A stretch of DNA of 64,000 bases from Entomortierella parvispora E1425 (taxonomy: Eukaryota; Fungi; Mortierellomycota), in assembly GCA_020891255.1 (NCBI GenBank), contig BQFW01000009.1:1426001-1490000 (forward strand), in the 5' to 3' direction. This document shows, one piece after another, positions 1 through 64,000 of this stretch (its first letter is position 1; each line of letters opens with the position of its first letter). The position numbers and the translations under genes are program-made. The notes beneath the pieces are model-generated. The model saw only the letters and a program-made list of their open reading frames with translations, made no database searches and was not told the origin of the DNA.

Positions 1-223
1 GCTCTGGAGAACTGGACCCACTTGATCAGTCTGAATGTTGCCGCGGATGATGAGGCACGTTCCCTTCTGCTCCATCGAATCCCTTGAAAAGTAAAAATAA
101 AAAAGGAGAAATTTGGTGGCGCGTTATGTCAAAGCGCGCGCACGCGCGTTTCCTCTTGTCAGGCGCACAAACGGGACAGGGATTCAAACCATTCTTTCAT
201 TCATCCATGAGAAAAACTCCAAC

Positions 224-1813
224 ATGCCGAAGCATCGACGCTTGAAAGAACCAGAGCAGGACCGACCTTCTCATGGCTCACAACATCAGGATCGACTGGA
301 TGCCATTTCGCCGCCAAGTCCACTCGCCATCCCAGAGCTTCTGCAATTAGCTTGCCAATTCTTGGACCGACATTCACTTGCCATGTGCGTTCGGGTTTGC
401 CGTCTTTGGCATCAGGCCTTGGGTGGCCAGCTTTGGAAAGCGGTTGAGAAGTACATAGGGTGCAAACCGCTCGATCGTCAGAAATCCAATGGTCCATCGT
501 TGTCTCTCATTAGCAAGCATGCGGATTTTATTCAGAACCTCTTCCTGAGAATTCCCATTGGCGACGCCAGATTTCCTGGTAAAAGTCCGATACACTGCTC
601 TCGCATCACAGAGCTAACGGTTGACTCAGTCGGACACCTGGAAGTCGGTCATATCCGTCGGCATCTCGATCATGGCCTCTCAACTTTTATCGAAGAACAT
701 CAAGCCAGCTTGAAAAAGTTGGTTCTTCATGTGAGCCCAAGCAAGGCCCTCACCGATGCAGTGACGAGCTGCTCACGCTTAGAGTCACTGGTGACTCGTT
801 TACCAGATTCAGAAGAGGACCTTGACTGGATCGACTGGTACAGATCGTGTGGATCCCGTCTGCAGAGTCTCGCGTTGGTTTCAAGGACATCGGGCGATTT
901 CACAACGTCCTTCCGCAACAGTGCCGCCATTTTCGACACCCTGGACGAGCTCCTAAGCAGGGTCCCAGCAGCCACTCTCCAGAGCCTTGAACTGGAGGCA
1001 GGATGCCCCACTTTGTCTTCCCTCCAAGGTCAACTGTTGTTGGTGATGAAGAGTCCAGAATTAAAGCGGCTCTCCTGGCCCGGCACAAGTACAATCCCCA
1101 TACTGGCCAAAGCCTTTAAGAGAAGTCGTCACGGATTATTTTGTCAGGAACTGGAGTCGCTAGCAATACGGGGCGGGAAATTCACTGCCATGGATTTGAA
1201 ATGCATTATAGAGTCCCTTCCAGCTTTGGTGGATCTGGATCTGAAGTGGAGCATGGGCGATTCAACTCCCTGTCAATATTCACCCTTTTTTATTCACCTT
1301 GGGCTCCGGAGACTTAGGATCGATGGAAGCCAATGGGCGACTTCGACTGTGGTCCATGATCTACTCTGCTCAATGCCGAGTCTGGAGGTCATGATTGCGA
1401 ACGAGGTGTTGGACACAACCATCCTGGAGGACCCTCGACCCTGGATCTGCACAGGCCTGAAAGAGCTAATGATTCTGTTCCGTTTCCTTTCAGGCGACGA
1501 AGGCGAGACTTTGATTTTGAACCGACTCTGTCAGCTAAAAGGGCTTGAGAAGCTAAGCTTGCAGGCGGAGCTCAGGTTGTTGTTACCACCTACCTGGAAC
1601 GACGGTCATTTACGATTTCGGTTAGACCATGGTCTTGATCAGTTAAAGACGTTGAGGCAACTGCGAATATTTGAGGCTGGACATGCTCTGCCATGGAGGG
1701 AATCCGAGGCGCTGTGGGCGCTAGAGAACTGGACTCAATTGAGAGAGATTGATATCAAGATGGATGCCAGCGCACAACAGCTTTTGGGCCACCGACTGAA
1801 AGTGAAGGCATGA
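224..1813 (+). CDS. F-box/LRR (RNI-like) protein, array copy 1
   Basis: Intronless ORF. F-box-like motif LAIPELLQLACQFLDRHSLAMCVRVCRLWHQ, followed by degenerate LRRs and the family motif EDPRPWICTGLKEL. Start placed at ATG 224 by comparison with paralogs. Confidence 0.85.
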   Translation: MPKHRRLKEPEQDRPSHGSQHQDRLDAISPPSPLAIPELLQLACQFLDRHSLAMCVRVCRLWHQALGGQLWKAVEKYIGCKPLDRQKSNGPSLSLISKHADFIQNLFLRIPIGDARFPGKSPIHCSRITELTVDSVGHLEVGHIRRHLDHGLSTFIEEHQASLKKLVLHVSPSKALTDAVTSCSRLESLVTRLPDSEEDLDWIDWYRSCGSRLQSLALVSRTSGDFTTSFRNSAAIFDTLDELLSRVPAATLQSLELEAGCPTLSSLQGQLLLVMKSPELKRLSWPGTSTIPILAKAFKRSRHGLFCQELESLAIRGGKFTAMDLKCIIESLPALVDLDLKWSMGDSTPCQYSPFFIHLGLRRLRIDGSQWATSTVVHDLLCSMPSLEVMIANEVLDTTILEDPRPWICTGLKELMILFRFLSGDEGETLILNRLCQLKGLEKLSLQAELRLLLPPTWNDGHLRFRLDHGLDQLKTLRQLRIFEAGHALPWRESEALWALENWTQLREIDIKMDASAQQLLGHRLKVKA

Positions 1814-2583
1814 TATAGAATCGTCAAATAATTTCAATAAACAGAACCACAACAGAAACAACAGCAAAAAGATCATAGGGAAGGGAGATAACTCAACTCA
1901 GTTCTTTCAAGCAGTGGATACAATTGGTGCGAAAGAGTAAATGAAGATAACCCCGGAACGGCAACAATGGTATGAATAAGGGAAAGTTGGGGCACACGAT
2001 GTCGCATGCCCTTATTTGGGAGAAGTGTGGGTTTGCGTCTGGCTAATGTGCTTGCATTTTAGGACGTTGGTACATCCTGAGGCGGAAAGGGATTGTACAT
2101 GTACCTCAAAACAAAATGATTTTTAAAAAAAAAAAAAAAAAAAACTTAAAAAGCATGCTCCAGCTCCAGCTGCTCTCCACTGATTTGTGTGGTGACAGAA
2201 ACAAACAGGCAATTGTTGTGCTGGGATATGTAGAAGTTCATGAACTGTTGTTTTCTTCCTCGCTTGAACACACTCAGAGGGCCAGAGCCAGAGGGCGAAT
2301 ATAAATGCACTCTGAGCCAGAGCCAGAGGGCGAATATGAGTGCAGAACAGAGGAGGTTCAGAACACAGCAGAAGAATGCGCTGTGGCGTAAGACTGCCGG
2401 CTGGGCCACGGGGGCTATGGAAATGTATAAAAGGGACAAAAGGTATGGAATATTGGCAACTTGCCACATTTCACTCATTATCCCAAAGTAATCAAACACC
2501 TCCAGTCCACTAAAAGCATCAAAGAAGAATATAACACGACACACCATTGACGAATGTACTTTGCCGTATTTTAGAGGCGCAGT

Positions 2584-3159
2584 ATGAAAGTTCTTTTAAA
2601 GCTATCACTGGTTTTATCAGCTTTCATCTGCAACTGTGTTGGAGCCGCCCGTTCATGCAGCGACAATACGTGTTGCAAGGGTGTTGCTTTTGGTATTACT
2701 CCCTTACCAGTCTATAGCGCAAGAGGATCAGGAAGTCTCTCCGTAGAAGATTGTGGTACATACGTCGGCTCTGACAACGGATGCTATTCGAATCAGAGGA
2801 GGACCTTGCACGCCGCAATGACCCATAATCTTGATCCTAAGGTCACTGTCCATCCTTGTTCTTTTGGATCAAGGTGCGCAAGTCCTTATGGAGGTCATAT
2901 CATGATTGAAGGAAAAGTTCACACCGGTCAAGTCATGAAACTGCAGTCCAACAAGATCCCTGCCTCGATTCTCTATACCGACGGGACTTCTTTCAAAACA
3001 TACTACATTCTTTTTACAAACCCTGCTGCAAAGAAGCTAGAACGAACACACCCAAAAGACCACAGGCTGGATTATTACAAAGAACATTACGACATTCTTG
3101 AAACCAGAGACGTAAACGACAACTTAGTTGAGATGAGTTTCAATCCAAAGAATAAATAA
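2584..3159 (+). CDS. Small secreted cysteine-rich protein of unknown function (191 aa)
   Basis: Single ATG-TAA ORF with a hydrophobic N-terminal signal-peptide-like segment (MKVLLKLSLVLSAFICNCVGA) and several Cys in the mature N-half. TATA-like GTATAAAAG at ~2425. Confidence 0.7.
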   Translation: MKVLLKLSLVLSAFICNCVGAARSCSDNTCCKGVAFGITPLPVYSARGSGSLSVEDCGTYVGSDNGCYSNQRRTLHAAMTHNLDPKVTVHPCSFGSRCASPYGGHIMIEGKVHTGQVMKLQSNKIPASILYTDGTSFKTYYILFTNPAAKKLERTHPKDHRLDYYKEHYDILETRDVNDNLVEMSFNPKNK

Positions 3160-3723
3160 TCGCCTTCACCACGCTTTCAATGTACGTGCAACGAACATAA
3201 ATATGGTTTATTTCATTATTTCAACAGTAATAAAGTCCGCCCTTCTAACGTTGTGTTGCGACAAAGAGGAAGTGCAGACATGTTTGGATCATAGATACCA
3301 AAGTGCAAGTATTGTGGGGGTAGGTGTAGAACGGGGGGAGAGGGAATATCAGGCAAAGAGGCGTGTGTGAGTTTACGTTAGTGTAGATGGCGGCGAGCTG
3401 GCGGCGAGCTGGACGGCTTGGCGCGTCACTGGCCAGTCGATATTGTGTGGGTTGAATGAATGGATGCAAGTAAGAAGGGGAGGAATGAGCAATTAGTGGA
3501 AGCATGCATGAGGGTCGTCAAACCTGCAGAGGTGGACACGCCAAGTTCTGAACTCATGTTTTGGTGGCGCACCGCGCCGTGTCGTAGTGCACCGTGCACC
3601 GCACGACTGTGTCGCTCATTTCAATGTGGCAGTGCTGCAGCCTTTTGTCCTCCTTCATCATCATCATCCTTCCATCCCTCATCACCCACCGACTCTACAA
3701 GAAACATCAATGACCGCTCTTAC

Positions 3724-5337
3724 ATGTCGCAACAACCACACCTAGAAGAATCACCAGAGGGTCGGGCGCGACATGACTCCCAGGACCAGCCGAACCATTT
3801 GAATGCCAAGGCAACACAAAGTGCGCTCGCCATCCCAGAAATCATCTTACTTATTTCTCGATACTTGGACCAACAGGCTCTCGCCGTGTGTCTTCGGGTC
3901 TGCCGTCAATGGCAAAATGTGTTGCACTATCAGCTGTGGGAAGTGGTTGAAAAGCGCACGGGAAAGTGGCACTGGTCTGGTTCAGCACCTTGGGGCCCGA
4001 CCTTACCGCTGTCGTGTGGGAATGCCCGCTATTTACGGAAGCTTGTCCTGAACATCGATGGCAACACCTACTCCAGCATCGGCCTGAACTCAATGCACTA
4101 CCCCAACCTTTCAGAACTAACCGTTACGACGACAAGAGTCTATACCATTGATAACTTTCACCAATTTATTGACGAATGCCTTTCGCCCTTTATTGAGCAA
4201 CATCAAGCCGGTTTGAAAAAGCTGGTCCTCCGTGTGGATGAGATCAAGTCGCTTTCAGACGCGATGACATCGTGTTCGCACTTGGAGTCTCTAACAGCCC
4301 GACACTCTTACTTCGAATATCAGGAACCCGATAATTGGATGGACTGGTATGCTGCACAGGGATGCCGCCTCAAGAGCCTCGCTATAGCCGGGATGAGATT
4401 TGTTTCTCCCCCCTTCAGTTTTGTCATGACTGAGACTATGACCGCGCTGTTGGCAAAGGCTTCAGACAGCACTCTTCAGAATCTCGATCTGGCGACAGGA
4501 TACCCCAACGACAAGGCACTATTCTTAGTGATGAAGAGTCCAGATTTGAGGCGACTCTGTTGGCCAGGCTCTGGAACGATCGCTCGACTTGCCAAGGCCC
4601 TAGAGGACAACCCTTCTAGATCTTTTTGTCAAAAGTTGGAGTCACTCTCTATCCCAGGCCAGGAAGATATGGACCCAGCAGATTTCCAACGCGTCATGAA
4701 GTCTTTGCCCTCTCTGACGGAGCTGAATCTGGAGGGGGGTTCCGGCCCGATTACTCCCTCCCTGATGACCCTAAGACTGAGGAAGCTGAGAATCGATGCA
4801 TTCAAGGAGGATCCTTCCACCATGATCCAGGATATTCTATGTTCAGTGCCAACCCTGGAAGTCTTGACTGTGGAATGTATGTCGGAAAGCACCATTCTAG
4901 AGGATCCCCGGCCCTGGATCTGTACAGGTCTGAGAGAACTGACGACTGGCATCATCGTTTATTCTGGTATCGAAGGACATGGTCTGATCATGGACCGCCT
5001 TGCGACTCTGGAAAAGCTTGAGAGACTGACTGTGTTGCCGGCCCCGTATATTTTCAAGAAACCATCCAGTATCAATGGTGCACAGGCCAGGAATATGCAA
5101 TTGACACTAGAAATGGGCCTGGATCGGTTGAGCACTTTAAAGCAATTGCGAGCCCTCAAGGTGGCAGACCCTACGACAGAATGGGGAGGAGACGAGGCGA
5201 AGTGGGCCCTGAAGAACTGGGATCGCCTAATCGATCTGGATGTTTTGGCGGATAGTGCCGCGGTTGTCTTGCTATATCATCGATTCCGTACAATTTTAAA
5301 TAGAGCTGATGTAGAAAAGATAGAGAAAGAGAGCTAG
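3724..5337 (+). CDS. F-box/LRR protein, array copy 2
   Basis: LAIPEIILLISRYLDQQALAVCLRVCRQWQ F-box motif, LRRs and EDPRPWICTGLREL. Probable start MSQQPHL at 3724, within ORF 3460..5337. Confidence 0.85.
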   Translation: MSQQPHLEESPEGRARHDSQDQPNHLNAKATQSALAIPEIILLISRYLDQQALAVCLRVCRQWQNVLHYQLWEVVEKRTGKWHWSGSAPWGPTLPLSCGNARYLRKLVLNIDGNTYSSIGLNSMHYPNLSELTVTTTRVYTIDNFHQFIDECLSPFIEQHQAGLKKLVLRVDEIKSLSDAMTSCSHLESLTARHSYFEYQEPDNWMDWYAAQGCRLKSLAIAGMRFVSPPFSFVMTETMTALLAKASDSTLQNLDLATGYPNDKALFLVMKSPDLRRLCWPGSGTIARLAKALEDNPSRSFCQKLESLSIPGQEDMDPADFQRVMKSLPSLTELNLEGGSGPITPSLMTLRLRKLRIDAFKEDPSTMIQDILCSVPTLEVLTVECMSESTILEDPRPWICTGLRELTTGIIVYSGIEGHGLIMDRLATLEKLERLTVLPAPYIFKKPSSINGAQARNMQLTLEMGLDRLSTLKQLRALKVADPTTEWGGDEAKWALKNWDRLIDLDVLADSAAVVLLYHRFRTILNRADVEKIEKES

Positions 5338-5519
5338 AGAGGAGGAGAAGAGAGGTTGAGCGAGGCTGGATGCTTGATTTCATCGAGAAGCGGGTGAAAA
5401 AAAAAAAAAAAAAAAAAAAAAAAACGCCACCATTTTTGATGCCCCCTATTTTCAGTATGGAGGCACTGCTGACAATTGACGTCTTTCTTTTGTAAACATG
5501 GACAGACATTCATTCCATC

Positions 5520-7109
5520 ATGCCACGACAACAATGCCTTGAAGGACTGCAACGTGGTCGACCGCAACATGAGCCACAACGACAGGAAAGGCGATTGAAT
5601 GTCACTCCACCACATGGACCACTTTCCATTCCGGAGCTCCTTGATTTGACTGGCCGCTATTTGGACCGATATTCACTCGCGATGTGTCTTCGGGTTTGCC
5701 GTCAATGGCGCAAGGTATTGCACTGTCAGCTGTGGGAAGTGATTGAGAAGCGTACAGGAGGGTGGAACTGGCCTGGGTCAGTATCTCGGGGCCCGACCTT
5801 ACCTCTCTCTTCTGAGAATGCCTCTCATTTACGGAAACTTGTCCTGAGGATCGATACCAGTAGTGACTCCAGTCTTGACCTGAACTCAATGCACTACCCC
5901 AACCTTTCAGAATTGACCGTTTCGACATTAAGCGCCTATGAGGTTGACCGTTTGCGCCGATTCCTTCACGACTGTCTTTCCCCCTTTATTGTTCAACATC
6001 AAACCAGCTTGAAAAAATTGGTCCTCTTTGTGGATGAGATGAAGCCGCTTACAGACGCCTTGCTGACGTGCTCGCGCTTGGAGTCTCTTACAGCCTGGTT
6101 CCAACCTACGGGACAAAAGCAGTACTTTCTGGGAGAAAAGCATCAATCTGATAGATGGATGGAATGGTACGAAGCACAAGGACGCCGCCTAAAGAGCCTC
6201 AGCTTCATGGGGACAAGAGTTGGTTCACTCTCTGCCAAACTGGAAATGGGCGAGGCCATGGCGGCGCATTTAGCCAAGGCTTCAGAAAGCACTCTCCAGG
6301 ATCTCGAACTGGCGATAGAATATCCCACGGACAAAGGTCTGTTCTTGGTGATGAAGAGTCCGAACCTGAAGCGACTCTATTGGCCAGGCAGTAGGACGAT
6401 TGCTCGACTGGCGAAGGCCTTTGAGAACGATCCTCAGGGGTCGTTTTGTCAAAAACTGGAATCACTCTCGATCCCGAACCTGGAGGATTTGGACCCCGCG
6501 GATTTCCAACGCGTCATGAAGTCTTTGCCCTCTTTGACGGATCTGTATCTACCAAAGGTTTGTCCCCACCTGGCGACCCTAAAACTGCGGAAGCTGAGGA
6601 TCGATGAATGCAAGGAGGACTCGACGACCATGGTGCAGGATATTTTATGTTCAATGCCAACTCTCGAAGTCTTGACTGCGGACTGTGTGTCAGAAAGCGC
6701 CATTCAGGAGGATCCCCGGCCCTGGATCTGTAGAGGTCTGAGAGAGCTGACGACAGCCATCATCGTTTCTTCTGGTATCAATGGCCACCGTTCGATCATG
6801 GAACGGCTTGCAACTCTGGAACGACTTGAGAAGCTTTCTGTATTGTCCACCAGGTGTATTTCCAAAAACCCACGCGGTGCCAATGATGCGAAGGCCGTGA
6901 ATATGCAACTAACACTGGCAGAGGGCCTGGATCGGTTGAGCACTTTGAGGCAATTGAGAGCCTTCAAGGTGGCAGACACCACGACACGCTGGGGAGCGGA
7001 TGAGGCGAAATGGGCCCTGAAGAACTGGGGTCGCCTAATCGATCTGGATGTTTTCGGAGATTGTGAGGTGATTGTCTTTCTGCACCATCGACTCCGTAAG
7101 ATTTCATAG
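5520..7109 (+). CDS. F-box/LRR protein, array copy 3
   Basis: 529-aa ORF, collinear with and closely similar to copy 2 (e.g. LNSMHYPNLSELTV, FCQKLESLSIP, DFQRVMKSLPSLT). Confidence 0.88.
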   Translation: MPRQQCLEGLQRGRPQHEPQRQERRLNVTPPHGPLSIPELLDLTGRYLDRYSLAMCLRVCRQWRKVLHCQLWEVIEKRTGGWNWPGSVSRGPTLPLSSENASHLRKLVLRIDTSSDSSLDLNSMHYPNLSELTVSTLSAYEVDRLRRFLHDCLSPFIVQHQTSLKKLVLFVDEMKPLTDALLTCSRLESLTAWFQPTGQKQYFLGEKHQSDRWMEWYEAQGRRLKSLSFMGTRVGSLSAKLEMGEAMAAHLAKASESTLQDLELAIEYPTDKGLFLVMKSPNLKRLYWPGSRTIARLAKAFENDPQGSFCQKLESLSIPNLEDLDPADFQRVMKSLPSLTDLYLPKVCPHLATLKLRKLRIDECKEDSTTMVQDILCSMPTLEVLTADCVSESAIQEDPRPWICRGLRELTTAIIVSSGINGHRSIMERLATLERLEKLSVLSTRCISKNPRGANDAKAVNMQLTLAEGLDRLSTLRQLRAFKVADTTTRWGADEAKWALKNWGRLIDLDVFGDCEVIVFLHHRLRKIS

Positions 7110-7267
7110 CGCTGCGCTGGAAGAATAAGAGAAGATAGGTAGAGCCAAGCTGGACAGCATGGCTGATCACATAAAACGCCCACAAAGTTCGATACACCCC
7201 ATTGGAACTGATCATTGACATCCCAGTGCGAACGATGCAGAGGAGTGGGTGTTCTATTAACTCTTTG

Positions 7268-7440
7268 AATGGGCCTGGATCGGTTGAGAACTTCGAGGGC
7301 AACTGACGGCCTTGATGGTGGGCGACTCTACGATAAAGTGCAGGAATGACGAGGCGCGATGGGTATTACAGAATTGGGTACGCTTCGATCTGGATATTTC
7401 TGTGGATAATGTTGCGAATGTCTTGCTGCGCCATCGACAT
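7268..7440 (+). pseudogene. C-terminal relic of a copy-2/3-type F-box/LRR gene
   Basis: GGCCTGGATCGGTTGAG...GACGAGGCGCGATGGG...GATCTGGAT aligns by eye with the 3' ends of copies 2 and 3, with indels and stops. Confidence 0.65.
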
Positions 7441-7680
7441 ACAAGTCTTAAATATCGCTGATTCAGGGAATGAGAAAAGAGCGTAGTTGGGCAGCATGGT
7501 GCACGAGCCAAGCATCTAAAAAAAAAAAGTTGCCCCCGAAAATAAAAACGCCACCAATTTCTCGATCCTCCCTTCGCCCCATTTTCAAGAAATGACATCT
7601 TTGAATGCAACTTCATTTTCTCACTTTCCGACCATTAGCATCTGCCTGCTTCGTGATCATCGACAAACATACACTTCTTC

Positions 7681-8360
7681 ATGTCAGAGCAACAATGCCT
7701 TGAAAGGCTGCCGCGTGGTCGACCGCAACATGAGCCACGACGACAGGAGGAACGATTGGATGTTCTTTTACCTTAAAGTCCACTTGCAGTGCAAGAAATC
7801 TTGGAGTTGATTGGCAACTAGTCCCATCTCCACTTATTTGGCGTCCTTCAGGATTCGCGTGCTGAGGATGGATTGATGCGAATGCGTGACGCCAGCCATA
7901 GTACCGGATAGTCTACTCGATCTCCAGTCTGGAGGTCTTTTGCAGCCAACCATCTCACGGACCTGACCATTCAGGAGGACCCTCGGCCTTGGGTCTGTAC
8001 AGGCTTGAGACGACTGACGGTCATGTTTCAGTCTCGTGTCGGGTACTGCAGGCGAAGGTCTGATCCTGGATCGAGTCGGTCAGCTGGAAAGTCTCGAGAG
8101 GTTATGTTTACCTACGGCTCTGAACCGATTTCTGGGAGGAAGCCCTCAAATCCATGGATTTGCGATTCCAACTAAAGAGTGGTCTGGACAAGTTAAAAGT
8201 CGTTGAGACGTCTGAAGTTTTTTTCAACTGGGAGGGGAGATCAGTTGTGGCGAGAACGCGAAGCGCGGGTGCGGTGGGCGCTCGAGAACCGGGTCCAGCT
8301 GAGAGCCATCGATATCAAATTGGATGTCAAAGCCAGGGAGCTGTTACGCCATCGATTGAC
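7681..8360 (+). pseudogene. Degenerate F-box/LRR paralog with a large internal deletion
   Basis: Begins MSEQQCLERLPRGRPQHEP (cf. copy 3 MPRQQCLEGLQRGRPQHEP), then stops. Jumps to EDPRPWVCTGL and a C-terminal WALEN..QLRAIDIKLD segment with frameshifts. Confidence 0.75.
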
Positions 8361-9060
8361 GGACAGGACCAACCTCTAAGGTACTTTTTTTTTTTTTTTT
8401 GAACTAGACGATCGAGAACCTATCAATGAGAACCATTTGATCGTTTTGCTTTATCCCTTTGAGGCTCCTATCGGATTATTTGTTTTTGGTCTGCTGTGAT
8501 CGCCCTCCATCCAAATGAAAGAGTTACAGCTCTGCTGAAGCGCGTCTTGATTTTTTTTTTTTTTGTGTATTTATTTGTAGGAACTGATTTTACAATGGTA
8601 AAGGCATTAATGAAAAGTGTGGATGTGTTGGGTGTGTTTGTGTTTGTATGTGAAATGATGAAGTGGGGGTTATTGAAACAAGCAAAGGGCAAAAGAGAAA
8701 AGAGCAAAGGAAAAGGCGAAGGCGAAGGGGTCGGGAGAAGAATGGCAGAGAGAAAAGAAAAAAGAAAAAACAATGTCGTAACGGAGGAAGAGTGGAAGAG
8801 GGGGTTTTTTTTGTTGGATGGTGATGTCGATGATGATGACGGGTGATGACAGTGACGATGGTGACGACAAGTGAACGACGACAAAAACGATGAAAGGGAC
8901 ATTCATTCTCCTTTCCTTCGTTTATCGCATCAAGACAAGCAAGATGAAAAGGGCAGGCGAAAGGTAATGTGGCAAAAAAAAAAAAAAAAAAAAAAAAAAG
9001 GTGAAAGGGAATGAGAGAAAAAAAACACAGGGGAAGGTGAAAAGAAGATTTTCAATTCTT

Positions 9061-12000
9061 TCAGGCAATGGGTGGCGACAGAGTGACAATCAAATCACCC
9101 ACATCCTCCACATCGATCTGCTCCGTTGCCTGATGCAGCTCACCCATGGCACTGGCCATCTAGAACCAAGAAACGGAAAAAGAACAAAAATCCCCAGCGC
9201 GTTAGCAAAACATGAACGAGGGAGAGAGCAAAACGGAGCACATTGCGCGCGCTCCTGTTTGGGGCGCGAATTTGCTCTCTTTGAGCTTCTGTTTTTTTTC
9301 CTTGCTTGGCTTAGCTCATCTCAACTTACCCATCCTAGCGTTTTGGAATCAATTGTCTTCTCTGCCAGCACTTCCCGTACTGATGGGGCCTTGACAGAAT
9401 TGCCCGCAGAGGAGACTGTGGATTTCAACCCATTACCGGAGGACCCCAAGGTGGTGGCATCAAAATCGATAGGGATATCGGCACCGGCTTTTACGACTGA
9501 GGTCATACTGTGTAATTTCTTGATTGTTTGTTCGGGTAACTTGACCGTGTTCAATGCAGAGATGTACTCGTTGGATCGATTCTGAGCTTCTTGCTGTTGA
9601 AGTCGTTCCAATTGCAATGTAGAGGGGATATCAATCAAGTTTCTGGAGGAATAGTTGTTGTCAAGAGAGAGAAATAGATAGATAGAGAGCGTGAGTGAGT
9701 GTCGGCAAGAGAATGAGAAAAGGAAAGAAGAGAAAGAAAGGGAAGAAAAAGAAGACGAAGTGAAGTACAAGAAATAAAGGAGGGACCAAGCACAAACAAA
9801 ACAAGGGATCGGTGGCAAGGTCAAAACAAAAAACACCAATCGTAGGCAAGTTTTGAGGTGGGACGAGTTGGTCGTTGCGCGTAAATTGTCTTTGGAAAGG
9901 TGAAGGGACGTGGGTGCACAACCGGAGGGAGGAGAGGGAAGCTATATTTATAGCGATACCACAATCATTATTGCTGCCTTCGCCTTCAGTCCTGTAGGGT
10001 CGCTGTTCTCGCTGCTCCAATACCCCATAGAGTCAAGAATTGGAAGTGGTCAAGACAAAAGGGAACAAGAATCGAGACAAAAGAGAAAAAGAAAAGGCAC
10101 CTGCTGTAACAAAGATAAAACCAACGGAGGAGATCGCAGTACGATACCCCATGGAAAAAGACATTGTAATCCGCTTCCCATCTTCGATCAGCGAAAAGGC
10201 CAATCGCAACATATGCCGGGCACACACACACTGACACGCAAGCGAGCTCAAAGAAGCAGTCGAGGGTCGAGAGCCGACATCAATTACACGATTGAATACA
10301 GACTGGGGGAGAAGCTTGCCCTAGTTCACATTACAAGGGATCAAGTCCGGCGCTGACCGTTTACTAATTCTACCCGCACCCGGGCCAATTGCTTTGCGGG
10401 ATCTTCAAACAACAATACAAAAAAAGAAATGAAAATGGACAGAGTCCAAAAGATTGCGCTTATCTTGGGATGTACCATGATCCATGGACATGGTCCGTCC
10501 GTCCTCCACCTAGACAAACAGTGGTCGGCGACTATCCCCTTTGTTACTGCAATATCTGATCACCCATAACAATCATGCATTGCATCCACCAACAGCGCAA
10601 GTCCGCATGCAAAAAGTAAGGAACCCAAGCCCCCAATTGGTCCTGGTCAGTGCTGAGCACATTTCTCGCTCACCTCCCGTTGGAGGAGGCAAAGAAGGGG
10701 AAACAAAGGAAGGGGGCAGGGAAGGAGGGAGGGAAGAAAAAGTCGCGACGTTGCAAATGCACCCACTGCAACCACACTCAAGCAAGGATGGAGGAGAGGA
10801 CGGAACGGGATTCGAACGCGCAATTTCACACACCCCTAACGCCGAGTTTCGAAATGGAAACCTTTGTGTTTGCTCTTTGCAAGAAATGCCAACTGCGGCT
10901 GCATGTGTTGCCCTCCCGTGCTAGAATCTACGAGTGGTAAGGTATGTTCTGCACCAGCCGACTTTTGACATTCCGACACCTCTCGCCCCCTCCCTCTCAC
11001 TGCACAACAGAAACACGAAGGTCTTCGCAATTGCCCAGGAACGTACACAGAAACAACAAGAAAAATAGTCCCTCACGAAAATGCACGCCCAGGTACTGAG
11101 ACCACGTAAAGATGTTTCGGTACATCCAAATGAAGAGGCGGAGAGGCGGAGAAGTGAAAGGCATGAGATCTCATGGGAAACGAAAGAAAGACTTACCCTG
11201 CTGTCCTCTCGACGATGCGCTGTAATGACTCGAGCTCTCGTACTTGGTTCTGCTCACCCATCGGTGAAGGGATCATTCGGTTTGCCCTAAAAGATATTGT
11301 TTTTCCGCAAGAGAGAGTAACAGCGCGCAGATGTTAGCATTCATATAGGGTCAGCATCCCCAAGCTTTGAAGAAATAAAGTAGGTTAGGGAATGGACAGC
11401 TGGTTGATCACGGTGGCAAAACTTCAAGGGCTTGGCGAATTCGCCGAAGTATGTAGGTCAGGTAGCCCGCAGCACAAGGGTACCCTTGTCTGCACATGTA
11501 AACAATCATTCCCGCCAAAAAAAAACCCCCCCTCTCCAATGTTGACAGCATCAGCAGGGCAGATGTCAAGTCGACGGTTCGTCATTTGTCCTCCCCTCCT
11601 CGTCGTCCGCTCATCAAACTAAGAGTCGTGTCAATACCCCCACCTCAGTAGCCCACTCGTAGGATTCCACTTGAAAAGAAAAAGAACAGTAAACAAGAAA
11701 AGAAGGAGGGAAATCAATTGCCGTTGTTACTCTCGCTCCTACAACCAAACCGCGGAGAACAGGAGTACAGGGGGGATGAGCAAACACAGAACGCTTGCTA
11801 TTGGCGATAAACAGCCGTTGGTGCATTATTGTTTTGCTCAGCAGTTTGGTAAGATAGCCGTCTACAGAATATGGACCAGGAGTTGGAGCTCTTTTCATTA
11901 TGCAAGAACAATTGGTCCATAAAATCGACAGATAAAAAGAAAGAAAAAACAAGGCCAAACAAGGCACAGCATGGAACTTTTTTCAAACAGTGGTGGTGTC

Positions 12001-13083
12001 ATTTCTCCCAATGGCCTGACAATGCAAGGACGCGCGGATTCGCAAGGTGCGCGCCGTGTGTCGATTATCGAGAATGCAGGATAACGCCACTGTGTCCACT
12101 GAAAGAAAATGAGAAAAGCTCACAGCCCGACCCTCGATCTTCACCCTCCCCTGGATGGTGCACCCGAACGGCAGCAAGAGATGAAAATGATAAAGGATGT
12201 TGCCATATTTGACCATGACACAAAACGAACCCACGCTCCCCCTCCAGCGGAAACGTAACCCTGCGCTCACTTGTTCGACTTGAGCTCTCATTTTTTTTGT
12301 GCTTTTTCGCTCACTCTTTTTTGGTCGAGGGACTTTGCAATTGTGGGATGCCGTGGAGATGAGGGGATGATTGTCGCGCTTTGAATTCCAAAATAACAAC
12401 ACACAATAGTAAAGACTCTGGGACTAGCCGCGAAACAGTAGGACCCATTGGCCACCATGACAAAAGAAACAGCCCCTTTCCTTCGGACACACTAGAACAG
12501 TAACGCATTTCTTTTTGGATTTACCCATATGGATTCACATCGTTGTTCTCGATCAAGAGTCGTGTCCGTTCCTCCTACAACGCGATAGAATAAGTGCGGG
12601 ATCCGATCGAATTGAAATAAACAAGAGAGAAAGAGAGAGAGCATTAGTCAGACGTTCTGCATCCAAGCAGAGGCCATGGCCCCATCAAAAATAAACTAGG
12701 TGATAGGCGAGAGAGCCGTAGGCGGAGTGCTCCATGAATGATAGGGTGGTAATGAAGGATTAGGATAGGACAGGGACCGATCACACTAAAATTGAGGCAC
12801 AGGTAGGAAGGATAGGTGCTCCTAACGGGGGTGTCATGTCGATGGATGGTTTGTGCATGGTTTGTGTGCTGCATGGTTGCATCGCCATGGAAGGAGGTTG
12901 AAGCTAGGCCAGTTGAATGTCGAGGGGGGGGGAGGACAGTTCACCCTTGACCGAGCAAGGGAAGAGAGTCTGTGCGAGGAAGGAGGAGGGGGAGGGGTGA
13001 TGAGCGAATGAAGGGAAGGGGGGGGGGAGGGAGGAGTGACCTACCTCGTTCTGATCAGCGTGTTTGCTTCCACAGCAGCCCAT
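9061..13083 (-). CDS. LAMTOR1: LAMTOR1/Meh1(Ego1)-like Ragulator/EGO scaffold subunit, 196 aa, 5 exons
   Basis: Exons 13083-13045, 12574-12525, 11286-11197, 9642-9330, 9159-9061, all GT-AG with matching phases. Product has MGCCGS (myristoyl/palmitoyl motif), EERTRLL (acidic dileucine), RELESLQRIVERTAGNLIDI and C-terminal QIDVEDVGDLIVTL, as in the LAMTOR family. Confidence 0.85.
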
Positions 13084-13476
13084 GGTTGTGTATGAGTATA
13101 GAGTGTATATGGAGAGACGGGAGAATGAATAGAGATGAAGTAGGACAGAAGGAAAGAAGGAAAGAAGGAAAGAAGGAAAGAAGAAGGGAAAAATGAGAGC
13201 AAGGGGAAACAAAGAAGGAACGAGAGAGAGATGTCGATGCAACAACAAGAGATGCCAAGAAGGAAAGAACGAAGGGAATGAAGGAAAGGAATGAAGGAAA
13301 GGAATGAAGGAACGAAAAGAAAATGAAAATGAAAATGAAAATGAAAGCGAAGCGGGGATGTAAATGAGCAAAGAGAGACGGGGTGGAGAGTGGACAGACA
13401 GAGAGAGACACAGACACAGAGAGAGACAGCGGGCGAAGGCGGGTTTGGTTTTCTTCTGTGTGTCTCAAAAGGGGAG

Positions 13477-13485
13477 GGGGGGGGA
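13477..13485. repeat. Left target-site duplication GGGGGGGGA
   Basis: Identical 9-mer immediately outside both TIRs (13477-13485 and 21084-21092). Confidence 0.85.
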
Positions 13486-14506
13486 GAAGCTCTGAACCCA
13501 GCCCCTCTTTGCTCACTCCTTCACTTCAGAGGGGCTGGGCGCAAATCTCACCCTTTCCTATGGATGACCCAAAATAATTTTTTCGTCCAAAAAAGGAAAA
13601 AAAATTCTCTGATAAATAGTGTAATTTAAAAACTTTAAATAAATTCACTCTAATAATAATAAAATAGTGAGAGTAATGCCAGCCATGCAGCCATGCCATC
13701 GCTCGTCGCCCGGCTTGAATGGGGTTAATTTCTTCCATTTTTTCATTTTCAATGCCACCACTTTCTTTCATAAACCCCGCGTTCCGATCTTGCATTCAGC
13801 TCCTGCCACCTCTTCTTTATACCCTTCATCTGATTAAATGACAAAGATGGCAAGCAAAAGACCAATCGAGCAGAGGTGAGGAGACGCGTCTCGGGTGTCC
13901 ATGATGCTCAGAGTCGCCCACGCGTCCATCTGCTCTATTTTTCTTCATCTCTTCATATTTTCTGTTGTAGTCATGATGCTCTTAGCAAATCTGATCAAGA
14001 TATCCCGGGAACGCCGAGAAGATCGCGTAGCACCAAGGTGAGTAGCTTGATGTGGTGCCTGGTGGCCTCTTCCTGGTGTGGCCTCTTCTAACTCTGTGAT
14101 TTACAATAGGGTGAGGGACGATTTCGTCTTGATTCCCCAGGTGCTCCTCCGCGAACCCCGCAAACAACACAAACCCCACGAGCACCACGAGCACCACGAA
14201 CTCCACGAACCCCGCGCACCTCACAAACCTTACAAACGCCAAGATTCATACAGTCACCAATTGTGGCCAACCAAGTATGAAAAAAATCGTTAAAAAATAT
14301 GTGCTGCTCGCGTTTTCTTTTCTAACAGATGTATCCACCTCCTCCCATTCATATCGATTAGGGAACTACCAATGGTTCTGGTGCTACCGATATGGCCCAA
14401 CCTTTACCCTTTGTCATGGAGGCACAGGCTCTTTCTCCGACTTCTCAGGCTGCGTACATTGGAGGATCAACGCAATTCAACATTGGAAAAAATTCGACGC
14501 CACCCA
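13486..14506 (+). repeat. Left terminal inverted repeat (1,021 bp)
   Basis: Starts GAAGCTCTGAACCCAGCCCCTCT. All mirrored ORFs in the track sum to 34569 with identical translations. Identity ends at ...AATTCGACGCCACCCA (14506). Confidence 0.95.
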
Positions 14507-16755
14507 TCACTGGAGAAGAACCGCCACGACTCAATGTTGGAGAGAATTTGACGCGATCCAATGTTGGAGAAGAATCGCCGCGACCCAGCAATGCGTCGGA
14601 GGAGTTGACGTTCGATCCTTTCTGTGATAACACTGATGGAGAACCAATCATGACGTGGGGTTCTGATAACTATTATGTAAGAACCCCTTTGAGGAAAAAG
14701 TGGTCATCGATGCAGCCATCGTCATCAGCTCCTTCTTCACCCGCCAATTCTGTCGGCTCTCCGTTGCAGTCATTCTCGTCACCATCAAATGCGGTTCTTA
14801 GCCAACCTTTACCGTTTATACAAAAAAGCGATGAACGCGAAGACGAGAGTGATGTCCAGGTAAGTCGAGTTTAATTATGAAATGGCGATGTTCTGGACTT
14901 GCATTAACTCTCACATTAAAATGCATATATGTCTGTAATCTTCATACTGCAGGATCCATTATGTAAAGAGGCTATTCAAGCTTGCCGAAAGCGTTTTCAT
15001 CACTCACCAAAGGAGGAGCAGCTTCGTGTTGTCAAACATATATACAACAAGCAGGATTGCTTACTGCTTGCGCCCTGCGGGTGGGGAAAAACACTTGTAT
15101 TTTCTCTGCCAATGGTGATGTGGAAGGACAAGATTACGGTCGTCATTTCGCCGTTGATTGCCCTGATGCAGGATCAGATAAAGGTATGCCAGCATACAAT
15201 ATACCAGTCTAACAGGTATACTTTTTTCTAACATATCGCGCAATGCGACCCTGTGTTAATACTCTAGAAACTCAAAGAAAAGGATGTCACTTGTTTGCTA
15301 CTCTCGACCTACAACGGCAATCGAGTTAACGACAGTGACATTAAATTAGTTAAGGAGGGACATTACAGAGCTGTGTTCATGTCGCCAGAAGTCATTTTCG
15401 GGAAAGGATCTACTGCATGCAAGGTTCAGGACCTTTGGAACAATAAGTATTGGAAAAGTCAACTATGCTCCATCGTCGTAGATGAAGTCCACTGTGTAGA
15501 TAAATGGAAAGATTTTCGGCCGTATTATTCGCAAATTGGATCATTGCGTGGTAAGGTACCTGGGGTGCCGATCGTAGGCCTGACTGCAACCCTCCCACCC
15601 GATTCGCTCCAGGAAATCAAGAATAGCGTCTTTTCTCGCCTCGTCCACCGTTCATGTCATTCGTGTGGATGACATTCGTGATAACATCCAGCTCGAAGTT
15701 CATACCTTTTCACTAAGGAATCGAGTCAGACAACTGGCGAAGTTGCTGGACAATACAAAGACGATTGTCTATTTTGACAGCATCGCACTTCTCAGAGATG
15801 TACAGGACAAGTTAAGGCCATTGAGGCCTGATCTGCGAATGGACGCATTTTTCTCAACCCGCCTTAGTTCTTCCAAGGATAAAGTCCTGCTCAAGTTCAT
15901 TAATAGCGAGATTGATGTCCTGTTGGCTACTGATGCCTGCGGCATGGGATGCGATATCTCAGATGTTATCACTGTGTTCCAATATGAGTAAGTTGAAACG
16001 TAACTAAGGTTGGACAATGCGGATGAAATGAGAGACGATCTTACTTACTTCAAGATATTTTCAATGATATGAAGTCTGCCTCACGATTTGACGAGTCTTG
16101 TGCAGAGGTTCGGTCGAGCAGCGAGGGGTCCTGGAACTAAAGGCTTTGGGATCCTCTTGGCGCCTCCAACTACCAGCAGGAAATACAACAAGAGACCTGA
16201 CATCTTAAATTTCGTTGCCCCCCAATTGACAAGGACAAGGACAAGGAAAAGGACAAGGAAAAGGACAAGGACAACAGTCGGAGGAAATGTCGGTGGCATG
16301 TGGTGGATGAATATCTAGGGAACAAAATATCCTCTCGTACCAAATGTTGTGATGTATGTCTCGGTGAGTCTTGTCGCCGCAAGACGACCGAACTTACTGG
16401 TCAAATTGGGCCCGAACTGACTATACCAAAGGGGAAGAGCGCGGACAAAGATCAGGATGTAGGGAGGAACAGGTTATTGGAGTGGAGGAAGAACGAGTGC
16501 AAAAAATGGACAGGAGAAGAAGTGTCCTTCGTGGACTTCGAGCTTTGCGTTTTGCCCGATAAAGTACTCGCAAGGTTGTGCTACAAGCTCTTTGCGGCCA
16601 CCACTACTGAAATGGTGAGGTTGATAGCTGACAGCTGTGATTTTGTGCCAGTGGATTGCGATCATTTTGAAATGATCGCTGAGGTTGTGGCGAAAGCCCT
16701 GGGCGAGATAGAAAGTACGAAAAATGATCAAAATTCCTTGGTAGTCGAAGAATAG
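13838..16755 (+). CDS. Transposon-encoded RecQ-like SF2 helicase (~800 aa after correcting two homopolymer frameshifts)
   Basis: Exons 13838-13875, 13971-14037, 14110-14274, 14362-14859, 14953-15183, 15268-15987, 16075-16755. Motifs APCGWGKT, DEVH, TAT, ATDACGMGCD, QRFGRAAR, Zn-like CRW..CCDVC, and an HRDC-like tail (LLEWRKNE..VLPDKVL). Frameshifts at T4 15631-34 and C6 16218-23. Confidence 0.85.
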
Positions 16756-16921
16756 CCCATCAATTGACCGAGCCAAGATGACAAGGAGATGGAGTCACTG
16801 CTTGCATCTGATGACCCTGCACAACCAAACATTTACAGCCGGCCGGGCCATTTAACATCGCACGAGCCCAGGTCCCATTCATTCATTCTTCTTTAGTTAG
16901 TATTATTATTGTCATAAAATA

Positions 16922-19900
16922 TCATTCAGCTACAACATGGTCGTTGGCCTCGACTTCCTCCATATCCACAGTATCGTAGCTATCGCTTTTTCTGAGAAAA
17001 CATGCTATAGCACTCTCTGCCATTTTGTGCGCGCCAACAGTTTGAAGGTCAACTACCACGGATGGAGAAGGCCGAGTGTCTTGCTTGGATGCCCAAAGGA
17101 TTCCACAGAACTGGAGATTGTCTCTGACAAGCTCAACATCCTCTTTCGTGGATGGTTTTTTGTGAGCAGTGCTGTTGTACTTGGTTTCTATCTCCCGTTC
17201 GAAATTACGTGCAATGGTTTGAAATATCTCGACGTTTGTTGAGATTTGTTCGCGAAGATAGTCCCAGCTTGCGTTTGGCCCTTTCGCTGCATGAGTGGCT
17301 TTGAGGAGGAAGTTGATGATTTCTTGGTACATGTCCGTTGGCATCCATGCTTGAGGAATGCCTTTAGGGTTCACCAGCATGCTTGAAAGGACCCTGTGTT
17401 CCCATTCACGCGTCCACAGGTGGCGCATGCCGTGGAGAAATCGTAGTAGCTCAAGGGCATATTTGAATTGCCTCCGCCGTGCATCATCAATGCCACGGTT
17501 GGTAGCACACATCTTATCCGCCCAAGATCGCCAGCCTTAATAGCAGCAGAGAGTTCGATGAAAACGATCATGTCTCGGAGGAAGAGAAGAGCATTGATAT
17601 CTGCTGGAGTGCAGGGCCGGCCATTGAGCAAGGGATTGGCATGCTGCAGACTAGCTATGGCGTAAATGACAAGATCAACGAATCTTGTCATGTCAGACTC
17701 CACTGAGGTATGAAGATCTTCCCAGAGTACCATTGACATTGCGTCGAAAACAATCTTCAGCAGTTCACTGGTTGGCTTGTACTCCGGTTTATCCGTGTTA
17801 AAGCCTTTACTGGCCAATAGGGAAATGAATGATGCAAGTGAGCCTGGGGTATTGGCATCGGCGCCAAGATGTGTCTTGTAGATCGTGGAGCAAAGTGTCA
17901 TTTGGAGATGGAAGAGCTGAAACGTAGGATGTACCCAACCAAGACTGCCGAATGGATCCGACTCAACCATGCGGTGTACCTTGAGAGATAAAAGTCTAGA
18001 GACAGTCATCTGATCACCGGCCACTATGATGTCCCTGGTGGTCTTGCTGAACCATTCATCGCTTAAGCCGAGATCTATCTTTGTTATGTTTTCCAGCACT
18101 GCGAGATTTCCGGCAATAGTCGACTCATCGATCTTCATGGTTGGCAATGGAAAAGTTTTCGTCTTAACAACCTTCAGTACGTCAATGGCCGGCATGGGAA
18201 TCACGCAAACACTGGGTGATCGAGGCAAAAACTGCGAAATGGCAGTCGACAGATGTGTGCGGCAGGCAGCCCTAGTCATGGTGCGGTCGGTGCTTGTGGG
18301 GAAAAAAATGCTGGCGCTTGGCTCTGGCCTGTCCACTCTGAAGCAAACCATTGGGGATGATCGAGGTATTTCAGCACTCCTGGAGCTCCCGAGATTTGAG
18401 CTGTCGGGAATCAGAATCACGGTAGCAGCTGTGCCGTTGTCGAACGTGTCTCTTTTTCCTACTCTCTGGTGATGGTGCCTTGTGGCAATGTTGATGTTGT
18501 CGTATACAATGTAAAAGTCGTTGTTGAGGACTGCCACCTTCACCCTCTCCTGTGCGTCTTTGGTCAAGGCCTTCAATGCCCTGTGAATCTGATCATATGA
18601 CACGCAAAGTCCAAGAGCCGACAAAGTCTCTAAAACTCGTCTGGGAGCTCCCAGGCAGTGAAGATAGATGCCCATTACCATCTGAAAAGCATTGCATTGC
18701 TGGGATCTCAAGAACATGAGCATAGCAGAGATGCAGCCACGAACAGAGCTGGGTTTTTCGACCGCGCCTGCGAGCAGGTGTAGCGCTTCCCACAGTTTCT
18801 TCATCATTGTTGCCGATGTTGTCACTGCCGTTGTTGACGGTGTTATCGCCGTTGCTGTCGATGTCGTTGTCGCCGCTATTGTCGCTGTTGTCGCTGTTGC
18901 TCTCGGTGTCGTTCTCACTGTCGTTGCCGTTGTTGTTGCCTTCGTTTACTCTGGTGCTACCATCGCCACTGTTCGTACCATTTCCCTTGCTAAGCATGCC
19001 GTCCAAAAGTCGTGTCAAAAAAGAAGCTTCGCCGGCGTAAGAGTCGAGAAACCCGTTCCTGAGGATCTTATCGATATTTTCCTCCGACATTCTATTGTGC
19101 GGGAATCGGTAGGCTGGGTGTGGGCCATCGTCACCTACGACGCCGTTCTTGAGGCGATCAAGCTCCCGTTTAGTCCTTGAGACAACGACGTCTACAGCGC
19201 TGTTCACAAATGGGGCATCCCATTCTTTGATCTTGCGTAACTTTTGGCTCCAAATTTTGATAACGCGACGAGGACCGTCTTTGTGATAGAATTGATGAGT
19301 CCAGCGCTTGATGTTTTCATCTTGAGAGTTAAACAGCTTCTCGAAGAAGGCGGGAAGTGAAAGCTGTTGTTCCCTGATGTAGTTAAGAATCATTGCAACT
19401 TTGTGGGTAGAGGAATGCTAAAAAGAAAAATAATTGTTAGACGCCTGTGGGAGTGACATATTGCTGGTTTCTTTGGACAACCGGTCTTCACATACATGCG
19501 GCTTCCTTGTTGATCCGGGCATTCGATCCTCTCCATTGGTCGCTCTGAGTGTGGGGGGAATCGGGCATGCACATCTATACGTAATTCGTAATTCACTTGA
19601 GAGGTAATTCATAAATTACGATAAGGATGTTTTCGAAACCATGTGCTGAATTTACCTGCAGTGTCGATGAGTTGAACTGCTCCTCCATGTCGGCCGTTAA
19701 AGTCCTAATCCTATCACTGAATTTCACTGCATGTTAGAAATTTGCGTAAACCTGGGGGCAACTAAAGTTGCGACAGGGTAGGCAGGTTGGGGTATCTCAT
19801 GCTTACGCGAACTGAGGGGTGCTCAGATTCCTAGATCGTCGCGAGTTTTTTCTTGTGGGGGTCCTCATGTAATCGTTCCCAGAAACCCATATCATCGGCG

Positions 19901-20731
19901 TCTCTGTTCGATTACTTCCTAATCTCCGAAGCCAGAATGGGCTATCGAATGGCTCTCCATCAGTGTTGTCACAGAAAGGATCGAGCAGAGACTCCTCTGA
20001 CGCATGCTTGGGTCGCGGTGATTCATCTCCAATGCTGGGTCGCGGCGACTCTTTTCCAATGTTGGGTGGCGTCGAATTTTTTCCAATGTTGAATTGCGTT
20101 GATCCTCCAATGTACGCAGCCTGAGAAGTCGGAGAAAGAGCCTGTGCCTCCATGACAAAGGGTAAAGGTTGGGCCATATCGGTAGCACCAGAACCATTGG
20201 TAGTTCCCTAATCGATATGAATGGGAGGAGGTGGATACATCTGTTAGAAAAGAAAACGCGAGCAGCACATATTTTTTAACGATTTTTTTCATACTTGGTT
20301 GGCCACAATTGGTGACTGTATGAATCTTGGCGTTTGTAAGGTTTGTGAGGTGCGCGGGGTTCGTGGAGTTCGTGGTGCTCGTGGTGCTCGTGGGGTTTGT
20401 GTTGTTTGCGGGGTTCGCGGAGGAGCACCTGGGGAATCAAGACGAAATCGTCCCTCACCCTATTGTAAATCACAGAGTTAGAAGAGGCCACACCAGGAAG
20501 AGGCCACCAGGCACCACATCAAGCTACTCACCTTGGTGCTACGCGATCTTCTCGGCGTTCCCGGGATATCTTGATCAGATTTGCTAAGAGCATCATGACT
20601 ACAACAGAAAATATGAAGAGATGAAGAAAAATAGAGCAGATGGACGCGTGGGCGACTCTGAGCATCATGGACACCCGAGACGCGTCTCCTCACCTCTGCT
20701 CGATTGGTCTTTTGCTTGCCATCTTTGTCAT
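16922..20731 (-). CDS. Academ-type (DUF6589-like) DDE transposase (~1,080 aa after correcting two frameshifts)
   Basis: Core 19417-16922 with motifs SQQCNAFQ, VYDNIN, AGDQMT, FHLQM, AIKAGDLGR, Y-ALELL, LVNPKG..MPTDMYQEIIN. Upstream exons 20731-20694, 20598-20532, 20459-20295, 20207-19807, 19574-19496; the last junctions are less certain. Frameshifts near 18754-58 and 17462-64. Confidence 0.8.
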
Positions 20732-21083
20732 TTAATCAGATGAAGGGTATAAAGAAGAGGTGGCAGGAGCTGAATGCAAGATCGGAACGCGGGGTTTATG
20801 AAAGAAAGTGGTGGCATTGAAAATGAAAAAATGGAAGAAATTAACCCCATTCAAGCCGGGCGACGAGCGATGGCATGGCTGCATGGCTGGCATTACTCTC
20901 ACTATTTTATTATTATTAGAGTGAATTTATTTAAAGTTTTTAAATTACACTATTTATCAGAGAATTTTTTTTCCTTTTTTGGACGAAAAAATTATTTTGG
21001 GTCATCCATAGGAAAGGGTGAGATTTGCGCCCAGCCCCTCTGAAGTGAAGGAGTGAGCAAAGAGGGGCTGGGTTCAGAGCTTC
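20063..21083 (-). repeat. Right terminal inverted repeat (1,021 bp)
   Basis: Reverse complement of 13486-14506. No differences in the segments I compared. Confidence 0.95.
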
Positions 21084-21092
21084 GGGGGGGGA
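21084..21092. repeat. Right target-site duplication GGGGGGGGA
   Basis: Follows ...GAGCTTC, the end of the TIR, directly. Confidence 0.85.
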
Positions 21093-21303
21093 TGTGTTTG
21101 TTTGGTGGCAAAAAGGACGGGTTCGGGGTACGGGGAGGAAGGAGCTTGTTTATTTGGATTGTGCAACGGGAATAGTCTTATTAGTTTTATCAGACTAAAA
21201 ACTATCCTCACTCCCACTCGTCTCGTCTCTTTGCTCATCAACACTGGTCATGTCCATCAACACACACACTCTCTCTCTTCTGGGTCCTCTCCTCATTCTT
21301 CAC

Positions 21304-21342
21304 TCTCCTCTCCTCTCCTCTCCTCTCCTCTCCTCTCCTCTC
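21304..21342. repeat. (CTCTC)n pentanucleotide tract
   Basis: Seen directly upstream of the permease ATG. Confidence 0.85.
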
Positions 21343-21523
21343 ATCAAGACCAAAGCAGCTAGAGATAAAAAGATTGCTTTCTTTCATCGTCATCTTTTCT
21401 TCTCTACCTGCGACATTCCCCATCTCTGCTCTACCCCGGGATTCACCTCTCTTCTGATCCCTGCATCTTGGTCCAGGAACTTCACTTCCTCACTTCTCCA
21501 CATATACCTCCTTCTCCATCATA

Positions 21524-23990
21524 ATGTCATCCGACAAGGGCCTCATCGATCCCTTCAATCGAGACGACTCTCTAGAGCTGGACCGTCTAGACCATCATGC
21601 CAACGCCGGTGCCCATAGATACCAAATAGACCCTCTCGACTCATCGGATGGCGAAGACGACGATCTCGATGGGATCGACGAACACCATACCCTCACCGGC
21701 ACCGCGAAAAAGAGCCATCTCGACGCTTCCATGGTCTCATCCCATGGCACTTCTCCATTAGCCCACCTGCACGGCCAAGGCGATGAAGACACGATCGATG
21801 TCCACATTATCCCCCTCTCCTCCTCAGAACCCATCGACCGTCAAAGAGGCGATCTTCAAAAGAATGTCACCTTCATCAACGGACTCTCGCTCGTGATCGG
21901 ATCCATCATTGGATCCGGTATCTTTGCCTCTCCAGGACCCGTCCTAGCCTACTCAAAATCTGTCGGCGTCTCGCTCATTATCTGGTTTGTCTCGGGGCTG
22001 TTGGCGTTTGCAGGATCTCTATGCTACGCTGAACTGGGAAGCGCGATGCCAACATCAGGAGGAGGCGAACATGCATACCTGAACCATGCTTTTGGAAGTT
22101 TACCCGCATTCTTGTTCAGTTGGAGCTCCATCTCCACGCTGAAGGTAACTTTGAAAACCTTTTTGTTCTTCCTCTTCCACTCCAAATGACTTTATTTGGG
22201 TGCTGCTGCTGCAAGGAGGTTCTTTTTGCTGCTTCTTTCAATAGCACTTCAGACTCTTTTGCTTCAACCCCCTCCTCTCCTCGGCCCCTTGACAAGATAT
22301 GCACCACGCTAACTGACACTCTCTCCTTTCCACTCTACTCTTTCTTTTTTTTCTTTTACGCCTGTTCTCAGCCAGCAGGAAATGCGATTATCTGCGTAGG
22401 TGACTTGACACGTTGACAGAGGGGGACACATTCAAGGAGCAGTCGATCCATTTCAGTGGATGGTCCCACAAAGGCCCCAAAATTTGGATTGATGGCGTGA
22501 AGACACGAGGATTTTTTTGTTTTTTTGGCCTGTTTGACGTGGTGACACGGAATACGAGCTAGAATCAAGACCACACACGCTTACACACCCGCATTCCTCA
22601 AACATACTCTAGGTCGTTTTCGCAGAATATGTCGTCAACATCATTGCACAGTCCGCATGGGATCCATCAACACCGTTGAGGCATTGGTCTAATAAGCTCG
22701 TCGCCATTGCCTGTGTACTTTTCCTCTCAGGACTGAACTCGATCAGTGTCTCTGTTGGAACCAGGATCCAGGATGTCTTTACCTTTATCAAAGTCGTGAC
22801 GCTGCTGGTCATTGGCATTGCCGGTTTGGTAGTCTTGGGTCAAAAGTCGTTGTCGAGTCATAATTTCGACCATGCTTTTGAGGGCGAATCAAACCCCAAC
22901 CTGGGCGACGTCGCATTGGGCTTGTATTCTGGATTGTGGGCATACGACGGATGGAACAACCTGAATTATGTCTCTAGCGAGATGAAGAACCCTACCAAGG
23001 ATCTTCCTAGGGTCATCTTTGCCGGTGTACCGATTGTTATCATCTTTTACTTGTTGGCCAACACTGCCTACTATGCTGTTCTTCCAGAGTCCGTGGTCAT
23101 GAACACCAACACTGTCGCCATTGTATGTTTGATTTGTCTTTTTTTTTTTTTTTCCCTTTGTGTCAACTATCGCATGGAGTGCCTTTGCTGACTGGTGAAT
23201 TTTTTTTCTTTATATACATAGGACTTTGGCAAGCAAATGTTTGGGAACACTGGAGGAGTATTGTTTGCTATTTGTGTCGCCTGCAGTTGTTTTGGAGCCG
23301 CAAACGGATCTATCTTCACAGGAGCGCGTGTCATCTATGCCTCAGCGCGTGAAGGCTATCTTCCAGAGATGTTTGGAAAGGTCAATGAGAAACGGAGGAC
23401 ACCAATTGCTGCTCTCGGACTTCAAGCAGCCATGACGACAATTATGATTCTTGGAGGCACCTTCTCGACCTTGGTCAACTTTTTTTCAGTAGCAGCATGG
23501 CTCTTGTAGGTGTTTTCTTCGTCGGCGCGGCAGCATCTAGATAAGGCCTCAAGGGATTCAATTTTTTGGAGACTAATTCTCTGACAACATTTCTTGATTT
23601 CATAGCTATCTGGCCAGCGTTGTAGGTCTACTCTATTTGCGGTACTGCGAACCCAACCTGAAGCGCCCCTTCCGGGTATGGACCATTGTCCCGATCCTAT
23701 TTACATTCTTGGGACTCTTTTTGTTCCTCATGCCCTTTATCCGCGCTCCACTCGAGTCATGTTTGGCCATGGTCTTGGTCCTTGCAGGTTTGCCCCTATG
23801 GGTCATCAAGGAGCTGGTCTCGGGTAACAAGGGATCACGGTGGCAAGGTATGAGAAAGCATGTGGACAAACTCGTTTTCGTTACTGCCCCTTGTAGCACA
23901 ATCTTTTTTTTTTTTTTTTTTTTTTATTTGAAGAAAAAAAAAATTGGGCGAAGCAAGAATTTAGGGCGCTTGACTTACCCATGGAGATGA
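21524..23990 (+). CDS. LAT-family (SLC7/MUP1-like) amino-acid permease, multi-exon
   Basis: GLSLVIGSIIGSGIFASP, CYAELGSAMPTSGGGEHAYL, GLYSGLWAYDGWNNLNYVSSEMKNP, ASAREGYLP, PNLKRPFRV. GT-AG introns lie between the ORF segments. Confidence 0.9.
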
Positions 23991-24383
23991 ATGTGGACAT
24001 GAGATGCATTCAAGTACTGATAGCCTCCTCTTCTCTCTCCCTGCTAGATCTCAAAACGAAGGTGATGCACTCTCTAGGGTTTGCGCCTTCAGGCGGTCGA
24101 CATGAACGTCTTCCTGGCCATTAGAAGAGGAAAAAAAAGACAAATAAAAAAAAAGTTGAAAACCTGCTCCAATTAACACCTTCCCATCCCCACTTCTCAA
24201 AAAGCTCAAAGAGATGAACCAAACCAGACCCACTCCACCAAGACCATGGACTTGAGAAATCGTAAGTTACAGTAGTGAACCCATCAAGAATCGAAGGATT
24301 TATTTTTTGCTCCGTAAAAAAAAAGTCCGAGGTTTTTTTTTAAAAAAATTCAAAAAAGCTTTCTTAAAAAGAACAGGCTTTCT

Positions 24384-25146
24384 TTACTCCTCGCAGACCT
24401 GGGTCTCGAGACCCTTGAAGGAGGTGACGGGAACGTACGAGACGTAGGTGTACAACTTCTCCTTGGCCTCCTCATCATCGTTACGCTTGCGGGACAAGCG
24501 AACGCGGATGCGGTGCTGGACGGTCTTGATACCCTTGGACCAGATCTGCTTGTTCAAGCTGGGGTCAACACGGACATCGGAGGTACCCATGGTCTTCTGG
24601 GCGAAAGCCTTGATGGCCTTGATGGCGTGGGGAGCACGCTTCTTGAAGGATCTGATAGATTATCGATAGAAAAAATAGGAGTATGTCAGGTACTATTCAT
24701 TGGTCAAGGGTGTTGGATATTGCAGGTTGGTCCTGAACACTTGAAGCAATTGTAGTGCGCCGATTCCCTCAATTCTCTGCTGACGATCCGTCGATCGCGC
24801 TGAAGGGGCGGTAGTATTGGGTGGTTCTTTATCATTCTCCTGACAAGACCGGAATCTGACCTCAATTCCCATATTTCAGGAACAACGACGAATTGATTAA
24901 AAGACTTTGTTCGATCCTGTCAAGAGACTGTTTTTCAAGAGTCGTTGTTGCCTTCCTCTGCCTCCATCCAAAGTCCATGTGCTTGCTTCTTCTCGTCTTC
25001 AGATTTCCTGAATTAATAATATAATTCAAATAAAAAAAAGTCGATATTTACCTGCCGTGGACGTGCTTGTGCAAGTGAATGGTGTACTCACGAGCGACAA
25101 CGTCGTGGATGGTAGAACGCTTGGTACCCTTGGATTCCTTGGCCAT
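24384..25146 (-). CDS. RPL31: 60S ribosomal protein L31 (eL31)
   Basis: [17 protein letters not shown]|[40 protein letters not shown]. One intron, 24652-25051. Confidence 0.97.
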
Positions 25147-25789
25147 TTCTAAATTTTGAACAGGAAATATCCAGCAGGTGTGAGTTGTTTGTTTTGGGTC
25201 TTTTTTTTGGTGGTGGCCGTGGTTCAAAGATCTGTCTGCTGTGAAGATCGTTGTATTGTCGAAAAGCCGATGTCTGATCCGATTGGCGACAAACAAGATT
25301 CAAACCAGCATAGATTGTCCATGCGAAAGAGAAAAAAAAAGTGGTTGATTGTGTCTTCTTTTTTCCAGATTGAAGATTTGTCGATGATGCATGTTGAAGC
25401 AGAGTTGGATTCTTCCCGATGAGTATGAGGTTGTTCCGATGATCACTAGCACAACGAGATCCGTAGGTGCATGGGTTCTCCAGAGTGTCTCCCGCAGCGA
25501 TGGATGGATGGATGCATGTCTCCCTGTCGGGTTGAACAATGGATGTAAAATCTCCCGTCGTTCGCACCTGAAAGCTTAAATGTGAGAGGAAGATCAAACT
25601 GGGACCAGTCTGGACGGACTATTTGACCGAGCCGATTTTCAATTAAGGGTGTGCTGTGACCCTTTTTGAACTCTTTTTTTTTTCTCTAGAGAGGGCGGGC
25701 TGCTGGCTCAGTAAAGTTTGGTCGCAGAAAGACGCGTCGCAATGAGCAAAAAGGGACAAAGGCAAGGCAAGGCAAGGCAAGACGCGCAG

Positions 25790-25872
25790 ACACAGACAGA
25801 CAGACAGAAGACAAACAGACGGACGGACGGACAGACGGACGGACGGACAGACGGACGGACGGACAGACAGAC
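25790..25872. repeat. (GACA/GACG)n tetranucleotide tract
   Basis: Seen directly in the RPL31/deacetylase intergenic region. Confidence 0.85.
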
Positions 25873-26174
25873 ATCTTGGGATACATAGAGACAGAACGCT
25901 CCATCACCCTTTGCCTCCTACTTTTCTGTCTTTTCTTTATTTATCGCGCTCGTTCATCTCCTCCCTCTCTTTCTCTCTTATCTCTTTTTTTTTCTATCAT
26001 TATCCCTTGCCATTTTCCCGATTGCTGTGCAACTCGGCTATTCAAACCCCACGTCTTTGTTCCTCCTCATATCAAGACAACCCATCCACGCGAGGCACTG
26101 CACAAGGCTGGCCTCTTAGAGAGCGGATCTCACACACTACATCCAATCCACAACAATTTTTTCAGCCGACAACC

Positions 26175-27726
26175 ATGCTATCCACCTCAATCTCCGGATT
26201 TGTCCCCTTCGTGATCTGCTGTGTTCTTTTACTCTTGACAGGAGTTCAGGGTTCACCAGCATCAGCACCCACCTCAGCCTCGGGCGCACCCTCCCACAAG
26301 GCAAAAGCCTCCAAGCCTCAAAGAGCGTCCTCCTCTTCTTCCACCCCTGCCTCGATCTACCCACCTCCTGATCTTGTCCCTTCCCTAGACTCTCCCGAGG
26401 TTCAACAATGGCTTCAAGAAGTCGATCTCTCACAGGCACCCAACATCCCCTCCAACAAGGGAGAGCCCCCAACCTGTGGTACCGGATGGACCTTGAACCC
26501 CAAGAGTTGTTACACCCCCTGTCAAGAGTGTTCTGCCGATGATGTCGTGACCTGCCCGGATCAGGATGTGTGGGGTCTAACCTTTGATGATGGACCGTCC
26601 AAGGCCACACCAGCCCTGTTACAGTTCTTGGAGAAGAAGCAATTGAAGGCCACGTTCTTCTTGATTGGAGGCAATGTTGTCCAGTTCCCAGAGTTGGCCA
26701 AGAAGGAGAGCGAATCCGGCCATCATTTGGCCTCACACACGTAAGTTTCCATTTTCCTTTTTTGCATCGTTGTGCTAATTTTGAGATCTATAATGACTGG
26801 TGTCGCATGGCCATATAGCTACTTTTCTTGTTTTGTTATCACCCTTGAGAGAACGCGATGGAACTGAGAGCCAACAAGATATGGAAACCAACAACATATC
26901 AAAGAGATTAGACAAGAGGGAGGAGAGAGGGAGTGTGTGTGTGTGTGTGTAGGTGTGTATAAGAACATGAGAGTTGCCATGTCAGAGCATCGAGCTAGTG
27001 AGCTTTTCGGAAAGGGAAAGGGAAAGGGAAAAAGAAGGGACCGAAGGGCTCTTTATTTTCTCTCAGTTTCCTGGGCTAGTAAAACGGAGAGGATGTGTGG
27101 ATGATTATCCCTTTGGACCGTTTGGCTCCCGCCATTGCAATTACAGCCACCCAAAAGAAAACAAGGGGGGACGAGAGGGTTAGAAGGAGGTGAAAAATCA
27201 CTGTTGACTATCTATAGGTCGTACTTGGAATGGGATGGAAGGGACGAGTAGTTCAACTCTCGGCACAAGGAGACCCAAAAAAAGTTACCGAGTAACTTCA
27301 AGAGGATATTGGGAAACATCCCCCGGACCTTGGAACCGCGTCTGCTCTCGTTGTTCTTCAGATCTTGACGCGTTTCCTCTAACCGAGCCCCCGCTCTTTC
27401 TTGATTCTTTCACTTTTTGGATGTCGCTCTAGTTGGTCTCATCATCCTCTGACGACTTTGACCAACCAACAGATTGTGGCCGAGATGAAGTGGACTGAAA
27501 AGGCCATTATGGACGCGACAGGTCACAAGGTCCGGTACATGCGTCCACCCTATGGTGATGTTGACAACAGGGTCCGTTTCGTTCTCAAACAGATGGGCTA
27601 TGTGGTCGTCGACTGGTCCGACACCTTTGATACCCTGGACTGGCAGAGTAAGTTGAACGTTTTGATCGTTCGCCTATCATCTTCAGATCAGGGTCGCGTC
27701 CTTACTTACGTCTCCACTTTATCCAC

Positions 27727-27763
<37 letters not shown>

Positions 27764-28327
27764 CTCTCTCCTCTTTCAGTCCCACTCCATCACAGGACCA
27801 GGAAGGAGGCCGAGGTCGGATTCCAGGCTTCGATTCAAAAGTACCTAGCCCGCAAGGCTGCCGGAAAGCCAGGCTTTATTTCTTTGGAACATGATCTGGC
27901 CGACATCAATGTCGATCTTGCCCAGACCCTGATCACCTACGGCGCCAACAACAACTTGACGATCCGTTCCATTGCCGACTGTCTCCATGACCCCAACCCA
28001 TACGCGGCCATCAACTACGCACCGGGTGTCAATGGTGTCGCCGTTGGCTCTATTCCTCCCTCCTCCACGCCCAAATCAGACACAGACGGACTGGATTTAC
28101 CCCAGTACCGTGGTAAAACCAGTTCTACTTCTTCAGGGGGTTTGTCTAGATTCAGTCCTCGACAGCAGCACTTTTTGGGGAACCTTTTCTTTGGATCCCG
28201 CGCCTCTGCCGGTACCGCCGATGGCCACAACGCAACTCGATTCTCTAGATGGCTCGTGGCAGTCGAGAGGATCTCTTGGTCAGGGGCCATTCTGGTTTCA
28301 TTCGTTGCGGGCTTGGCTTCTCTCTAA
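26175..28327 (+). CDS. Chitin/polysaccharide deacetylase (CE4), secreted, probably GPI- or membrane-anchored
   Basis: Signal peptide, WGLTFDDGPS, HHLASHT|WSHH, YMRPPYGD, DTLDW, FISLEHD, hydrophobic C-terminus. Introns 26741-27432 and ~27648-27779. Confidence 0.92.
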
Positions 28328-28555
28328 TGGACACACAGGCGGGAGACCATGGACTTGTATCCTTTTTTTTCCCATTTACACACCAAGTCATACGCTCCAA
28401 CTGGCATCTTTCATCACATGTCATATTGCATCCTCATTCATAGATCCAATGGACTTCATTCTATAAACAGTGGCAATCCTGTCAGAACTCTTTTTAAAAT
28501 ATATGTTTAATTACTACAAGTACAAGGCTGATACTTTTGCAGAGATCCTTCATCT

Positions 28556-30995
28556 TTACAAGGGACCATCCGTTTTTGGGAACTGATGCCTAGGGACTGC
28601 CTCGCTCTTCGCCCTGGCTAGTTGAATGACGCGTTGTCTATGGGCTCCATTGTCAGTCTGATCCCTGTACTTGTCCTTCAACATGACCTGGTCGCGATGA
28701 ACCAACAGATTGCCATTCGCTTGGTCATATTGCTTCAGCTGAGCCCATCGTACCGTCCTCTTGCGACTTCCAGTCTTTGGCTGAGCTGACGCCGAATACT
28801 GGAAGCGAGGAACAAGCTCCATCAGCCGATTCACCTCGGCTTCACTCCATGGACGGTTCTTTTTTCTCTTCTTGACAGGTTCGGCTGCTCCTGGAGCTGT
28901 GAACGATAATACAGATGCGGCTTCAGACACGGCGCGAGAAGGGGTTGATGGGGGTGATGATGGTTCCCGTTTTTGGACTTCTTTCGGTTCCGATTCCGTC
29001 TCTGGTTCTTGCTCTGGTTCCTGCTCTGGTTCTTGTTCTTGTTCTTGTTCAGGCTCTTGTTCAGGCTCTTGTCCAGGCTCTTGTCCAGGCTCTTGTCCAG
29101 GCTCTTGCTCGGGCTCCTGTTCTACTTCTGGTTCTGGAGAGGCAGGATCCCAAGAGGGCCGAAGAAGCTTTGGATCAATTGCCCTGAGTTTCCTAGGAGG
29201 AACTTCGGCTCCATCGTCTTCGAATTCAGAATCCGATCTTTCCCTCTCACGAATGCCAGCTGAACGTCCTAGCCTTTTAAACACACTCGAGGCCGTCCGT
29301 TTCAACAGGTTGCGCGAAATAATTTTGACAGGAATATCGCTCTGATTTGGCTCCCGTGCCTTTGTAGGTTTCTGTACTGGCATGGGTGATGGTTCAGGCA
29401 CTGGATCATCTGTTGTCTCTGGCACGGGTGACTGAGAGACGAGACGAGAGTTCCTTCTGCCTGATCTCCTCCTTCTAATGAGCGGTTCATCTTCTTCTTC
29501 CTGCTCTTCTTCCTCTTCCTCATCGTCATTGTTGTCTTCCTCATCCTCTTCCAGTACATAATCCTCATCATCGCTGTCCTTGCGACGACGGCGCCTTTTC
29601 TTATCCTCTTCTGCTGGTTCCACATAATCAGGGTCGTCGATGGAGGGTTCATCGTCAAAAGGTTCGTCATAGCCAATGTCAGATTGTTCAGGAGTTGGAA
29701 ACGATTCAGGCTGCAAATTCGTAAATGGTTCCTGGGTCTGATAGGGCTGATCTGTCACGTCCTTTTCCATGACCGATGGGAACCAAATGGCCTCAATATC
29801 GTCAAATTTCTCGGTCGTGCTCTTTGTCAACGTTGGGTCTTTGTAAAGATCCTCAATGCTCTCCTCGTATGCTTCTACAATAAGTTGTACGCTGTCCATG
29901 TCTTTAGGTGGTTGCACTGATCCCGTTGTCAGCATTTCTCCAATTTGCGTAGAGATTCGCTTCAGTGTGTTTTGGTATAGTCCATAAAGATGGTTTTCGT
30001 CTTTGGAGGCACGCTTTGCAATGTCGACGATCAGCTTCTAATAAAAGCGAAAAAAAGAGCAAAGTAAAAAGAAATATGTAAATGTTCAAGTCTGAGTCTC
30101 AGTTGTCGTATGTACTTCACATTCTGGTAGAGCCATACTGTTGAGACGTGATCGTTCATCACTGGTGGATCGCGTGAGAATGACCATACGGACTCCATTA
30201 TCCGTTCAACGCCATTCGTACTGAGGTCGTATTCATCTTTGCCATGTTGTTCCTCTACGGCCTTTGCTCCCAAGGCCACCACCTATCAAGGCAAGAAAAA
30301 AAAAGTTAATTGAAATCGAACGAATTGTGCTTGCTACAAAATTTCCAATGAGAATATACATGTCTGACTTACCAGGGCCACGAGCTGCAAATATGTTTTC
30401 CAAAAGGCTTCATTCTTATCATCATCCTGATCGTCTGAAGGCTCTGGTCGAAACAGGCGAACATAACCCGTCAAGCCTCTCTCGCAGTTGTGAAGATGGG
30501 GCTCTGGTTTGAAGAGTTGGTGAGCGACTGTAGCCAGGTTATAGCGCTGAAGGAATCCAGGTGCAGCATTCACTTTTCTGACTTGCGACTCCTCCAGGTA
30601 AACAAAACCGCGCGATGGTTGGAAGATTTCCTTGACAATGCCTGACATGTCCCAGCAAGAAAACGAAAATAGATTAGTTCATCGCGTTCCTTGTTTTGAC
30701 TTTTTCCATTGTGGTGGTAATGCAGATGCTTCTCGTCTGTTGTCGTCATTTCGATTCACTCACGATGTATCTTTTTCCATTGGTAGACCATTTCCTTCCG
30801 TTCTAAACGAGCTTGGCGGATGGGATCTTCTAGTTTCTGGATTCTCAGTAGGAGAGCAAATGTGGTGGCGTCCAGCGCGTCCAAGGGCGACTGCTCGTCT
30901 TCCTCAATTTCGTCCAGGATGGCATGGTCGAGTGGACTGTGGATGGCGGCGGTGGCGGTCCACTTTTTCAGCTTTTCAGGAGAATGGGGAGCCAT
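28556..30995 (-). CDS. TRF/Tbf1-like protein with a C-terminal telobox-type Myb domain
   Basis: C-terminal RPWSEAEVNRL...WAQLK...RDQVMLKDKYR (telobox-like), acidic low-complexity linker, and upstream exons (MAPHSPEKLK.., YNLATVAHQLF). 5' exon structure is approximate. Confidence 0.6.
29002..29135. repeat. 12-bp coding minisatellite (EQEP/GQEP repeats)
   Basis: GGCTCTTGTCCA-type units in tandem inside the Myb-protein ORF. Confidence 0.85.
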
Positions 30996-31619
30996 GGTTG
31001 GCCAGTAGCAGGGTAAGGACGAGCGATGGAGAGGCCAGAAAGTGGGAGAAAAGCGAAGCAGAAAAAGGAAAGGGGCAAGCAACATGAATGATCACGTGAC
31101 TGATCAAATCTTGGACTTATCAAACGTCTGCGACCTCGAACCTTTTCTCCCTCCCTTTAAACTTCGCAAAAGTAATTGCTGGCCTGCAGATGTCTGCGGA
31201 TGGGTTGCATCCATCGGTCAATCAATCAATCGGAACCATCCATCCATGCATGCATGCTGCCTCACTGGAATACACCACCACCCGACTCGGCAGAAACCGT
31301 CGTCGCTGGATCCAGAATCGATTATCGGCAAAAAAAACTAGAAACCTCCATCCTCATCGACTTGGTCCAACATGACATCTTGGAAAGGAATCAGTGGCCG
31401 CCAAAAGACAGACTCTCATCAGAGAGCAGACATCTAGGATTCAGTGGAGACTTCAATCACGCAATGTAGCCAACATCATTCCTTGTTGATTTCCTACTTC
31501 ATTCATCGGATCGGCTTGTGGACTTCAACCATACATGGATTTATGTTACCTAAAAATCCAGATCAGTCTTTGAGTTAGAAGCATGAGGCTAATCAAGTCT
31601 CTATTCCCGCCTAGAAAAG

Positions 31620-32538
31620 ATGGCTCAGCGTCTCACTTACCGCCGCCGTTTGTCGTACAACACCAAGTCCAACAGGACTCGCGTCGTCAAGACCCCCGGT
31701 GGTCGCTTGACTTGGCTCTATGAGAAGAAGCCCGGTACCGCCCCCAAGTGCGGTGACTGCGGTGTCGCTCTTCCCGGTGTAAGTCAAGCTCTACATTGGA
31801 TTCTCGATAAACAGGACACCTCGGAGAGCGAGAGGACAGATATATTCCTCTTCAGCGAGTGGCAAGGAATGGAGGAATGCAGGTTGCAGGAGAAAGAGTT
31901 AGGATTCATAGAGTTTTTCAGCAATGTGCAGGATCAGCCTGCAGAAACCAAAGAAACCAGTGGCGCATCGACGATTGCGAGATCGGAGAGACCATTCATT
32001 GTCTGAAGGTCTTGTGCCGATGCAGGCTTCAATCTCGAAGCCGGGATCAACCTATTCAGTAATCTACCACAGGCAGCATAGCGCTCCAGCAGAAACACCG
32101 TAAAGGGAGTCAACTCTCTGCCTATCACTATTTACGGGGCAGATCAGACAGCACCACAACAACTTCAGTCTTCATCCTAGAACCTGGGAGTGGCCACTTT
32201 CATCTTGCACCTCTCTGCGAAAACTCTTTGATCTGGATAAGGGGTTGATCGTGGACCCAGCAACCGAGCAGACACTTATTACTTCTTGCTTTTGGAACCA
32301 TTGAACTGACAAACGAAATTCTCTTCTCTCTCTTTAGGTCCCTGCTCTCCGCCCCACCGAGTACGCTCGCATCTCCCGCCGCCAGAAGACCGTTAACCGT
32401 GCCTATGGTGGTTCCCGTTGCGCCAACTGCGTCCGTGACAGAATCGTCCGCGCTTTCTTGATCGAGGAGCAGAAGATCGTCAAGAAGGTCATCAAGGCCC
32501 AGGCCAAGTCCGCCAAGCCCGTCAAGGCCTCCAAGTAA
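31620..32538 (+). CDS. RPL34: 60S ribosomal protein L34 (eL34)
   Basis: [38 protein letters not shown]|[34 protein letters not shown]. Intron 31779-32337. Confidence 0.97.
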
Positions 32539-33372
32539 AAATCTCTTAGATTTTACACTTTCGGTATTTTTCTTTCTCTCAACATAATCCAAGGAGGACC
32601 GTTATATAATCCATGGACATTAAAAGAAAAAGAAGAATATCCGATGGATAACTTGGAAAAAAAACTATATGATTTGTTTGAACAGCTGTTGGGGTTTGTA
32701 GGTTTAGAGAACTGGGGGAGGCAATTGAGAAGAAATGGGGTATTTTAGGAGACGTTGGAAGCTGTGAGGGGAGTTGGGAAACTGATGAGCGAGAAGGGGA
32801 GGGTAGGAATGACAATACAGCTCGCACAGCAGCCAACAGGGACGATTGATAGTCTACGCGTTGCCATTGACTTGAGTTGTGAAAAGAAGATCTATTCTCA
32901 ATCGCGCAGATCGCAGCCTGTCAGGGCCGCTCTGTTGCTTTGAAATGAGAGAAGAGGTGCTTTCTATTGGTGCAACGGGATGCTGTCAGGGCAGCAAAGA
33001 GCCAGCAAGAACTCTGTTGCTCTCAACCGGCCCGTAGCAGAGACGGAGAGAGAGAGGAAAGAAGGGAAAAAAGAACGCACCAGAAGGATAAAAGGGCTCC
33101 CCTCCTCTCCCACCCTCGTCCTCTTCTGGGACACAGCAATCGAATCTCTCTCCATCTCTCCCATTCATTCCACCATCTCGTACCCTAGACCTCGCCGCCT
33201 TTGACCGACTCCCCCCCCCAGCGACCTCTAAGACTTCGAGGATATAAAACTCAGATCCAGGCACTAGACCAGACGCGCTAGGACCCTTAGCACCAAAACG
33301 ACAAAAAAAGCCAGTCCAAAGAGAACCACGATCCTCCTGCCTTTCACTACATAGTCCAAGTCCTTACCAAGG

Positions 33373-34620
33373 ATGACCTCCCAGCTTGAAGCCAGCACTC
33401 CTGTACAAGTTCATGGCCTTCCTCAGCCGTCAGACAGGTTCCCTTATCGCTACCGAAATCAGGCACCACTGATCCTCCGACAGATCGTTCCTAACAAAGT
33501 CCTGGATCAATGGTCCAACGATCCAGATCATGTCGTCCAGTCCCTGAACCAGCAATACACGGGCAAGGAGGAGACTCGGGGACAGATCGATACTATGGTG
33601 CAGGTCCTGGACAAAGCCATCGACGGTCTGGCCATCTGTGGCATCCCTGATCTGAGCAAGGAGGCAGCAGGATCGGGGGCGACTGCGCCAGAGGAGAGCT
33701 CTCCCGCAACAAAAATAGCGGAAGGAACAGGAGCGGCCAATACAGTGAACATGGAAGAGGCGGCTCTTACGCTGATGACACCGCCTTCCTCTCCACCACC
33801 CACACCCCTCTTGACAGTCATGGTGGCCGAAGATACCAAGAACTTTATGGACAACCCTCAGTTCACGAAAAAGATTGAGATGTCAGCCAAGGAGATTGCC
33901 GATCGCGTCTTGTTGACCCCTCGCTCCACCCCTCCCTCCTCTTGCCCGTTGTGCGATTCTCATACCCAAAATACCCGCCACCCCAACCACGACGCCAGCA
34001 ATGTTCACCCTGATCTCCTTAACGGCTTACCCAAGGACGATCGATTCTACTATCGAGGAAAAGTGCCACCGTCTCTTTATTCGGACCTTCAGATCCCAGC
34101 GCTTCTGGATTCACTTTCGCTACCTAAAGAATCCACCTCCTTTGCAAATGCTCCCAACAAGGATCTGATGCGGATCTGGATCTCCCTTGCGGGAGCCACT
34201 ACGCCTTTACATTACGACAAGTGTCATGGGATCCTGATCCAGGTCGTGGGCCGGAAACGATTTGTGGTCTTTTCTCATGAGGATACCAACCTTTTATACC
34301 CATATGACGGTCTTTCAGGACCACGTCATGCCAGCAAAGTCCGGGGTCTAGGACATTGTTTCCCTTTCAAGGATCAAGCAAAGGCGGAGGGTCAGAAGTC
34401 CCATTTGAAGGAAAACGAGGAAAAGTTGCTGGAGAGATGGCCAAGGGTCAGTAAAGTAGCGGCGGCTTGGGTGATAGATCTGGAGCCAGGCGATGCTTTG
34501 TATACCCCACCTGGATTCTGGCATGAGGTGACGAGTGTAGATCACTCCGTGAGTGTCACGGTCGCCTGGGATATGGACAAGAACGAGATTCAGGAAGTGC
34601 CTCCACACATGGCCTTCTAG
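33373..34620 (+). CDS. JmjC/cupin-8 2-oxoglutarate/Fe(II) oxygenase
   Basis: TTPLHYD (HxD), QVVGRKRF, LEPGDALYTPPGFWHEV (distal His). Confidence 0.88.
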   Translation: MTSQLEASTPVQVHGLPQPSDRFPYRYRNQAPLILRQIVPNKVLDQWSNDPDHVVQSLNQQYTGKEETRGQIDTMVQVLDKAIDGLAICGIPDLSKEAAGSGATAPEESSPATKIAEGTGAANTVNMEEAALTLMTPPSSPPPTPLLTVMVAEDTKNFMDNPQFTKKIEMSAKEIADRVLLTPRSTPPSSCPLCDSHTQNTRHPNHDASNVHPDLLNGLPKDDRFYYRGKVPPSLYSDLQIPALLDSLSLPKESTSFANAPNKDLMRIWISLAGATTPLHYDKCHGILIQVVGRKRFVVFSHEDTNLLYPYDGLSGPRHASKVRGLGHCFPFKDQAKAEGQKSHLKENEEKLLERWPRVSKVAAAWVIDLEPGDALYTPPGFWHEVTSVDHSVSVTVAWDMDKNEIQEVPPHMAF

Positions 34621-35018
34621 GAAACTATCTACTATTGTGACAAAGCAATTCAAAGTATATAAAGTACTTCTTCACTCTCTGTCGATTCCTGTACATATGG
34701 TCTGCTGGTCTCGTTGGTGCTCTGGCGTCTCCACGCGACCTTTTGTGCCACCTTCCTACGGCTTCAAAGAAAAGAAAAAATCAGGCAGACTGAGTGACTG
34801 TCAAATTAATTGGAGTAAACAAAGCTTTTTTTTCTTTTTTTTTGTGCCTCGTTTGTCGCAGGGTCGGTTGGTCTGCTTTGAAGGTCATTCATTGTTCTTT
34901 TGCCTTTGCTACATTTCAGTCATCCCCATCATCCCCATCGTCAAAGATACCCCTCCTTTGAGCTCACATCGACTCAGTCTCATTTCATTTCATTTATATA
35001 TATATACATTCAACCAAC

Positions 35019-36312
35019 ATGGTCAAAGTACAGGAAATGGGCTTGCCCCGCGACTCACTCGAGAGACGTCGTGGCGGACGTGGTGGCCCCGCCCCTCGTC
35101 GTGACCGGAAAGAGGACGGCGAGCGTGTGCCAAAGCGTATCAACAACGACTACAACAGCAATTTCAAGAGCGGCGGTGGACGTGTTGACAAGAAGGGCAG
35201 TGATAACACTCCTCAACATCGCAAAAAGACTGGATTCAACCCCATGTCCAAAGCCCACATGGGTTCCGACGCTTACAAAGGACATGGTAAGTACCCTTTT
35301 TGCACCCCATCTTTCAACAGGGGCTTCACTTGGTCTTATTATTGTACTTCAGAAAGTAGAATACTGACTTGCTTTTACCCCTCTCACATCCTTTAGCCAA
35401 GAAGCTCAAGGCAGAGTTGATTCATAAGGCTAAGGTCAAGAAGGACTATGCCAAGGTTTTGAAGCAGGAAGAGGACAACACCCCCGAGTTCTACAAGAAG
35501 GTAGGGAAGATACAGAACGATGATCTTACGACAGGAACTAATTAACCAAAGCAACCTCCATTGTACGACTGAGAGACTAATCTCGATTCTTACCATCTAC
35601 ACTAGATTTTTGGAGAGAAGACGATCGATGACGAGGGAAACATTGTTGAATACAAGAATGGTGACGAGGAGGAAGGCGATGAAGATGAAGATATGAGCGG
35701 AAGCGAGAACGATGAGGAGGAGCAGGAAGACGACAAGGAGGAGGAGGAAGAAGAAGAGGAAAAGCCCGCCAAGAAGGGAAAGAAAGATACCAAGGCTGGA
35801 AAGCAGGACGATGGAACATTCAAGAGAGCTGCCAAGCCTAACCCTTTCAAGGCCGCGATCGAGAAGCGCGAGGCCGAGAAGAAGGCTATCCAGGCTGAAC
35901 GTGAGGTAACAAGGCCTTTTTTTTTTTTTTTTTTTTTTTTTGTTTGTTGCGTGTGTGCAGGGCAGTGAGGCGGATCAATTTTTTTCGGATCAATCATCCT
36001 GACTTTTGCTCCCTCCTTTTTTTATAAATACAGCGTGTCTTGAGAGCCAAGGCAGATGCTCGCAAGGGTCGTGAAGCTTACTATGCCAACCGTGAAAAGA
36101 CGACACAAAAGATGCGGGAAAAGACTTCAAAGGGTCAGCCCGTTTTGGCCAACCAGATCAAGATGATGTTGGGCAAGATCAAGGAGGATGTCAAGGAGAA
36201 CAAGACCCGTGCTCCTGTTCAACGGTGGGGCGGTCGTGGTGGTCGCAAGAACGCTGGCCGTGGAACGACACGTGGTACCAAGAAGGGAACTTCCAGTGCC
36301 CATCGCGATTAG
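35019..36312 (+). CDS. FYV7: FYV7-like rRNA-processing protein, multi-exon
   Basis: KKLKAELIHKAKVKKDYAK, an acidic stretch, and C-terminal KTSKGQPVLANQIKMMLGKIK. Confidence 0.7.
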
Positions 36313-36459
36313 AAAAAAACAACTTTGCATATTAAATCATTTTTTCTGGAAAAACTGTACAAAAAACTTGTTTATTTGTTCATTTAGAAGGTGGTGTTGG
36401 TACATTGGTGTTCGCGAGGTATAGTTTCATCCCATGGTCTAGATGGCATCGTTTCTCCT

Positions 36460-38932
36460 TCAAGTTGATTTTTCCCAAGGAGAGAGTGTGGGGAACCGCG
36501 CATCCATGAAATTATGGTAAATGTCTTTAACCCTTTGGACAATTAAATTGGAGTCGGGCAGGTCGTCGTTTGTACACAAGTACGTGATGGTGTTCCTCCG
36601 GCGCATCATACCGTCCAAGACCCTTTGAGATTGCAACCCATCCGTCATCATAACAAACTGGAATTCCGAATTGGCCACAACATGACTGTACTTTGCTATA
36701 TCTTGCGCCACCTCCTTGAACTCTTTGGACTCCTGATCCTCTGGCATCAGGTCACCCAATCCAGGATTCTCGCTCTCTTGTCTCAGGATATGCAGCAGAC
36801 AATCACCGCAATGGAACTCTGTAAAAGCCAGACGTTCAAAAAGCGTAGATGTCGATCCGTCCTTGGATTTTTTGGTAATCGTCGGCGCGTCAATGTACTC
36901 GATAGTGCTGTTGGTAAAATCAGGTCCAAGACAGAAATCAAAGTTGAATTCGCAGAAACGACGTGCCGGACTCGTGGAAGGGTGGTATGGCCGGTAAAGA
37001 CGCTGGTCGTTGGAGGCTCTACTCAGGTCGCTCTTCATGATCATGAAGGGGTAACCATCCCGTCCGGATAATTGGTACTTGCTCTCTTGTGAGAAAGGAA
37101 TCCCGACCTGCTCAAAGACCTTTTCAATATCCTCCAGTGCGCTGACAAACTCTGAAGAGTACGAGACTCGTTTCGAAGAAGAGACCTGCTCCTGGGTTGC
37201 GCGGTACCGATCGACGATTTGGATCAAGGACGCTCGCTCGCTCCAATCCAATCTTCCATCCCGGTTCTTGTCCAGTCGGTATCGCCAATAAGAGCTCAGG
37301 AGAGTCTCGCGATGTCGCTCCAAGACATAGTGGGCCATCATGAACGAAACTTGAATCTCTCGTGCCTCACCTTCGCCACGGAAACGATGCGAGGACGTCT
37401 TTTTAAACTCCTCGGGCCATATGGATTGCATCTCGTCCAAGATGGGTCCACTAAGGATATGAGGGATATGTTCAACATAAGCTCGGTGGCGACTTCCAAA
37501 GTGTTGCGAAAGTAGATAGTTGGAATGTCGCAGGGATTGTGCTTCTCCAATGACGGTCTCGCCTGGCTTCAGGAGGTTGGGTTCAGTTGGTGCGACTGGA
37601 GAAAAGGTGTTGAAGTGAAAGACGAATCCATACTGTGGTGTCCAAAAGTCGCCAGGGCCCAATGGTTTCCCAAAGAAGACATCGTCGTTCAAGTAGACAA
37701 ACTAAGTGGAAGAGCATTAAGAATCAGCACGTTAGAAGGCAAATAAAGAAGGGAAAAGAGCTCCGAGGAAAGATGCGATTGGAGGAGGAGCAGTGCTCTT
37801 TCGTGTGACCATCCAAGATTTTTTTTCTTTTTTTTCTTGCGTTTTTCACTGGTCCGTTTGTTGTTCCCAAAAAATATCCTCAGTTGCACAGAAGCCCATC
37901 TTGGGAACATGCAAACAGTCCATCACCCGTTCTGCCTCGGATAAAGTCCACAGGACCAGAACTTTCCCGTTCGAGGTCAGGAGAGGAAAGCAACAAGGGG
38001 GTGCAAGGGGATAACTGGGGAGAGCGGATCAAAGGAGGGACACTTACAATATCTGCAAGATCTGGCACATGGTGCATTTGACTCTCGATCGCCAGACTGT
38101 TGAACGTTGGCAAGACTTCAGGGTCATCAAAGATGTACTTGTGAGGTACTAACTCTAACCTGTCGTCGATCTCTTCGTCGTCTGTTGTAGCTCCGTTTGT
38201 CTTTTGCTTCATCCAAATAGGTGCCTGTCCATAACGGGCCTTGCTTCCATCCTCTCGATCCTCTACGACCTCGGTCGTCAGCAGGTGAATCTTTCGGAAT
38301 AATTGTCCAGCATTCTCACCTACAGATCGCATCGAATACCGCAACTCATCTAGGTCCCGGAACCGATTAGCGGTTTCGTCCCCTTTGCTGGTGATGCGTG
38401 GATCAATAGGTTCTGGACCTCGTTTCCTCCCTGGCAGGCCGGCGTTGATTGCCCGAGGTACGAGCTTGAAAAGAGGACTTTTGGATTTGTAAGATTCCTT
38501 CATGGCCCTCAGTCCTGGTTCTGTTCCATTGACCCAGGTGTATATGAGGTCCATGGTGGGCTGAGTGCGATCCTTAAAGTCGTCGGGGTTGATCTCTTGC
38601 CGTGCAATCCAGGCCAGCTGCCAGGCTGGCAACGGTGCGGGGGGTTGCCTCCGATGTCTCAAAGCAGGTCGACCCTGACCCCGACCAGTACTGCTGTAGG
38701 AACTGGAAAAGTTGTAGGGTCGACGATAGACTTGTGAGGATGGGGGAGCGGGCCCCACCAGTTGGTTTCCTGTTTGTGTGAAGATGATGATGTTGATGAA
38801 AATACAAAAGACGAAGAGGCCAATGCTGATCTCCTTGAGGCTTTCGCGGAAACTGGCAGGTGGAGGTGCCATTTTGATCTCTGTACGTGGTTGTTTCCTC
38901 CGAGCGTGTGGTAGTGGCTGTGCGACGGCCAT
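36460..38932 (-). CDS. Stealth-family hexose/xylose-phosphate transferase (Xpt1/GNPTAB-like), type II membrane
   Basis: N-terminal TM segment, CR1 DLIYTWVNG, NRFRDLDELRYSMRS, CR2 PTFNSLAIESQMH..FVYLNDDVFFG, CR4 LCTNDD. Intron 37702-38047. Confidence 0.88.
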
Positions 38933-39269
38933 GTTGGCGGTTCGAAGTCGAGGGAGGGAAGAAAGGTGGGGAGAGGAGCGAGGGAAGTGCAGTAAGAGAA
39001 GAGAAGAGAGGAGAAGAAGAGAGATAGAGAGACAGAGAGATGGGGAGATGGGGAGAAGGGGAGAAAGAGAAAGAAAACGGAAAAATGAATTTGGTGGCGA
39101 AAGAGTGGAGTGCGAATTAGAGTGGACCAGGGGGATAAGGAGAAAAGAAAGGAAGGAGGACGGATCTTCTTTGTCGTGTGCTTTCTGAATGGGTGGTGGT
39201 GGTGTGTGTCTGCTGCTGTGCCCAATGATCTTGACTCTCGCACGCCGCTCTTTTCTTTTCTTTCTTTTC

Positions 39270-39272
<3 letters not shown>

Positions 39273-39311
<39 letters not shown>
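39273..39311. repeat. (AC)n microsatellite
   Basis: Uninterrupted AC run upstream of the Stealth gene. Confidence 0.95.
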
Positions 39312-39316
<5 letters not shown>

Positions 39317-39783
39317 GATAAACATCGTCTGCTGGTCGTTTCTCTTTCTCTGTTTGTTTTTTTGTGTTCAGGTGCAGCGACCACCAAACCTTGCTTAATG
39401 TTCTCGACCTTCCATTGATGTACCCTCTCGCTCGCCCTCTCTCCGCCCCGGTGCTCCTGGTTGGGAAGGTTGACCCGGGAGATGGTCTAATTTCTGCTCA
39501 CTTTTTAGACTTTGCTTGTGCTGCACAAGTCTATTCTTCTCCTTTCCTGGTTGCGCCCAGAGTCCGCAGTGTCCCTCCAACTGCCCGGAGATGGAGATGC
39601 CTCATCCAGCGCTGATGCATTCCCAACACAAAGAGATGATGGTTGTTTCTGGTCATCGTTAACCTTTTCACCAGTTGCTACCGTGCCCTGACTTGATATG
39701 AAAGCACCGCATCATTACGAACGTCTCTCTGTGCTCGTGTGCTCGTGTGCGCGTGTGTGCGTGGTGTGTGTGTGTGTGTTTTT

Positions 39784-39813
<30 letters not shown>

Positions 39814-39814
<1 letters not shown>

Positions 39815-41610
39815 CATGTATTGCCGCCAAACAACGCCTCCGATATATAATCCTTGATAGCTGGATGATTCTCTCTCAGCCAGTTCGCAGCATCTTCTTC
39901 AAACATAAACACCTGGAGATACGACAACTTGGGCATCACTTGCTCCACTACATATTTGATCTGGGCCAATGTGACCTTTTGTGGTCCATAAGGCAGCTCG
40001 AGACGATCCAGCTGGAGCGGTAGGCTGTTCCACGGTGTCAGCATTGGGTCCACAAACGCGTCGACGGTTGCGTTTATACCCGTAATCTCGACCACCTCCA
40101 CTTGCTTAAAGCTCCATAGCCAAAGTCGCAGATTGGTACTGTCCACCACGGAAGAAAAAAGATCAATGTGGCCAAACTTTAGGATCTTGACACGATCACG
40201 ACAAGGCCATTGAGCAGATTCTTCAGCCGTGAAGAAATCATTCATGACATAGTATGTAAAGGGAACTTGAACCTCTTCCAGTGAAGGAGCAGATCGAAAA
40301 AACCGCTGGATACTCCTATAATTGACCACAACTTCCCCTGAACACTGTCTCGTCTTGTTCATCCGAAGATGCTTGAGCGACATGATCGACGGAGAAGTTG
40401 CAATGATGTCCAAAAAGTCTCCTGGCACATCTTCACGACTCAAAAGATCCAGCGTCTCCAAACACAGTGCTGGACACGAGCCGAGTTGCCGCCACCCACT
40501 CAAGGTGGACATATCTGGCCGTGTATACGCGTTCATGGAAAAGTAGCGGATCTGTGTATTCTCTTTGATGCTAAGCCCTCCAATGGAGGTATCCCACTTT
40601 GGTTTTTTCTCGAGCGCAGTGGCAATTTTCTGAATAGACTCTTCCTGGAAGCAAAGGTGGACCAAGTGTGGCAGTCGAGAGAGCAGTCGAGTCAAGTTTG
40701 CGTCCTCCTTGCTAAAATCTGGCTCTGTCGAGTGAAGGGCCAGCTTATAAAGTCCAATGGGTTGACTCTGTCTCTGAGATATAAGCAAAGACCGAGGGTT
40801 GTCAGCGGCATCCAGAATGTCTGAGTTAATCCTTGGTCCGGGCTCATCAGGGACAATCCGAAGTTGCAGCGCCAAAAACTCTCCGATACAAGGACACGAT
40901 TCCAGAAATTGGTAAAGAACTTCCCATGAAACATCCAAAGGGTCACTGTGTCCTGACCACCCCGTAGGGATATCGTTCAATTGAAAAACAACGAGCCCCT
41001 GAAGATGTCCCTCCAAGGCCGCCCTTGTCATCCAGGGCATCAAAACCAAAGCAGAGTTGTATGGTAGCGAGAATGAAATCTTCCGAAGAGTGCTGGAAAG
41101 AAACGCGTTGGGCTGTCGCCTAGGAATTAAATGAAAACCATCCTGGCTCCCGTTCCTGAAAAATCCAGTTCTTCCAGGGATGAAAGGATGACCCTCTGTT
41201 GATCGAGCCTCGATTTGTTGCATCGTCTTCTGTCTCAGACCCATAAAGTGCTTCAAAAAGGTCTGCCACCGAAACTCGATTAATCTCAACTCCAGTACTT
41301 CCAAGTGTGTGCAATAAACGCGAGCACTATCCATGGCCTCCTGGTGTCTCCCATATCTTAAAACGATGCCAAGCCATTGACGCACGAGGTGACCATTTCG
41401 TTCAAAGGTGGAAGGGAAGGGCGATAATCGTCCTGTGCTGATCGCGTTCCAGAGTCGCGGGGACCACAATGAATGGAATGCTTGGGAGACACGACAGCAG
41501 ACAGCAAGATCATTTTGGGACAGATGTGCCTGGAGCATGTCACAAAGCTCAGGCAGGTCCATCACACGTTGCCAGGCGGGGATGAATTCCTGTTCCTGCT
41601 GATCCTGCAT
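39814..41610 (-). CDS. F-box/LRR-like protein (598 aa)
   Basis: VMDLPELCDMLQAHLSQNDLAVCCRVSQAFHSLWSPRLW F-box-like motif, LRR-like segments and QWPCRDRVKIL. Confidence 0.8.
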
Positions 41611-42360
41611 GGCGTTGGCGTCAGATGGCTGAGAATGATTGTTTCCACATGCACCCTGCGCCCTCTGAGGTCTGAGGGCTTTGCCAGCGTGACCAGTACA
41701 CGTGACTTTTTGCGCAGCAGCGATGTGTGTGTGTTGCTGGCGTCTTCAACGGTCTCTTTCGCGTTGCAAACCTGATGATGATTCATGAAGGATGGCTGTT
41801 CACATTCAAAATATTGAATCTAGAACCCTCTTTGTAATCCGATCGCACTAGAGGAGACACGCAATATCATTTTCTGTCAATTTGTTTGGTGTTGCTTTCA
41901 GATTTGCCTTTCAATGTATTTTTCTGCTTGAGCTTCAAAACTTACCCAAGGAAGCGGTTATCCGCGAGCAATGAATTTTACTTTCCCAGGATGAAACTGG
42001 TTGTTCCTGTATGCCTCTGACCTGTGCGAGGACGGAGAAATGAAGAACGCTTTAAAGTCCTTTGTTTGCTCCCTGTCTGTTGTCAAAACACCAAACAATA
42101 AACGCAACAGACTGGCGGCACTGCTGTTCTTGTTTCATCTTCGGAGCAATTGTACGTGTGGGAGTGTGTTTTTGGACTTTTGTTGTTCCTCTTTTCTCTC
42201 TCTTGAAAAGTCCCCCCAAAAAAAAAAAGCAAAATACAGGTTTGCACTCTTTTGTGTCCAAGCAAATCTGACTTAAAGAGTGGCGATCCTATCAGGCTGA
42301 GGTCTTGTTTCTCGGTGTTAGCATTCCGCCGGAAGACACAGTACTATTTGTACATACGTA

Positions 42361-42408
42361 CACCCTACACGTCCTCCACCCTGCACGTCCTCCATCCTAC
42401 GCGTCCTC
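42361..42408. repeat. 3 x 16-bp imperfect tandem repeat (CACCCTACACGTCCTC)
   Basis: CACCCTACACGTCCTC / CACCCTGCACGTCCTC / CATCCTACGCGTCCTC. Confidence 0.8.
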
Positions 42409-43615
42409 ACCAATGACGCCATGCTCAACAAATGCCTAAACGTGGAGTGGATTCTCCACTCTGGCTTCTGTGCCTTTAAATTCAAACGACCACTTGTCTT
42501 GACCTAGCGCTATTTCTGTTGTAGGAGAGCCAAAGCTTGCGTTACACCTATCTTCCGCTCCAGTGCCAGCCGCTGCGCCGTGGGCTATTATGGGGGGGTA
42601 TTTCATGCGGGTACTTGAGGCGGGATGCAGTTTCTTGGCGTTGGCGTCGTTGTTGGCCCGTGAGGTGGGGCGGAACCTCAATAGATCCCTTGCAGATTTC
42701 CTGCTTCCTTCATTTCAATTTGGCAAATAAAGAGGAGCAAGGGTGGTTCTTTCTTTCGTCCATTGGCCCACACAGGCAGACTTTCCCGAAGGTGGTTCCT
42801 CTATCTCGGCATGCAACGCAGAGATGCAGTCTCGAAAAGGAAGCTTACACCGTAGTTTGATCCTAGGCACCCGCTTCCCCCAATGATCAGGGACCTGGCA
42901 CTCTGCTTAAAAGTCGACAAGCTCAGTTGGATCGACTTTGCAACTCAATAAAGATCATCGTGTCCTCTTCAGATGAGTTCGTGCGAGGGGCCGCCCGTCT
43001 CTGACCGGAGTGATGTTTGTTCGGAGAGCGCTCCGTGCTGGGTTTGCTTGCCTTTTTTGGCCGCGAAAAATGTTTAATTTTTTCGGTCCATTGCACGACG
43101 GACACACCACCGGACAAACGAAAGGCAAAGTCGACACATTTTCTCAAGGGGGTTGGTTGGTTGGTTGGTTGGATGGATGGAGGACAAGTATCATAAACTT
43201 AGAGTGCCTTTCATCCCAAATCCAAGTGAGCATGTTGGGTCTATGTCCGAAGTGCTGCAGGGGAAACTACTCTCTCGGTTGTCTTTTCTCCCCCTATCTA
43301 TTGTCTGTGCCAAGGGGTCAAAGACTCACAGTGCCACCATGACACGGGAAGGAAAGCCGCCACGTTTGACGGTGTTATCATGGGATAATCCAAAACAAAA
43401 GGTGCACAGAGAGAAGCGACACCAAGAACCGGAAATATTAAGGTGGCAAACCGGTTTTTTGCAATTTTGCTCAATCGTTTCAATTGCTCTTTCGGAGATG
43501 ATTCCAGGGCCTGGTTCTTGCCACACCGACATTTAACAGGGGTGAACTGCGGGTCTAGTGGATGGAGTACAGTAACATCAAAAGGAGGCTCAAGAACCCC
43601 AATGGTCGCAGCAGG

Positions 43616-43671
43616 CTGGCGATAAACGACACAAACACACAGACTGGCGATAAACGACACAGACACACAGA
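43616..43671. repeat. 2 x 28-bp direct repeat upstream of the ABCB gene
   Basis: CTGGCGATAAACGACACA(A/G)ACACACAGA twice, one mismatch. Confidence 0.85.
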
Positions 43672-44258
43672 CATGGAATCAGACCGGGAGTCAAATGAAC
43701 CAACGGCGCTCAACAATAAGCTCGTGGCGATATAAATACCCTGTGGGCCAAGGTGTGTGCGCACCCTTTTCCCCTCTCCCTCTCGGCCCTCCTTCTTTGT
43801 CTCTTTCTTTTTTTTTGTTTCTTTATTTCCTTATCCTTCGCCTCCGTCCCTCCGCTTGTCTCGTCCCCGGCAATCCTCGGAAACCGTCGTCCTCACTCTC
43901 TGATCCACCCTTGCCATCATCCTCCCCGGCGCAGTCGGCTCTCTCTCCTCTGTGTGCCTTGCATGCTTGCTTGCTGTACAGACTGATCCCGCTACGCCGA
44001 CATCCTTTTTTTTTACCTTTCTTGGCTTCGTTGTTTCCTCTCGAGGTGAACACTGTCAGCTTCGCCATCCCTTCATCCTTTGATCCTCGAAAACTGATAT
44101 ATATCGTCGAGGGTTCCCTCCAACTGCCTGCCAACGATCAACAGAAAAAGACACGCACCATCAACACACAAGCTTAATTCACACAAACACAAACACGCTC
44201 AACACTCACCTCTTCTCCACCTCCACTCCACTCTCCTTGCTCCCGCAATACCTCCACC

Positions 44259-47200
44259 ATGTCTGACAAGATGGAGCTCGAGGAGTTCAACTACAACGAC
44301 GAGCTGAAGGGTCAGTCCTCTGCCACGGCTGACACCGCTCTCGCCCAGGCCAGCGCCGCCGTCAACCCCGCAGCTGCCGCCCATTCGGAGCAAAAGACCG
44401 AGAGCGTGACCAACTCTGCCACAACTGCTGTGGTCGATGCTGACAGCAACAGCAGCAAGGAGATCAAGAAGACCTCTCGCTGGGGCAGGAAGCCCAAGAC
44501 CCCTGCTGCCGACGATGCTGCAGCTCCTGAGGCGCCCAAGGAGGCGGTGAGCTACTTGACCTTATACCGGTTTGCCACCACAACTGACAAGTTTTACATT
44601 GCGTACGTATGAGCATCTGTTTTTTGCTCTTCGATCGATTATCCTGAAGATCTTTGCTCACCTTTTCTGCTTTATTCTCTCTATAGCATCGCTATTGTTG
44701 CCTCGCTGATTTCCGGTGTTGGTCAGCCCTTGGTCGCCTTGTTGATGAGTAACATCATCAACGCTCTCGCCATTCTGCCCGACGACCAAAAGTTCGACAA
44801 GGTCAAACATGAGGTTGTTCTATTCGTGGCGATTGGCGCTGGTATCTTTGCGGCCTCTTACTTGCAAATGTGCTTTTGGACCCTGTCTGCCGAGAACCAG
44901 GTCAAGCGAATCCGCGAAGAATACCTCCATGCGATCTTGCGTCAGGATATTGGCTGGCACGATACCGGCAAACAGGCCGAGTCCTTGACTACACGTTTGA
45001 ACTCTGACACCCAATTGATCTACGACGGTATGGCTGACAAGGTCGGTCTGGCCTTGTCGAGCTTCACAACCTTTATCGCCGGTTTTGTCATTGGTTTTAC
45101 CAAGGGCTGGAAGCTGAGTTTGGTCTTGCTTGCCTGTGTGCCTTTGATTGGAGCATGTGCCGCCATGATGTCAAAGTTCACTGTCGCTAGTGCCTCCAAG
45201 GGTCAGGATTCATACTCCAAGGCCGGATCAGTTGCTGAGCAGGCCTTCTCTTCTATCCGCACAGTTGTCGCCTTCAGTGGTCAGAATCGCGAGACGAACG
45301 CCTACATTGCACAGTTGGATGCTGCTTTCCAGACTGGAAAGAAACGCGCCATTGCCACGGGCATCGGCCTTGGTACTTTTATGTTGATCCTCTTCTGTAC
45401 CTACGCCTTGGCCTTCTGGTTCGGATCCCGTGAAGTCTATGCTCGACGTATGGAGCCAGGCACCGTTATTGCCGTATTCATGGGCATGATTGTCGGTGCC
45501 TTTGCACTTGGAAACATTGGTCCCAACGTCTCCTCCTTCGCCAGTGCTCAGGGTGCTGCTTACAGCATCTTCAAGACGATCGATCGTGTTCCTACCATCG
45601 ATTCTGCCAGCCCTGCTGGAGCCAAGCCTGAGAATGTTCAGGGTCATATCGTTGTCACGGACGTTGACTTTGCCTACCCCTCCCGCCCCGATGTCCAGAT
45701 TTTGAAAAAGATGAATGTTGAAGTCAAGCCCGGTCAGACTGTTGCCTTGGTCGGTCACTCTGGAAGTGGAAAGTCCACGATTGTCGGGTTGGTTGAGCGT
45801 TTTTACGACCCTATCTGTAAGGATGAACTAGCGCGTCGTGAGAGGTTTGAATATTTACATTGATTTCAAGGGCATTTTTTCTAATTTTTTTTCTCTCTTG
45901 GTCTCTAGCTGGATCTATCACCTTGGATGGCATTGAAATCAAGGACTGGAACGTTACCCACCTTCGCGACAATATTGGAATCGTTTCTCAGGAGCCTGTG
46001 CTTTTCAACGCCACCATTCGTCAAAACATTGCCTACGGTATCCGCAAGGGTCAATCCCAGCCAACTGACAAGGAGATCGAGAATGCTTGCAAGCTCTCGA
46101 ATGCCCACGATTTTATCTCCAAACTGCCCGAGAAGTACAACACCATGGTCGGAGAGAAGGGTGCCTTGTTGTCTGGAGGTCAGAAGCAGCGCATTGCTAT
46201 CGCCCGTGCGTTGATCAAGAACCCAAAGATCTTGTTGTTGGATGAGGCCACCTCAGCTCTTGACACGGAGTCGGAGCGCATTGTGCAGGCTGCTTTGGAC
46301 AACGCCGCCACTGGACGTTCGACCATTGTTGTTGCTCATCGCCTTTCGACCATTATGAACGCGGATGTTATTTATGTCATGGACAAGGGTATCGTTGTCG
46401 AGTCTGGAACCCACGAGACCTTGTTGGCCCTCGGTGGCACTTACGCTGACTTTGTTCAAAAGCAGCAGCTGAAGACTGGAGGTGTTGATATCGAGAGGGA
46501 GGAAGTTGAGGTTGTCGACTCTCCAGTTGCTCCCCGTATTGCCATTGCCGAGGATGCTTTGCCTCAGATTGGAACCGCCGATCGTCGTAAGAGTTTTGCT
46601 CTTTCTACCAAACTTCGCCGCATGTCTTCCCACCGTTCGACTCGGTCTGAGAAGTCACTTCAGGCTGTGGATTCTACTATTGCCATTCCAGAGACTCCAG
46701 AGGAGATCGAGGCCCGCAAGAAGAAGGAGAAAGCTGCCTTCATCAAGACTCAGAAGGCCCCCATCATGCGAGTTCTCAGGTCGATGCGTCCTGAATGGCC
46801 CATCATTGCTATTGGGGCTATCCTGAGCGGTGTTGCCGGTGTTATTTTCCCCCTGTTTGCCAAGTTCTTTGGAGGCATTTTGACCACCTTGACCCAGTAC
46901 GAGACCGATCCCGATTTTGTCAAGCATACCAACCACGACTCGCTTATGTTTGTGGTCATTGGTATTGCGTCCTTTGTCAGTACCGGTGGCTCTGTCTTGA
47001 TTTTCGAGTATGTTGGAGAAGCTATGGCCCGCCGCATGAGAACCGCCAGTTTTAAGGTATGTCCTGTGGGTTTCTGCATTTGTTCAAGTGTCATTGTCAC
47101 ATAACTCATCTCTTTTCTGCTTCCCAAACGTAGGCCATCATGAGTCAGGAAATGGGATTCTTTGATCACGAACAAAACAGCACAGGAGCTCTTTCCTCTC

Positions 47201-48680
47201 GCTTGGCTACGGATGCGTACCAGATGCACGAGCTCGTTTCCCAGATCATGAAATTGGTTTTCCAGACGATTGCCACTGTTGTCCTCGGTTTGACTCTTGC
47301 TTTCTTGCAGAGTTGGCGTCTCACCCTTGTCATCTTGGCTATGATTCCTCTCTTGGGAGCCTCCCAATACTTTGCTATGGGTACCCTGGCCGGATTTAGT
47401 GCCAAAACCAAGAAGGCCTATGAGAACTCTGGTCGTGTCGCCAACGAGGCCATTATGAACATTCGTACCGTGGTTCAATTGGCCAAGGAGTCGGATTTCG
47501 AGGATCGCTACTTCGGTGTCACCAGGGAGCCCCATCGTTTTGCTTTGCGTCGCGCCTATGTCGGATCAATCGGCTATGCACTCTCTCAGGGTGTGATGTT
47601 CTGGGCTTACGCTGTTGGTTTCTATGCCGGTGGTCGTCTGGTGGAGGCCAATCTGATGGTTTGGACCGATCTCTTCCAAACCATGTTTTACGTTATTTTT
47701 ATGGCCATGGGTCTCGGTCAGGTTGCTGCTCAAGCGTAAGTGCCTTTTTCTTTTTTCTCTTGCCTCTCTTTGCCTTACCGAAACATTTATTCACCCTTTG
47801 ACTTTGTACTATTTCCTTTAGGCCTCGTTATGTCAAAGGAAAGGAATCTGCAATCAACGTGTTTGAGCTTTTGGACAAGCACACCACGATCGATGCCTCC
47901 AAGGATGGAATCAGCCCTATCCATGTGGATGGTTTCTTGGGCTTGGAAAATGTTCAGTTCAAGTACCCAACTCGTCCCGATCAGCAAATCTTTAAGGATG
48001 TCAGTGTGTCTGTCAAGCCTGGTCAAACTGTAGCCCTCGTTGGACCCTCTGGATGTGGTAAATCGACTATCATTGCTCTGTTGGAACGTTGGTACGATGT
48101 CTTGGGTGGGAAGGCCACGATCGACAAATACGACGTTCGTGATTTGCAGTTGGACAACATCCGTCACCACATGGCCTTGGTCGGACAGGAGCCCGTTCTC
48201 TTTGATATCTCGATCGGTGAGAACATCCTCTATGGTATTCCTGACGGTCAGACTGTGGACCAAGAGCAGGTCGTTGCTGCTGCCAGAGCTTCCAACATTC
48301 ATGACTTTGTGACGTCCTTGCCTCAGGGTTATGACACTCGTGTCGGTGACAAAGGTTCCCAGTTGTCTGGTGGTCAGAAGCAGCGTATTGCCATTGCCCG
48401 TGCCTTGATCCGTGATCCCAAGATCTTGTTGTTGGATGAGGCCACTTCCGCCTTGGATTCAGAATCTGAGAAGCTGGTTCAGGAAGCCTTGGATAGGGCA
48501 CGTCATGGACGCACCACGATCGTGATTGCTCATCGTCTGAGAACTATCCAGGATGCAGATCTCATCTTGGTTGTCAAAGATGGTGAGATCATCGAGTCTG
48601 GTAAACATTACGATCTTATCTCTCGCGGAGGATTGTATTCTGAGCTCTGCACCCGACAGAACCTCGAAGTGGCGCACTAG
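44259..48680 (+). CDS. ABCB full-size multidrug transporter (MDR1/P-glycoprotein-like)
   Basis: Two TMD-NBD halves. GHSGSGKST and GPSGCGKST Walker [16 protein letters not shown] twice, [12 protein letters not shown]. Short GT-AG introns. Confidence 0.95.
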
Positions 48681-48907
48681 AAAAAAACAAAAAGCAACCC
48701 AACAGAAAGGTCCTCCTCATATGTTCACACACCACTCTTTTACAAGTCAATTGCTGTTCCCATCTATACCATATAAATTACATGCTTTGTTTTTGCCGAT
48801 AATATATATTTTTTGTGTCCATCCTTCATTCTTGATCTGGCAATTTGAAAGCGACAGACACTGGGCCTTGAAGAGCGAGGTTTCTATCGATATTTTGCGT
48901 GAGAACA

Positions 48908-51069
48908 CTAATGATCGTCTTTTGTTTTCAACCAACGTCGTAGGTCCAGGTCCCATCGCTTTTGTATGAGCCGTTGCCAATGAGGTTGTGCCCTAACGTG
49001 CCGTAACTGATTCTGATCCTTGACCGCAATCTCGATGGTTTGTAACAGAGGCCAGTGCTCAACCATGAATACAACCTCTGGTTGACCCATCCTCGACCAG
49101 AGATCGCCTCTGGTGAGTGACAGGGTCCGTAATTTCGACAGCCCAGAGAGGTACTGGAGGCATCCTCTAGACGTCTGCAATATGGGTGTTTGTGGTGACC
49201 AGGATGAAGTTCTAACAGTCAGGTCCCAAAACCTGTACGCGTTCAGGGGGCTCGAGGGATCCTGGTTTTGTTCACGCTTGTTTGGTCCCCCTACAATCGT
49301 ATACCCCATCGCCAATTCTTCCAACTGGGTGCATTGTCCAACAAGAGTATAAAAAGATTCCGCAAGGCTGTCGGATAGAACACCCGGTTCCCTTCCTATG
49401 GTGAGTATCAGAACCCGGAGTGCAGCCGCACAGGGCCAAGGTAGTGACTTTTGACACAGAACATCCATCGACAGATAACCCTTCGGACCACAGTCGACAG
49501 AGAAGATCGAGAGCCGAGGCGAGCACCTGTAGGACAGGAGATGTTCCAGTTCTGCACTTTTGGCAGGAGCGGCCAAATGATCGACAATGACTTCCTCCAG
49601 AGCATCCCAATAGCCGTCCAAAAGTAGCCGGAGGGATCCATAGACGCCTCCATGATTTCGGAGATGGAAGCTCACAATCCTTGGACCTCCAATGTCTCCC
49701 TTGATGCTTTGACCGTCATTAAACTGGATTGTGCCTCTCTGTGCCATCGTGGGTGTCTTCATTGCTTCAAGAAACCGAGAACCTGAACGAGGGACCTCGA
49801 GGAAAGGATTGGATATCAGGAGATACATCCATAATCAGTTGTCGTAGTCTCGGACAAAACAGTTGCACCAAGGACTCCAGACTCGGTCGTATCATCGTGA
49901 GCATATCCAGCGAGACTTCTAGTCGCTCCAAAGCCGAGCCGTAGTTTTGAAGGACAGGGGCCCAAAAGATCCGACTTGGCGCGGCCACACGGCTCAAGTT
50001 CAAATATTTAAGACGAGGAGGGAACAGGGGAGGGGCAGTAAATGCCCCATTCCATTCTTCCAAAGGAAAGTTGATCCTGCATCGGTAGTCGAGGCTTTCC
50101 AGAGTCCGGATGGTGAGCAAAGCACAGACCAAGTCCCTGGCCATTTTGGCGACCCAATGGGGATAACTCTCTTTTGGGAAATCTTGAATGACAACGACCT
50201 TGAGCTGTTCCAGTCCTGTTGCCATCGTCGTAATACAATCTTGGGCCAGCCGTACGTACTCTTGCTGTTTTACCAACAGCTGACTCTCCAGTATTTCATT
50301 CTGCCGCTCCTCTTCTTCACTGATGCCAATATCATCTACCGCAATGGCGAGACGGAGGCCCTCAAAGGTGAGCTTATCAGGAAGTACAAAAAGTGCCACC
50401 GGCAACCGAAGCTCTGTCAGGAACAAACGACAGCAAGAGTGGCTCAGGAGTCTCAACACAGAAGGGACTGCAAGACTGTGGGGGTGGAGCCGGGTAGAGC
50501 TTGCGTTTAAAATCCGCTTCCTCTTCTCGAATATAGCCATAGTTGAGGCAGAGTCGTTGCAGTCTTGTCAGACTCTGGCTGTTGAGGGAGGATCGCCATT
50601 GTTTGATTGCTTTTCCTTTGCCAACATGAGTCCCTTCTTCTCCCTCTAAGTGGTCGTCATTTCTCTTTAACTGTGGTTCATCCTCCAGATTCAAAGTCAG
50701 GATATCAAGAAGAATGCCAGAGTGGCAAGTGGCCTCGACCGACCGGACAGATCCCAGGTTGGCTTGCCACCGTGTCTCCATTCCAAGAGCGTACTCCTTT
50801 GCAGCTTGGATGCTTGCATCGCTGTACGTCAGTTCTGGCAGTTCATCGTGTCTGGGGCCTGTCGAATGGGTCAGGGACCATATATCTCGATGGATTTTGG
50901 AGTCGTGTCGAACAATCAGATCGCGGTAGAGATATGGGCCAAAGTGGTCTTGAAAGAGCCTGCAGGTTAAAAGACACTGAAGTATGTCAGGGCCGGTGAG
51001 ATAAAAGACAATCTGCTCTACCAACTCTGGAAGTTCGAAAATGGATCTCATTAATGGTTGCGATTGCAT
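48908..51069 (-). pseudogene. F-box/LRR paralog split by two frameshifts (pseudogene or indel errors)
   Basis: Three consecutive ORFs (50377-51102, 49767-50540, 48908-49828) together align with the intact neighbour. Frame changes near G5 50480-84 and near 49790-49825. Confidence 0.65.
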
Positions 51070-51495
51070 GATGGAGAAATGGATGGATGCATCAAGGGAC
51101 AAAAAAAAAAAAAAAAAAAAAGAAAAAAAAAGTCCATGGTTCAGGGGTCACTCGCGTCTGGCATGTCTCTCAAAATCTGGCTTGCATCGCAAGAACGTGT
51201 TTTTTGTTCGGCAAAAGATAGAGATATTCCATCTGTAGTTCCGAAGTACCCTCTGGCAAAGTAATAGCCCTTTGCCTCAAAGACCACCTTCTTGCAAAGA
51301 CTTTTGAGTTTCGATTGATCAGACTGCGGTGTAAAAAAGGCTCGAGATGGTGTTGGAGAAAACGGTTACAAGTAAACATTGAGCAATGTCGTGAAAGATG
51401 GACATGGAAGATGGAAGTTCAAAAAGAAAAAAGAAGAAAGGGAGTCCGCGCATCGATGCCTGAAATCAATTTATTTCCCTCTACACACACACCCT

Positions 51496-53604
51496 TCACG
51501 TGGACTGTGCACTGTATAGGACAAGATCCAGGCCTAATCGCCTCTGCAACAACCACTGCCATTGTGGACGACCCCTGTAAAGCTGCAATGAGAGCGCGTT
51601 GGTGGCAATCTCTATGGTTTGCAGCTTGGGCCAATGCTCGGCCATGAACTCGACCTCACGCTGCCCCATTCTTGACCAGAGGTCACTTCGAGTCAGGGAG
51701 AGGACGCGAAGTTTCGACAGACCGGCAAGGTGATGCAGGGACCCAGTCTCACTTTCGACTGGAGGTGGAGCCATCCTTCGAAAGCGCGATCCAAACAACC
51801 CAATCGTCCTGGGCTGGACTAAAAGCGGCGCTGGCGCCGGCAAGGAGGGCGATGACGCTTGAGTGGGCGCCAAAGGCGGAAGAAGCAGATCCTTGAACTG
51901 GCGCGTGTTCAAACTTTCCGTGATCACACGGCATCGTCCAGGATTGCTGAGGATACCATAATAGTCGCGTAGAATTTCATAGACAGCGTATCCAATCGCC
52001 AACTCCTCCAACTGTCGACATTGCCCGATTGTTCGATAAAAGCTGTTCACGGTCCCCGACGTGTTGAGGTCATCCAGGTCGACAGTTGCTCTGCCGACTG
52101 TCAGCTTCAAGACCCGCAGTGTGTCTGAGCACGGCCAGGAGGGGACGGTCTCTTTGAACAGCGTCTCCATTCGTAAATAACCACCACTGTCTCGATCACA
52201 GTCGACAGAGAAGGTCGAGAGATGAGGACAATGGACCGTCAGACATTCTTCCAGTTTTGTGAGGGTGGGAGGGGAGAGTAAACGATCGACCATCACTTCC
52301 TCCAGCAGTTTGAAATCCAACAGACGCAACAAACCGCGGAGGCCCGTCGTGGGTTGTAAATCATTAACTTCGGGGAGGCGTAGAGTTGTCAGTGCTTTTG
52401 AAGGGCTCTGGCCGCCACTGGCCATGGTCATCGTTGCATCCTTCGGAGGAGCTTTGAAATACGTGGAGTAGGCCCAAGCCTTGTCTTGAAGATGCAAGGA
52501 AAAAATACCATGATCCTCTGGCAGAGATATGTCCAGGGACAGGCACCAAAGTTTGCGACAAAACCCCAGGCTCGAGACACTCTGCCCAGAGCCTAGCCCT
52601 CTATGGCCAAGGCTCGTGATCGTACAGCAAAGTCGTTCAAGGACCGCACCATGGCTTCGAAGGACCAGATTGAAGACTGTCTCCGAGGTCCAACCAGAAA
52701 GATAGAGAGACAGCCGCTTGAGTCGGCTCTCCACAGGGAAGATCCATCCTTCCATCAGTCGCTCCAGAGCTGCCTGGTCTTCTGCATCCCAGTCCAATTT
52801 GACGGGAAAATCCAACGTTTCAAGGGTCCGGACCGTTGACAACAGGTTGTTGACAAAGATCAGCCCAGCCCTTGCCTCGTCTTTCTGGAGGACGCCGCTC
52901 CCGTAGAAGGTGAGGGTCTTGAGTCGCTCAGTCTCGATAAGTGACAGGAATTTCCGCCATGGGAGTTGATGACCCACGCCCGAGAAATCAAGAAGCGCGG
53001 CAGGTAGGCAGAGGACCGTCAGATAGGGACGGCAACCATGATAGCGCAAGAGCCGGGGGATAAGGAGTTCCACCTTGACAAGATCGCACGGATAGAGGCG
53101 GTTGAGTCCCAATCGTGGACCCGATTGGTCAACAAAATCAAGGTGCAGTTGGAAAGGTCGATCTGGACGTTGAATATCAGTGGCAGTGCAGGAGGACGAC
53201 GTCGAGGAGGACAGGCTGGTTTTGGCCTTGACCTCTCCCTCGTGCACCGAGAGAAGGAGCTCAAAGACAGAGAGAATGAGGCTGCGGACGTCTTCCGATC
53301 GGATGTGAACAAGGTTCAATAAACGCCTGGCTTCCATCGAATTTGTGTCGACCCGAAGGTTGGCGTGGACCCCTGGAGTTTCTACTGGTGTCGCACCAGT
53401 CCATTGTTTGGCGGACCATATGTTCGGGAGGTCTTTTGTGGCGAGCGGGGCGGTCAGTCCGCCGTAAAGAAAAGACCAGAAAAGAGCTTGGAAGAAGCGA
53501 GAGACGAGGATACATTGCGCAATGTCATGAGGGGAGAGGTAGCGCGCAATGTTCCAGGCTAGCTCTGGAATGTCAAAGATGCGAATGGAGCGGGATGGCT
53601 GCAT
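51496..53604 (-). CDS. F-box/LRR protein
   Basis: IFDIPELAWNIARYLSPHDIAQCILVSRFF, WPCSDTLRVLKL, LWSRMGQREVEFMAEHWPKL. Start MQPSRS at 53604. Confidence 0.85.
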   Translation of the reverse strand: MQPSRSIRIFDIPELAWNIARYLSPHDIAQCILVSRFFQALFWSFLYGGLTAPLATKDLPNIWSAKQWTGATPVETPGVHANLRVDTNSMEARRLLNLVHIRSEDVRSLILSVFELLLSVHEGEVKAKTSLSSSTSSSCTATDIQRPDRPFQLHLDFVDQSGPRLGLNRLYPCDLVKVELLIPRLLRYHGCRPYLTVLCLPAALLDFSGVGHQLPWRKFLSLIETERLKTLTFYGSGVLQKDEARAGLIFVNNLLSTVRTLETLDFPVKLDWDAEDQAALERLMEGWIFPVESRLKRLSLYLSGWTSETVFNLVLRSHGAVLERLCCTITSLGHRGLGSGQSVSSLGFCRKLWCLSLDISLPEDHGIFSLHLQDKAWAYSTYFKAPPKDATMTMASGGQSPSKALTTLRLPEVNDLQPTTGLRGLLRLLDFKLLEEVMVDRLLSPPTLTKLEECLTVHCPHLSTFSVDCDRDSGGYLRMETLFKETVPSWPCSDTLRVLKLTVGRATVDLDDLNTSGTVNSFYRTIGQCRQLEELAIGYAVYEILRDYYGILSNPGRCRVITESLNTRQFKDLLLPPLAPTQASSPSLPAPAPLLVQPRTIGLFGSRFRRMAPPPVESETGSLHHLAGLSKLRVLSLTRSDLWSRMGQREVEFMAEHWPKLQTIEIATNALSLQLYRGRPQWQWLLQRRLGLDLVLYSAQST

Positions 53605-54094
53605 GAGAAAGACGAAGATGGATGGACGACAGAATGGCAAAAGCGAAGCAATATGAAAATAATAAAAAAAGGGGAAAGAGCGGCGCGTAGCGCGATGGAG
53701 GATCACAAGGATCGATTTTTTAGCGTGTTTGAAGGTGTGTCTTTGACTTCGCCCTACTGTTGTCCTGCATTTTGACTACGGTCGTGTAGCTCTCGGAGAT
53801 AGAGACGACGGTGCGAAGAGGAGCGACTTTGCCAATCCCACAAGCCATTATCTTGCTTTCACGACCTCAACTGCTGCGCCTCTATTTCAGAAGCTAAAAA
53901 GATCGTTCACTTTCTGTGCAGTCAATGGCAGGGCAGGAGGGGTTCCCCCTTTTTATTTGTTGCTGGTCAGCACCAAAGGATTCGGAGCCGTAGTATTAGG
54001 AGGAGAGGTATTAGAAAAAAGTAAAGGTAATGGTGGAAAGGGAGAATGGTGGAAAGGGAGAATGGTGACTAGAGATATCCCGAAGGAGACCTTC

Positions 54095-56461
54095 TTACTC
54101 CACCAGCTCGAACTGTACTGCCCAAAAGACGGTTTCACCATCAAGCGTCCTGCAGATGTACCGGACAGGCTGGCCTCCGAGGTATTTTTTCACATTCAAG
54201 CTGAGCCCCAATCTGATATCAAAGGTGTTGAAATCCATGTGGGGCGAAAAGAACTCGAATCCATGGACCAGGTCCGGCTTGAACTTGAAATCTTTCCTGT
54301 TCTGTTCACTCTGGAAGTATTTCCGGCGCTGGGATGTCGAAAGAGAGGGCGCGTCCGGCAAGAAGAACGTCGTGTCCTCTTCCAAATATTGACGCCATGG
54401 ACCCAATGTCTCCTTGTCATCAAACTCTGAGGTGGCAGTCTTCATGGCTTCGAGGGAAGGCCCCGTCTTGGTCGTTGGCGAGGATGAAAGAGAGCCCGGC
54501 TGTGGTGTTGTGGGTGAAGTCTGAAGTCCTCCCGGTGAAGAGCCCTGACGCTTGCTGTGGTTACTGCCATTGGAGCCGTTGCTCGATCCTGAAGACTCCA
54601 GTTGATCCGACGATGTGTTGGCAGAGGTTGCATAGCTGTCCATGCCACTGGTAGAGTTGCTGCTCGCGCTCATCACCGACGACCGGTTGCGCTTCAGTTT
54701 TCCCAAAAATCCCCAGGCGCTCGAAACACCGCTCTCAGTCAACGAAAAGGCCCTTGAGAGGTCCATAGACATGGGCCGAGAAGCTGCAGCCGCTTGGTGT
54801 CTTGGGGTAGGCACCGGTAGGATGTCCCGAGGATGCCAAGCCGACATGCTGTTAATAGAAGAGACGATGGGACTGAGAACCCAGGGCTTGGGCTCTTTGA
54901 TAAGCTGTGCTCGCACGACTGGGTCGATATACCGGCAGATCTTGAGCATCATCTCGAATCCATCTGGAAGATCCACGGGGCGATCGAAATCCGTGCCAAA
55001 GTAGACCTCTGATCCATCCCACTCCTTCTTGAATTGTCCCTCAACCTGTATCAAGAGACATGGACGTCAGTCATGATGTCAACTCGCTCACGAAAGCTTC
55101 ACTCTCTTACTTCTTGAATGCCGACATGTACACTTTACCTGCAGCGAGAATCGGCGGTGGTGGCCCTTGAAGTAGTCGGAATTGTAAGTTGGCTCTGAAC
55201 CGTCGTTGGTGATGCCGACTGGGAAATGAGATTTTGTCCAAGTGATCCATAAGAGAGGGTCAAGTTAAAATAGAATAAGAGTTGGTTAGTGCGGGTGTCT
55301 GCTGTTCATCGTAATATGAAAAAAAAGTGTATGTGGATGTGTGTGAGTGTTTGTGTATGTTGTTGAGAGCAGCAGTGGGTTGGCAAGGGCCGCTTCGGTG
55401 AGGTCTTTTTTGTTCTGTTGGTGACAAAGAAAAGCCGGTAGTCTCGCCTCTGGAGAAACGTATTGCCAGACAAGCATTGCGCCCTCCATCCCGCTCCTCT
55501 CCCCCTGTCTGTTCTGTCCCTGTGGACTTGTCCTCTTCCACCCTGTCGCATCTGCTTTGTGATACGCTGTCACTCTGGTTGCAGACACACAAAGGTGTAC
55601 GAATGAGCCGCAATTATGTTTTTTTATCCCCTTTAGGCTTTTCTTGTTGCTGTCATCGCTCGGTGCTCAGGCTGGCCGGATGCAGTCTCCCGGCGTGCAA
55701 CCCACAAACCAAGGGGATTAAACTGTGCGCATGCCAGTGAGGAGTGGATCATGTGGTATCCAATTTCCAAGAAGAGGAAAGACCGACGCTAACGCTGCTT
55801 GTGCGGATAAACGACAAAGCGGTGGCAGACAGCAGGGAGAAGATCAAGTACATCGAGCACTGGCTGTTGCCAAGCACAGCTAGACAGGCTAGGCGTTCCC
55901 GTTCAGGTTTGCAGGAGAAGCAGAAAAGAAAAAAAAGAAAAAAGATCCACCACTGACCCAGAATGCCACTAGTCCAAATGGCTCCGTAATGTCGACTGTG
56001 TGGAGAGAGAGAGAAAAGAAAGGGAAACGTGGATGATGCTGCCCTGAAGAGCCAGGGACAGATAACAAGAATGTCTCTCCCAGCCAACCCCAACCTAACC
56101 ACCCCCCTTTCTCCCTCTCCTCTCGATCTCTTCTTGGCGTCCGCGTCCGTTCCTGTCCCTGTCCCTCTCTTTCTTTTTTTTTTTTAACTCCAATAGCTCC
56201 GTGGAGAACAAACGAGATTTTGTTCGTTCGTCGTTGTTTTCGTGAATGTGTTTCTCGGTCCATCTTTGGAGGAACTCACACCGCACTGACTACAGCAGCG
56301 TCGCAGGTACCAAAAGGGAACTTACCAAAGTCCTTGATACGCACCATGGCACGACCCTTGAAGTTAGGGGCATCAAACTCGATGGGATGCAACTCGTCGT
56401 TGCAGTTGACAATGGCCAGATCTGTGTACGATCCGCCGACGGTGACGCGAAGTTTGACCAT
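54095..56461 (-). CDS. DUF1769-domain protein
   Basis: MVKLRVTVGGS..FKGRAMVRIKDF | YFKGHHRRFSLQ | VEGQFK..VYFGTDFDRP..PWVLSP..RRKYF..FEFFSPHMDFN..QPVRY. Exons 56461-56326, 55219-55140, ~55048-54095. Confidence 0.75.
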
Positions 56462-57957
56462 CTCAGACACGAGGGAACTTTTCGTTGTTTGCGATCAATA
56501 GGACTTGAATAGGGTCAAGAAGCTGGCTGTGCTTCTTTGGGTATGAAGGTAAAAAGGGATGAAGTCAAGGACGAGATGAAATGCCGAGATGAATGAGTGA
56601 AGAGAGAACAAGAAGGAATGGAGGAATGCGAGACAGGGGAAGAGGCCAAGCAAAAATAATTAAGGTACAGCACAGGGTTATCTTGAGGGTATGGATTGGG
56701 GAGGAGATAGATACAAAGAGAGGAAGAGAGAAAGAGAGAGAGAGAAGAGAGAAAAGGAAAGGAAAGGAAGGAAGGAAGAGAGGGGTCCTTTTATGAAGAG
56801 AGGAGGATGAATAATCGTCAGCCAAAGGGAAGAGAAGGGAAGGGCAAGTGGAGAAGGAAACAGCGGAGAAGGACCGACAGAGATGAGGCATGGATGAAGG
56901 GAGAAGAGCCCTGTTTCTTTTGTTTTTGGCTGACAGACCGCACCGCAGCTCTGCTGCTGTTGTTTGTTGCCATGGCACAGACACACGGATGGGAGGAGCA
57001 TGGCATCCATGCGCAGTCGATCCTCTCTCGTTCTCTTTCTTTCTCTCTCTTTTTCTCTCTGCTGGATACGGCACCCATTTTGCCAGGCTGTTGTCATGAT
57101 GGCTGCCTTGGCTTTGGCTTTGTGCTTGTTCATCCCGCTCTTTTCTCCGTCCTTCTCTCTCTTTCGCTCTCCTTCGCTCTCTTTCTCTGTCCTGCTGCTT
57201 TGCTGACCGAGAAAGAGCCTCTGCCAGCTGCCATCCAAAGACTTCCCCTCAATTGGCCTTCCTATCAATACGACTTTTTTGTACATGTACCCTATTTACC
57301 CTATGATCCTATTTCGTCTCCAGTAAGCGCGTTTCTGTCCACTCGAGCCCATTCTCCGTTGGCACGTTGTGGGCATCCAACCAAAGAAGGGGTGTGCACG
57401 CGCCGTCCAAGAATTGCCTCGGATTGTCTTCATCCACCATGGCTGACCAAGGGCTGGACGCTGATTTGTAGACTCTGGGACCGCAGAGGAACCACGTTCT
57501 TCGGATCGTTTTTTTTTGTATCTCCAAACACAAAGTCGTCTTTCCTCCCTCTCTCCCTCTCCTTCTAATTCCACATTCATTCATCCTCCACACTCGATCC
57601 ATTCCCCCAATGCACGCGTGGCTTTCTTCATCCATAGTCTCATCACCCCCTTCTTCCCTCCCACAGGTCAGGCGCAAGCTGCAGTAGTGACCAGGCTCCC
57701 AATCGTGTAAATACACATCATTGACACCACAGCTCTCCCCTTCCCTGCACCATGATCTCCTGCAAGCAGCAGAACGAAGAGAGGCACTTGCCAATCTCGG
57801 GATTTATTCCTCCAACCACGGGGCCAGAACCACATCTAGAGGATGTCCTGCCCCAACGACACCCCCTGTCTTTTTGTTTAAAGCCGACATCGGTATATTC
57901 ATATGGATCGATTGAACTTTCATGTATTTACGACTATTCTAAATGACTTTTTATCTT

Positions 57958-60900
57958 TTACGTGGACACAGCTCCAGCCTGATGGGCCAGCTGGAAGAAC
58001 TTTGAATCGTGGTTCTTCAAGAGTGTCTCAGGCTTATCAAACTCGACCACCTCGCCCTTGTCCATGACCAAGATCATGTTCGAGTCCAGGACCGTCTTGA
58101 TACGATGCGCAATCGTCAACACTGTCCGGTCCTTGAACTCTTCCCGGATCGTCTTTTGGATCAACTCATCCGTCTCCATGTCCACAGCCGCCGTCGCCTC
58201 GTCCAAGATCAGGATCTTGCTCTTTCTCAAAAGAGCACGCGCCAGGCAGATGAGGGATCGCTGACCGACCGAAAAGTTCTCGCCGTTTTGAGAGACCTCA
58301 TGAGACAGGCCTCCAGGCAAAGCTCGGATCTGATCCTTAAGATGAGCACGCTCCAGGGCCTCCCAAAGCTCTTCATCCCCCGCCTGGTTGAATGGATCCA
58401 AATTGTCGCGCACTGTGCCCGCAAACAAGGTGGGATCCTGAGGGATGATGGCCAAATGTTGTCGCAGGTCCGAAAGTCCCAACGTTGCAATATCGACGCC
58501 ATCAATCTCGATCGATCCGCCGTCAATCTCTTCATCTTCTCTGAGTGGTGCAGGTTCCATGCCATTGAGAAGGCCGTCGGTCTCTGTGCCTTCTCCTGCA
58601 GCCGCAGCCGCCTCTCGGCGTTCGTGGTATCCAGAGTTGTCACTCGCACGCGCCCAATAACTGTTGGCCGCTTCAATGATTCGGAACAGAGCCAAGGTCA
58701 AGGATGACTTTCCAGCACCAGTTCTACCCACGATGCCGACCGACGATCCAGGCTGGACTTCAAACGACAAGTGCTTGACAACCAAATCCAGACCTTCTCT
58801 GTATCGGCTCGAGTAATTCTTGAAGACCACTCGTCCATGCTCAGGCCACTGCACCGGCACACGCTTGCTCATGTACGCGGGCGCCTCTGTATGCTTGTCC
58901 GTGTAATCTTGGATTCTCTCAATAGCCACCAGATGCGCCTGCCATTCACTGTAATCGCGGACCAGCCACATCATGGAGTCTGTCACGCCGATTGCATAGT
59001 TAAGTGCCAGACCGACCAAGCTAGGATCGACCTTGTGGCGTCCCAAAACAGCCAAGACAGCCAAAGCCAGGATAATAGTTGCACTCACAATCTGAAGTCT
59101 CAGTTCGACCCATCGATTGCAGTACATATATCCCACAAAGGCGTTCGTGGTATAGTCCAGTCTCTTTGCGTTCTCCTCGATATACTGGGGTTGGATCGAC
59201 ATGGCCCGGATAGTGGCAACTCCGTTTAGTGTCTCATCGAAATGCTGGTACACAGGCGAAATGGACACGGATCGAATTCGCTTCAGGGACCGCGTTGCCC
59301 AGATGAAGTACCGTTGAATCATGTAATAGACCGCGGCCAGGAAAGGGAGCATGATGACGATAGACGGCATTGTGAAGACAATAACCAAAAGAGTGACTCC
59401 GACCGACTGAGTCAAGTAAATCAGATCCTGGAATTTCCAAGGCAATTGCTCATCCAAGCTGAAGCAATCGCTCGAGAATCGGTTCACAATTCGTCCCAGT
59501 GGTGTTGTATCAAAGAAACTAGGGCGGAACGAAGAATATATGAGATGTTAATAAATAGTTGTTGATGCAGTTGCAGTTTGTGTTGGAAGCAAGAGTCTTC
59601 CTGTACTAACCTCATAGGCAAACGAACGATGGTCTCGATCAACTTTCGGTGAAAGAATTCGGAGGCACGAATGCGAGCCACAGACATGATCAGATACATA
59701 TAGACCAGGTAACAGAAAGCGTAGAGAAACGTGATGCCCGTGTAGACACCCAAGAATAAGACGATTGATTTGGAAAGATCGTCTTGACTTTTGCCAATCC
59801 AATGCTTGAGCCAGAGTGCCGTTACAAGAACACACATGTGTGTCACTGTGTTGATCAACACAATCGAGATGGACGTCCGATAGGTACAAGCCTTGGCATA
59901 GGCCTTGACCAAGCGCCATTCGATACCTCCTCTCTTCATCACCTCCTCCGCAATCAGCTCATCTTCCTCATCATCCTCTTCTGCTTTTGCAGTCTTGGCT
60001 TTGGTTGCCTTTGTGGTTTCTTCCTCTTCCACCGTCTGTGCATCCGATTCCTCGTCGCTGCCCTCATCCGACAAATCTTCTGCTGCAGTTGTGGTGCCGG
60101 AAGCCGATCCCGCTCCGGTTGCTACATGGTGGCTGTTCCTGCGCTTCTTGTGTCCAGAGTGCTTGACTGAGAATTCTTCAATAAGCTGCGAGAAGGCCTT
60201 CTTGTGCGATAGGAGCTCTTCGTACTGACCAATCTCTGCAATGGCTCCATCCTTGATCACCACAATCTGATCCATTTGTGCCAAATGATGAATACCATGG
60301 GTGACCAAGATTCGAGTCTTGTCCTTGAGCAAGCCCTCGGGTCCGATCAAGTTCTCCCACAGGTGGCGGTCGACATGAGCATCCACAGCACTGAGAGGAT
60401 CGTCCAAAAGGTATACGTCCGCATCCTGATAGGCGGCTCTGGCCAAGGAGACACGTTGCTTCTGTCCTCCTGAAAGGTTGATGCCACGCTCTCCGATTTC
60501 AGTCATGTCACCAGCGGGCAAGATGGCCAAATCCGGCTCCAAACTGCAGGCATTCAACACTTTACGGTAACGAGCGGCATCATACTCCTTTCCGAACAGG
60601 ATGTTATCCCGAAGAGTGGCGTTCACGATCCAAGCTAAGAGAATAAGAAAAAAAGGAGAGCAACGGACATTGTTATTTTTGAGAGATTCTACTGTGGTCA
60701 ACAACAAGTTTAGCATTGACCAACTGTTCTGTATTTTTACCTTGTTGAGGAACATAGGCTACACGACCTCGAATCGAGATCGATCCCTCCAATTTGTACA
60801 TATCTCCAATGACTGCGCTCAGCAATGAAGATTTGCCCATGCCGACGCGACCCACGACTGCCACGATCGACTTGTCCTTCACTGCCAAGTTGATATCGCG

Positions 60901-63354
60901 AAGAGCAGGTGCCTGAAGTTCATCAGCAGATGCATTGGCGTCAGTGCTCAAAAGATGCTCCTGTTCATCGGTAGCGGTTTCAGCTTCAGCTTCGTCATCA
61001 GAATCTGCCCCTTCGTCTCCAATGTTTTCGGTATTGCCATCTCCTCCTAGAGTCCAGGTCATGGTAGCATCTTTGATCTCGATTGCAACGCCTCCATGTC
61101 TAGAGGTGGCGCTATAGTCCTGGCGTTCAATTTGAGAATCGTCGATCTCCTCTCGAAGCAAAAATCTTCTCAGACGCTTTGTAGCAATAATCAACGAGAC
61201 CAGCTCTGCAGTTCTATAACAACATGAGAAAAGCTAAAGTTAAAACATTTTCTCAAGTAGCTCCAATTACCTTCGTTTTTATGTCCTTACCCTTCGGCCA
61301 ATCGAGCAATCGGTTCATGCAGCAACTCTAGCAGGGTCAAGCTCACAAACACAACTTTCGGGGTCAACTCTCCATGGCCCAGGGTCACATAGGTTCCAAA
61401 GGTCACCAAGCTAATGATGGGTGTACTCGAGGCAAAGACCAAGGTCATGACGGCCTCGATGATTCCCAAGCGCCGAGTCATCTCCAACTCCTTGCCTCGG
61501 CTATCCAAGATCCGGCGCATCATAGGAATCTCCCATCCGTAAAGCTTGACAATTTTGATGTTGGAAAGGACCTCCGTTGTCTGTCTAACACGCTCATCAG
61601 TCATCTCCATGCGTTTGTCTTCAAGTCTTCCCAAATGTTTCGCCCTCCAGATCTGAAGAGGCGACAAAAGAACGAGTATGACCACTGCAACAAAGGCACT
61701 CCATCCCAACAGTTTGTAGACTGTTTTTGTTTTGAGAAACAGGAGAAACAACGGTTAGAGGAATATAGCTCTATAGCTCTTTGAAAACGTAAAATGAATA
61801 CAGATAAACACCAACTTACGGAAATAGATGCAGAGGCCAAAGTCCAAAGGAAGGGAAATAAAGATGGACAAGATGTCAACGCCAATTTCCCACATGGCGG
61901 CATCAACAGACATGTGATTCGTAATGGCGCCTGTGCTTGACTTTCGTCTTGCGTCTGGGGACAATCTCAGAGCTTTCCGATAGACCATAGCCGTGGCGCC
62001 AGATCGAATCTCTGCGCCGATCAGATACAACTTGCGCAAGGCGTAACTGTAACCAATGGTCACGAGGACATGGGCCACGAAAATCGAAACGGCAATAAAG
62101 AGGCCAAATATCAGGGGTCGCTCGCCTTCATGGCTTCGTCCTTCAATGTAATCCAGAAGTAAACCCAGCAGAAATGGCGAAAGGATTTCTCCGAACGGAA
62201 TGAGAATCCTCGCGGCGACAATTGGCACAAACCCTCTCCAGTGCGCGACCAAAATAGAGTTGAGGAGCGAAGGCGGTTTGATCTTTGACCTCTTCTCGGG
62301 GTCGGTTTCTGCCTCCAGTCGCTGGTGAAATGCTTGGACGCGTTTGTTCCAGACCCGTTCTATCCGTTCCGCTCCCACCTTTGTCTCGTGTTCTTCTGGC
62401 AAGATGTTGGCAATGTCCGCAGGAGAGAGAAACTCTTGTTTGGCCGCCAAATTGACAATGGGCTGGAAATAGGACATTGTCAATTGAGAGAGCAAGCTGG
62501 CGCGGTCGTAGGCTCGTATCTCGGGAGGTAACTGTTGATGAATACGAGTCGATCCTCGAGGCCAAGCCTCCGCCGTCAATCCAACAAGAACGGAAATGAG
62601 CACCAATGCACTGAGAATGAACTGGACGCTATGGCCTTGTCCAAGATCATACAGAGTGTGGAGGATGAAGGATGTTGAGACGGCCGTTACGATGTAAAAT
62701 GAGATGAGCGAGTTTGAGGACCGGATCGTGTATCGGGGTTCATCGTAGTTGACCCACAGACTCATGAACTAAACAAGACAGAGATGAAAAGTTAAGGTCT
62801 TTTGCCAGCATCACATCGAAGTTATGAGCAAGTTTGATCTGATATCTCGGATGCTTACCCATGCTATAGCCATGGTAAGTGATCCCACCGTGTTCATAAC
62901 GAAATAGTCTTTAGCTGTGACGCTGACGGCAGTTTGTACCAAGAAGAGGACCACGGTGGCTAGGATACTTCCCTTTGCGGGCCAATAGTGCCATGGCGTA
63001 CGCCCGTAGTTGTGGGGTGTGCGCTGTGTGCGGAGCCTATATGTCCGGGCAAGGAGCAGAAAGAAGCCCAGCCAGCCTAGCAGGGTATAGAAGATGCTGT
63101 AAAGACTTGGGTCAGATACTCATGCTGATCGGATGGTCGGCTGGATAAAGGCGCATGTACCTGTACTCGAAGCAGAGGGTAAGATCTGCGCGGGTTGGGC
63201 TTGTGGGACCCTACAACAGGCAATAGAGAAAACAAGAGATGAGAGGATTTCCCAGGACGCTCTAGAACCTTTGGGCGAAGCTACGAGCGAGCAAGCATAC
63301 CCAGCCTTCGGATCCACAGAGATGTGTCTTCTTGCCCAGAATCGACGTGTCCAT
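57958..63354 (-). CDS. ABCC (MRP/YCF1-like) transporter with TMD0
   Basis: Start MDTSILGKKTHLCGSEGW|GP..LTLCFEY. NBD1 GRVGMGKSS and [14 protein letters not shown]; NBD2 GRTGAGKSS, FSVGQRSLICLARA, LDEATAAVD. Multiple introns. Confidence 0.92.
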
Positions 63355-64000
63355 GGTGTAACGGGGGAATGCGGCCGTAAGGGAAGCTAAAAAGTTTTTC
63401 TTCTGTGGAAAAGGCGGTGTTTTGTTTTGTCGGGAAAGAGGATCTGTTGTTTGATGGGAAAGAGAAAGGAGAAAGAGAGAGAGGAGCATTGTGTAAACCG
63501 GGGATCTTATGAACGGTTGCGCTGCAGGGTTTGGGTTTGCGCTGCGGTCTTGCTTCGATCTGCTTCTGTGTGGTTCTGAAGGCCCAAGACGCAGTTTTGG
63601 CTCCAGTGGCTCCAAAAGGCGAAATTTTTGGTTGTGTCTGTCTGTCTGTCCGTCTGTCTGTGGGCTGTTTGGCAGAGCATCCATCCGTCTGCCTATGTCG
63701 TCTATATCTGTCTTCAGTCTGTCTGTCCACCTACCAGCTGCGGTGACTGCAATGTGCTGCCTTGGAGAATGAGGAATGAAGCGTCAGGATGCAGTCGTGA
63801 ATGGGCGCCACGGGGGATGAAGGTGCCCATGCACTTCCGAGAGGGAGAATACGGGAACACGGGCTAGGTGAAGAGAGAGAGAGAACGAGCACAAAAGGCA
63901 ATATCGCTCAATTGCTGCTGCGCGCCGCGATGCAGGTATCATCGCGGGTGCAATGCGGTTACTCAAAGAGAACAAATTCCGACTCTCCCGACTCCCTCTC

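Follow-up and report, generated by a model that had tools for sequence, protein, structure and literature searches.

In a transposon of the soil fungus Entomortierella parvispora E1425, two convergent genes, one for a RecQ-like helicase (+ strand) and one for a DUF6589 DDE transposase (- strand), are likely to be both transcribed from inside identical terminal inverted repeats (TIRs) of about 1 kb, whose AUG and first exons give the two proteins the same 138-residue start. The element occupies 13486-21083 of the window (the whole stretch of 64,000 nt that was analysed) and has a 9-bp target-site duplication on either side (Table 1). Each repeat would supply the conserved tip, a promoter region, the 5′UTR, the first AUG, three exons and 145 nt of a fourth. 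Past the repeat, the frame would continue into gene-specific exons, the helicase core lying one further intron away and the transposase core three. The identical protein starts would then follow from ordinary cap-dependent scanning from the repeat-borne AUG.

Table 1. Positions of the element's features in the window
Feature	Positions	Strand	Remarks
Target-site duplication, left copy GGGGGGGGA	13477-13485	.	exact repeat at 21084-21092
Left TIR, perfect part, 1021 nt	13486-14506	+	0 mismatches to 21083-20063; holds tip boxes, putative promoter, 5′UTR, ATG, exons 1-3 and first 145 nt of exon 4
TIR tip	13496-13539	.	box ACCCAGCCCCTC at 13496-13507; complement GAGGGGCTGGG at 13529-13539
AT-rich stretch, putative core promoter	13570-13670	+	mirror 20899-20999; upstream of transcribed part; from sequence
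Helicase exon 1	13838-13875	+	ATG 13838; in P0068; mirror joint in RNA
Helicase exon 2	13971-14037	+	ends ...TPRRSRSTK, phase 0; motif and phase kept in L001, L010
Helicase exon 3	14110-14274	+	TP/PR-rich; ends ...QSPIVANQ
Helicase exon 4	14362-14859	+	spans perfect-TIR boundary 14506/14507
Diverged arm continuation, helicase side	14507-14700	+	27-nt tandem array 14511-14587
Helicase exons 5-7	14953-15183, 15268-15987, 16075-16755 (incl. stop)	+	Pfam DEAD, Helicase_C
Transposase last exon	16922-19417	-	stop 16922-16924; DUF6589 core, Pfam PF20231
Transposase exon 6	19496-19574	-	true length 78 nt; RNA joints 19417>19496, 19574>19656
Transposase exon 5, 61 nt	19656-19716	-	RNA joints 19574>19656, 19716>19807; frame open when included
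Transposase exon 4	19807-20207	-	spans perfect-TIR boundary 20063/20062; RNA record 7
Transposase exons 1, 2, 3	20731-20694, 20598-20532, 20459-20295	-	mirror of helicase exons; RNA contig record 8
Right TIR, perfect part	20063-21083	-	from repeat search
Target-site duplication, right copy	21084-21092	.	

The element, its ends and its class

Five independent insertions have an exact 9-bp duplication at their flanks, those of the window, of copies L008 and L009, and of the relatives L003 (Podila humilis) and L010 (Linnemannia elongata). The repeat search delimited the arms at 13486-14561 and 20008-21083; they are letter-perfect over 1021 nt, all 17 mismatches being confined to 14507-14561. TIRs of relatives measure 900 nt (L003), 998 nt (L010) and 429 nt (L007, Gamsiella). 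The tip boxes, mirrored on the right arm at 21062-21073 and 21030-21040, are the only blocks kept across the seven lineages aligned (7/7), and between families the TIR DNA can be aligned over its first ~116 nt only. This conserved tip of ~120 nt presumably contains transposase-binding or hairpin boxes.

The element is a recently active, multicopy cut-and-paste transposon of AcademH-like type, apparently intact and expressed, with about 7-9 copies. The class assignment rests on the 9-bp duplication, the TIRs, an SF2 helicase as second gene and, at the level of fold only, an RNase H-like DDE transposase. The transposase is 71% identical to Podila proteins, and a Pfam search with it returned DUF6589 only, with no match to a MULE or Mutator family. 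When the AlphaFold model of a relative (P0001; pLDDT 70, core above 85; fold-level evidence only) was compared by VIA-align, residues ~230-735 matched Hermes (Z 10), the P element (9.2) and Tn5 (8.9), and more weakly ISCth4, Transib and RAG1 (Z 6-7). The conserved acidic residues lie in YDNIN, GDQ and QEN. The corrected helicase product, of 799 aa, combines a RecQ-like SF2 helicase with a family-specific C-terminal domain: Pfam detects DEAD (2e-23) and Helicase_C (1e-16) in the GenBank protein P0068, and the next-best relatives beyond the family are RecQ helicases. An exhaustive protein search with the C-terminal domain as query gave fragments only, and a search with P0058 gave four matches.

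Apparent frameshifts in the window copy

At first sight, the genes of the window copy are broken by four frameshifts, at 15631, in the C-run 16218-16223, at 17464 and at 18754, and one could imagine a dead copy with chance frames, or repeat assembly or annotation errors mimicking shared exons, all the more as chance in-frame GT-AG paths are common. The breaks themselves are, however, differences of 1 nt in length. Those at 15631 and 18754 are 1-nt differences from the Illumina DNA and RNA contigs, and, together with that at 17464, they are absent from copy L008; the one in the C-run is present in all three assembled copies (3/3), and that it is an error is inferred only from contig gap arithmetic. 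Between the window and the DNA and RNA runs (X1 and X2), as between it and L008 and L009, there are 1-nt indels only and no substitution. The E1425 assembly is Nanopore-based (PMC8759367), and the four frameshifts are explained by 1-nt assembly errors, mostly in short homopolymer runs. A further such error is one extra G at 19553. The reading as a pseudogene was thus rejected, since all four breaks are 1-nt differences of assembly, whether demonstrated or deduced. With introns absent from RNA contigs and an intact frame in L008, we regard the artefact as refuted and next to incredible.

RNA evidence and gene models

The RNA run X2 is from the same strain and shares its sample with the DNA run X1, and the X2 contigs, which were compared with the window, hold neither strand nor 5′-end information. 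A TruSeq RNA library from the same cured strain was fed to AUGUSTUS for the E1425 annotation (PMC8759367). On the right arm, where a sequence-only reading of this DNA had placed mirror exons, the X2 contigs lack each of the three introns that the repeat carries (20599-20693, 20460-20531 and 20208-20294); they also skip 19418-19495, 19575-19655 and 19717-19806. A contig of 463 nt (record 8) joins TIR exons 1-4, with joints at 20206>20294, 20458>20531 and 20598>20694, and reaches 20779, i.e. 48 nt upstream of the ATG, while RNA depth continues upstream to about 20922. A fully spliced contig of 5102 nt (record 7) has both ends 30 nt inside the perfect TIRs, left and right: it starts on the helicase side at about 14477 and runs without a break, across the joints, from 19417 to 20092. 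No transcripts starting downstream of the TIRs were seen, nor was spliced TIR RNA lacking.

For the helicase, the left exons that had been proposed from the letters (the first three of Table 1 and a fourth from 14362 onward) are bounded by GT-AG introns of 95, 72 and 87 nt, leave the frame open through 14859 and agree with P0068; the two CTAAC branch sites that had been noted are indeed there, in introns 2 and 3. The proposed junction 14859/14953 is borne out by P0068 and by an RNA contig whose stretch corresponding to 14477-15499 falls 177 nt short of the DNA, the sum of introns 14860-14952 and 15184-15267 (93 + 84 nt), both likewise present in P0068. Intron 15988-16074 is removed in an RNA contig.

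The proposed transposase route fared less evenly. Its donor at 19806 and its passage from 19574-19496 to 19417 were recovered, but the donor joins 19716 rather than 19574: instead of the single 232-nt intron implied by a 19807/19574 junction, the RNA has two introns, 19717-19806 and 19575-19655, around the 61-nt exon 19716-19656. The joints of exon 19574-19496 stood, its length of 79 nt did not, becoming 78 nt once the extra G at 19553 is removed. Despite the missed exon, the frame had been found correctly, since 61 + 78 - 79 = 60. Copy L008, read with the RNA-defined exons, yields a 1101-aa transposase with one terminal stop, in agreement with the span (11084-14892) and length of its GenBank model.

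As had been predicted, the two proteins share an identical N-terminus: the GenBank models EMPS_06832 (helicase) and EMPS_07069 (transposase) both start with MTKMASKRP and have 138 residues in common; the GenBank proteins P0068 (helicase) and P0074 (with DUF6589) coincide over residues 1-138, and the models of both genes begin at the TIR ATG. These models are not independent of the X2 contigs, because they were built with the same RNA reads. A search of RNA runs with the element as query listed none. Four runs labelled as this species (X3, X4, X9 and X10) contained nothing beyond a GACAAG microsatellite and a single related TIR tip; those strains lack the element, and no transcript evidence came from these runs.

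Since the arms are identical, RNA of exons 1-4 cannot be assigned to one gene. It might therefore be that only one of them, e.g. the helicase gene, uses TIR exons 1-3, the other starting inside exon 4 with its mirror exons silent. The TIR-exon contig has a word depth of 112 where the interior has 79, a value that neither equals the latter nor amounts to the sum, and that is well under twofold. But with more than 1 kb of identical DNA, in which the promoter lies, expression from the two arms should be alike, an RNA contig reaches the perfect TIR at both ends, and in every lineage examined the frame is continuous into both genes, a continuity for which a silent arm has no need. We consider such a one-sided use very improbable; each gene would separately use exons 1-3.

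The shared module and where translation starts

The shared part is rich in P, S, T and R, with two basic clusters (KR and RRSR) and ten S/T-P sites, and it is probably disordered. Searched against Pfam and the ESM Atlas, it gave no domain match. It evolves fast, only short motifs being common between families, which is what weak constraint on much of it would lead one to expect. After residue 138, about 50 residues are homologous but diverged between the two proteins, with the motifs DPFCDNTDGEP and W-x-S-x-N-x-Y-x-RTP-x-RK. Over 68 codons (14507-14700 versus 20062-19870), dN is 0.36 and dS 0.85 (dN/dS ~0.43), and the gaps between the two arm continuations are, without exception, whole codons.

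That continuation is one of several observations bearing on the possibility that the TIR would provide a promoter and a long spliced leader only, with a frame that is untranslated or regulatory, the proteins starting at methionines further downstream (that of MILNYIREQ, 19393, in the transposase; one near the core in the helicase). Annotators did use such a methionine for one of the two genes in three relatives, P. humilis, Gamsiella and L. elongata (P0026, P0040 and P0071), the module is of low complexity and lacks a domain match, and the first ATG, 13838, has a weak context with T at -3. However, a second in-frame ATG (13847), only 9 nt on, is in better context, with A at -3 and G at +4, and in the mRNA that the RNA data support, the whole frame of 1101 or 799 codons begins with the first AUG. 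In five lineages the frame of the TIR AUG is open into both genes across up to six introns with phases kept. The exon upstream of the transposase core methionine is conserved as protein: exon 6 ends in a basic STRK motif, and its peptide is kept in P0004, L003, L004 and L010. Finally, the diverged continuation has dN below dS and whole-codon gaps only. A mere leader thus seems improbable to us, and the repeat-borne AUG would be the translation start.

As to what the module is for, it would serve common expression of the two genes and may have a part in nuclear import or phospho-regulation; the identity of the arms would be maintained by ongoing homogenisation. One may go further and see in the shared N-terminus a functional tag, for instance for nuclear import or phospho-regulated assembly, with arms that are copied identical by the chemistry of transposition. 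This more specific proposal, which we hold to be rather unlikely, would fit arms that are perfect in three genera with TIR interiors unalignable between families, the sharp boundary at 14506 beside arm-homologous sequence with dS ~0.85, and the conserved exon phases. If it were true, any sequence within ~1 kb of the end would be forced onto both genes, a new constraint linking the maintenance of transposon ends to protein architecture, and the N-terminal tag would deliver helicase and transposase jointly and in step.

Other lineages

The same module layout is found in L. elongata, P. humilis, a soil metagenome relative and Gamsiella, and the intron phases are 2,0,0 in the first three. The motifs TPRR[SA]R and QSP are kept, although the TIR interiors cannot be aligned as DNA. 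In L. elongata (L010, TIR of 998 nt at 100% identity), a 1169-aa transposase model starts within the TIR, and the homologous exons yield precisely this model; these TIR exons also read in frame into the helicase. In P. humilis (L003, 900 nt at 100%), it is the helicase model, of 839 aa, that begins at the TIR ATG, and a model with homologous introns gives a 910-aa frame into the transposase. Exons 1-4 of the metagenome relative (L001) are homologous, and Gamsiella (L007) has 17 shared codons, without introns, in frame with both genes. In Linnemannia gamsii (L004) one arm is truncated.

In species without RNA, frame continuity alone is weak evidence, since a GT-AG path finder restricted to strict sites found no in-frame path, while with loose sites in-frame routes are easily found and the minimal paths are implausible. 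We therefore relied on RNA, on exact matches to the lengths of public models and on homologous intron positions. The earlier view of the TIR as a duplicated 5′ gene module is supported by the spliced RNA, the 1101-aa frame of L008, the GenBank models and four other Mortierellaceae lineages.

Comparison with known systems

The AcademH lineage of the Academ superfamily reportedly goes back to Kojima 2020 (Mob DNA 11:15). Its target duplication is given as 9 or 10 bp, against 3-4 bp for AcademX (PMC10045372), and AcademH elements are described as having TIRs, a DDE-type transposase and an SF2 helicase and as occurring in fungi including Mucoromycota (PMC10045372, PMC10799480). Academ has been reported in Mortierella elongata (PMC5751038). 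The E. parvispora element resembles AcademH in its TIRs, DDE-type transposase, RecQ-like SF2 helicase and 9-bp duplication. A literature search, with the original AcademH description outside it, gave no statement that AcademH TIRs carry coding exons common to both genes, and another gave no relevant result on a shared N-terminus encoded by repeats. The element offers a tractable object for studying the superfamily and its mechanism. Repeat-borne starts would also explain why gene callers report odd "hypothetical proteins" with identical starts in Mortierellaceae, and repeat-borne gene 5′ ends why assemblies made from short reads are interrupted in these genes at about 5.4 kb.

A parallel for the organisation is MuDR of maize, whose two genes are convergent and whose TIRs, of ~0.2 kb, supply the promoter and the transcript 5′ ends; they are not known to hold a coding N-terminus of several exons that MURA and MURB would have in common. 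Transcription of the two MuDR genes from promoters in the two TIRs (PMC10401008), to which the sequence-only reading had pointed, is an apt comparison. The convergent genes of the E. parvispora element would likewise be read inward from the TIRs; its RNA contigs reach into both of them, the spliced TIR-exon contig to 48 nt upstream of the ATG, in arms that are indistinguishable. It differs from MuDR in that the transposase is of DUF6589 and not MULE type and the partner gene is a helicase.

Genes in the inverted terminal repeats of linear viral or plasmid genomes, such as those of poxviruses, provide another parallel, the repeat sequence being diploid and kept identical, with its content present twice. 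There, whole genes are doubled, whereas here only a 5′ module is, and reading on past the repeat, with splicing, fuses it to the bodies of two unrelated enzymes. The evolution of both N-termini would be tied to whatever keeps the arms identical. In En/Spm (CACTA), the TnpA and TnpD proteins have a common 5′ sequence and promoter through alternative splicing. But that is one transcript spliced in alternative ways, while the E. parvispora element would make two transcripts from two DNA copies: by having its gene 5′ ends inside the TIRs, a two-gene transposon would provide both its proteins with a common promoter, leader and N-terminal module, and would need no alternative splicing for it.

Structure of the element

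The AcademH-like element is 7598 nt long (13486-21083), bordered on both sides by an exact 9-bp duplication, GGGGGGGGA, and carries convergent helicase and DUF6589 genes. Its arms are letter-perfect over 1021 nt (13486-14506 = 21083-20063), while the terminal inverted repeat (TIR) as reported is 1076 nt long and has its 17 mismatches confined to 14507-14561. On both sides the perfect TIR ends where a 27-nt (9-aa) tandem array starts. Past 14506 the arms are still homologous and in frame, with DPFCDNTDGEP and W-x-S-x-N-x-Y-x-RTP-x-RK in common; in a gapped comparison, this weaker homology reaches ~14649/19947, with 27 gap positions, i.e. nine codons. Over 68 aligned codons of the continuation, dN is 0.36 and dS 0.85, and the gaps are of whole codons (a small sample, aligned as protein), a pattern that still fits translation of both arms.

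The convergent stops lie 165 nt apart and a single RNA contig spans both genes; their 3′ ends abut or overlap, which may be a source of double-stranded RNA. Two internal repeats are coding: a GACAAG microsatellite (16228-16274) specifies the DK/EK run of the helicase and draws spurious read matches from other strains, and a 45-nt-period array (18827-18940) encodes the N/D/S-rich run of the transposase.

Positions of the main features of the element
Feature	Position	Strand	Remarks
Tip box ACCCAGCC(C)CTC	13496-13507; mirror 21062-21073		alignment A1
Reverse complement of tip box, GAGGGGCTGGG	13529-13539; mirror 21030-21040		alignment A1
Helicase gene	stop at 16755	+	Pfam DEAD, Helicase_C
DUF6589 gene	stop at 16922	-	Pfam DUF6589
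27-nt tandem array, NVGE-like 9-aa unit	14511-14587 and 20008-20091		helicase side one unit longer

Splicing of the TIR exons

A sequence-only reading had proposed that both genes start inside the TIRs and share an N-terminus of ~138 residues. Inspection of the sequence bears out the four left TIR exons, their GT-AG introns (95, 72 and 87 nt) and phases, the CTAAC boxes of the second and third introns, and the mirror exons on the right arm; the two conceptual proteins are identical over exactly 138 residues. The bare existence of in-frame GT-AG paths was not counted as evidence, because a loose path search gave implausible ones too.

Two runs of one sample, X1 (DNA) and X2 (RNA-derived), both contain the element, which is absent from other runs under the same species label, and the X2 contigs are devoid of introns, despite a tentative ‘DNA?’ label on that run. 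One X2 joint, 15987>16075, is GT..AG on the + strand, while six (19417>19496, 19574>19656, 19716>19807, 20206>20294, 20458>20531 and 20598>20694) read CT..AC, i.e. GT..AG on the - strand. The three TIR introns are thus spliced out as predicted, and the intron 19495-19418 was correctly placed. The 232-nt transposase intron kept its outer ends but not its unity: the joints reveal two introns flanking a 61-nt exon, 19716-19656. One X2 contig of 463 nt consists of spliced TIR-exon RNA and extends to 20779, 48 nt upstream of the ATG. Another, of 5102 nt, is spliced throughout; it runs from a point 30 nt within the left perfect TIR to 20092, equally 30 nt within the right perfect TIR. The helicase 5′ end was checked through the length of this second contig rather than by direct alignment: over 14477-15499 it has 846 nt for 1023 nt of the window, and the 177 nt absent are exactly accounted for by introns 14860-14952 (93 nt) and 15184-15267 (84 nt), in agreement with the proposed junction 14859/14953. 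Three relatives use a GC-AG donor (GCAAGT) for their counterpart of intron 14860-14952: a soil-metagenome relative (L001, ~5423), L. gamsii (L004, ~7120) and, on the helicase side, P. verticillata (L005); in L. gamsii this seems to be why the helicase is annotated as two separate gene models.

Apparent frameshifts and public gene models

Compared with homologues, the window copy shows two frame changes in the transposase and two in the helicase. The assembly is based on Nanopore reads (SMARTdenovo, Nanopolish, Pilon; PMC8759367). The X1 DNA contig over 15500-20092 has no substitution and five single-base gaps, those listed being at 15631, 18754 and 19553, and the spans of the X2 pieces are consistent with +1, +1 and -1 within 16075-19417. 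Two further E. parvispora copies, L008 and L009, likewise differ from the window copy by single-base indels only (4 and 6, respectively). L008 is free of the errors at 15631, 18754 and 19553 and possesses the base that the window copy lacks at 17464; read with the RNA-defined exons, it has a 3306-nt frame (1101 aa, a single stop at the end), identical to the GenBank model in span (11084-14892) and length. From the TIR ATG, the window transposase frame is open with the extra exon and a corrected G-run at 19553, but not uncorrected; the shorter route first proposed kept the frame only by virtue of 61 + 78 - 79 = 60. These frame changes are noise of the assembly. Its single-base errors, most of them within short homopolymers, occur at 15222, 15631, 16218-16223, 17464, 18754, 19553, 20631 and 20633; in a multicopy element they disrupt both genes in some copies and lead to truncated GenBank models (653, 615 and 934 aa).

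The GenBank models P0068 (EMPS_06832, helicase) and P0074 (EMPS_07069, DUF6589) both start with MTKMASKRP and share 138 identical residues followed by ~50 similar ones. AUGUSTUS had been supplied with mapped reads from a TruSeq RNA library of this endobacterium-cured strain (PMC8759367); being built on the same RNA reads, the models are not independent of the X2 evidence. P0068 (653 aa) has the same exon chain, shortened by a C-run error common to all three assembled copies; the lengths of the RNA pieces imply one more C and a true helicase of 799 aa.

Conservation in other Mortierellaceae

All the transposase relatives are from Mortierellaceae. In Linnemannia elongata (TIRs of 998 nt, 100% identity, 9-bp duplication), the annotated 1169-aa protein beside the helicase begins at 15692, inside the TIR; exons placed by homology to those of E. 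parvispora give the same 1169 aa with a single stop, and the same TIR exons continue in frame to the annotated helicase start. In Podila humilis (900 nt, 100%), the helicase model begins at the TIR ATG (16037), and a homologous-intron model starting at the mirror ATG (8982) stays open for 910 aa, into the transposase. The soil-metagenome relative (71% transposase identity) has the same four exons; in Gamsiella, intronless 429-nt TIRs carry an ATG plus 17 codons, whose frame fits both genes; both ends of the P. verticillata contig lie within the repeat, in the same frame. Exon 1 is of 23 nt in three lineages versus 38 nt in E. parvispora, and the intron phases are 2, 0, 0. Across lineages exon 2 ends in a basic TPRR[SA]R-like sequence, whereas QSP-x-[IV] closes exon 3; E. 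parvispora and P. humilis have the intron-2 branch region TCTAACTCTGTGAT in common. On the transposase side, an STRK-like motif ends the exon preceding the last N-terminal intron in all lineages; conservation thus extends to coding sequence that precedes the first core methionine.

The L. gamsii copy is truncated: its helicase-side arm is complete (7537-8455, tip 8455), but only the inner 250 nt (1937-2186) are left of the transposase-side arm. In short-read Mortierellaceae assemblies the interior forms ~5.4 kb contigs (about 5.3-5.5 kb; P0003-P0013 and others) ending in repeat, so that both genes are annotated ‘partial’; the P. verticillata contig ends are a 55-nt inverted repeat.

Between families, TIR DNA is alignable over the first ~116 nt only. 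The tip box and its reverse complement, 20-60 nt apart, are the only blocks kept in 7/7 lineages (alignment A1); L004 and L006 have a longer pairing made up of other letters (CTCGTCAGC / GCTGACGAG). The boxes may form a hairpin or serve as a pair of binding sites. X2 word depth over the outermost ~120 nt (20964-21083, mirror 13486-13605) is 176-208, higher than over the exons; at 20959, loose ends continue into unrelated sequence, and a related tip is present in another strain (run X9). Other loci sharing the tip, or short derivatives, seem to be transcribed.

The enzymes and the shared module

The helicase is RecQ-like (Pfam, relatives). For DUF6589, an AlphaFold model of a relative (P0001), based on 25 relatives, shows a core of high confidence; residues ~230-735 align to Hermes (Z 10), P element (9.2) and Tn5 (8.9), as well as to ISCth4, Transib and RAG1. 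On this model, DUF6589 is a DDE transposase whose RNase H-like fold is interrupted by a helical domain. Five insertions have 9-bp duplications and AcademH elements duplicate 9-10 bp of target (PMC10045372); the AcademH label therefore fits, by duplication length.

The 138-residue module is 62% S/T/P/G/Q/R and 16% hydrophobic, with a net charge of +10, ten S/T-P sites and basic clusters at 7 (KR) and 29 (RRSR); it has no Pfam match and no useful Atlas neighbour. It is most likely intrinsically disordered. As to its role, nuclear import or phospho-regulation would be a guess.

Activity and comparison with known transposons

Same-sequence copies lie at separate sites with clean duplications, and the element is expressed in vegetative mycelium (X2). 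X1 word depth is 839 in the interior and 1627 in the TIR for a genome at ~100-124x, estimated from the read and genome totals of PMC8759367, giving about 7-9 inferred copies from the interior. Together with the absence from other strains, this indicates that the family is young and probably active. In three genera the two arms match perfectly, whereas their interiors can no longer be aligned from one family to the next; this and the sharp boundary to sequence with dS ~0.85 argue for repeated homogenisation of the arms.

Each arm most likely acts as a promoter-leader-start cassette from which the genes are read inward. The TIRs of MuDR contain the mudrA and mudrB promoters (PMC10401008), and the E. 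parvispora genes would likewise be read inward from the TIRs; here coding exons also belong to the cassette, which would provide both enzymes with a common N-terminal module. In the literature covered, which did not include the paper defining AcademH, no transposon was found with a TIR-encoded multi-exon N-terminus common to two different enzymes; an earlier mention in that paper is possible. The nearest known counterparts of the element are AcademH transposons and, for the putative promoters in its TIRs, MuDR.
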